Shown here: positions 1 through 64,000 of the stretch, in pieces
How the letters are laid out: every line of letters begins with the position of its first letter
Position numbering within the stretch: position 1 is the first letter of the stretch
NCBI GenBank assembly: GCA_973895155.1
Contig: OZ316894.1
Span: forward strand, 16,476,216 to 16,540,215
DNA from: Marsupella aquatica
Lineage: Eukaryota > Plantae > Marchantiophyta
Direction: 5' to 3'
DNA: 64,000 nucleotides
The notes under the pieces: model-generated
The model's input: only the letters and a program-made list of their open reading frames with translations
The model's database searches: none
What the model was told of the DNA's origin: nothing
Made by a program: the position numbers and the translations under genes

Positions 1-86
1 ATCAATACAACCGAATCAACATTTTGTCCCTTCCGGAATTCTGACATGCCCATCAATGTTTAAAAACTTCAAAGATGTATCATCAC

Positions 87-1734
<1,648 letters not shown>

Positions 1735-2172
1735 GTCAACTACTTGATCGGCAACCAAACTGGGACGGCCTAATCTCTCTGGTACAGACACGTCCTTTAG
1801 AATGAACAACCTCACCAAAAACCTCCCATAGTTTCCCGCGTTAGCTAGAGTGGCAGATCAGGTCACGAACATCGCACATCAAGTATTGCACTGAACTTTT
1901 TCTATGCTATAAGTTTCCTGGCCCCTTCAAATGTCCTCCAAGTGCGCTGTAGTTCGTAGCAAATCGAATCCTCTTGCCTCCGAAGTTCTCCGACTGTTCC
2001 TGTACTGTACATACACAGTGCAAAATCTGTTCAGCAGTGCTCCTCCGCGATTCGAAAGCTCTGAATTCCTCAACGCAGAAAGAACTGCAGCCTTCGTTGC
2101 CACTTCGCGAGAATGATGATGCGGAAAAAGACGACCTGAGTGTCCGGAACGTTGGGGTTCAGGCGTCTCTCT

Positions 2173-2880
2173 AAGTGCAACACCAGGCTAATTGCAAGGT
2201 GTCTTGTTCGTCCCTTTCTTTTTCCAACGAGTTTGCATTTTGTTGCACCTTTGGTAAGTGCAAACAGGCCTGAATTGTAAGGCGTCCTGTTCTTCCCTTT
2301 CTAAGAATGAATTTGCATTTTGTTGCACATTTTTTAAGTGCAAAAATGCCTGAATTGCAAGGCGTGGTGTCTCCTTCCTTTTCTTTTTACAATGAGTTTG
2401 CATTTTTTTGCACCTTTGGTTAGTGCAAACAGGCCTGAATTGCAAGGTGTCCATTTCTTCCCTTTCTTTTTACAATGAGCTTGCATTTTGTTTCACCTTT
2501 TTTAAGTGCAAACAGGCCTGAATTGCAAGGCGTCCTGTCCTTTCCTTTCTTTTTACAACGAGTTTGCATTTTGTTGCACTTTGGTAAGTGCAAAAAGGCG
2601 CACCTTTGATAAGTGCAAACAGGCCTGAATTGCAAGGAGTCCTATCCATCCCTTTCGTTTTAGAACCAGTTTGCATTTTGTTGCACATTTGGTAAGTGCA
2701 AACAGGCCTGAATGGCAAGGAGTCCAGTTCTTCCCTTTCTCTTTACAAGGAGTTTGCATTTTGTTGCACCTTTTTCAAGTGCAAACAGGCCTGAATTGCA
2801 AGACGTCCTGTCCTTCCTTTTCGTATTAGAACGAGTTTGCATTTTGTTGCACCTTGGTAAGTGCAAACAGGCCTGAATTA
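2173..2880. repeat. Tandem minisatellite, ~82-83 bp unit, ~8-9 copies
   Basis: The unit aagtgcaaacaggcctgaattgcaagg...gagtttgcattttgttgcacctttggt recurs at about 2173, 2256, 2337, 2421, 2504, 2586 (short unit), 2611, 2694, 2776 and 2859. Confidence 0.95.
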
Positions 2881-5119
2881 TTTTCTGTAAACAACTTCAT
2901 AAGTGCAAAACCTCGATAAGTAATACTTTTATAGTGCACAATCCCATCAAAATGGATTTACGAATAAGTGCATGCCCTTTTGTAACAGAGAAAAAGACTA
3001 GTGGAGTAGAATACTCCTATGTACAATTTGGGTTGCGAGTCAAGAGACTGCGCTGTAAAGCATACTCTCTTACAAGTGCATAATTCTACTGGTTTGCACT
3101 TATCACGTGGTGCAAACCCTTTATTAGTGCACACCGGATGCTTGCGGACTGTACATCCTAGTAAAAAGTTTCCCAGGTAGACTCCGGGTTCACTGATAGC
3201 TCAAGTGTATTTTGCAACCCATGGACCATGTCCAAACCTTGAAATTGACCCGGACAAGAGATTTTACACTAGAAATATGCTATCCGACTAAAATTGACAT
3301 ATCAATCAAAGTACAAATTGAATCATCATCTACAGCATCTATCTAAACTCTTTAACATGCGATTGCACTCTTTCTTTTTCTCGCAGTATGTTTATGAAAC
3401 GTCATCTGGCAGGAAGCCTCCCTAGCCGTTGGATAATGGTGACATGTTTTTGTTATTATGAAATAGACCTGAAATTGTCAATATTTACTTTTTCCATGCC
3501 CAATTCATTACTTTCTGTGCAGCCTGCACATTCCTTGAAATCCACTTGCCAGGCCCACACGCCGACTCCATCGCAGTGTCCAGCTGTTTGGTCATCTCAA
3601 GTTTGCTCGACAGCCTTTCCGATCAACATCACTTTTTATCAACAATACTATGCAACACTCGGGCATTGGACTAGTCTTGTATACTGGCATCACACTGGCA
3701 AGAACAAAATGGGCCAAAACTGGAGACCCAACACATGGAAAACGCAAGTGAAAACCCCGGGAATGCTCGAGTTCTCCACAAATATTGCTTCCCATTTCGA
3801 GACCCATTTTAGCTAGTTAGAGAGAACATTGCACAAGCTGTCTTGCAAATTATTTTTGGTTCTGTCCTGATCACATAAACTTCATGAACGCCAAAGGCAA
3901 GATAGATTTCAAGGTATCTGTGATTATGCTAAGGTTTGAATCTGGTACCTTTTTTGTCCCGAGACAGCAAGTCCATCCAAATGGCATGATTCGTGGGTGA
4001 GGTCCCTCCAGGCTTTAACTTCTAACCCTACAGTGTCGTGAGCACAGTTGTCGTGAGGGAAGTAAGAAAGCTACTTTCAGTTGCTTCCTAGACTATCTGT
4101 TCGTTTCTTTGTTAATCTTCTTTGTTTCAGCGGCACAATTTTGCCAAGCACGTTCAGATTGCAGAAAATTTCTTTGTAGAGAGTTCAGTCTTCTTTAACC
4201 ACTACCTAGCTTTCTCTCGTGTCTCTCGACTGCAATCTTTTGTGTTCTCAATATATTTTTAGCTTATCATTGATAGAAGAACTGTCTGAAAATCTATGTA
4301 TTGTACTAATAATCTCCATCCAATGTAGAGATTAAATCTGCAACGGGTACCTCAATATCCTCCTGACTCTACAAGCCTCCAATGAGGTGCACTAGTGCCT
4401 ACTACTAGAGATTCGTGACTGATGGCTTGGCCCTATGGCTTGTGCCTGCTGAAGCCGCACCAGGATGAAATGGATTCTCAACAAGTGCATTGGTGCTCAT
4501 CTTTGAACTGAGCGAGACTCTACACAGACTCGATGCCCATCGTGAGTTTCTCTTTGTAACTTTTGGTGCTATATGGAGAAGAATGCGCAGTCGAGATTTG
4601 GAACTGGGCATTATTAAACATCTCCTATTCTTTTACTAAAAACAGTTTTCATTTCGTATGTTTACGGTCCAGGGTATAGGGTTTAGAAAGAGCTTTCTGG
4701 ATGTCCAATCACTCTCTACTTTTAGTCCTCCAAATTCCTTCTCTTTAATAGACCTTCTCCCCTCACTTTATAATCCCCGGTACCCTTTCGACAATCTCAA
4801 AGCTGAGACTGATCAGGGTCGCTTCCTGATCTGGAACTGGGGCTGTATTTGATTCTTTGGCCAGATAATTTAACCTCGGAAGAAGGGTGGACCTCTTCAT
4901 TCAGCTAATGGAACGCCACAGCATAAGCTATTCAGGTTGTCACCGATTTGGCCTTTTTTTATCTTGGCACCACTCCATGCCTCACCAGGGGCCATTGCTG
5001 TGGTCACTAAACTTGGCTTTGTCAAACACTGAGCTGGTGGACACTGAGTATGTCTGATGTAATATTTACAAACACTATTGTGTCCCAATTGCTCCAGAGT
5101 GATTGAATGAGAAAGGATT

Positions 5120-7614
5120 CTAACTCTCTAGAGACTGCACTACGATGTCCACCATGAGCCTCAGATATGTGAGCATTTGAGCTCTGGAGTATAAGGGGGT
5201 TGGATATACCCCAGTGAAGTGAAGCGCTCCATTTCGGACAGAATCAAAGATGGCCAATGCGGGCCCGACTCCATGAATCGAGGAGCAGCCCAGGTAGTGT
5301 TCTATTCCCAGACTTTCAGACAAGCCCTCCATTTCAGCCAAAACAGGATCTTGAAAGACAACTAGAAGAGATGTTCGCATGGAGCAGGATGGTGTTAATC
5401 CTGGATGTTGAAGAGCTTGGAACATGAGGTAGTTGAGATCTCCCATATCAGTGAAGTGCTTCCTGTTCCTCATGGAGTCCTCCAGTCCATTAGAGGACCT
5501 CTTGACCAATTCCCAGAAATCCGTATGCTCATTAACATGGTGAGTGTTCATGAGTGCAGAATGATAGAATCCTGTGCACAACACCAAGGAACATTTCTCC
5601 CCTTGTTAGTAGTTTGCAATCTATTGTTGGCGTGGTCTCTCCGCATGCAGCAATGGTTCAAAGAGAAATGCAACCAGATTGGGACATTAAAGCAGCCTAA
5701 TTGACTTCATCCGAAGAAAGTGCACTCTTTGAGTGAGATGCCACAGATTGAAGGTCTACCAGGAAACATTGGCTACTGCGATGTCGGGATTTCCCCAATT
5801 TAATTAAACCAATCCGTGGTCTTGTCATGATGAACTGGACGAGAAGCATCGTACACCAAGTATCACCAATTAAACCAAAATTTAGTTAGTGGAGCTAAAG
5901 TGAAGCCAAAGAAACATACCGACTGTAGATTCTGAGAGTTGTGGTTGCAAAAACTGGCGGCAATTGACGAGGCTGATGATTGCAAAGTGCTCTGATCGCT
6001 TGCCAAGCAGCTTCATTGCAGCTGCTGCCTTCATTCCTGCAGCAGAAAGAGCTCCATACACGCTGGTGCCTCTCTTTTTACATGCCTGATGAGCACAGAA
6101 AAAACCTAAGTTAGGTCCTCATGCCAAGTGAGCAGCCAACATGCACTGTACAGACATTGCATCACACAATTCCAAATTTGAAGACATCATAGTCGACATT
6201 GAAGCTCTTTCGTGACAGCTCAAGGAACACGGTTGGCGAGCAGTTGTGTAAAAGGTCTCTCAACCACCGAGCATTTCTATTTCTATTTCTATTTCGCGAG
6301 CATTAGGATCAGAATTACCTTCCACTAGGGTCACCGAACTCCCAACTGTTGTGCATCAACCTCAGTCACTAACAGAAAAAATTCTCATGACACGAATATT
6401 GGAACCAAACCAAGATACCATACACATTCCCAAGGTGAGTATGCCTCACTCTACAAAAACTCAAAAGGAATCTATACAAGCTCCAATTCCTAAATCGTGC
6501 TTCCTGAACCATCATGTACTGCCTATGCATATAGTTGTGTGTGAGCACTTGTTCGGTTGGACATCAAGAGAACTTAAACAGAGAACGAGTGGTAAGAGAA
6601 AGTCACCTCAAGAAGCAACTTGGTGTGTTCCACGCTTAGAATACAGTGGAAGAATTTGGAGCACCGAGGAGAATTAGTCTCTTCAAATGGAAGCAGGATG
6701 TGTCGTCTTGTCCCCAACGAGTATCCCAAAAGATCAATACCGTGTGCCCAGAAGGGTTTATTGGCCTTGCCGGGAGGAATGGCATCCTCCACTGACATAA
6801 AATTGTGAGTACTAGTGTTGGAATCGCTGCTGCATTGATGACCAAGGCTTGATGCTTTAGGAGGGATCCCTTGCACTGCACTGCCAACATCTTCACCACC
6901 AACAGTGATCTCTCGGAGAGCTTTCAAAAGGTCCACCATGACCGTGGCCGCAGCGACACGGTCACAAATGGCAGTGTGGACACGAAGAACAACCAGGGAA
7001 CGGTTTTCCGGAAGCAAGTAAAGACGCACCACAAACATCTGCATCGGCTCCAAGCAATGCTGGCGTTCTGGCCAAATATTTATGTTTAACTCTGTCTCCA
7101 AGTACACCATCCAATTGTGATCCTCCGCATCTTGCAGCTCGGCTGTAGACCACTCCTCCTCACCGCCTGCGTCGTTGACATCCTTCGTAGCCTCCCCTAG
7201 AGATACTGGCGAGGGAGAAGTGGCATCAACGACCTCCACAGTGACAGAGCGATCATCTGGCACTTTGAAAGCAGGGCGACCTTGGACCCACAGAAGCTGG
7301 GAGCGCAGCCGAGGGTGTTGCAACTGCACAGAGATCACAGCTTGCTGAAGAGCCTGAGCGTCTAAAACCCTCTTGAATAAGAAGGAGAGCACAGTGATTC
7401 CAGTCCCACTGCTCACTGCTCTGCACCAATTATGCTCTGTCTCCCCTAGCATCCGGCAGTAGGGCCCTTCAAGGAGTGCCTCGACTTCGGTTGATGCGGC
7501 AGTGGTGTCATCATAACCATCAAGGGGGGTTACTATGGCACTCTTCTCGGTGCCATTGCTATTGCTGCGGCTGGTTTTGCTGATGGCATTGTCATGAATA
7601 TAAAGACCTTTCAT
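5120..7614 (-). CDS. At3g52610-like uncharacterised CoA-dependent acyltransferase/condensation-fold protein
   Basis: Exons 7614-6607, 6085-5920 and 5571-5120 are in frame. Family motifs: LGETEHNWCRAVSSGTGITV, HPRLRS, HTAICDR (HxxxD), IPPGKANKPFWAHGIDLLGYSL, GFYHSAL, KHFTDMGDLNYLM, LTPSCSMRT, GCSSIHGVGP, YPTPLYSRAQM. Confidence 0.9.
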
Positions 7615-7775
7615 CTCAGGAGGACGAGGCTGGTGATAACGCTAACGGCAGTCAGGATCTGCTGCCTCTCCAGGTCCGCCTCCGCCAAATCTCTGCGCTC
7701 CGACGCTAAGAAAGGACGCCGCTCCTTGGGGTTATTCGTCTCCTCGTCCTTGGATCTCAGAAACCCGTTCAGCAT
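7611..7775 (-). CDS. 54-aa upstream ORF resembling the ISY1 splicing-factor N-terminus (gene fragment / uORF)
   Basis: ATG at 7775, TGA at 7613-7611. Translation: MLNGFLRSKDEETNNPKERRPFLASERRDLAEADLERQQILTAVSVITSLVLLR. Recalled plant ISY1 reads about MLNRF...PKERRP(F/Y)LASECRDLAEADKWRQQIL. The ORF is below the track's length cut-off. Confidence 0.7.
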   Translation of the reverse strand: MLNGFLRSKDEETNNPKERRPFLASERRDLAEADLERQQILTAVSVITSLVLLR

Positions 7776-10058
7776 TCCGAGCAGTTTTCGACGCCCTCGC
7801 CAAACTCCCGAAGACCCAAAAATTCACCTCCCCTACGGACTGTCGTCACGTACTTCAAATACTCTTCGTAGGGATTTAGTTGTGTAGTTGCTGCATTTCC
7901 AGCTCCGATCGTAGCGGAGCATCAGTTCATCCACGAAAACTAAGAAAGAGCCAAGCAGCTTAAGCTACTGACAAATCCAGAGACTGCAATGGTTCCTCTG
8001 TCAATCGGAAGACTTTCCACATTTGCCCTGAGACTGCACCACAGCAATTTCACGGTAATAGGAAAAAAACTGTCGCTTTTCTTGCACAACATCAACGAAC
8101 TGTACTCGTCGTGCAGATTTCGTCGAAGCCAAGACTCTTGACGAGAATGATGCCAAACCAAGATACTCAAAATGGCAGATTCCGTTCCTAATTATCTCAC
8201 CACATGGACTGGTAGCTTACAGTGACACATCGTGGTGACTAAAACAAGACACAATGAGATTGGAGTATCATTCAGCCACATCCCACAGAGTATGGAAAGA
8301 AGGAGCTCGAAATCTTTTCCTCGTACTTGAATTTGCCCAAATCACTCATTAGCCTTGGGGGAGCGACGGAAATCACGGAGCTTTAAGGTGCAGACACTCT
8401 TCACTGGAAAGTGGAAAGTGGAAATTGGAAGAGATGGCCTTTTGCTAACTCCTGTTCGTCGCCATATCTTGCTGTGCTGCCGGAGCTTCTCTCGAGGCTC
8501 GGGCTCTTGTGTCGAGAAATGCACGAGTAAAGCTCCCTCTCCAAGTTATGTACCTGCCCTTTCTGGTAAATGTACATCAAAACCCACTACAGTGCCGTGT
8601 GGCCTGTGCCAACAGGTTGGATGGATTTTCCATACGACGATAAACACACGTAAACGATAAACCCAATCTGTTATAAGATTGAGTGGTGTTTCTTCTACGT
8701 ATTTGACTGTTGCTTCTCTTATAATTATGATTGATTGAGTGTTGATTCTCCTAAAGTTTTTTTTAGTTTGTTTTCAGTTTTTTTTTTTGGTTTTGGGTTC
8801 TCCTAAAGTTGCTTTGCGCTATGCAATTACCGGGAAAAGGGAGTTTACCAAATATTGTGCCTCTTGTAAATCTAATTTTTTTAGTAGTTTATATTAAGTA
8901 TTGGTCAGTTCGACAGGTGCCCGATTTCCTATTTCGAGAGGCATCAAATTGACCCAAGGGGGTTGTCGAGTTGGCAAAGTGGCTCAACAAGGTTAGGTGA
9001 GCTGAGTTCCTTTGATTGATTCTGGGCTTTCCTAAGCCCAATCCCAACTCCAGGCTGCACTTTATGCCCTCCCACCAGATAGGCTGCTCTCATTTCCAAA
9101 TGCTACGTAGAGTGTGCCAATCCACATAAGAGTAGAGTTTGCTCAACAAGAGTCACCACAGCAAGTGTAGCCCAACACTAGTAGTCTTCATTGTGGCAAG
9201 TGAGGTTTTGGCTGCAAGCATCACAAATCTACCAGCTTTTTACACAAGCCCCCATCTCAAAGTGGGGTTCACCAAAGCCCTCTGGACACCAAAAACTTGA
9301 CCATTAGAAAAAATGGAGGTCACCTGTATGAAAACTAGCGGGCGGCCACCATCTTAGAGGTGAGGCGGTTGCGATAAATGAATGAGTTAATTAACTTGAT
9401 AGGTGTCCTCCATGGGATCAGGAAGAGCAGTGTGGACCCACTTACAGTTGAGTACTCAACTAATCTATTTCGTAATGCTATTCTAGTCCTGTCAGCATAA
9501 GCGAGAGACACTGAGGGACGGACAAAGAAAAGTGGGCCTACAATGTACAGCACCAAGAAGTGTGGAGCTCAACCAGGCCCACCAACAGACTCAAACAAAA
9601 GTTGGCTGAAGGGCGTATGCTTGCATGCCATGTGTTACAGGAATGTAGTCCTAGCAGCAACGCAACCGAGTTGGGAGAATTTGGAACGCAACCAAGTAGA
9701 GCTGTAAAGGTATCTTGAATCCTTTGGCTCTTGGGTTATGTGGTTCTCATGTCTTTTGGCTCTTAGGCCTTCCATGATTTTCCTTTTGTTTTCCCCCTTT
9801 ACTAATTTTTTTGCCTCTGGCATCCTTTCACCTGGTGTGGTTACTATTTTTGTAATATTTGATAAATTTTGGCATACGGTAGTGACATTTTTGTTTGCGT
9901 CATCAATAAATAATTGTTTTAAATGTGGGCTCCAATGACAAAATATTTCTGGGATTCTTTAGTTCTTGTATAATGCCAAATATTCTTAAATTTGGATTTT
10001 ATAAACACTAGCTCAATACCCATGGGTTGTGCCCAAAATATATTGTTGTACGTATAAC

Positions 10059-10111
10059 AGTTGTCATTGGGTGAAAGTTGTCATTGGGTGAAAGTTGTCA
10101 TTGGGTGAAAG
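10059..10111. repeat. 17-bp tandem repeat x3 (agttgtcattgggtgaa)
   Basis: Three directly visible consecutive copies. Confidence 0.85.
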
Positions 10112-13100
10112 ATGTCATTGAGAAAATGATGGCATTATGTAACAGATGTTGTCATATATGGTGGTCCCCTCATATATGCATCCCTAACCCCTGTCACCCC
10201 CCAACCCATGGCTATTCCATTCTAAAAACATTAAGGTATGTACTTGATGAGCCCCCCAAATGTTACTTGATGGACCCTGAGTGATACGGACCATTGACAT
10301 ACCTTAAATCAACTACTTGTATTTTATTGTTGCCCAGTAGACTCAACTTTGCCAAGTATACTCATTTCCATGGATTGCTATTTCATGTACCAAAGGGAGG
10401 GGCAGGTACACTCTACTTGCATTGCATGGCACTTAGGAGTACAGTGGGGCGGTTGAGTACAAAGAAAGACACTAGTCAGGATTGGACCAGGGACTGCACT
10501 TGCAAGTACACTGGAGAGTATCAAGTGGCTTGTTTTACTCTTGATTTTATTTCATAGATTTTGTCTTCCAACTGTGTCTCCCTTGTAACATTGAAGTTTG
10601 TGAGACCACCATTGCCTTTGGGACCCTGTCTCCCAGTTTGGCCTTTTTGTTTGTTTGCATTGTTTTATACATCAGTGTGAGCTCTTATTAAAGTTTTTGA
10701 TATTGTGGGGTTCTTGTACCCTAAACATGGAAACACTGAATTGGTTGTACTCTAGCCCTACTTCCCCACCTTCCCATCCTACTTCAACAATTAAGCACTC
10801 TGGCTCACAGATCTTAATCTATGATCCATTAGCTCTTTTCTTAATGTTGTTGTCGTGGATTTTCATTGGTCAACTTTATTTTATATATACGGCCCCCATA
10901 ACTAGTTCTTTGAAAAACTTCTGCCACAGTGATGCGCCACACAATCAAATTTTGCCCCAAGCCCAAACCTGCATGTTTGGAGTTTTCTTAAATACACCCA
11001 TTCATGTGTGGGGCAAAGCTGGCAAAAACGTTATGCCCAGGACTGTAAAAAACCTACAAAAAATGATAATTACTTTGCAAACAACAAAGATTGGTGAGGG
11101 ATTTTTTGCCCTAAACCCTAAACCAGATCTAATCATTTTAGTTATGTTTTGGATTTTGGCAAATGAAAAAAAAAACATTTGAGGAATAAAATTTGATTAC
11201 TTGATAGTCAATTTTCATGTACTGATATCAGTGTTTACGTTAACAACCAAATCTGAAGCCTGGATGGACCAACACGTTGTCCCCACCCATCCCCATGGAC
11301 TGTGTAAAGCAATCAGTCTGCTTCCACCAAAAAGAAAAAGGAATCAGTAAGCATATTGCATTGATGACATTCACAACACTGTGGAGAAAGTAGTCAAGGC
11401 GTCAAGTCCCATTTAAAAAAAATACCCTCTGCTCATTGTAATGTTGTCTGAATGGCTCAGCAATGTTGCCAAGAGAAGAGTGGAAAGCATCTTCAAGCTA
11501 AGATCTCAGCCCAATTGAAAGAAAGCAAAATAAATAAATGAAATGGAAGGTGTGGTTGAAAACATTTGCGCCCCTTCATTGCTCCCATATCAAGGATTCA
11601 AGTCTGCCCCTTAAGAAAATAGTTGAGTAGTCACAAACTACACAAATACATGATGCATTTTCAAAATATGTGTGACATCTTGACGACTGCCTTGACAAGG
11701 TTGTCAAAGTTGTCAATTGTCTGCGACAGAAACCTTACCTTCAAATTTGACAGATGTGTCAATTTATTTTAAGTACTTCTGGATCTCAGTTTAGGCTGAA
11801 ATGTTTGGAGCATGGTGTCTGATGTCCAGTGTATTTAACGACAAACTTTGAGACTTTTTTGGGATCATTTGCTCCATTTCCAACTTGCACAAAGATGGTC
11901 AAACATTACAACTCATGATTTCATTTAACTTTTCATGTGGGTCAACTGAAAACTGGTGTTCCTGAGTAATGGCATGAAGTCACGTTCAAGGTTGTCAGGG
12001 AGACCAGTTTGGATTGTTCTGGAAATGGGCTAAGGAGGCCATTTACAGGTCACAATTGAGTCGTGTAAACAACATTATCTGGGTCAATTTCAAGGTTTCT
12101 GAGAAAGTCTGTCCTAGCAAGTCTATCCGAGCTTTGCCAATCCATCCGGGCTTCACAAACAAAGGGGCAAGTCCATCCTGGCTCCACAAACGACCTGGAG
12201 GTCCATCCTTGCTTCCGATTGTCTCAGGAGACCACAGGAGCTTACTAAAATAATTTTACACTTAGAAACTGCATGATTGCTTTCACTTTCCTCATGCACC
12301 AGAGGATTGGCCGCTGATCCTCATTCAGTATTGCACTACTGAATGAGAGACCAATGGAGAACCTTCACAGTTTGCAGGCCACACAGCCCATTTCCTCGTA
12401 GATCCCCTCAAGGAGTATCGGCAGCTGGAATCGAGGATCGCCACGAATTGCTCTACATGTGTGTGGATCTTTCAAGAGGAGAACGTCGAAGGAATCTAAT
12501 GAGTTCGATTTGTACATTTCTGGTTTCTCTGCACCTGAGATCTCGCAATCAGGGTGGGTGTTCCATTGGTAGAGCTATTGGAATTTGTGGGCACACCTCT
12601 ACTTCCTCAGGTGGGGGTATTCCTTAATCGCAATCAGGGTGTGGTCTCTGTGTGATTGAGCAATTGGGTGCAATTGACCGCGGTTGACACAACGATGATG
12701 GCCGCTGATGACAGTCACTAATTTGCAACTTGTAAGAAATCAATTTCATGAATGCTATTCTTCCCCGAGAGGGATTTTAATCAGCTCTTCGCATTTGGGG
12801 GATTTTTCTGTGTATGTACGGTATCCGATTTGGGCGTTCCGAACTCCGAAGCTCTTGAGAAGATATCTGTTTCAAACTCCCGGTCGCTGTGACTTCGTTG
12901 TATGAACAAAATAATCACCAGGTTGCGGCGCTGAATTCTTGCTAGACCGATCATTTTCACCTGCTAAATCCTCAACCAGCCAGATCGCTGCTGAATTTCG
13001 CTGAAACATTCTGCTGAGTCCACTTCCGTGATGAAATGATCTGGCGAGATAATTTGGGGAGCTTTGCTGTGCCGTGAATTTTTCTACCCTCGTCCTCCGC

Positions 13101-13329
13101 TTGCCACTCCAAGTACTGAAAACGATGTCCCAACACGACTCGGCAGAAAGCCCTAAACGAAGGAATCCGGCAGTGGGAGCAGTAGTAGCATCAGGAGTTG
13201 CTCACCAACACGACAACAATAACGGCAATATCTGGAGAAGAATTGGAAGAACACGAAGAAGACAAGCGGCAGCAGCAGGTGAGTGAATGTGGGCCGATAG
13301 GAGAGGAAGTAAGGATAGGGTTCGGAGTG

Positions 13330-15440
13330 ATGATCAGTGAAACGGCAAGGCAGGAGGAAGAATTCAGGGATGACATTGATCATTCGGAACAGACCAATTC
13401 GTCTTCTTCTGGTGGTGGTGTTGTGGGGACAACAGTGCCTACAACGATCAGTCTAGATGATCTTCAGCAACGCGCCATGGAGAGTCCTCTGATGAGGAGG
13501 ATGGAGAGAGAGGAACGACTCCGACCCAGATTGGAGAATGGAGGAGGGCAAGAAGGGTCGATTGCAAGGAAACCGAGGGTGGGGGATCACCGTCACAATA
13601 TGGTGGTGGGGGCATCAATGAATAATTATTACTACTCAGCATCCTCAGGCTCGTCCAATTCAGGGGCGAAGGTAGATTATTACTCTAGTTGCAGCTGCAA
13701 ACTACCGGACCATCTGATCGAGAGCGTGCTGGCGAGATTGCCCGTGCAGAGCGTGTTCCGCTTCCGGTCCGTGTGTCGGGCATGGAATTCGCTCCTCTAC
13801 TCGCCGACCTTCCTCAACGCCTACTCGGAAGCCTCCTCAGCAGGAGTAGGAGGAGGTGGAGGAACAATCCACAGCCACAACAACAACAACGTCTGGTTCC
13901 TCGTCGTGACGGCCAATTTGGGGCGGTTGGGACGGTATGGGCACCGAATTGTGGCCACCTACGATCCCCAGTGCAACAATTGGCACCGAATTCCGCTCCC
14001 TGCTCCACTTTGCAGCCTTAATCCCTACCCAACGGCGGCCGACGGAGGCTTGGTTTGCTACTTTGTTTATGAGAACCGGTTACGCACTCTGTTCGTCTGC
14101 AATCCACTGACGAAGTCTCTGCGGAAGCTGCCTCTGGTGTTGAAGACTTCCTCCCACATCAGTGTGCTGAAAATGGTGATGGAGGATCGAGCTACGAGTT
14201 CTTACAAGGTGTTCGTGGCTGGCATGGTGCCCGGGGAGAATGGCAATGACAGTTTGAGCATGGAGGTGTATGACTCCGCAACCGATTGCTGGAGCACGAG
14301 TGGCATCATTCCTGCTAGGTACCTTCTGACCTTAAGCCCTTGGGCAGGAGGTGTTTGGTGTAGAGTCTCCGCGGGTTATGACATCTGAGAATTGTTTCCA
14401 ACACTGCTATCATTTGTAAAATTCTGGCATAAACATTCAGAAAATTTAGTGTCCACCCTTTCGAATATCGATACTTTGACAATCTTAGAAACTTCAATTG
14501 TAAAAGTGAGAGTTGGAAAGGATAAAGGAATGGAAGGGACACCCTATACCATTGATTTGCACATGCTAAAGATGCATGGGACTTGAACCCAGCCATCCCT
14601 CTTGGGCAGTCAGATTTGATGAAGATGGTAGAAGTTGAATGGCTAGATTCATGGGAATGGGTGTGTCCAATTTGGGCATATCACGTGGATTATCTTATTT
14701 TGTGTGGATGCACCAACAGGGGACAATGATGGTAAATTCTGGTTTGTCCTCATTTGTCTCGTAAGACTTTGCTGTTCAAGAAAAATGTAATGGATGTGAA
14801 GGGAGCTTAAATGTTGTGATTTTGAGCAAAGTACAAGTTTCTCTATCTTGTGTGCTCAATTCATCAGACTTTTCTCCTGGACAGGTATCCCAAGAGGAGA
14901 CCGGTGTACGGCAATGGAGTGCTCTACGTGAGGTGTTCTGACCAGAGGAGCTTATTACTGACGTACGATCTGAAAGAGGGTATTTGGAATAAGATCCACG
15001 CTCCCCTGCCTCATACATTAGGGATCGAGGAGCTTGTACACTACCAGGGCCACATTCTGCTGGTGGGTGTGCTAGGAGAGAACTACAAAATCGACAGCGT
15101 GTGCATCTGGGAGCTCGTGCACCAGCAGAATCCTCTTAATGTGGCTTGGAAGCAGGTGGACACTATGCCCCAAGATATGTTCGTGGAGTTTTACTGTGAC
15201 CGGGAATACTTCGAGTGCCAGGAGGACGAACGGGTGCTAATGAAGTGCTGCCAATATGGTGATCTTATTTTATGTGTGGCATTCAGCATTAGTCACCTGG
15301 GGCCTTTCAAGGTGCTGGCTTATGATCTCGCCCAAAAGCGGTGGCGTAAGCTGCCAGACTCTTTTAAAGCTCGGGAATGCAGAACGCATAAGTTCATCGA
15401 GGGTATAATTTACGAGCCGCGGTTGGACGTCATTGCATAG
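13330..15440 (+). CDS. F-box/kelch-like (F-box-associated) protein; start codon uncertain
   Basis: F-box LPDHLIESVLARLPVQSVFRFRSVCRAWNSLL, followed by AADGGLVC, LFVCNPLTKSLRKLP, YKVFVAG, MEVYDSATDCW. Intron 14319-14884 (GT..AG) joins in frame to RYPKRRPVYGNGVLY...YEPRLDVIA*. The first in-frame ATG is 13330. Confidence 0.88.
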
Positions 15441-17883
15441 CAACAGCACATAAAGCCTCATCCTCTATAGGGCCTCACCCGGTACCACCTTATCGACAAT
15501 AATTGCGCTGTGAGGTGCTTTGGAATCCTCTCCTGAAAAGGGAATAATTGCAGAAATTTGGACATACTGTTATGTTTCGGCAAAGGCATTTCAGGTATTC
15601 AATCTATGGCAGGTTACTGAGGTTTCTACACATGCACTAATGCATTCATTGGCAGAGATTGTGGCCAGTAATTTGCTTACTAGTCGGCAGCATACATTGA
15701 TAGAGATGAGTGCCTCTTCTGCCCGATGTGCTGAAGGTCTTCAAGGGCATCCTCGGTATGGTAGAAGCTGTAGACGATGGTTGACGGACGGATCCTATCT
15801 GTCATCCTCAACCGTGCGAACTAGAAAACGGAAGGCAACCTGCGACGTCTGCCACTTACTGATTTGTCAAGATCAACAGTGAGTGTCATGAAAGGCAATT
15901 CCAATTCTCCGATGATGAATGATATTGTGAAGTGTGTGACATAAAGTGAGGTCAGTTGTTATCTTCTGCTTCTACACTTTCGTCCCACCTTCCAATGAAG
16001 GTTTTGTGCCAGAGATCTGGTCAGACAAATGTTTCAGTTATCCTATATAAGAGGATACTCCGCGGGTTTTGAAAGTTTAGTAAGATGCCAATAAGATCAG
16101 TGATTTTCAGTATGCACTAGATTTAGAAGATGACTGGAATCCCGAGAAGATTGTAAACTATCCAAATCAATGATTGCGACGGAAGATGACCGCGAACTCA
16201 TTTTTCCTCGAGTATGTAGAGAAGATTCGGTGGGCAAGTTTTGCATGAGAGTACGTAGATGAGTACAAGCACGTAATAAACGGTTATCTAAAAGGCAGGA
16301 TACTACTCTTGTATGGTTATATCTAAATAGTTTTTTTGTTAAACTATTGAGCTAAGATAATTGGAAGGTATCGTTCTGGTTGTTGGGTGTAGGGTCGACT
16401 TTAACAACCGATTTCTGGTTTACAGCCGATTTCTGGTTTACAGCCGACCTTCCACCCCGATATTGTTTCAGTGGATCTTTCCGATTGGATCATAAGGTTG
16501 GAATCCGCAGGAAGGTACGTGTGTACTTAGCAAGGAAGTACAATTCTGGTAAAAACGCCGAGTCTTTCAGGTTCCCATTGCTAATCTGCTTGTGAAACAT
16601 TCTCTGAGCTGGTCAGCTTCTTTTCTTGAGATGCTGAACGATAACTGCGTACTTGATTAAGCTAAAGGTTAAACCAAAAAATCCCAACAATGTAAAGGAT
16701 TTGAAACGTGGTAGAAAACAATTCTCTCTGTCTGCGTTGACATAAATAGGAGTGACGATCCAAGTAGAGAGTTTCTGTTTAGATTCCTGAGCGAAATTCT
16801 CTTTGTTTCCATGTCGGCAAAAAAGGAAAGCTGACTACCGTCAGACGTGAGTGCAGGATCCAAGTGAACTCTTGGGTGAAAATGATTCTGCGGCAGTAGT
16901 GTGCTCTCGACTTTTACAGGAAAATCATTTACAAGTGGACATAGTTCAAGTGAGAACCTTCTGCTCAGGATTCCAGGTCGACAAGAATTGTCACTCGCGC
17001 ACCAGTGCTCTTTTGACACGACAACGAGAGTCGCCAATATTCCGATATGGCAGGATCCAGGTGGAAGATCTATTGCTCGTCATGCTGGGCGAAAGAGAAT
17101 GTTGCCTTGGCACTCGCGCCATGTTGACACCCACAAGAGCTTCCGAAGCGCTTATTTCTGGGGGCAGAATTCAAATGAGGACCAACGCCGTGTTCATAGG
17201 ACAGGAGAGTCACTATCATTCGTATGTGAGGGCAGGATCAAAATGAAATCTTCTGCTGAGTATTTTGGGCGAAATTACGTGAATTGGGCGACATGATGAC
17301 ATGTGAACGTAAGATCCAATCAAAGATCTTTTGGTCGCACATCCTGGGCGAAAACAATTGTCCTGTTGCCAGGAAGAAGAGTTCTTACATTTGTGTCGCG
17401 GCTACATTTTACACATGTGCGTTCTGTTATGAATCCATCACCATCACCATCTTGGCTTTAGAAAGGGCAGTGGCCCTGGTGTCCTGTCGACACGAAGTGC
17501 AAAATCATTCCATAATTCTGTAGATGGATATATTGTACACATCTGGAAGCATTGTTTCCAGTGTCTATAATTTGATTGGAGTAATCATCCTCCCTATCAC
17601 AGAAGCTAGTTTTGCACCCGTTACCATTCCTGCATTGCTCCTGAAATTTCGATGCTGCACGTATGATTCAAATTCATAATTAGTCCCAATTCAGAAGCTA
17701 TGACAATGGAGAGAGATTGTGTGATCACAGCCATTAGGCCCGGCCAACGGCAAGGTTGTCCTAGATGTCAATCGTCCTTATATTTGGGCCAGGATTGGGG
17801 CGGGGTAATTGCTGGACTCAGACGAGAAATTGAGATCTAAAGTCTCTCGAAATGTTGACAGCTGCATCTAACTTATGGAATAA

Positions 17884-18297
17884 CTATACCCAGCTGCCAG
17901 ATTGGAGCTGTGTCTTGTCAAAAGCTTGGGAGGCTGCAGCCATCATGCTCTGCTCCTCAGGCGAGGCTTGCTCCCCACATAAACACTGGTACAGAGCGAG
18001 GAAACCTTCAACGTCCACAACGGCACCACCACCACCTCCCGGACTCGTATCGCTGCGAAGTGTCCTTCCATTGCCATAGACGAGGAGGAGAGTCTCCGCC
18101 TCACTCTCCGATATCTCGAATGCTAGTACCCGGCTCATGAACCCCCGCAGATCCGCCGCGCAGATCAGCCCGTCGTTGTTCTCGTCCACGCACGTGAACA
18201 CCTCACTCAGCTCCTCAGCAGTCGGAGTTGAAGAATAATTCAACTCTCGAAGGTGATGCTGATATTTCATCATGTTTACTAGTACCGGAGAGTTCAT
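17884..18297 (-). CDS. Calmodulin-like EF-hand protein, apparently C-terminally truncated (possible pseudogene)
   Basis: EELSEVFTCVDENNDGLICAADL (EF-hand 1), a degenerate second hand VDVEGFLALY, then EEQSMMAAASQAFDK, which stops at the start of the expected third loop. Confidence 0.7.
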   Translation of the reverse strand: MNSPVLVNMMKYQHHLRELNYSSTPTAEELSEVFTCVDENNDGLICAADLRGFMSRVLAFEISESEAETLLLVYGNGRTLRSDTSPGGGGGAVVDVEGFLALYQCLCGEQASPEEQSMMAAASQAFDKTQLQSGSWV

Positions 18298-20027
18298 GGT
18301 TGAGTGGTCGTGGGAGAGCTCTCCACTAAGATGTGCCTCCTCTTCTTCTCGCTCTTCTTCTCTGCTGAAGATTTTGTGTCGGTCGTGAGAAAGAGATAAT
18401 CTCAGCCGGTCTGTCGATGTAGTGATTTTCGCGATTTAAGCCCCATGACCTTTCGTCCCTACAGTGGCAGTCAGAGTGGAGGAATCCGAATCGGTGCGAT
18501 TTGAGAAAGCCTTTTCGTGATAGACATATATGTAAGTATGGCCTATTTCTGAGCCTGGGCCGCTGCGGATGGGAAGCAAACTATGTTTTTTCCTCGACTG
18601 ACAATGCCGCAGACATGTATTTATATTCACTACGATGATGGGTACAGACGCCAGTGGCCCAGCGAGAACTTTTATTAGAACGTTCTGATGCGAAAGCTCT
18701 TCAGCCTCGTGATGGAGTGCCCTTCAACCTTCTCTCGATCACAGACTGATAACCGTCGGTCCTTCTCTGAAGGTCAATCGCGTGATAGAGTGAATGACCT
18801 TCTGTTTATGACAAGTAGTTGGAATGGAAAGCTCTCGCTCGCCTCTTCATGATGAAATGCCCGTTAATCTGGTGGTAGAATTGCCTGCAGTTTTCTCTCA
18901 GTGTAGATTCCACTTGACGTGTTGGAAAGCCCTTTAATTTAGCCTTCCGATCGAATGCCCTTTACTTTCTCGATAAGCGGTCTCCTCAACTGATACATCA
19001 TAGGCTTGCATTGGCACCGTCCCCTTTCATGTCCGACATTTGAAAGATTTTCGCAGCCAGACACAGTCATGGGATCTCCTCTGAACCGAAGACTCTGTCA
19101 ATCAGATAGAATCATTGGACCTCTAATTGATCTCAACGTCCCAATTGATTCACAAGCCGATTCAATCAGACAACGAAACCAGCACTCTCCAAAGTGCCTG
19201 TTCTGCTGATTCAAGGAAAAAATCAACGCCTGTACTCTCCTGAAGAATGTTCGGTCCTCAACAACTCGAGCAAAAACCAAAAACCTCCGATACACTTGTC
19301 TGCTTCTCTAGCTTAACTCCGAGATCGTTGATCACAACCGAAACGGGATGGACAGTCTCAAGAATCGAATGCAGTCCAATCCAATCCAATCCAATCTAAT
19401 CACCCTGCACGAATGCAGCTTTGTTGTCAAGATCTACCACACCAGCGATCGAGCGCCGGGCTGGAATGCAATAATCTCGTCACCGTCACAATTCACTCAT
19501 ATTATTGTATTATTACTTCTCACAAACTTGAACATCCTCACTTCCTGTTTAAGTAGCACCCCGGCCCCATGATCGACTCAAACGATCCCTCCAGTTTACA
19601 GCACTGTAGCATTCAGTGCACCGGTCGTTTCGGCACTCGAAATCATGGAAAACGCCGGGCTGGAAAGACCCTGTCTCGCTCCTTTGTACAGAGGTCGATC
19701 TAATTCGACCCAATTGGAGTATTGGACACTTTGACTCAAGCAACCCTTTCGTAAAAATTCAGCAAGCTAGAAAGCGCACTTTGGTATGATACTATGATCA
19801 TTAAATTAATTAAATCTATTCATGATTCTGCCAACTACCTTTTCGTACGGGACGTTCAACAACATCAAAACGCCGGGCCAGAATTTATCTACCCCAGGCA
19901 GAATCGAAACAGATAACACCGATTGTTTCTCTTCACCCACCACCGTCTACTCTTCGTCTTCTAATATTATAGTATGCAATATCCCAATTTATTTTTCATG
20001 GTTTGAATATGAAATGTAGTCTTGGCA

Positions 20028-20206
20028 GAAGTATTTGCTTGATGGACCCCCAAAATGAAACATTTTACTTGATTGACCCCCTAAGGTCTATCAATGGTCC
20101 AGATCTGAGATCAAAAAGTCCATCAATGGTTCAAATTGGAGAAAAGTATCAAGGGGGTTGATTAAGCCAACTTTTTCCAGAAGGGGGTCTACTAAGCATA
20201 TCTCTC
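20028..20206. mobile_element. ~180 bp MITE, copy 1 (Mutator-like)
   Basis: Near-identical to 21857-22033. Imperfect terminal inverted repeats (gtatttgcttgatggacccc / ggggtctactaagcatat). Flanks gtcttggca / gttttggca form a 9-bp duplication with one mismatch. Confidence 0.75.
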
Positions 20207-21856
20207 GTTTTGGCACGAGGCCTCAGTGAAAGTGATCTCCCATGGATCACAAGGTTGGTCTTTCGAACCCCCATGGACCACATTTCCCAAAATCCGAGTT
20301 TATTTGTAATAACTTGATGATCATAAATTGAATTATTTTCTAGTTTTGCAGATGTGCTAGGGGAGTGGGTAAGCTACAGTTCCATTAAAGTGACAATGAC
20401 TATTTGGCCATTTTGGTTGAGATATTCATTATGGAATGCAGAGGCGTAAATTCTAATAGATTAATTTTCATTGTGTTAATATGAAATATTAGGGATTGTG
20501 TTTTTCTTTTGTCTCTCTCCTTCTCTAGTTACCTTGCAGGTGAGAAACTAAAAATTATCTCAATACTCATAATCATCAAGTCATAAACCCAAAACTCCCA
20601 TGGACCACCCAAATGTGATCCACTGGAGCACTGTGTCCAGCATGGAGGCCCATCCGGGCTTCACTTTCTGGTTTGTTTATGAAATGTTGTTCATGATCTT
20701 CTTTATGAAATGTTGTTTTGGCCGGAGGCCTCCCTTCCTGTTGAATTGTGGTAACATTTTTCCTAACCAAACAATGCACCAATTTTTCCACGTCCAGCCT
20801 TCACTCTTCCCAAGCTCCCTCCAGCTAATGCATTCTTTGAAATCCAGTTGCCATGTCTATATGTTGACAACTCACAATGTCCAATGCCTGACAATCTCAC
20901 TTATGTTCAGCAAAATTTGTTGTGTAACCCACAAGCATTGGGTTATTTAAATCTAAATCAATTTAAAATGCTATAATTGTTGCTCTTTGTTTCTCACAGT
21001 CTGTTTCCTAAATGTCATAATTATGTGGGGAAGCTCCCACGCCCATTTGAGATGAACCTAAATGGTGCCACTATGCATGTTTCCTACCCTTGACCGGTCA
21101 CTCTCCTTGCAATCCAGTCGCCAGATTGACTTATGTACTGCCAACATTGTCAAACTACCTGAGCATCTCACTTATGTCCATAACACTTCCATTTGACATC
21201 TCTTATTATGGATCTCAGATCTCTGCAAGCATGGGCGTTGGGCTACTATCACTATGAACAAAGAGGCATCCAAAGCTGCCCTCTAGTTTCACATTCACTC
21301 CTTTACATAGTGATTCAAAAATGATGCTACCATAGAGCAAGCCCGTGAACCATACAATCCCCATGGGCTGTGACACCTTTTAAACCTACACAAAGGTACT
21401 GACGAGTCACTTAACCAGTCAGCTACCACAATGTGGAGAGCTAAAAAGGATCATGCATGCATGTCATTCAATGTTGTGTAAAAGGGAGCCTTGCATTGGG
21501 GGAGGGGTCCCAAGGACAATATGCCTGGGAATTTCACCCTCACCCTCACGGCCCGCACTAATATAGCACCCTACCAGGAACCCCCTCTCCTGCCAGACCT
21601 GACAGCAATATTTGTGGAATCCATGGGCAAGGGCCGGAAAGGTCCGGACCTTTGATCCCATAGTAAAACAAAAACAGACCTTGCAGGGTAGTAGTTGCTG
21701 TTGCTAATCCAGATGTGCTTTTCACCAAGTATTTTGCAAGTGCTAAGGGCTGCCAGATGCAAGTTGGGCCTTAGTTCCACAGTTGGCTCACCAGGACCTT
21801 ACCACCAACTAGTGTCAAGGACTAGAGGTTTCACTCTAGACCATAGGGTTTCATAG

Positions 21857-22033
21857 GAGGTATTTGCTTGATGGACCCCCAAAATGAAACTTGTTACTTG
21901 ATAGACCCCCTGAGGTCTATCAACGGTCCAGATCTGAGATTAAAAGGTCCATCAACGGTCCAGATTGAAGAAAAGTATAGGGGGTTGAATAAGCAAACTT
22001 TTTCCAGAAAGGGGTCTACTAAGTATATCTCTC
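21857..22033. mobile_element. ~180 bp MITE, copy 2 (Mutator-like)
   Basis: Same sequence family as 20028-20206. Flanks ggtttcatag / gatttcatag differ by one base and are unlike the copy 1 flanks. Confidence 0.75.
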
Positions 22034-22393
22034 GATTTCATAGGGTGCTAATTATTAAGTCACATGTAATTATGTTTTGCGCTACCTGAATTACCACTAA
22101 GGTACATGATTGAGCTGGTGTCCGCCCCCTTCCCTCCCTCATGGAACCCTGCCCGAAGTGTTGAGGTGCTCCCTGCCCTAACTCCACATCCTCATGCATT
22201 CCGTTTAGGGCACAACAGGGTTTTTAATTAGGTCTCCGGACTCGAGCTGAAACTCCTCTTTCTCGAGCATTTTCTCGAGGCGCATACGAAGTGGAGAATT
22301 TGCCGCACAGCTCCAGATCTCCGCATCATTGACATTCCATCGGAGGAAAGAGCTCGACAAAGCTGCGGCTGCTGCTGCTTCTAGTCTACAAAG

Positions 22394-22828
22394 ATGGCCA
22401 CTGCGACGGAGTCCGTCCAGTGCTTCGGCCGGAAGAAAACGGCCGTGGCAGTGACATACTGCAAAAAGGGAAGGGGTTTGATCAAAATCAATGGGTGCCC
22501 TATCGAGCTCGTCGAGCCGGAGATCCTCCGCTACAAGGCGTTCGAGCCGATTCTGCTGCTCGGCCGTGCCAGGTTCGCGAACGTGGACATGCGCATTCGG
22601 GTGAGAGGCGGAGGCCACACTTCGCAGATTTATGCGATTCGCCAGAGCATCGCCAAGGCGCTCGTGGCCTACTTCCAGAAGTACGTGGATGAGCAGTCCA
22701 AGAAGGAGATCAAGGACATTCTGCTCCGCTACGATCGGACTCTGCTGGTGGCTGACCCCAGACGGTGTGAGCCGAAGAAGTTCGGAGGACGTGGCGCTCG
22801 CTCGAGATTCCAGAAGTCTTACCGTTGA
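22394..22828 (+). CDS. RPS16: 40S ribosomal protein S16 (uS9), intronless coding region
   Basis: Intact 144-aa ORF: [58 protein letters not shown]. Strong GC3-rich codon bias. Confidence 0.99.
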
Positions 22829-24356
22829 GAAGAAGGTATTAGGGTTTTTTTCATTCACTGGGAAGAGTAGAAAAATGGGCGACGAGCCAGATTTAGGATT
22901 TGGTAGGATTGTGAAATTGTATTTCCATGCTCCTAGAAGAAATGGAAGCGCCGTCTTCCTTTGGGTCTCGTGTCCTCAAACTTTGGGTATAATCCTGAAG
23001 AACGAGTTGCTTTTGGCACAGAAACAGAATGAAATTTGGTATTAGTGGGTACATTGATTGATACCGAGCTAGGTCTAGAATTCAACAAGACGGCGAAGAC
23101 TATGTCCCGTGCTGCTTTCGGTGTTCGAATGTGGTGGGTAGTTTGTGCAGGAGGATTTTGCATTGAATGGAAATCAATTTTTTACGCTGCTGATGCTTCT
23201 TGGCATGATAATTAAGAAATGATGAATGGTACCGAATTGGCTTGGAAGGCTAGGTGTGTGGTTTTTAGTTAGGGATAATTCAGTGACCGAAGGAATAGAA
23301 GAGTCGTCAGGGTTTCCTTGTCCTTGCTTAAGTATCTTCTTGCTGGATGATTGAAAAGAACAAAGATATTGTTTCGTTGGAGGACAGCTCACTTCTCATA
23401 AGACGCCTTGTAAGTGGGGTTTGTTTCCTCAATTGCTTGTTTACCGCTGACAAAGGCCTTGATGTCGAAGCTTTGCTCGTCTTTTCACTCTCTTTTCTGG
23501 TATATTCTCATCAATTCGTCTGAACGACGTCACAGACGGCCTTTTTGGATGGATGTGGACTTCATGGCTGTCCGTGGTGGCTACACCGCATCTTGATGGG
23601 CATGGATATTTACACATGTGTTACAGAGGGCAGTGGAAGACAAATTTTCCTTGATGCATCATTTCCCTCGAGTCTAAATAGGAACTGTGTGTAGACTCTG
23701 TGTCAGTGCTGTGCATTACAGGGCTTCCTCTACCATGTCGAGCATCGGTGGGCACGTCTACTGCGATGGGCCCTTTTGTGAGAACCTTCCCCGGGCCATC
23801 CAAGGACAGAAACTGCCTGATATCTATCCCTGTCAAGGCCATTGAGAGTTTCGTCTTTGACTTCCTCGTCGTCAACTGTCTGCCAATTTTAGTGTTGATG
23901 TAGGCTTTCTGATCCCATTCACAGAGCTAAACTTTCTGCCCCAACTTGGGCAGATAAAGATAAAGAGAGGTCTTTGCGTTCACGAGTACTGTGTATCATG
24001 TTCTTGGGTCTCCCTTGGGAGACGCGTCAGTTCTCTTCTGAGTCATGCAAGCGCAAATGTGCAGCGAAAATGTAGTACCGATTTAACCATGGCAAATACC
24101 TAGATGACATGAAGTGCCCAGATAAGAGCAAAAGTAGCGGCCGGGAGTCAAAGTTCCAGAGTAATTGCTTTGGAAGCATCAATTCCACACCGATATGAAT
24201 ATCAATCGATATGATGCAGGTTTTCAAATTTCCGTCCCACCTGGTGCACGATTGAGCGTACTTTACAGATGTTTCAGACCAACACGGCACCCATGTGCAC
24301 ATCTCAGCAGTCACTACAGTGAGAGAAGAACGAGGTCTAGTTACAGTGTGAGCAGG

Positions 24357-24519
24357 GGGCTCAAGGCTTCGTTCCATCCAGATTGTAACCTCCAGAGCTC
24401 TGCTTGATCTATCTGAATGCAACATGCAACACTATGTGGGCTCAAGGCTTCGTTCCATCCAGATTGTAACCTCCAGAGCTCTGCTTGATCTATCTGAATG
24501 CAACATGCAACACTATGTG
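24357..24519. repeat. Perfect 81-bp tandem duplication
   Basis: gggctcaaggcttcgttccatcc...caacactatgt begins at 24357 and again at 24438, with no differences seen. Confidence 0.95.
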
Positions 24520-27500
24520 ATTTCAGTTCGAAGTACATGAATCTAATTACCTTCTCTACGCCAGCTCCTGTGCTATCCTCGTGCCGTTTCAATACAATAC
24601 ACTAAAGCAGATTCGTAATTGGAATCGTTGTTAGCGAGTCTGCGATTGTCTTTGTCCATCAAGGAAGAGCATTTATTCTATAGTCAGATAAATATTTGCA
24701 CCAAGAAACCCCAATCTATGCCTTAGTGAAAAGCGCAAGGTGGGGAAACCCAACGAGACTTCTATGCAGCCCCGGGTGCAGCCCTCACCAGGATGGGAAT
24801 AGGTTTCTCCTTCGTTTCTTCTCTGGCAGGGTTGTAAGATCGATTTAGCAAACAAAATCGCCGTTGTGTTTATGTGTACGTCCATGTTTAAGTCCATTGT
24901 ATGCCATAATGCCTTTTACAGAGCATTGGGTGTTATAATGCCCCCAAACATGAGAGCTCTTGAGTTTTGAGGGGGCTTGGGTTCTGAGGGGCTGTTATTG
25001 CACTCTTTTTGAGGACCTTAGCACACATAATTCCTCCAAAAGTGAGAGTTCAGCTTGAGTGTCAGGTTATTACTGACAACAATGCTCTTGGTTGTTTTTT
25101 TTAAGTAGAGGATGTATTCACAGCCTACGAGATGTCCCTTTCTAGTAAATCTAGAACATAAATCCTGGACGGATTTCCAAAGCTAGGATGGACTGGCACA
25201 TGTAGTCTAAATAGGCTCTAGGAGTATCTTTGAAGTGGCTCCTGAACATTTACAATGGTTTAAATTAGTTGCCGTGGTATGATCCTCCCCATGTCACAAA
25301 CTATTACGGCCATTCTTCAAAAACTGAAGCTTCAATCTCCAAACTGATCATTTGTTTGCTCATCCTCAAACCACTCAAAGAGTGGTTCACAAAAGTGAGT
25401 GGTTCACAACAGCGAAAGTGATCATTTTTGCACTTGTAGGAAATGGAGCGAATTATCTCAAAGTTTGTGAGGTAATAGATTGGAAGTAAGAGAACATGCT
25501 TGAAAATTTTGAGATTAAACAAAGATCCAAAAGTTGACCAAGTAAAATGCCGAAAACCAAGAATTTAGAGTGGTGGGGGTGCTTGGACAAATTACTTGAG
25601 GCGTCCTTAACAAAAGTGAAGTTTCCTTCCTAAAGCAAACAGTCACTTACTTTCTGGGTCTAATTGACTCATGACTTGCGCTGTCCATGGGATGGGCAAA
25701 ACAAACTGCTAAAGCCATCTGGGTTTACTATACTATAGTAGAGAGAAGTTTCATAATGAGGTAACCCAAATGTTGACCCACATTCTTGTCCCTAAATGAC
25801 CTGAAAATTAGAACGAAAAACTCATGAAGAGCATGAAGAGTCTACATGGCACATGGGCTAGCCTGGCTTGTGTGCAATAAGGTCTGTTTCTTAAACAACA
25901 ATGTATTTTTCCTTTGTATCTTGCTGTGACGTATACTCATACTACAGATCTTGTTTGAATTCCTTCATAATTTTTCTCTTTATGGATTTCAGGGCATCGT
26001 TGATAAGAAGGTTCACTTTGCTTTTAATAAATGTATAAATGAGGGCATCATTGGATAAAGAAAATTTCACTTTTGCTTTTATTACATTAGTACAAGTGAA
26101 AATTTCCTAGGCCTTTAAGTGTTTCTAATGTGTGTTACCAGAGCCTAATATCACACAATGCCTTGTAGACAGGACTTTACTATAAATCTAACACACCGCC
26201 TAACATGGGATATCCACAGGATAGCTGAGGTCTGCACCAGGGGTTACTAGGGTATAACCCTCAGCCCAGAATGTAGGAACAAACAGACTGGCGGCCATGG
26301 GGAGCTCTTTTGACCATTCTGGATGCAGGATTATAGAGAGTGACCCCAGCCCAGACCTCAGGTTCCATTTGTAATTTTTTTCCAGAAAATGGTTATCCTG
26401 CTATGAATTTTTTTGCATAAGATTATGAGAATAACAACATGGAGTATAAATGGTTACCCATTGGTAACCTTTGTTCTGTACAAGAATACATATAGTGACT
26501 ACACTTCAACAGGGCATTGTGGGCCAGAACTCTGAGACAAACTAGAGAAGAAGTTTCACACTGCCCCGGTCCAAATCTGGACTTCTCCGTAAAACCCTGA
26601 AAATCACAAAGAGAAAAATCTTGAAGGGCATTTAAGCACACCTGCCCCTATAAAAGCCCCATTCCATGCCTCACTATTCACCATTTTGTGGAGCACTTCC
26701 CAATAAAGGGTGTTGCACTCACCATCTTTTGTGGAACTCAGATCCCGTTTTTGAACTTGTGCACTGTATACTGAGAGCTTAAACAGGTACCCTAAACCCA
26801 TAGCTCTTTATAGGTGCACTGGTGTTTTAAGTCCAATCATATTGTAGAGAAATCTTTGGCATGGTAGAATGCATATTAGAATCAGTGCATGTAGGGAAGT
26901 TGATGATGGACCACAAAGGAGAGAGTTTATACAAAGAAAAAGTGAAACTATTCAAAGCCATTCATGTGAGCAACATATCAAAACCTTGGGATCTTTGGGT
27001 GCTTCAGTTTGACAAAAAGACCTGTAAAATGACCCTTATAACTTTTGGAAAGTTCCTCAATGGTTGAGGCTGAGGGATGCCCTTGTGTTGTGAGGGTTGC
27101 TCTCAAGTCAAAAAGTAAAATGTTAGTATACTGGGGCATGTGTTCTTCCAATGGAGTTGATGTTTAGATGGAACTAACGTGTTAAATGGTCTGCATTATA
27201 GTCAAGTTATGGCTGTCTGATGCCTTTGATTAATTAGAAGCAGGGCATACTCCTGACGGTTATTTGAACTCCTAATCTTCAAAATGTCCCAATTATAAGA
27301 AGTGCCACATTTTTGGTGAGTTTGAGCTATGTACCAGAGGAGGATAAATGTTGTGGCATTCTTGCTTTTAATTGAACTGAACATTGGTTAGTAAGCAGGA
27401 AACAGTTGTGAACATGCAGACAATATACTCAACCGGGTCTTAATCTCAACAGTATAATTGGTTTTGCGTACTTAGAGCAACTGCACCAGTGGTTGCTAAA

Positions 27501-29546
27501 AGCGGCCTGGATGCCAAATATCCAGGCCCGCAGCATTTTTGTGCTCACAACCATCCACCTAACCCCTAAACAATTATTGGGGCGCCTCCAAACAACATTT
27601 CCAGACCGCCACTTTTCGGTATTTTCCAGGTCGCCAAATGTTTTTTGCCTTCTCCGCCAAAACAAATCAATGTTTGTAGTGCAGCCACATGTCGCACATC
27701 TGTTCACTACTCCCTCCCGCCATGCACTGCTGCAGGAGACCATAGACATTTGGGTGGGGAGACCTGATGCAGGCTCTCGACCAGTGCAACGGGGAGGCAA
27801 GCTTCAGGCCAGCAAATGCTGAATTTCCCTTTACAGGCATTGGACCAGAAAACGGGTGCGGTTGCTCTTATGTAGGTCCGATTCAGACTGGGCTAAAACG
27901 GGACTGCTTATCCTGGTCCAAAGTTTTCAGAAGCAGGTACGATCTTTCACTTTTCATGTTATTTGATAACGGATACCAAACTTAATTCCCTACGTACCTC
28001 ACTGAGAACTCTCGACGATAAGGAATTATTCCAGAAATTTCGGAGAGAGCCAAGTTTGACTTCTGGTTTTTGCCAGAGGAAACTACTCAAGGCCCCGTTT
28101 ACTAAGTTAGCATAATACCTGGCACACTTTAGCAAATGGGCAAGTGACTTAGTACCTCGGCCACCCAATTAGGAGCTGGCCACGCACATCGGCGAGTTTC
28201 TAGACACCATGGACTCCGGCTTGATAAGCAACAGGCTCAGCGAAATTGTAGCCCAGCAAAATATTGGGAAGTAAAGTAGCTGGGAAGTCAGTGACTTTGA
28301 TGAAACAAAGGCCTCCCAGACCCAAAGCACGACACTACTGGAGAAAGGGAGTATTGCCAGTGCCTTACACGACTGCCGATAAATTGCTTTTCTCGTTCAA
28401 TAAGTTTCCAAAAATAACAGCTCAAGTGAATGTAATACTCGTCCACATACTACTCCTTCAATGGGAATTGGACTTGAATTGTCAAAAATGAATTTTGCCT
28501 TCCTGCAGTCCTACAAACCCGACTACCCACGAGCAGGTTGCTCTACTATGTACCGACTGTCCTCTCTCAATACTCTACATTCCAATTTACAGCTAGCTTC
28601 CTGAACTTCCGTAGCTCGAGGCAAAACACATTTGAAATAGCGGTAAACCCATGCACTCCAACAGATCCCTGGAAGTCTCAACATACAAAGTACTTCAAAA
28701 CACTGATAAAGGTCACTTGGTCAGCTTGAGATACCAGTTGTAGGTGAAGTACATACTTCGGTCAAATGTTAAGGAATTCCCATCATGTCAAACGCCAGTA
28801 ACTACTTGTTCAAATGAGCACCGGTGTCCTCACCCCCCACTAATTGACTTCGGCCTTTCTTGATGGTCCCAGAGTGCAAGCAAGAAATTTTGATAGAACT
28901 GGGACGCACAATATAGCACTGCCGCGAAAAACGTAGACCGCATTAAGTCGTAAACCTGGTTGAGGAAGGAACTGTTAAAATGAAATAAACTTCACAACAC
29001 GTTACTACCTATGTTGCCAACATAACAAAATCCTTTGCTTAAAATGGGGTTATATCGTGCCAAGGATGGGCAGTACATTTTCCAGACATTCTCGCAAAGC
29101 TTTTCGAAATGCTCCAAACATGACTATTCCTGGTCGTTTCCTACAGTATGATTAAGACCTTGTATGATATTTCAAACTAAACTCAAATCTATCAGGCATT
29201 TACTCATAAGGTGTATCTGAATTCGTCATCTAACAAGCGAAAAAGAGTGGCACCACCAGACTACCTGACAAAGTTAGCGCTCCATTCGTACCCAAAGGGA
29301 CAACTCAGGTGCAAAGCACAAAAACATGTTCTAAGCTTATTACACCTTCTTTTACAAAATTCATAATCAGAGCATGGTAGTATACCATTGCGATCAGAAA
29401 TCTCCCTCCAGCAAGGACACACGGGAGACAACAGCAAAGCTAAGGACAACATACGAATTTGCAAGCAAGGTGGGAAACCAGTAATTGTTTGACAAGCTCT
29501 CAGATGCCCAAAAAGCACTAGGTAATACCTGGGTAGCCGCAGTGCC

Positions 29547-32437
29547 TCAATTGGGGACTGAATACCTGTCGATATGCAACCACTTTGTCGCCGACCACTT
29601 CTCTCCTTCTATAACTGGACACCCACCTGTAGTATTGAACAAAGAGAACTCACTCCTCAGGGGACTTCCATTGTACACAAGAAAATGCCAACCTGATGCT
29701 AAGAACAGACTTCTCCTAAAGAGCTGTAGACTCGAGCGTAGATCATACTTGTTTTTCCCTTAAATCTAAAACTGGACTTCAAAAATCTACCACGCTACTC
29801 AAGTCCATAAACCTTCCTGCAAAGTGTAAAGGGGACGACAATATACCATGCAGGCTTTTTGGATCCTTTTGTGTATCCGGATCCAGACTCCAAAACAAGA
29901 GTGCCATTCCTTTCTTTGGTCTAACCGCGAGACCAGCTTTGGCACACTGGGATTGACCCTCCCAATCGTGTGTTCTGTTGTTCACCGACGCAGCTGGAAA
30001 CACCGTCTCACCTCCAGCCGCAACATCTGACCTGCTCGTAAAATTTACATTACGTGTGAGGGATCTTAAACATCCGCCTTGCTATCGGCCAACCCAAAAG
30101 TGGTACTGCCGATAGTGAACCCCGAATTTCAGCCGACGATCGTAGACATATTTGATTCTTTTCAAAGCGATAGGCAAGAGTTTCAACTGGCGGGCATTGG
30201 CACATTCAAATCAAGCAGGGAGGATAAACAAAAAAAGTTAGGTGCAAGAGCAGACACGTTGCCCCGTCCCCTTTTGATTTTGGAACGCTTGGAGATTTCG
30301 ACTTAGGCAAAGTCAATCCCAGGTCATAACAATTACTAAGCCTGTCTCGAAAATGGAATTCAAACACTTCACTGCAGCAATTCATTACTGTACCCTAAAC
30401 CCTAAACTATACAGTGCATAAGTACTAAGTCCAATGCTTCCTACATTCCTTTAGCTTCGTAGACCTACTCCTGACGAGAACCATACTGTTGTCCAATATA
30501 ACGACAATAGCTAGCTGTGGGAAATCAACCAGAGCTCATAGGAAACTGATAAAATAACTTACAGGTACATTAGAACTGTAGCAATTCGCTGTCCGCCATT
30601 TTGCGTGTTGAACGTATCATGGAAATAATCGTAATGAGCCTCATACTTTTGTCCTACTTCATAATGCAAAACCTGCAAGCCTTCGCCATGATCTGTGCCA
30701 AACAACAAAATCGTAAAACCATCAAGTCAAATCTTCCATAACGCCGCGGCACTCGTCGATAAATGAGCAAAGGTGATCAGGAAATCGGCTCAAAGGCGTG
30801 ACATACCTACGGGTATCAAGGTGAACTGCGCAATCTTTTCTTCGATTCCCTTGATAACAGGATCTTGTCCTCGATTCAAAAATGTTCCAGAGCTCGTCCG
30901 AACTCTGTTACCAGAAGACATAAATCAAAACGAGAAATGACTACTCTAAAATAATTGTACTACTGTCACCTCAATCGATGTGATGCGCATCTCCAGTCTC
31001 CAAGGCAGGAATGCCTTTTTCATAAAAAAACAACAAGGTAACTCACCGACTGTCTTTACTTCGCCCTGTTGCACTGTCCACAACAGTTGATTTCACCATC
31101 TTTGGCTTCGCAAGTTTGATCAAATAGTCACATTCATAGTCAGTCTGCAGAATCATGAGTTCAAAGCGTTTTCAGGGAAAACAACCCAAATCATCCGAAT
31201 AGGTGATTGCGCGAGCCTGTATTCAAGACTTCAGGGATTCTTATCTGCCGACAATATTCTTGGTAAATTAGATTAACACCTGTAGACGTAAGACGCTTTC
31301 AGAATGATATTTCCCAAAATGCCTAAGAAGCCAATTCGGGTGGGTCTAGGTTAAGCTGACTCGAAAAATAAGTTAGAGAATCTCAGAAACGAGGGACAGC
31401 ACTGGGTGCAAGTGCTTTGAGACCAGATTTCATAAAGCTCCTACGAAGGACAAATACCAGCATGTTGTAGTAAACAAATGCACGAGGTTCCCACGAGAGC
31501 ACTTCCACTTTCGGCGGCGTAACCTGCCCGTCATCTCTGCAGAAAAATATGAAAATATTCCAACGAAAAGGAAGCAACTTCAGATCGTTGAAAGCATCCA
31601 CGAGGAAAGAAAAGGAAGGAACAAAGACGGTAGTTCGTTGAACAACGGTTAAACTACCTCGACAAACTTGTAGACCGAGGGTTTCCAATATCACACAACT
31701 CCTAGTAAGATCTATCACCGCTGCGGCAAGATGATTTTGAAGAAAACCTTGCGCATCTTCATCGAGACAGTACGACCTCATATAGGGTGATATCAGGGAT
31801 TTCGAAGACAGGTGCTTGTGACAAAATCTGTCTATGCCTGATTTGGAGGAGTCCCAAGCACTGCGGCAGGGAACCTTCACTCTCCACTTGTGTTTGCATG
31901 GCCGAGCAACCACATCGAAACGAGAATCCTCCCCTTAAAAATAAAATGGACGGAAGCCGTCTATTGTCCTGTTTACAGCTTCAACTCCTAGTGCCTTTCT
32001 CGCTCTTAAGTGAAACTCTCCCCATTAAACACAAATTGGAGAAACGAACGTTTACATAAAAGACTGAGCGGCTGCCAGTACGATATTTGCGCCAAGCCAA
32101 ATAGAGCCTTAGAATAGCCCAACACCACATTAAGCCGATAGAATGCCAATCGGAGCAGGGGCAGAGAATATTCGAAGCACTAAGCTGACAAGAAGTAAAG
32201 CAAAACTAAGAGCAGAGATGGTGAGAGAGATTACAGTGCGGCTCTGGCGACCAGCTGAGGATTTTGCAAAGCGATGGTAGCCCCGCCTTTCTGAATCTCA
32301 GTGTTGTTGCTGGTCGGTAGCCCAACGATGTTGAAAATTAGAAAGACTAACAATGCGGCCGACGCCATCATCACCAAGGTTATCACCGATCGTGCTCTAG
32401 AGGAAAAAGGCCGCGATCCCCGCCCTCCACCTGCCAT
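29547..32437 (-). CDS. P4H: Prolyl 4-hydroxylase (2OG-Fe(II) oxygenase, type II membrane anchor, no ShKT tail)
   Basis: Exons 32437-32235, 31536-31458, 31144-31047, 30904-30807, 30692-30563, 30031-29847 and 29626-29547. Motifs: LSWEPRAFVY, VRTSSGTFL, GEGLQVLHYEVGQKYEAHYDYF, GGQRIATVLMYLSDV, GGETVFP, SLHGGCPVIEGEKWSATKW. The H-x-D...H and Lys ligands are present. Confidence 0.96.
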
Positions 32438-33799
32438 TTTGTGCTCCAGAGGAAACACGTCGACCTTTCCAGGTGCACCTTGGATCCTCAGAAATCAATG
32501 AAAAGGCTAGCAGCGCGTTCCTACTACCACGACCACAATGCTCCCCTGCGTGCGTGGATTATTTCGAAAGCGAGAGATGCAGATGGAGATCCTTCAACTT
32601 CACGACGGGGATGGACACGCCAGTCTGAAGAGCATTGATCCTCTCGCGCGCGGTCCTGAGAAACATCCACCTTTAAGCCATCTTTGAGAGAATTTCAGCC
32701 AAAAAATCCATAAATTCGCCGGACCCCGTCCTAGCCTGTGACCTTTCTCAAGCCGGAACGATGGACGACACCAAGCCCTACAGTACGCATTCAAAACGCG
32801 TCGTCCCTCACGAGTTCAATCACCACCCATCCTTTCTGCTGCTCAGCTCAACTGCCCCAGGCCGGTAAGTCTTTTTCGGAAGTGACTTTCCAAAGTGTAC
32901 TAAACCTCGCCACCGACACGAAAATACGATAAGCGATCGAGAAGGCTTGATTATAGTACCTTCTCCTTCACCCTTCCCTCGCAACTCTAATTCAACCGGT
33001 TGCAGGCAACCAGCAGCAGGCCAGCCAGAGGAAATTGATGACAAATGAGCGTAACCTCTCTCTGCCTGCCCGCCACACCACAGCTTGAAGCCGAACTTGC
33101 AGTCAGGTCACAGCACCAGAAGCCTTTCGAACGAATAATAATAATTGCCAAAACGAATTCTCTCAGCAGTCCCTGGTGTGGTGAAGAGAGAAGGAGACCA
33201 GAAACTAAATGAAGATCGATTCCATCATTCCACCGTCGAAAAACAGAGACGGTTGACAAGTCAACGGAGCATCTGCTTCAACGAAGAGCGAATAACAGCA
33301 GCGAAACGGAATGAACCAAAAAAAACCTCGAGGCTACTGAACGTCTGCTGCCTTTTCGGCTTCCCTCACATGAGCGCGTGAGTGCGTGCAATCCACACTC
33401 GCTCACTTGACTGTCAATCAATCAACGAGAGGCGGCCCTTCGTGCGGAGAACTCGGATCGATCGTCCGCTCTTCGGGAGAACGGCTCAAACCACAGAATG
33501 GTTGTGTATGACGGCAGTTATTGCAGATCCCAGCTTCTCGTACCAGATTCGATCTACTCTGACGGGAACGGAATGGCGGAAAAATGGGACTTATTGCAGG
33601 ATCGAAGCTGCGGAGGAATTCCTCGCTCCTCACCGCGGGTTTTGCTCCAGAAATCGATCGTCCTCGCGTTCAATTTACACTCTTGTACCGATTCAACACT
33701 CGTCTTCCTTGCCTTAGAGACTCTACGAAGGATTTAAACCCCTGTTTGAGATTCTCCGAACCGGCAGAGAATGATTCTCAATGACTGTTACTGGTCAGT

Positions 33800-34074
33800 A
33801 ACTTACTCAGTGACTCAGTCGCGTTACAGTAACGAGAGTTGGGTTGTGTAAAGTAGACGTCTCGTGACACCTCCAAACACGAAGAGTCTTGTTTGGAGTG
33901 GGTCTCGCGTAAGGTTGACAGTACGTCACCGGTTCGGAACTTACTCAGTGACTCAGTCGCGTTACGGTAACGAGAGTCGGGCTATGTAAAGTGGACATCT
34001 CGTGACACCTCCACACACGAACTGTCTTGTTTGGAGTGGGGCTCGCGTAAGGTTGACAGTACGTCACCGGTTCG
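33800..34074. repeat. 138-bp tandem duplication (two copies) with internal hairpins
   Basis: aacttactcagtgactcagtcgcgttac...cgtcaccggttcg starts at 33800 and 33938, with a few substitutions between copies. Confidence 0.92.
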
Positions 34075-34884
34075 TTTCAGGTTCGGTGGGCTTTTTTACC
34101 GTGCGGTACGAGATTTGGGGTCGGTGAGGCTTGAGGTGGGGCCCTAGGGGTTTAGGCCTACCATATGAGTAATTAGGTTCGAGCAAATAATTAGTCAAAG
34201 AGATTGGCACCGAGCGAATAAAGCCAGCACACAATTGTTGTCCAGAGATGCAAGAAAGAGTCACCTAATGAAGCACAAGTATACCAATAGGATTAATAGA
34301 ACCTATCCATTTGGTGCTTGTTTTGAAGAATTTTTAAGAACTCTTTTAGATATATCTGGTTGCCAAAAAAAACTATCATGCAAATCTTTCCTTTTGTGGT
34401 GATTTTGTCATGTTGTTTGGAGAATTGTCAAGAAAGAGTCACCAGTCAGGCCTGGTTAAGCAAGTTTGTGGATAGGCTTTGTCTGTAAACTTTTTGAAAA
34501 AATTGCACTTAACAGTCATGACCTTTGCCAATAACTAGGTCTAACAGCCCTAAAATTTCTCTCAATTTTCCTATCACCATAAGGTTTCTCACAGGACATT
34601 TCTCACAAACACTGTTGTCAGTCTAGAGCACTCACTTCACTTAGGAGTGTACTACAGAAAAGACAACTTTATAAACCACAATACAGGCTGTCCCATGAGC
34701 TAACTAAATCCCAGGAAAGTCTGTAAACCTATGTCTCAACTCCCCACATTGTTCACGAGTACAACCTGCACCAAAAATGTCTACAATGGTTTGAGTATCC
34801 CTCTTGGTGATTACGGGTCCAGTTAGAGACTTCTGTAAATTTGAAAATTCTGTGAAAATTCCACGTCACCTTGTAAATATCCAG

Positions 34885-35130
34885 CCATTAGATGGTTTGA
34901 ATCCAACCATCTACATCCATTTTGTGTGTGAAGACTCGTGTGAAGGCTCATGTGGCCTCTCAACTGAAAATGAGTTTTCCTACCATTAGATGTTATGAAT
35001 CCAACCATCCAGATTCATGTTGTGTGTGAATACTCGTGTTGTCTCTTAACTCAAAAAGAACTTTTACACCATTAGATGTTTTGAATCCAATGATCTATGT
35101 TGCTTTTGTGTGTGAAATCTCGTGTGAAGA
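34885..35130. repeat. Three degenerate direct repeats (86-98 bp spacing)
   Basis: ccattagatg..tgaatccaa...ttgtgtgtgaa.actcgtgt at about 34885, 34983 and 35069. Confidence 0.8.
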
Positions 35131-35599
35131 GTAATGTCACTTCTCTACACAAACAACTCTATTAAACTAAACCTATCCATGCTTGGATGTTGACATAACT
35201 AGATTATGCCCTTTATGGTGCCTAAGGAATAAGAAGAACTTGGGCAGTAGGTCGGCTTTGAAAAAAATCAATATTTGAAAAATCTCCAGCTTGGGTATTA
35301 GGTATATTTTAAAAGGAAATTTAATTACAATAAAGTAAAATAAGCTTGGTAAGCAACATATAAAGCATTTTCTCAACCTCTTGAAGCCATACAAGTAAAA
35401 TGGGAAAGAATATTAGAAATATAAGGAGGGGTGAAAGATCATGAGGAAGGTGGGGTGAATAAGCGAGGGTTTGATCATGGGAAACTTACATTGAAGTTTA
35501 ATGCAACGATTAGTACAATGTTAACATGTGGAAGGGTCCAGTTATGAAAATATTGTTTTGAAGTGGTATTGAATGTTAGATTTTTGGAATGTAAACTCT

Positions 35600-36290
35600 A
35601 GAGTATTATAACCTTGTTTTTAAGTTACAACTTGTCAAACAATACTCAAACCCTTGAATATATGTGTACCAACTGATTTAACTTATGACAAATGGGATCA
35701 AACATCATAAAGACCCTTGTAGATGTGTGTACCAAAATGCCTTGACTTGTAACCTTCCCGGATAACCTAATTTTGATTTTGAAGTTACAACTAGGGTCAA
35801 CCAGTACACTAACCCTTGTAGATGTGTGTACCATAATATCTCAACTTGTAGTTACCTTATATTGATTTTATAAGTTACAACTGGGGTCAAAGAGTACACC
35901 GACCCTTGCAGATGTGTGTACCAAAATGCTTTAACTTGTAACTTTATATTGATTTTGAAGTTACAAATGGGGTCAAACAATACACCAACCCTTGCTGATG
36001 TGTGTATCAAAATGCTTTAACTTGTAACCTTATATTGATTTTATAAGTTACAATTGGGGTCAAACAGTACACCGACCCTTGCAGATGTGTGTACCAGGAT
36101 GTCTTGACTTGTAACTTTATATTGATTTTGAAGTTACAATTGGAGTCAAACAATACACCGACCCTTGCGAATGTGTGTACCAGAATGCCTTAACTTGTAA
36201 CCTTATATTGATTTCGAAGTTATAATTAGGATCAAACATTACACCGACCTCTGCATATGTGTGTACTATAGTTTATTGCCTTAACTTGAA
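35600..36290. repeat. Tandem minisatellite, ~86-87 bp unit, ~8 copies, each with an internal inverted repeat
   Basis: acccttgcagatgtgtgtacc recurs at about 35713, 35812, 35902, 35988, 36074, 36161 and 36247. Each unit contains ttgtaac...gttacaa. Confidence 0.92.
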
Positions 36291-38574
36291 TAATATGATA
36301 TGGACCTTATAATTATAGTACCTGATTGATAATAAACTTAAGTGAATAATTTTAGGTACAAAGAGCTAACTTCCCCATTTTGGGAATCCAACAAAGGGCA
36401 AAATTCACTTTCTTAATCTGTAATGCCCTAAGATAACCATAACAATATGAAACAAGACTACAAAAGACTCATCTATCGACCAAGAGCATTGCTTTCCACA
36501 AATAAATTGCAAATTACAATTACTTATAGTTTTGTTAAGATTGCATAAATCTATTGTGTTGATTCAAATAAAAGGTAAGTGTTGTGGCAAATAATTAATA
36601 TACTAATATTTGCACATCCATATATGATAATGCTACAAATTTTTAGCTAATCTGATAATTTATTTGAAAATAAACATTATTATGATAAATATTACATATG
36701 TGAAAATTAGATTTTAAAGTATAGATAGATTTCATGCTTGATTTAGCTTTATGAATGAACAACTTTAGCAATCACATTTATTCAACGAGGAATAAAGAGA
36801 GAAACAAACCTCTATTTCAAGCTTAGATGATAGCTTGGGGTTGTTTCTTAGTGATGCCAAAATTTGTCTACAAACTCACACAAAATTGCTCATGTCAATT
36901 GAATGGACAAAATATCAAGTCACTTCACAAATAACAAATAAACACAAATTCTAGTCATAAAAATATACACTGATATAAACATTTACCTTGATGGTAGTCA
37001 CCATGAGAAATCTTAAAAAAATATCTTGTATGCCACTTGAGCCTAGCTCCCCCTAGGCCTTATTCAAACATATTCCTTGAATACACACCAAAAAAGTCAT
37101 AAGCATATTAATGTCAAAACTCACTTGCACATTCAAGATTAATCAACTATTCTCAAAACATTAAATTATTCTATTATTATAAAATCTCTACAAAAATAAG
37201 GCTATGACTTTCTATTGATTAGTAAAACATACATTTAAAAAACAGAAATGAAATTAGTATGGTTCTTCACTTATGAAGGTGCATGTATATAAAGTTACTC
37301 TCTTCCCAACATGATCATTATGATTCTACACTTATGGGTTTTTTCTTTGTTGCCATTTGCCATTAAAATTGATGAGAATTTTGATTTTGTCATTATTAGA
37401 CAAATCATGATGAATAAATTACACTTTCCAAACAGAAAGTATACTTGTCTCCCAAAAAACAATTAAAAAACCAATGCTATAAATAGTTTTTGAGTTTATG
37501 AATTTGTTTATTAGTGATGCCAACTTTTATTATGCAAACTTCAAATACTTTTAAAAACATCTCATAATTTTATAGACAAGTCCAATGCATAATTATCCAT
37601 TGCACAAAAACATTGCAAGACAATGAAGTGCAGGTGATTGCCTAGCTCCTTGCCTCCAAGATAGTTCATTGCTCACCCTTGTGATGAATAATTTGTCACT
37701 CGAACAAGCCAGATGATTGCTACAGTGAGGAGTTGCAATGTGAATTACATAGAGAGGTGAAAAGAAAATGAGAGAGGTGGAGACAAACAAAGGATGACAA
37801 TATTATGTAGCACGCTAAAAGCTCCTTCCAAATTCTTGGCACTGTATTTGGGCACATCATAGAGTTTTGGCAGACTTGATAACCAGGAAAGACCAGGAAA
37901 GAGAGTTAGTCGGGAAGTTAATAAAACAAACAAATACAATATTACCACTATGTTAAAAAAATTGAGCTGGACCCACATACTAGTTGATGCGAGTTAGCCT
38001 TCCCTTAAGTAGACAGGTTACATATAAAAAGACTACAGTAGTGTTTGGTGAGGGTTACTGGGTTGTAACAGGGTCACCCCGTTCCAACCAGAAGCAACAC
38101 TCTGTAGTACAATTTTCTATTCTTACCAAAATAATCATTGTTCATCAAAAAATTGCCCACTGGTGAAATGATAGTAACTTTAGATTATATCTACATCTCA
38201 TTTTCCCTTCAGTCTAGAGAGGTTGGATTAGCTTGCATGAACTGTCCAATACACTTTATTGTGTGAGGTAAATGGAATGGGTTTTCAGCCCATTCTCCTA
38301 GACAGGGGATGGCTTAATAAATAGGCATAATACTAATATGTATCTTGCCACAAAATGTTTTCTATTTATCCCTGTATTTATCACAATGCCATTGTTTTTG
38401 TTTGAGTTAAGAAAATTAACTCATTAAGTTAGTTCCTTTACATCCAATGGTTATCATTGCACCCAGTTTTGTGGTCAAACGGCCTGGATCTTCCTCAAGA
38501 TGACTTTGATCATCCTGGGGTCAATTGACCAAGGGGCAGGTCGGGTGAACCTGTCCTCCCACAGAAATGCATGG

Positions 38575-38853
38575 CATTTTTCAAAGGGTCAGCATTGCAC
38601 AGCCCGTTGCACAGTAGCCAGGGATACCCATGGATCCAACAAGGGACTCTACCAGGATGGAGAGGGAGTTAAATAAGGGTCCCAAAGTGGGCAAACGAGG
38701 GTGCCAAGAAATAACTACAGTAGTACTTCCCCCACTACAGACCCCTCTCCAAAAACACATCCTCCACACCTCTATGTCCAGAGGGGGGTTGAACCTGGGA
38801 CTCTCGATCCCTGGCCTTATCCGTGGCCAACATACCAAAGCTAGTTGGTTGCC
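38575..38853 (-). mobile_element. Candidate tRNA-derived SINE
   Basis: The minus strand starts ggcaaccaacTAGCTTTGGTATGTTGG (A-box-like) and has GGTTCAACCC (B-box) at 38795-38786, followed by a GC-richer body in AT-rich flanks. The 3' boundary is uncertain and no TSD was established. Confidence 0.4.
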
Positions 38854-41800
38854 ATCCCATCACTGTTGATTTCACTTAGTTTGGTCAAATTAAATATTTC
38901 AATACTAGCTATGAAGGACATATAGATCCAAACATCTGGTACATATTAGAGTTAGGCATTAACGAACAGGGCAAAATGATGGATGGTCACTGTGGGTTAA
39001 GCCCAAAATTGAGTAATTGTAGATAGATTGATTGACTCATGACACTTTAGTTGGGGTCGTGGGGCAGTGCTGTGAACTCAAAGTTTTCTCATTCTGTTCC
39101 ACCGGCAAATAACAATGAAACATATCCCAAAGCCCTTCTGCCACTTTCCTCCCTTATTTGAATCTTGAGTAGCTCAACTGAGAGACAATGCTCAACTCAC
39201 CTTAGATCCACGCCTGAATACCAGCCAAGTCACCCCAATTTGATGACATTAGGGATAACTCTGGAAATAAAGTTCAATCATTCCAAAACGAAGAAGGCGT
39301 AGGGCATGGGGAGTTTAGAGTTACAAATAATAAAAACACTTCAAAAAAACTCAGTCCTGGCACTCCACATGAGCATGAGGCTGTCCTTTCAATCTCCTGC
39401 ACCCTGAAGCTACAATGCATGTGCAAGCTTTTTTGGAAATAACCATATGGATCACCAACAAAAGACATATATTGCACTGCCGAAAAACAATAAGGTGTCC
39501 AATGGGGAGACACTGTAAGCAGGAGACCCAAGAAAGGGGAGAAGACAATGGGAAGACCCATGAGGATCAAGAGCCAGAAAGCTCATGAGTCCTCACATAA
39601 TAAAATTAAAACCTAGAATCTTAGTTAGCAGCAGGCTGAAAAGTCTGGTAAAGCTCTCTGGTAAACACATAGAAAGGTCACAAATTAAAAAAAACTAACT
39701 AAAGACCCCTAAAACCAACATCCTCGCCCCTCTAAAGAACAGTGAATGTAGGAGCCCTCTATAATTCAGTAGACACTTGCTATTTGAAGAAGGCTGTGAG
39801 TAAAGTGGGCCTGGATAATGTCTCCCCTCTACACAAAAAATCCCAAGGCCTTCACAAAATGTTCAAAGATTGACTCTCCTCTACACAAAAAACCTGTACA
39901 AGAGTCCCTCAACAAATATTTAAGGCCTCCCCATTTGCACCAAAAATCCCATAGTCCCTTGGAAAATGTTCACAGATAGCGAGTAGACCCCAAAGACATC
40001 CAATGGAAGAACTCCAACGAAAATCTCACTAGTAAAGCGTGATCAAAACCTAGCTACTCCTCAGAGCTAATGTCTAGAGTGAAGAGTCCAGGCCGTGGCT
40101 CTAGGGGGATAACTGGAAGTGCAAACAGAAAACAATGTTGGGGGCAAAGATGAATGGAAAATAATAAGGATTTTTTCCCTACAAGATTGTGTGGTTGTTC
40201 CATTCCTACTTACGTTCAAGGAACTGATAATCAGACTACCTGTCTGCCCTCGAACACAACGCCATGGCCCTTTATTTGAACATTGAGCCATCGGGCGGTA
40301 TTCGAATGGTGTGCCTGGGGCATTGTATTTGAGTTTTGACTGTTTTCATTTTTTGTACTTCCAAGGAGTTGTGTTAAAAAATGTAAGTTGTGTTCAAATA
40401 TTGGCTTTGTGTTTGAATATTTGCACTGTCATATGATTCATTAATTTTGCTCCGCTTGTGCTCAATGTAATACAGTTTAGGGTCAAAACTCAAAGACAAT
40501 ATCCAAGTCCAACACAACATAACATTTGAATACACTCCCAAGCTTTGTGTTAAAATGTAGTTTTGTTCAAATTCAAATGTAGTTCTTGTCATAGGACTCA
40601 AAAATTCAAATGTCTTTGTTTGTTAGGGGACTCAAAAACTCAAATGTCTCAGGTGGGTGTAGTGGTGGGAGTCCTGGTTTCTCCTCAGCCTCCCTGACTG
40701 GTCCACTTTGGCGTCCTGGTTCAACCCTCTCTCCCTCCTGGTCTGGGTCCCTATTGGATCACTAGGTATTGTCCCCTTGTGGCTATCCTACATAAAATCA
40801 CATAAAATCACATGCTCGAGAGCAAGAAGTCTGCTCTCCTTTAGGATTTCAAGGCCAAAAAGAAAAAACTCAAGTGTCTTCCTTCACAAGGGACTCAAAA
40901 ACGTACATTTTCGAACCACATGTGTTGTGTTTTTGTACGGGACTCAAAAATTTCGATTTTCTAACGGGGGAAGCCGTAGTGTTGAAAAGTAGTGTGTGCA
41001 TCGCAAAGACATCCAAAGGAAAAACTGCAAAGGAAGAAGGAACAAGAGGTCCAAATGTAAAGAAAGGAAAGGAGGCCAAACCCCACCAAACCCCACCAAA
41101 CCCCAAACCGTGTGCGTGTGGATGGAACAGATACCATCCTCGTGGAAGTGTTTCGGTACAGATATCCTCGTGGAAGCGTTCGGCTCAGGGCGTCAGTCAA
41201 GAAAAGAAGACAACGATTGCGGATCGCGCAAGGGAAGTAGAGGGAAAACCCTCGGGAAGCCGTGGAGAGCGATTGATTGGAAATAGTATTCCCGGAAATC
41301 TGTTACAAGTGCTCGGTGAGTCTTCTCTGCCAACCCTGTCCGTTGCTCCCTTGCCTTCTTTTCTCGAGAGCGAATGTTGTTCTTGTCGAGACGTATCTGT
41401 GTGAGGATTTCCCGTGTCAGTGAGGGTCGTGTAAGATGTGTGAGATAATACAGAAGCACTTGCAGTGAGAAAATATCAAACACCATGTCCGTCCTGTCCA
41501 TTCTCCAGTACTGGTCCCATTTTCTGTGTCAGAATCCACGGAATTCGAACCTTTTTAAAGTTCAGTTTATCTTACAAGGGTGGCCTTTCGACTACCTTAT
41601 TAATAATTTTGGCATCGTTGGCATAGTTTATGTTGCTCAACAACCCAAATTCAAGGTCTCCTTGATGTATGATACACAAGAGTACTTCTGAAACTGGGGG
41701 ACATGGATTGCCTAAACTTCGAATTGGAAAGCGGAATTCCACTCCTTATCAATCTGGCTATACACCTCGCTGGGACGTCTACGTAATACTTGATTTGAGC

Positions 41801-42187
41801 CGAGCAGCCACTTTCGAAGAGTCCGCTTTCTTATTGAATTCTCACTGGTCCTGTGAACTTGTTGGAGGTTTACACCCTCTGTATGCTGAAGCTTTGGCCG
41901 AAAGCTAGACACAGCAAGGGACAGGATTCTTATTTGGGTCATTGAAAAACATGTCGCTAAGTTTTCTGAAAACCTTTGTTACGGAGACTGTACCAACAAT
42001 GCTGGATTAGAAGTTAAAACACGAAAAATCTGGGTTGATTTATCTGTCAGCTGCGTTCTTTGTGAAGAAAATAGCTTACATTAGCTCAACACCGCAGAAG
42101 ATTTGGACTTCATTGGTTGTCCTGCAACTCGATTTTCTGACCAGTGGTGGACTGGTCTAATTTTGCATAATTGTTTGCAGCCGATCG

Positions 42188-45100
42188 ATGGAGAGTCCTG
42201 CCATCGGTTTGCTTAGGATTGAAGGTTTCAGTAGACTCTGCGGCTGGGATTTGTGCCAGCAGCAAAATACTCCCGGGCGTTGTGGAGGAATTTTGATCCC
42301 AAGCAAATTTGCTGCTCCACGTGTCAGAGTGAATCTACGAAGAAGCAGTGGCCTCTGGAATGGCGAATGGGTCGAGAAAAAGTCTTATGTGGACAATTGT
42401 TATTTTGGAAGAGGGTCTAGAAAACCTGAACGGGCGGCGCGTCCAGTAAAATCTGAGCTCTCCGATACCCGGCCGGGGAGTGATACAACCAGTATCGCCG
42501 TTTTAATGGAAGTCGAAGGGTATGTATGGCTCTCGCTCCACGTTCTGTAGTCGGTAAAATCTTCGTATTATCTTGTGCACACTCACCTATGCCTGTGAGG
42601 GCTTTTCCTGGATGTTATGAAATGGTTATTTGATGTGAATTCCTTCCAGAGAAAAATCTTTCAAAGCTGTTCACCCCTATATGACGTTACTCTACAGTAG
42701 GCAGGTTCCGTTTGATTTGTTACCCGTCTCACCACCTGTAACAGGGAAAAGAAATATGTCTCTTGTTATGAGGCACCAATCTAGAAATGAAACTACTTGT
42801 GCTCCTTATGATTTGAGCTGTTCCGTTGTGTAGTCAAGCCGGCCTTGCACCTCTCCCTAGTGTTAGTCAGAGCTGTGTATACATATGAAAGTTCACACAC
42901 AAGCATTGATCTTCTTTGCAGGGTGCTAGCTGACGTACATCGGTACGGCCATCGGCAAGCGTTCAATTTAGGTGAGTTAGCTTACCATAGTTGCATAAAG
43001 GGCATGCCCACTCTCGTTCACGTTCACCGCTCTGTTGGATGCTAATTGTACCAGGTGTTCATGTTGATTGTTGGAGGGTTTCTTGCACGTCGCAGCTTTT
43101 CAGGAACTGGGATTGGATTGTGCGCAATGGACTGAGGCTATATTTGCCGACCTGATGAGGTTCTATTCCTTAAAGAATTCTTGCCGTTCGAGATCTGAAG
43201 TTTTTACCAAAGTTTTCCTGTGAGTGGGAGTATCGAGCCGAACAAATTGCCCCAAAATCTAATGAGGCTGACCTTACAGGTCTGCAGGTGGTGTAGAAGA
43301 GAAAATGTTATCATCATTTTTCACACGAGTATGTTCTTTGTCTGCATGATGGCCTCTTGATTTCCTTTCAACGTCCGTAATTCAGAATCTTGTCTTAAAA
43401 CATCGACGTGTTTCTTACAAACAAAATCAGCGAGTCTGTCACTTATTGTGAAAGCCACAGGTCTGTGTATAGCACAGATAAGTGAATTAGTAGTGAAATC
43501 TCTGTACCTTGTAACAACTCTGGAAACACTTTCCAATTCTTGGCACTTGAGAAATTGGTTAGTGAATGCCGGGTATCTATTTCATTTTCCATCTCCCAAA
43601 CATTGATATCGAAAATAGATCGAACTAATTGAGCATGTAGAGGCCATTGTCCCAGGATTTGCTCCGGTCAGAGGAAGCTTGGCAATCCTTTTTCAATTTT
43701 AGTTCCTCCCTATATGGCACTTTGGTCTTTAAGCAGAATAGCCTGAAGTGCAGACATGTTTGGCTGAAATGGGTTGTCCCATTTGAGGACAGTTTTGACC
43801 CCCTGTCCTCTGGTGGTGGGGGTCTTTATTATTGAAAGGCATCCAACTTGGTTATCTTTGCTTGGTTTCTTGCTGGGTCTCTTCAACTTAAAATACATAA
43901 TTCCTGGAGAATTGATGTGGGAATGAAGTCGGTCGGATTGAATTCTTTGCTCGGTACTCACCTATATCAGTTGTGTACAGATTGGTTGGCCGACTACACT
44001 TCCCACCAATGAGCAAGAGGCTTTTGTTAAAAAAGTCTTGCAAGTGAAGGTGAGGTCGCGAAGCTGACCCGTTCGTTTATGGCTCGGTATTGAGTTGCAC
44101 GTTGTACAAGGCTTAGTACATGTGTATGTGATCTTCGATAAACACCCGATATGGTTAATATTCATTGTCATATTATCGTTTATTTATCATTCTTTCTGTT
44201 GGGTTGTTTGTTGTTTGTTTGCTTTGGTTGAGGGTGGCAATTGGTTTGTATATAATGTTTGATATTCGGTGTAGCCCCTTTGGTATGGTCATTAGGGACC
44301 TGATCTGTTTTTTTGTGCATGACTCCGTCTAGTAGTCACGGGCTTTGGAGAAATTGGCTGGATCAAAGAGTATTCCTCTCAGGCCAGGCGTTGATAAGTA
44401 AGTTACAATTTACCGTTTCCACAAATGCTTCAGTCCTTCTACCGACTTATACCTTTATAAAAAACTACGATCAGTCAGAGTGGAGGATACTTTCTGGTTG
44501 CTGTTGTTGTTCATGAGTATGGTACAACCCATGAAAGAGAATTATTGAGTTGAATACCTTTCTGCAGGTTCGTGGATGAAGTACTAGATGCCGAAGTTCC
44601 ACTGATTGTGTTAGCAGCATACTACAAGGGCGGAGAGCAGCTTGCCAGGTTGGTTTCCAGGAATTGCATGGTGTCTTCTCATTTCGATGGGATTCTTGGG
44701 ATTTTTTGGACTTCTGTGAACATCCTGTCCTGTTTTCTAATCGATCCTGTAGACTACTTTGTAGCCGCATTATGCCTTTAAGGAAAGGAAAGGGTTGCAG
44801 GGTCGTATAGTGTGCCTCAATGGAAATGCTGAACCAAGTTACAAAGGATGTTAAACTAGCATACTGAAGCAAGAAACTTACCCATGAAATATATGTGCTT
44901 TAAGCACTGTCTGAAACACAATTGTCATATCCGGATACGATCGAGTGTCTGAGGGCAGCGATAAGTACCAGTTCAGTCCTCTTTGATTTGATCGATTAAT
45001 TCCTCCAGTTAGAAGAGTCTTTGTGATGATCTGCCCAGTTTTTGTCTAGGAAGTTTTAACCAAAGGAGTAAACAGTAATTAGAAGGGGCTCTTATGCCAA

Positions 45101-46777
45101 AGAGCAATTCTGCGGAGTCATGGAGAGTCTTCTCATTTTGGAGGCAAGGGATTTATCCTGATTAGCAATTTACAATCTTGCAGGTTATTGGTAGATAACC
45201 TAGGAAGAGAACGCTCGAGGAAAATAAAGTTCGTTGGAAATGCTGATGTGGAGAACAGCTCATATGCTCAGCTTGTATTTGGCGAAGGAGCTTCCTCAAG
45301 TCTTGATGAGCAACTGGCTGTCGCTGCTTCCAGGGCTGGTGATAATTTCAGCCTCTATTCCCTAGGTTGTGTTCCTCAGATATTGAAGATGGCAAGTACA
45401 GGAAGAACCAGCTAGTGAAGTGAAATTCTCCAGGATATCTTATTGTGTATCAGTTGTATTTCCCAAAACAGTTGCAGCGGAAAAGCAGAAAATCGCAGAA
45501 GAGGTGGCATCATTGTTAAAGCTTTCTGTTGAGATCGACACGAGTTTCACTCAAGTGTATGCCCCTGTCCTTCTGTTGCTTTCGTTTTTATTTTATTTTA
45601 TCATATGTGGCCAACATTGTTTTTACAATTTGATGCAAAATTCCGTGCATGCTGCGTTGTTATGGTGTTATCCTACTATACCATAGAGGACAAGATGATG
45701 TCCTGTGTATTGTAACTCGGTAGTGAATTTGTTCAGGAGATGCCATGAAGAAATGGATCTTTTGTAGGTCTACGTTCAGGGACCGTGAATCCTATCCGAA
45801 AGCTAACATTGCTTATTTCTCAGGAAAGGAATAGGGAACTTTGAAATGGTCAAATTTTGCTGTGGTTTAGAACAGGGTAATTTCTTGTGGATAGAACAGG
45901 GGAGTGATTTGGAATGTAAAAATGGGATGTATTAGAGGATTCGAAGGAGCCCCCCGCACATATATCTTGTGGGGTGGCATTTGGGTCGTATGGGTGATGT
46001 ATGTTGGGCTGGGTTGGTGCGACGCACGGGGCAAGGGGATAACATCGTGAGTCAAGCATTTTTTTTTTACGTGTGGGTTGCACATGGGTTGTTACTCATA
46101 GTAAGTTATTTTGGGTAGTGCTGGGTGTAAAGGTTAAATAGAATATCTGTACTGTATAGACACTTCGTAACAATTGTTGGTGGGCTTGGGAATTGTACTT
46201 ACCATCTCCATCCAACTGGCGGAAGAAGCTGTGTTCTGGGTGGTAATGCTCTTCGAGTCCTTACGTGGAACAGACTACGTACTGCGGAATGTTTTAACAG
46301 AGTTCCTGGAAAGACTTTCTAAGGATATTGTTGTCTGACGTTGGGCAAGTCTCGTGGCAGATCAAAGAAATCCATAGCTACACTTCGAGCAGGAGCAGAA
46401 ATTGCGGCCATGGATGTTGATCGCTGCGTCCTCCTGGCTTCTGGGCTGTCTGGATCACAAGCTGCCAGTCAAATTGGCATGCCGTGTGTTGTTGTACGAA
46501 GCAGGTGATGTTATTGGATTGCTGTTTGGAATTGTTTTAGAAGATTTTTTCGTTCCTATGTGGGAAGGTGCCCGGCTGCTGTCGATTCTGCTGTCGACTT
46601 CTAGAGAACGTGTTTCTTTAGTTCAGGTTGTGTCTAAGACTGGTTGACAATCTCCTATTGACGTATATGTGTCCTTGCAGCTTAACAGCAAGAGCAGAGT
46701 TTCCAGCAGCCAAAGCTGCCCTTGACGGCTATGGGCCCGGTTCCACTACTTTGCCAAGGTTGTTAAAGTTTCTTTAA
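42188..46777 (+). CDS. CbbY-like HAD-superfamily protein (At5g45170-like), likely with an organellar transit peptide
   Basis: Exons 42188-42519, 42922-42971, 43096-43159, 43280-43328, 43981-44049, 44336-44397, 44568-44648, 45184-45338, 45472-45556, 46361-46504 and 46681-46777 are in frame. Motifs: AVLMEVEGVL, RQAFNLAFQELGLDCAQW, IGWPTTLPTNE, PLRPGV, LDEQL, AEKQKIAEEVASLLKLSV, LRAGAE, IGMPCVVVRSSLTARAEFP. An acceptor (ttgcag at 42180) just before the ATG suggests a 5'UTR intron. Confidence 0.92.
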
Positions 46778-49406
46778 ATTCTCGACTCGAAGCTGAACCT
46801 TGGTGTGCTTGATCTCTATTGAAGATAGGTAGAGGATGAGATAGAAATGTTTTGTCGTGAGCATACGTTTGGTGCCGGCAATGTGATTCTTGCTCATTTA
46901 GATCTGTGGCCTTGGCCCACACTCAAGTGCCCCGATAGATTGCTGAAAGAAGCTCCATGCAGGGCTCTATTTGTCCTGTGATTCATCGAACATTGAACCC
47001 AGTGTTTCAGGTCAACTAGAATATTGGTTTCTCGATTGGTTTCTTGCAGTTACAGCGGGTACCAGCGTCCTCAATATTATTAGCCCGAAGAATCTGGCTT
47101 CACATATGTTTCAGACGAATCATTAGCCTTAACAAATCCGATAATCTAAGAGTGGTTCCTACATCAGAAATTTAAAAATGCCCGTGCAATGGTCAAGACG
47201 TACCCCTCTTTAGATATTTAAGGTCTTTGCTACATAAATGTGGTCCTTGTGAATAGATAAGAATAGATAGCTTGGTCATCTGACCGTCAAACAAAACTTG
47301 GTCATTATGAATGGATATGAACAGATATCCTGGTCATCTGACCGTCAAACAAGATCTCCCACGGCAACGATTTTCTCTGCATTTTGACTTTCATTCGTCA
47401 GCTTAGAGCTCTGAAAGTCTTCTTTAAACGGGTATCGCGAGCTGCTTTCAGTTTGCATGGTGGTCCTGGTAAATGGTAGCACAATTATTAGCCCGGTTCA
47501 CGTACAATCTAAAGAGGGCACTGCATAAGATTGCACTGAAGGTATGTGGATATGTAGATAGCGTCAGGGAATGAGCCGAGACTCGAGATGGCTGTGTACT
47601 TGGTCCATTCCATAGAAAAAGAGGCCTATCATATCTAAATGCAAGCAGGCGACAGAATGATGCAGAGGTGCGGTTGAGTTCAAAATAGGAATCAAGAAAC
47701 AGTGGGTCTGAGCTGAGAGGACGTTGGTAAAAAGACAGGATCCCTCAAATAAAGGGAAAATGTTATCATCAGTCTACATTTGCTTCGTTTAACACAAAGG
47801 ATGACACACTGCAAGTTGTCTCTAAAATTTCTAGTGCAACTGAGGCCACACCTGATTAGCGGCATGCACACATGCATTTTTTGCGTTTTAAAGACCCATT
47901 GAACAATGGCACTCTCCAGATGGTGAGTGTTTACATGGAGGCGAGAAGGTCCTTCTTCAGGGTAAGATACAATCATCTACTACCATGGAAATTCTAATTC
48001 CCCAAGACTTGTCAGAGGACTCCCACAGACGGGAGAAGAACTTTCTTTATTTTGAAGAATAGTGATACAATTGAAGCTCTTCCAATGAGGCAAAGAATTC
48101 ATTTGCTGCACCCGTGAGATGGCGCTCAGCTCACAATAACATTCGATGAAAGATTGTCTGATAATATATGTGCTTAACAGAAAAAATGTCCTGAAATGTC
48201 TATAAACGACGATGTGAGCAGGGTGTCTTGGACTTTGTTTTCATACCAGTAGAGCTTTCCCAGACACACAGTTGTGTCCCTCAGTGTACGCTAGTTGTGT
48301 CTCACCAGCTGTCTCCAGCTAGAAGTAGAGGTTCCATTGCAGGAATTTGAAGGTCGTGACTTTGTTGATTGCCTTAAGGTCCATTGATGAATCCACTAGC
48401 CTACAACCTAGCCTACTCGTGCTTTTTGTCTTCCCATCACTTCCACAATTATTATCCGTTGTTGTTGAGGGTCTGCTATATTCATAACTTGACTCGTGCT
48501 GTGTATGAGTCCTGAGTGCGGAATCAATCATGAAGTTCATTCTGCACCGTCCTTCCTGCTCGAGGACTTTTCATATCCACACATGTAGAAGTTTTCTGGA
48601 TGGCACAAGAGTCAGACTTCAATGATAAGCTAGAAATGCAATCGATTAGAGAGGCCAATTTCTTGACTATTAATTGAAACATGAATAGTCTAGAGTGGTT
48701 TCTATACTAGGCAAGACTTCCAATGGTAGCAGTCATGTGCTTTGATCTGGATGGCAGAGAGGTTCCAATCTGGTTTATAGCTGGCAGTTGTGTTCCCCTG
48801 ACAAATTCCATCTGCAACTATATATGTCCCAGGTTAGTTCATATATTGTGGCCACACATCATGACACAGAAACTGAAGTGGATTTCAATCCCATACTGTA
48901 CATACCTATTGCGAGGATGAGAGGGGCACTTCAAGCTGTCTTTGTACTGGTAGCCACGAACACGGATATATATTAAAATTTATCACGCAACACTTCCGAG
49001 TAACCATGGTGTGGTAGAGAGCGATTTCTCCTGATTTAAACTTCAGCTAAGATCTAGGTTCCATGCACAGGGGGCAGGCGGTACGAGCCCTCCCCTTCCC
49101 ACCCCTTGGTGCCTGTGTATAGTATATTCAACAGGCATACAATGTACCTGGGCAGCATAAATGATGGGAGTTGTCACCAAAAAATTGAGGGTGGACAATC
49201 ATGATTGCCCATCATAGAGAGGAGGAGGGGGGGGGCGGGGGGGGGGGCAGGAGTGGCCCCTAAGGAGAAATTCATACTCCTTGCCTCTGTATTTACATAC
49301 CCTTCGCCCCTGCAATCAATTCTACTCACCCATTGACTCCAATATTCTTGGAGAATTTTTGTACTCCACACATTCCAGTCATGGAAGTCCTAAGTGACCA
49401 TTGAGG

Positions 49407-52329
49407 TTAGTATGGAGAACTCTGAGCAACCCGTCGCTTAGTCTTGGCTTTTGCAGGAACCTCCGATATCCCTAAGGCATCCTCCATGTTGCCTATTGGT
49501 TTCTTTGCCTTGGCTTTTACACGCTCAGATATCCCTAAGGCATCCTCCATGTTGCCTTGCCTCATAGATATGTATCTCACTTCTTTTAGAAGAGTGTCTA
49601 ACATCTGGTTGTTGATAACTTTGTAGTCCCTACCAAGAATAATACCCTAAGTCAGCCCAGATTACAAATTTCTTTGCTCTAGTCTTGAAACATGCTTCCA
49701 CATATACTTCAAACTGAGATTTACTAGCTTGCCAATTCTTCTTGTCCAAATACATACTCTGCCAATCTTTTTAGTTTAATGAACACTTTGACATCTTTTC
49801 TCATCAGGGTTAATCATAATATGTGGTATCTCAAAAAAATCCAACAGTGGCCAAATTTATATCTGATGGGTGACCGAGATGGCTGAAGCCCCCCTCGATC
49901 TTAACTTGCACCCCTTCTCAGCCTCCAACTTGGAGATGAGTCTCTTGTTGTCACTAATTAAAGGTGACTATGAGGAGGACAGGATGACCACAAGAGCCTC
50001 GCCCCCAAGCTGGAGGGCAGTAACAGTGGGATGGACTAACCAGGGTTGAGGGTAGTTTCAACCATTTGATTCATAAAAGGTGCAAGTATATTGCCCTCAC
50101 ATCACTATAAACCTAGGTTTATTTTATCTAACCCAGAGTGAAGAAAGATAAAAAAAAGTACTAGTTAAACTAAGAATAATGGCAATTTAAGTATGTATTT
50201 GGACAAAAATATGACAACCTAGTAAATCTCAGATCCTCAAAACGGTAATGTAGGCATCAATACAAAATTGAGCTTGAAACCCAGTCAAAGCACATATTTG
50301 ATAAATGGTAAAGCGTCAACCACACAGTTCATAAACAGAAGGAACTTTAAGGGCTTTTGGGATTTGCACTAAAATACTGAATCATGTCAGCTATTGAACC
50401 CCATGCACATTGCAATGACAAGTTGACAGCTCAAGCTCAACATCTGCAATTTAGTGCCTATACAAACATTTTAACTATGAACATGTTTTGTGAAACAAAA
50501 GGCCATGGAGAAATTTCAGTGTAGTACTTGTCTTGCTACGTACTTTACCTTTTGTCATTGTGACTTATGCTTAAATCATTCAAGCACTTTGCAACACTTC
50601 TCAAAGCAATGACAAATGTCTTTTCCTCATATCTAAGAGTTCCTGAGTGAATTATCGTGGTTCTGGAAATGAGATAGGTAGGCATCCTAGTTTGAAGTAA
50701 GATAGAGTTTTAAGGTTGATATGTACTTGTAACTCAAGAAGGAGTATAGGAGGAAAACCAATGCCAAAGCAGAGGCTGTATATCGCAGCAAGCCAACGTT
50801 ACTTGGCAACCAAGTGTCACTCTCTTTACTTGACACATCCTCCATTCCATAGTGAACCATATAAATCTCGCCTACTAAAGTGCCAAACAATCCTGATTCA
50901 ATGGACAACACTAGCCATCAATTAGCAGTAGTCCTAACAAAATATTAACCCACCTCCTTGCTGGTGGGCACAAAAAAGTCTCTCATGCAAAGCAACTGTC
51001 TTGGCTGGAAAGGATACTGGAAAGGATGTTTGCATAGTGGTTATAGCTTTTAATTATGTGAAGAGATGAGCAAGCTTCCAATGGTTATTTTTATAACAAT
51101 TCAGTATCCAACACACCAATATAGAGGCTAAGGCGTGCACTTCGGGTCTTCTTTGTGGTAGTGGCAATATAAATTGCCGCAGATGCCCCAACATAAAATC
51201 CAGCACTACGCAATATACGGGACTCAAACACCCAACCCTTTTGAATAGCCATCAACGCCTCAAGCACTTCCATAATAAGCTTGTTGACCTGGGATTGCTT
51301 TGACAAGATTGTCTCCTGATTCAAGAACCAACATAAGATACAAAGAGCCAATTTGGCCAAGTTAAGATTCATTGTGTTAAAACACTTAATAGTGAAAACC
51401 AAACAATGATGATCATGTGCTAGTTGGTTTCCCTATACCATAATTATATTGCCAGGTTTGGAAGGTTGTAGACCAGAAAGGTGGTTTGACCATACGCCAA
51501 TTCGTATAGCCTTTTGGTTGGGCAAAAAATTGGTTTTCTCTTGCATTGTTACAACATGAGCCTGATGTCCATGCTGATGCACAGGTAAAGGTTATCAGTG
51601 CCCCAACAGGTTACACCCTCACCCCCCCAAGCTATGCCCCCTCTACAATACAAGGTTTTGTGATCAATACTGTAGATCTGGGAGACACTTGTAGCCTAGG
51701 ATTTTCATGTTATCTGTGCATTCCTCAGTGCATAGGCTATCATTCTGGGCAATCCTATCGATCAGTCATACTCATCCATCACACAGCATGGCTGGTTTCT
51801 TGCCTGGTTCTTGCTCACCTTGAACTCCAAATGGCATGCCCTATAATGTATTTCCTTCATCAGATATCAATGCACTACAAAACTTATGTAAGATTCAACA
51901 CTCATGAAATCATGGGTGCTTTTCGGGGTGCTTTACTAGGCATCTAGTTGCAACATCTCCTATTTGATGGGAGAGTTGAATCGTATACATACCAGTCCAT
52001 AGACACTATGACTCAAACTGATTATGTACTCCTTTCCAATATACCAGACTTTCAAGTGACTGTGACGGGTGTCAGGGTTCTTGATTTGTCCAAAATTTGC
52101 CCATGGATTCTTAGTATGATCAAATGAACAATACTTTTGGGTGGGGTAAATTTTAAGTGGTGCGAGGGCACTAATGTGAATGTCCTCCACTTTTGAGTTT
52201 CAACCTTACAAGCACCTATGCTACCAGTGAGACCATCTTGCCTGGTGGTTCATTGAGTAGCAAGGATAGAGCGCTGAACTTAAACACAATCTATTCGCAC
52301 CAAGCAGGCGCGGATTTCCAAACTCTTTT

Positions 52330-52365
<36 letters not shown>

Positions 52366-52537
52366 TGCCTCATGGATAAAGTTGGGTTTCCCCAATGACA
52401 CCTCCCAACATCTCCTGATTGGGCACCTTTTGAGGTTTGGCAGTTTGGTGTATACCCTGATGTGATGGGAGTGCTGAATCCTAATTGTACTATATGTACT
52501 CATCCAATCTACAAACTTTGCATCCTGTATGAGATTT

Positions 52538-52593
<56 letters not shown>

Positions 52594-53760
52594 CTTTGGC
52601 GGGCTATTTGTAGAATTTGGCACTGCTATGAAATTAGGATTGATTTATACAATGAGACCCCGGACATCTCATTGCTGCATCTCCCGACTTGTAGTGCTCA
52701 ATCCTCAACTTTGAGACCTTTATTAGATTTATGCAAGGGATGAGATCCATTTAGAGAAAGAGAGGCTTGGTTTGTAAGCAGCCGTAGGTGAAATATCTAC
52801 GTAATAATTGATAGGGCTGCTAAATCCTATACATTGAACCCAATATGAAATTTATTCAAGGGATGCGATACATCTAGAGCTCTAGAGAGGCTTGGTTTGT
52901 AGGTAGCCTTTGGTGAAACATCTCCCTATCTGATGAGAATGCCTGATCCTATACATTGAACCCTCTATGAGATTTATTCAAGGGATGAGATGCATGAATC
53001 CTATACATTGAAACATGCATGAGATTTACTCAAAGGATGAGATCCATTTAGAGCAAAAGACAGGTTTTGCTTGTAAATAGCCTTTGGTGAAAAGTCTCCC
53101 TATCTGATAGGTCTACTGAATTCTATACATTGATTCCACTATGAGATTTATTCAAAGGATGAGATCCATTTTGAGAGAAAGAGACTCTTGGGTTGTAAGA
53201 GGACTTTGGTGAAACATCTAGTCATTTGATGTGAGTGCCTAATCCTATATATTGAACCCAGGTGTATGAGATTGACTCAAGGGATGGGATCCGTTTACAG
53301 AGGGATGCTGAATACTATTTATTGAACTTTGTATGAGATCTATTCAAGGATGAGATCCCATGAATTGTATACCTTGAACCCTCTATGAGGTTTATTAAAG
53401 GGATGAGATCCATGGAGAGAAAGGGAGAGAGGGCTTTATGAAAAAGATGAGATCCATTGATAGAGGGAGAGAGCGCATGTCAAGGGCTTTATTAAAGGAT
53501 GAGATCCATTGAGAGAGAAAGAGAGAGAGAGGGAGAGCGGACATTATTAAAGGGATGAGATCCATTGAGAGGGAGAGAGAGGGGCTTTATTTAAAGGGAT
53601 GAGATCCATTGAAAGAGGAGAGGGGGAGAGCAAGAGGCTTTATTAAAGGGAAAGGGATGAGATCCATTGAGAGAGGGGGAGAGAGGAAACAGGGGCTTTA
53701 TTAAAGGGATGAGACCCATTGAATGAGGGAGAGAGGGGTTTTATTAAAGGGATGAGATCC

Positions 53761-53824
<64 letters not shown>

Positions 53825-53864
53825 ATTAAAGGGATGAGATCCATTGAGAGAGAGAGAGATATGT

Positions 53865-53904
<40 letters not shown>

Positions 53905-55519
53905 CATTGATTTTTTGGGAGAGAGGGGTTTTATTAAAGGGATGAGATCCATTGAGAGAGGGAGAGAGAGGGGCTTCATCAAAGGCATGAGATCCATTGA
54001 AAGAGGGAGAGACAGGGGCTTTATTAAAGGGATGAGATCCATTGATTGAAAGGTGGGAGAGAGGGCCTTTATTATTAAAGGGATGAGATCCCATTGAGAG
54101 AGGGACAGAAGGTAGGGGTGGGGGGAGGGGGGCTTTGGTTTGTACATGGCCTTTGGTGATTTGAGCTGCAGATTCAGCAAGGGTTTCGTGGGTGCCCCTC
54201 AACTGGGTCTGCCAACCTTGATATTCATCGTATACTTTAAGTGCCTCGTTAGAAAGTCTTTGCAGATCCTGCTTCGTCTGTTTCCGAGCATCCTCGTACA
54301 TTCCTTGGAGGTCCGTCAAGCTTTTTTTGGCCTCCTCTCGTCGAGTCTGCGACTGCTCTGCCAAATCCTCGACCGACCCATACACGCTAGCTATGGAATT
54401 CGCCAGACTGTTGCTTTTCTCTTGCAGCGCGCCCAACTCAGTCGTCATCACTTCTGAAAGCTCCTCATGCTTGCGAGCAACGTCCTTCTGCAGCCCGTGG
54501 ACGTCTTCTAGCCCGCTTCGCACGAGGAGTGAAGTCTCCTGCATCTTCTCCATCCCCTGCTGGATCGAGTCCTGTAAGGCCACATGGCCCTTCTGCAAAA
54601 TTTCCTGAGCTTCGAGTATGTACCCGGTGTGCTCCATGATCGCCGAATGCTGCGCGTCGAGATGTACGTTCATCTTCTCCAATTTGCCCTGAGTCACGTG
54701 GGCAGAGTCTTGCAGCAGCGTCACCGCCCTCTCCGTCTCGAGTTTGAATTCCTCACTCCTGCGGAATTCGCCGTCACCAGGCAAGAATGAACGTTGTCAC
54801 GACGACTATCGATGTGCATTTGTTTAAAGTTTGGTCGCTTAGGGTTTGCCATATTTATCTCATGATAGTATCCATCAGGCAGTACAGTGCAGTGCACAGC
54901 TAGTCACCATAGTACAACGGACTAGCTCACAACAAGTCACCTTGACCATGAATTAAGTAAATCTTGATGCATAGACTCAGAATGCACGACATGAGGGAAC
55001 TTACTGTAAATAATGGCACATTGCTGCTAGGTCCACGAAAAAGGCCAGGAAGATGGAGTGAGTGTGATCATCCAACACCCTCACGCAGGTAACAACGGGG
55101 ACACTATTAGGACAGTTCTTCAGCGCTTTGCGCCCGGAAGTCACTAAGAAACAATCTGTCAACCGAAGAGCCAATCTTGATTTTTTGGCCTCGTCGTTCA
55201 GAATTTCTCTACAACCTGTTTCCATTCCCTCGTAAGCTTTCTGCCAACAGGTGTGCCCTGTAGCCATCAGGGATGTGGATTTCTCGTATAGTTCTTTCCC
55301 TCTAACGGCCAGAACTCCCACGGAGTCCAATTCAAATGCGGCACCGCCGCGGTCCTGGATTGCACTCTTTCCGTAGGAGGTGGAGTCAGAATCCTTCTTA
55401 GTCCCACCAAACCATCCCCAAGCTTCGGTGTCCAGCACTTCCAAACTCAAGATTAAGACGAGTAGCGGCATTCGTAACCCAACACATGGTATTGCTCGTG
55501 GTGTTCTGTGACTTCCCAT
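49407..55519 (-). CDS. GEX1: GAMETE EXPRESSED 1 (Kar5/GEX1/Brambleberry nuclear-fusion family)
   Basis: Exons 55519-55005, 54758-54146, 51315-51117, 50892-50727 and 49629-49407. Signal peptide plus WGWFG, Cys-rich domain (CWQKAY..C..LTDCFL..C..C..CHYLQ), SEEFKLETERAV coiled coil, ESRILRSAGFY, RLSLYIGL and further hydrophobic helices, then YKDYKVINNQML. Confidence 0.93.
49714..50232. mobile_element. Fold-back / long-TIR non-autonomous element in the last GEX1 intron
   Basis: Arm 49714-49812 (ctgagatttactagcttgcc...tgtccaaatacatact...ttagtttaa...gggtta) is an imperfect reverse complement of 50129-50232. Confidence 0.65.
52330..54100. repeat. (GA)n microsatellites plus compound minisatellite with core ttattaaagggatgagatccattga, in GEX1 intron 2
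   Basis: Pure GA tracts at about 52330-52365, 52542-52591, 53764-53820 and 53866-53902. The core motif recurs more than 15 times between about 52725 and 54095. Confidence 0.95.
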
Positions 55520-56435
55520 GTAAACTAGCGCATGATAGGAGTTGAGATTTAAATCTCATGAATTCAGACGCATTCTGCCATTTGGAGAGATGAAGGCTGC
55601 GCTTGATGGCAACAGGACTCGTTCCGAAGTGCTCTCAACAAGCTGATTTGCAACGCACAAATTTCCCTAACAAAAAATACGGGAGACCTAGTTGACCCAC
55701 ATTTTCAATATCCTGTCCATCGATTTTGCTTGATCTCAGTTTGGGAATCGTCACAAGCACGTACATGATGCCACATCATCCTTTCTCCAATAGACTGATT
55801 CTATTGAACCAATTCGTATCTTTAGTCAACTGTCTGATGGAATCATCGAGTCACATCACATATTCTAGTGGATGCTTAACCTCCAGTCCTGTTTGCAGAA
55901 CGGACCTCAACCATTTGATCTGATTAAATGAAGTCCAAAGGATTCAGTGAGCGTAATCCCATGGTTAAAAACGAGAATCAAGAGATACGAAAAGTTGTGT
56001 CTTATGGATAATCGGATCTCGCGTACCAATTTGGGGCATAGAAACTTATAGGTACGGTCAGTACGGGGCTGACAAACATAATCAATCTCTTTATCTCTTG
56101 TACAAGATGTAATAGCCTGATGGCGTGGTAATGTCTTAGATTCATGCCAAGCCATCCTTGGCAATTAAAATTGGACAAGACCTACCCTTAAGGAATCCTG
56201 AATCTCAAGTTCCACCAGCAAGCATGAGTTTGGGGATGATAATCTTCGGAATATCAAGTCAATTGTCCAGAGGAGTCCAAGCGTCACGGCTGTCAAGTAC
56301 TACTTTGAATCCTTCCCAAGACGAACAGCAACTGGCAGAGAATGCGTTCCTACGTCTGTTCTGCTAGACTTCTCCCATGTCAGTTGGCACCTACTGATCA
56401 GAGGTTCATTGATATGAAAGTCCGTTCCTTCTTCC

Positions 56436-59123
<2,688 letters not shown>

Positions 59124-60071
59124 TGTCTGACCGTCTATGATTCAATCTGTCTATCGATTCATGACCTGCCCATAAACGTGAATTGAAAAATGTAGTCAAT
59201 ACCCAACCGTCCTGTTGTCATCAAGAATTCAAACATGCGGGAAGATCAGGACATTCCTGCTTCTGGTAAAACTCAATCAAGAATGAAATGAATGCTGTAA
59301 GCAGAGACCTTCCGAAGACCGTCACTGCCTGGAACAAGAAACTCTGAGCTGTTATCAATCCTCTTCTAGAGGATATCAGACAAGTCGAGCACTGAAATGA
59401 ATTTTCAAAAACGCAAAACGGTATCGCTTGACCATGAGAAGACACAGGGCAGGAATTTTAAATTCTCGTGCATCCAGGTTATCCGCGAATGTCACCCAAT
59501 GAACCTATTGCTTCAGGTGACATGAGCTGCGATTGTACATCTACCAAATCTGCTGAGAGGAGTAAAATTTAACTTGGGCCCCATCATTCTCTCTTGTTGT
59601 GGCTGTCACCACCCCTACAGTCATGACTGTCTTCCCTCACCTTCAAAGGATCCTAAAAAGCTAATAATGTCAAGCTGTCAACCCATTTAGTGACAGGAAT
59701 AATGGAGTAAGTTACAGTCCGCAAGTTATAAAACTGAAACACAATTGCTTAATGTATATATGATATGATATGATACTTGGGGTCTTATATCGATTACTAG
59801 CTTGTGACCAGAAAACAAGGAAAACCTGATTGGCTTTCTGGAAAATCTGAGTTTTCTTGGAGCAAGGTTTGGGCTAGAACCCATGCCCAGACTTCCATTA
59901 CAGTATATAATTAATGTCTGGAAGAATGTTACTTCATGGCAAGAGATTATGGGTAGCAGGTACCTCTGAAAAGGGTTACACACCCAGAACCTGCATCCGT
60001 ACATAAATTGTACATAAATTGTACGTAGCATAACCCATCTCCTAGAGGGGTTTATGGGTTGTAATTTGAGA

Positions 60072-60520
60072 GGGCGGTCAGCCCAAGGGGATTACTGACC
60101 ATGGCCCCGGAAGGCGGGGTGAATTGTTGAGCGTAAATGAGACAAGTGAATGTTGGGAAACCTATGTTTGGGAAGAGATGGTGGTCAGCCAGAGGGAATT
60201 ACTGGCCATAGCCCCCAAAAGATGGGTTATCAAGCATAAACTGGACGAGTGAATATTGGGAAAATATATTTGGGAGGAGTGTGGCCATGATCAGCACCAG
60301 TAGCACACCAGGTCGACTACTTCATCAGAAATTAGTTGTTGATATGAGATTTCAGTGGTCAATTACTTCATCAATTATTAGTAGTTGATATCAAATATCA
60401 GTGGTTGACTACTTCATCAGTTGTCAATGTCTACTATTTCAACAGTTATCAATCGTTGATCTATGTCATCAGTAACTGATATCAATTATCATCGCTCAAC
60501 TACTTCATCAGTTATCAGTT
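60072..60520. repeat. Degenerate ~108-bp direct repeat pair followed by short tacttcatca repeats
   Basis: ggtcagcc..gggattactg.ccat.gcccc...gtgaat.ttgggaaa...tttggga occurs twice (about 60075 and 60183). (ac)tacttcatca recurs four times at about 60316-60510. Confidence 0.6.
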
Positions 60521-63500
60521 TTTCCGTCTTTAATTTTTGTAAATCTCAGCTGAGTAGCCGAGATGGGCCCAATCTCGGCTATCCTTGCCACGATGGGGAT
60601 ATGGACAAAACAAAAATCCAAACAAAAATCCCCAAATTTTCCCGAAATGTAAAAATTCCTCTTCTGTCTAGTGTGGACGGCCCATAGTGAAATTGTTTTC
60701 TGAATAAAACAAATTGACTCTTAAATGTTTTTTCCCACCAAAACTCGATAGCCTCTCTGAATGACATGGCAACTGATATCCAACAAACTGTGACTGATAA
60801 CTGATGAGATAGTTGTACTTGTAGTGCAATGTACTTGTAATTAGGTTGACGCAAGAAATTTGAGATGAGAAGTATTGGTATTCCAAGTCAGATGGTGGAC
60901 TGGAAAAATATTTAAGTTGTCTCAAAAATGGGGAGCAATATAAAATCCCACATACGGCAGCCTGAAAACCTCTATTTGAGGTGATACCTGGAAAATGTAT
61001 CATGAGGAAACTTTCTGGTTTGGAAAAATTCAACCATGGGATGAGGACAGCATGGAAGCAAGCTAAACATAAAATTTTGGAAACAAAGATTGCCAACCAA
61101 GTTATGACTAAGGTAGAGACGTAATTCAGGGAATCTCCTAGTCAAGTAACATAGAGTTTCAAATCACAAAATCTCCATATGAGGCTGGTGAGGAAGTCAC
61201 AAGAGAAGATTCACAAGGAGAGTTGACTAGGCCTAAAGAGGAGGGTGACCTAGAATATTTCCTTGAATGTTTCCCTGTCCTATCCTGACTGTTTCTTCAT
61301 ATATTTTTGGGGTACATTTCTTGGACCTTGTTATCAAATTATTGTGAGTGGTCTTGACTGGTTGTGGTCTAAAATTGACTTGATGGCGTCTGTACAATGA
61401 ACCCTGTCTAAGTGCAGGCTCTCAGGAATACATCACCAGCCAGCACTTACCTACATAATGCACTATGTTGTAAGGGCACTGGATATCATTTATGCACTTT
61501 TACATAATTGCACTAACTATACTATCTAAAAAGTGCATGGGAAATCACTTGTGCATTTTCCCTTTGTGTCGTCAGGTCACACACATTGGACTCATCATAC
61601 CCCAAGCCATATTGCACAATTCAACTAAATAAGTGTATGAAACTACTTTATGCAGTTGTTTGCTGCACTTATCAATAAACATTTTTTAATATTGTGGTAA
61701 CTGATAGATACAGGTGTACACTTATAAACTGAAACACACTTATGTATTTGTCACTTAGTGCCCATATTTTGTGGTTTTAGTGAGGGTTCTATGCAGAGGG
61801 TTTTAATGGAATTCATGCAGAATAAAAAATATATTTAATTTTTAAATTAATAAATAACTGTCATGAACTAAGATGATACACAACACATATCCTTAAAGTT
61901 TTTACAACATTATAACGTCATCAAGTCAATCAGATCCTTAACCCGGCCATGAATCCAGCAAATGTCATTTTTGGATGAAATGTGTAAGATCGGTTTTGAG
62001 TGAGGATCCAACAAACAACAACTTTATTCCAAGTCAACCAGTGAATGCCTCTTCTACTCTAGGTGTCACAGGAGGCATGAATGCGTAAGGAAAGGCTTTG
62101 AGTCATGAAAAATCACTGTAGTTTGAAGTCAACAAGAGATTGTCTCCTCGGAATTGCTGAATGCTGTTCCAAATTCTCTCTCAATAATTGATGTTGGTGG
62201 AAGGTTTCCGGTCTCCAAGTGTGGGGTTGACTTAGTGTGTTATTAGTATATCACCTGTAATGATGCACTAAATAAATGCTTTATTTTATGAAGAGAATTT
62301 TCTGGAATTATTCTTATTTTGAATTTGAATGATTTATTTTATTTTATTAAGGACATACTGTAGGATGAAGTACAATCTTTATTTCTGCGTGATAAATGCA
62401 TTTTTATTATTTCCTACCGATTATTAAAAATTGGTAAAAAAAACTGTGAAAATATCAAGCTTTTTTAGGCTGCATGTGTTTCTACTTAAAAATAAACAGA
62501 TTCTCCTTTACTGGATGGTTGGCAGTGCAAAGAAGGACATAACTGGCCAATCATGCATTGTCAGTACTTGATGGACACCAAAGTTAAATTTAAGACTTAA
62601 CTACAGTAGGCACTTTTGACGGTGAACCAGTATGAATTCTTAAACTGCAGTAACACCGCACACACCTCTTGACTCAGGAACTTCTTGAATCAGGCACAAA
62701 TAATTAATGGACACCCTACTTCCATAAGCTTCAATTCTTGTAACGAAGCTAATCCAGGTCTCCTGTTTTTGTTTTAAATTCTGAAAATAATGCATATATC
62801 ACTGTGAAGTCAATGTTTACATCAAAATGCTTCAAACATTCTTAAAACTTGCATCACAAAATTACTTTGATGTTTCATAAGTACTTGAAAATTAGTCAGG
62901 TACAAAATTATAATATTAATCAAGTTTTTGCACAAGCCAGGATGGGACTATAGCAGTAACAATTGTTGCTAGTGTATTTTTTAATTGGCTAAGAACTGCC
63001 AAAATCTTTGTATATCCAACTCCCGGTGAAATGATACAAAGAAAAGCAAAGTGATCAAACAGTAATACCTATTACTTCTGAATAAATATAAGGTGGGTCC
63101 CACATTATTTCCCTCATAGACCTTTGAGGCATTTGCCAATTTGAACAACATACAGAACACAAACTATTAACTGATGGAATTTGCGAGACAACCATTGGTA
63201 TGGTGCCATGATGCTTTGAGAGTACCAACCAGGTGCCCAAAGGAGTTGAATAAATATATCTTCCTTAAAATGTTGTGACACATGAAGACTGAATGGATGA
63301 TTCTTGACTTTGTATCTTTTATTGCACATCCCTCCATCTGGAACTTTCATGCAATTCATGCCAAAAAAAACCTACCACACTGTCTCAATACTAGACTCCA
63401 TTCCATCTATTCAATGAACATACCAAATTTCAAGAACTAGTGGCTAGCCCTAACTATATCTCAACCAAGTGGAAAGTAATTAGTGGATAAAGCTCAACAA

Positions 63501-64000
63501 AAGCTCAACTAAGTAGAAACTTGCACCCCCAAATTTCTTTCAACCTCCTTGCCCACCCTAACTTTCCACTTGCTTTATCCCCAAATCCTAACTGGTTTTT
63601 TCTGTTTCACCTTAGCCTCTTTCATACAATTGATTTAATGAAGGTAATCAAAACGTTTTGGGACTTGAATTTTCTTCAAATTTTTGTAGTAAATAGGTCC
63701 CCAAGGTAGGTAGCTCTTTAAAAATTAAATCTCATCCCATACAGCCCCAGGGAACAAAATTATGGTTAGAGAACTCTTTTGATGCATCTTAGGATATTCA
63801 CATACCACAGTAATATAGAAATAACATCATGAAAACCCTAAAAGAATAATCAATTAATTGTCATTGGTTGAAAGTGATGAAGAACTAAACTTAAGATTAG
63901 CCCCATACCTGAGTGTCCGATATTTCTGACGTTAGTATAAGGTTAAATACCTTGAGCAAATTGAAAGTGCACATTTCATCATTAATTATCAACACTTATC

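What the first reader, a model, noticed from the sequence alone, without database searches (positions are those of the whole stretch)
7611..7803. ISY1-derived upstream ORF whose stop overlaps the start codon of the acyltransferase-like gene (ATGA coupling)
Seen: a 165-nt ATG-initiated ORF (7775-7611, minus strand) encodes MLNGFLRSKDEETNNPKERRPFLASERRDLAEADLERQQIL-TAVSVITSLVLLR*. Its TGA overlaps the main ATG in ...agATGAaa. Known: the N-terminal part closely follows the conserved start of the spliceosomal NTC protein ISY1 (MARNEEKAQS-MLNRF...PKERRP(F/Y)LASECRDLAEADKWRQQIL, as recalled). That family is unrelated to the downstream gene, and the rest of ISY1 is absent here. Weak extra sign: 28 nt upstream, TTGGCGAGG resembles a decayed ATGGCGAGG (MAR). 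Inference: a captured ISY1 5' fragment now forms the leader of a metabolic gene. It could act as a translational-control uORF with stop-start reinitiation. It could be a microprotein with a new hydrophobic tail that competes with ISY1. It could also simply have donated ISY1's promoter.
Basis: partly seen in the sequence, partly recalled or inferred. Interest (0 to 1): 0.85.

Follow-up and report, generated by a model that had tools for sequence, protein, structure and literature searches.

The report
Decaying ISY1 fragment replaced gene's start
In what is likely a leafy liverwort, a copied front piece of the splicing gene ISY1 sits where a likely acyltransferase gene's own start codon used to be; the piece is broken in different ways in related copies and the stop-start overlap follows from a one-letter loss, so it is likely an accidental promoter swap and not a purpose-built translation switch.

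Summary
The 54-codon ORF, its ISY1 origin (Pfam Isy1, E 1.4e-5) and the ATGA overlap are real; the reading as a coupled uORF or microprotein is not supported. Orthologues show that the 'main ATG' (7614) is the ancestral internal Met15. The 'new hydrophobic tail' is the acyltransferase's own old N-terminus (TAVSV against TAVTI), one base short, so the ISY1 frame runs into the TGA that any Met-Lys codon pair holds. ISY1 codon 51 was joined in frame to the acyltransferase's Met1 codon. The ISY1 piece then decayed: Met1 is now ACT (7785, not TTGGCGAGG), 20 nt are deleted, and 5 of 28 near-invariant residues are changed. A near allele reads GTG at the uORF start; a related copy has two in-frame stops. 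The downstream gene is intact (541 aa) with a normal branch length. Best reading: a chimeric duplicate that likely donated ISY1's promoter, with a relic ORF that would only dampen translation. No RNA data were available. A new case of a known kind.

The parts
7786..8010 (-). ISY1-derived 5' leader and proximal upstream DNA (upper border approximate); likely donated promoter
   Evidence: X5 record 26, read by elimination as the intact ISY1 upstream contig, aligns 7704-7871 (20 other letters, 20-nt gap) and again from 7951; its loose end read by hand matches the window to about 8010 and then departs. CpG o/e 0.84-1.1 in 7601-8200 against a window median of 0.52.
7795..7803 (-).
7774..7785 (-). 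Relic of ISY1 codons 1-4 (reads T-A-R-N; Met1 codon is ACT)
   Evidence: ISY1 columns 1-10 MARNEEKAQS in 117 of 117 anchored sequences; row 7784
7772..7773 (-). Site of a 20-nt deletion (ISY1 codons 5-11) in the window's allele; the ORF's ATG sits at the deletion joint
   Evidence: table 4: two X5 contigs carry 20 more letters behind 7772
7611..7775 (-). 54-aa upstream ORF, out of frame with the main ORF and overlapping its ATG
7656..7775 (-). ISY1 codons 11-50, degenerate (R14G, K23T, K25N, C37R, W46E at near-invariant columns)
   Evidence: intact ISY1 contig matches 7674-7727 at 53 of 54 letters and goes on as R-W-R-Q-Q-I-V-R-E-I (read by hand)
7653..7655 (-). Fusion joint: CTG, in the place of ISY1 codon 51 and of the acyltransferase's ancestral Met1
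7615..7652 (-). Relic of acyltransferase residues 2-14: TAVSV in the uORF frame (7652-7638), a codon one base short (7637-7636), HQPRPPE in the main frame (7635-7615)
   Evidence: 38 nt against 39 expected; TAVSV against TAVTI scores 17, reached by 3 of 127,966 positions of the window; alignment
7611..7614 (-). ATGA overlap = ancestral Met15-Lys16 codon pair
   Evidence: P0002, P0122 MKGL and P0003 MKSL at residue 15
6607..7614 (-). Exon 1 of the acyltransferase-like gene (from ancestral Met15)
5920..6085 (-). Exon 2 (Pfam PapA_C, E 2e-05, under the cut-off)
5120..5571 (-). Exon 3 to the stop codon; spliced CDS 541 aa, both introns GT-AG

Best explanation
A duplicated front piece of ISY1 is joined in frame at the old start codon of an acyltransferase-like gene, and it likely supplies that gene's promoter while its own reading frame decays. 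Shown: the joint (ISY1 codon 51 on acyltransferase Met1), a 1-nt loss five codons later that uncoupled the two frames, loss of ISY1 Met1, a 20-nt deletion, amino-acid decay, other breaks in related copies, and an intact downstream ORF from the ancestral Met15. Inferred: transcription starts in the ISY1-derived DNA above 7785; ribosomes that start at ATG 7775 make a useless peptide and pass ATG 7614, so the main protein would be made by leaky scanning and the relic ORF would act as an accidental, mild repressor, not by stop-start reinitiation.
For: Orthologue N-termini MTAVTISQQPLLPEMKG / MTAATIAQQPLPPEMKS; relic TAVSV at 38 nt against 39 expected, 3 of 127,966 positions score as high. Intact ISY1 contig in X1, X2, X4, X5 leaves the window at 7674 and continues as ISY1. 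X5 near allele (record 27, 5 other letters) has the 20 nt, GTG at Met11 and the window's dead letter at 7784; related copy in X1, X4, X5 reads a stop at codon 3 (5-nt loss) and an in-frame TAG after a 12-nt duplication (loose ends read by hand). 5 of 28 near-invariant columns changed against 0-2 in 117 real ISY1. Main ORF intact, end branch 0.11 against 0.13-0.14 for Calypogeia, 5 departures at 120 invariant columns against 6 and 3; a neutral ORF of this size would stay free of stops with P 0.015-0.16 at 0.07-0.03 changes per site. In X2 one contig alone covers 4800-6350 at 88% likeness, so no second close full-length copy was laid. Overlapping out-of-frame uORFs typically repress and the main ORF is reached by leaky scanning (PMC10275272, section 13).
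Against: No transcript, start site or ribosome data. Record 26 is assigned to intact ISY1 by elimination, and contigs of the related copy are linked by depth only. Tables are cut (45 and 20 rows hidden) and a filter drops records, so an unfused parent copy is not excluded. The X4 allele differs from the window in the coding region by 7 non-synonymous and 2 synonymous listed changes (P 0.63 if neutral, 0.02 at omega 0.2), which points to relaxed selection in at least that lineage. 56 of 57 letters in 7674-7730 equal intact ISY1, somewhat higher than the 12% overall difference, and the codon 45-46 change looks like two compensating 2-nt indels that kept the frame. The relic N-terminus test was chosen after seeing the alignment and is weak against Marchantia and Riccia (scores 8-10).
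Confidence: 0.65

Rival explanations
1. The whole fused gene is a slowly dying duplicate; an unfused parent elsewhere does the work, and nothing in the leader matters.
For: X4 allele 7 non-synonymous to 2 synonymous listed changes; contigs with 1-nt insertions in exon 3 (5395, 5399) in X1 and X4; an X4 contig leaves the window at 7659 for other sequence; copy number of the related copy differs between runs.
Against: Intact 541-aa ORF and GT-AG introns; normal branch length and invariant-site count; two frame-breaking indels in 171 nt of leader and none in 1626 nt of CDS (P 0.03 at the lower rate bound); no second copy of exons 2-3 laid in X2.
Confidence: 0.12
2. The relic ORF has been co-opted as a selected regulatory uORF (stop-start reinitiation or peptide-dependent control) of the acyltransferase.
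For: ORF open for 54 codons with purine at -3; frame kept across codons 45-46; 56 of 57 letters equal to ISY1 in 7674-7730.
Against: Near allele has GTG at this start and a dead Met1; related copy stops early; both differences from the organism's own ISY1 that the contig borders place in 7674-7733 (7697, 7731) change the amino acid; ATGA is the ancestral Met-Lys pair; no TGGGA in 7720-7612; Sphagnum-like loci L001-L004 have no ISY1 piece upstream.
Confidence: 0.09
3. The fragment lies upstream of the transcription start or contributes no promoter; it is an inert scrap and the gene is driven by other DNA.
For: TATA-like words occur only at 8675-8893, outside the ISY1-derived part; ISY1 likeness ends near 8010.
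Against: The fragment replaced the gene's own leader up to Met1, so a start below 7775 would have to be new; a start at 8675 or above would put 12 further ATGs into the leader; CpG o/e stays high over 7601-8200.
Confidence: 0.09
4. Splicing inside the leader restores an ISY1-acyltransferase fusion protein.
For: 18 GT-AG pairs of 60 nt or more would leave an open frame from ATG 7775.
Against: None resembles the gene's real splice sites (donors GTTTCT, GTCCTT, GTCGGA, GTTAGC; purine-rich acceptors); none of 164 ISY1 hits carries acyltransferase sequence and none of the homologues held carries ISY1 sequence.
Confidence: 0.03
5. The 54-aa peptide is a microprotein that competes with ISY1 in the spliceosome.
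For: It keeps the KERRPFLASE core; the Isy1 N-terminal domain clamps the branch helix (PMC8022279, passages).
Against: Lacks residues 1-10, changed at R14, K23, K25, C37, W46, lacks the C-terminal helices that tether Isy1 to the NTC, absent in the near allele, not in the protein collection.
Confidence: 0.02

Closest known systems
Chimeric gene duplicates formed from partially duplicated 5' fragments (PMC3449122 section 3.4, passages; PMC4069613, passages)
   Same: A duplicated 5' piece of one gene, with its upstream DNA, is fused to the body of an unrelated gene in parallel orientation; the donor gene stays intact elsewhere; such chimeras are common and tend to change regulation.
   Different: Here the fusion frame was lost and the recipient falls back on its internal Met15, so the donor likely gives only a promoter and a relic ORF; the chimera may have replaced its parent (cf. 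the globin chimera named in PMC3449122).
ISY1 / Ntc30 (Pfam PF06246)
   Same: Residues 11-50 are homologous; 53 of 54 letters equal the organism's intact ISY1 at 7674-7727.
   Different: Met1 lost, codons 5-10 deleted, everything after codon 50 missing, five near-invariant residues changed.
Conserved peptide uORFs of plants (PMC7106846, passages)
   Same: A 54-codon ORF upstream of a metabolic gene.
   Different: Not conserved in orthologues or alleles; its tail is part of the main protein in orthologues, the case that ESUCA discards as spurious; it overlaps the main ORF.
Stop-start (AUGA) termination-reinitiation, TURBS type (PMC10275272, section 13 and passages)
   Same: Stop and start codons overlap, frames differ.
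   Different: No TGGGA motif upstream; overlap explained by ancestral Met-Lys codons; not kept in related copies.
Land-plant condensation-domain / PapA_C acyltransferase-like family (Calypogeia fissa P0002, Marchantia P0005, Physcomitrium P0006)
   Same: 80% identity to the Calypogeia protein over 532 columns, same clade (100/100).
   Different: Starts at residue 15. The family has HTxxCD, not the HHxxxDG motif that I recall for condensation domains, so the enzyme activity itself is unproven. The link to Arabidopsis AT3G52610 (called AtNAT-like in bioRxiv 10.64898/2026.10.09.758010, one passage) is recalled and was not tested.

Membership tests
Chimeric gene duplicate | 5' part derived from a different gene | tested here: met
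   Pfam Isy1 E 1.4e-05; contig match to intact ISY1
Chimeric gene duplicate | Donor gene persists elsewhere (duplication, not translocation) | tested here: met
   Contigs in X1, X2, X4, X5 continue as ISY1 past the joint; only 10 codons of the continuation were seen
Chimeric gene duplicate | Outgroup orthologues lack the donor part | tested here: met
   P0002, P0122, P0003 start at MTA; no ISY1 piece in L001-L004; DNA upstream of the liverwort orthologues was not available
Chimeric gene duplicate | Transcribed as one unit from the donor promoter | not testable with these tools
   No RNA run was available to lay
ISY1 protein (functional) | Complete N-terminus, conserved residues and C-terminal NTC-binding helices | tested here: not met
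   Residues 1-10 and 51 onward missing; 5 of 28 near-invariant columns changed
Conserved peptide uORF | Peptide conserved upstream of orthologous main ORFs | tested here: not met
   near allele lacks the start
Conserved peptide uORF | Ka/Ks below 1 | tested here: inconclusive
   No full DNA of relatives could be fetched; the two differences placed against own ISY1 are both non-synonymous (inferred from contig borders)
Conserved peptide uORF | Not part of the main protein in orthologues | tested here: not met
   Tail = residues 2-14 of orthologues
TURBS-type stop-start reinitiation | Stop and start within about 20 nt | tested here: met
   ATGA at 7614-7611
TURBS-type stop-start reinitiation | 18S-complementary motif upstream of the stop (TGGGA, recalled) | tested here: not met
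   0 matches in 7720-7612
TURBS-type stop-start reinitiation | Downstream output depends on termination at the overlap | not testable with these tools
   Needs reporters

The most novel reading that the evidence does not exclude
A conserved, apparently single-copy land-plant acyltransferase gene swapped its promoter for that of a housekeeping spliceosome gene through an in-frame fusion, then un-fused by a frameshift, and selection has since been removing the inherited upstream start codons by separate routes (ACT at Met1, GTG at Met11, a stop at codon 3); living alleles with and without the overlapping uORF would then differ in enzyme dose and form a natural series for the birth and loss of a uORF.
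Probability: 0.25. Interest if true: 0.55.

Novelty: new member of a known kind. Interest (0 to 1): 0.3.

Why it matters
It is a clearly readable example of how gene-fragment capture can replace a gene's promoter and start codon and leave a uORF behind, with alleles at different stages of decay. It is also a caution for scans: an ATGA overlap between a relic ORF and a downstream ATG arises by itself from Met-Lys codons and is no sign of coupling. It does not reveal a new mechanism.

Tried and rejected
No whole genome is held, so the ISY1 locus and copy number rest on contig pieces. No RNA holder listed. Homologue search with the 70-aa frame among longer proteins: 126 candidates, none at E<=0.001 (weak). 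The ISY1 search listed 120 of 3675 hits, those named all flowering plants; no liverwort ISY1 protein was retrieved, so residues 15-24 could not be polarised; 3 of 120 were dropped for lack of the anchor motif, and 31 of 44 representatives likewise (among the 13 left the ORF departs at 2 of 17 columns). Metagenome scan: 5 loci, 40-64% identity, none of close kin, no ISY1 piece. No second copy of the gene or of ISY1 in the window. No terminal repeats of a transposon around the fragment in 7400-10500, and no transposase among 24 of 59 long ORFs scanned, so the capture route is unknown. TTGGCGAGG as decayed start: rejected. The plus-strand ORF 7495-7887 has no Pfam hit under E 0.18. Earlier scan notes: nothing found. 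Literature: ISY1+uORF 2 papers, neither on topic by listing; ISY1/pseudogene/liverwort, none of the 15 of 520 listed holds ISY1; some searches gave only general papers on gene capture; general papers on reinitiation and uORFs. No folds were run because the question is not structural. No supplementary files were read; none is expected to bear on the claims.
Full report
Observation. The ORF is there as described: 7775-7611, minus strand, 54 aa, ending in a TGA that overlaps ATG 7614. Its first 45 residues match Pfam Isy1 positions 11-57 (E 1.4e-05), ISY1 chains of the PDB and 44 representatives. The rest of ISY1 is not in the window. The downstream gene has three exons (7614-6607, 6085-5920, 5571-5120), GT-AG introns and an open 541-aa CDS. 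Its best homologue is a Calypogeia fissa protein (71% over exon 1; 80% over 532 columns, clade support 100/100), so the DNA is likely from a leafy liverwort. Pfam gives weak Condensation, PapA_C and AATase hits, all under their cut-offs.

The main ATG is not the ancestral start. The two Calypogeia proteins begin MTAVTISQQPLLPEMKG and the unnamed P0003 begins MTAATIAQQPLPPEMKS. The window reads HQPRPPE-MKG in the main frame from 7635 and, just before, L-TAVSV in the uORF frame (7655-7638). From the first base of the Thr codon to ATG 7614 there are 38 nt where the orthologues need 39. TAVSV scores 17 against TAVTI; 3 of 127,966 five-codon positions of the window reach that (about 3e-4 over 13 registers); against P0003 58 of 127,966; against Marchantia and Riccia the match is weak. 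So the 'hydrophobic tail' is the old N-terminus of the acyltransferase, read in frame for five codons and then shifted by the loss of one base. The stop follows by itself: all three close orthologues have Met-Lys at 15-16, and ATG-AAx holds TGA in the shifted frame. 264 of 1214 Met residues in the 120 homologues are followed by an obligatory A. The ATGA overlap therefore needs no selection.

The joint. Contigs of four runs match 7674-7727 (53 of 54 letters in X2) and then continue with codons that I read by hand as R-W-R-Q-Q-I-V-R-E-I, the intact ISY1. The window has CAG CAG ATC CTG ACT GCC where ISY1 has CAG CAG ATC GTG CGA GAA. ISY1 codon 51 thus sits on the acyltransferase's Met1 codon: the first product was an in-frame chimera (inference).

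Decay of the ISY1 piece. Two X5 contigs carry 20 more letters behind 7772, which restore ISY1 codons 5-11. That places ISY1 Met1 at 7785-7783, now ACT in the frame T-A-R-N; TTGGCGAGG is leader sequence. Against 117 of 120 plant ISY1 (3 dropped, no anchor) the ORF departs at 5 of 28 near-invariant columns (R14G, K23T, K25N, C37R, W46E), where 98 real sequences depart at none, 17 at one and 2 at two; residues 1-10 are identical in all and missing here. The contig borders at 7697 and 7731 place two differences from the organism's own ISY1, both non-synonymous (inference).

Related copies. The X5 contig nearest the window (record 27, 5 other letters) has the 20 nt, GTG at Met11 and the window's letter at 7784, so it has no ISY1-frame ATG; its remaining ATG would open 8 codons in another frame. 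A more distant copy in X1, X4 and X5 (6 of 94 letters different at 7575-7668, no gap, so it shares the 1-nt loss; 13 of 93 at 7780-7872; it shares Gly14) reads a TGA at codon 3 after a 5-nt loss and an in-frame TAG after a 12-nt duplication (loose ends, read by hand; its pieces are linked by depth only). One X4 contig leaves the window at 7659. Sphagnum-like loci L001-L004 carry no ISY1 piece. Neither the start nor the overlap is conserved.

The downstream gene looks maintained. End branch 0.11 against 0.12 plus 0.012-0.018 for Calypogeia; 5 departures at 120 invariant columns against 6 and 3; 14 at 178 bryophyte-invariant columns against 14 and 12. With 0.03-0.07 changes per site since capture (rough, from the 12-14% differences above) a neutral ORF would be stop-free with P 0.16-0.015, and the leader's indel rate would predict at least 3 frameshifts. 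In X2 a single contig covers 4800-6350 at 88% likeness, so no close parent copy was laid, though a filter drops records. Against this: the X4 allele shows 7 non-synonymous and 2 synonymous listed coding changes (45 rows hidden), and contigs with 1-nt insertions in exon 3 exist in X1 and X4.

How it likely works. X5 record 26, taken by elimination as intact ISY1, aligns with the window up to about 8010, so about 225 nt above ISY1's Met1 were carried along and the gene's own leader is gone. CpG o/e is 0.84-1.1 over 7601-8200 against a median of 0.52, a weak sign of an unmethylated promoter region. The gene is likely transcribed from the ISY1-derived promoter. ATG 7775 and ATG 7614 both have G at -3 and no G at +4. 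An out-of-frame uORF that overlaps the main start typically represses, and the main ORF is reached by leaky scanning (PMC10275272, section 13 read; that passage speaks of substantial overlaps, and slight overlaps occur in TURBS-type reinitiation, for which the recalled TGGGA motif is absent here). The 14 lost residues lie in the hypervariable N-terminus. Transcription and translation were not observed.

Comparison with what is known. Chimeric duplicates from partial 5' duplications are common and often change regulation (PMC3449122 and PMC4069613, passages). ESUCA discards uORFs that code for part of the main protein in orthologues (PMC7106846, passages). The Isy1 N-terminal domain clamps the branch helix and is tethered by C-terminal helices (PMC8022279, passages), which the peptide lacks. 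I found no paper on this locus (listings only). AT3G52610 as the Arabidopsis relative is recalled; one passage of bioRxiv 10.64898/2026.10.09.758010 calls that gene NAT-like.

Verdict. A real ISY1-acyltransferase chimera whose ISY1 frame is decaying; likely a promoter swap with a relic, mildly repressive ORF. New member of a known kind; interest 0.3.

Noticed in passing
window 7659-7660, run X4 (table 7): One X4 contig leaves the window at the fusion joint for at least 255 letters of other sequence, after what looks like a 4-nt duplication; on the plus strand the new sequence soon reads TG..., as a retrotransposon end might.
   Followed up: no
   Followed up: partly
window 6472-6924, 7547-7620 and 7804-7918, run X2: Separate contigs hold short pieces of this locus with unrelated flanks: further scattered fragments of the gene and of its leader.
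   Followed up: no
window 7872-7950: 79 nt present in the window and the related copy but skipped in X5 record 26 (table 5).
   Followed up: no
window exon 1, protein motif VHTAICDRV: 16 of 17 family members have HT/HSxxCD here, not the HHxxxDG motif recalled for condensation domains; the catalytic set of this plant family may differ.
   Followed up: partly
window 13189-14388 (+): 399-aa ORF with F-box (E 5e-09) and beta-propeller-like hits.
   Followed up: no
window 17884-18435 (-): 183-aa frame with weak EF-hand hits (E 7e-04).
   Followed up: no
window 10042-10143: Tandem array of 17-nt units, about five copies.
   Followed up: no
window 52001-54000: Strong GC skew (0.32) over a 310-aa minus-strand frame (53864-54796) with no Pfam hit.
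   Followed up: no
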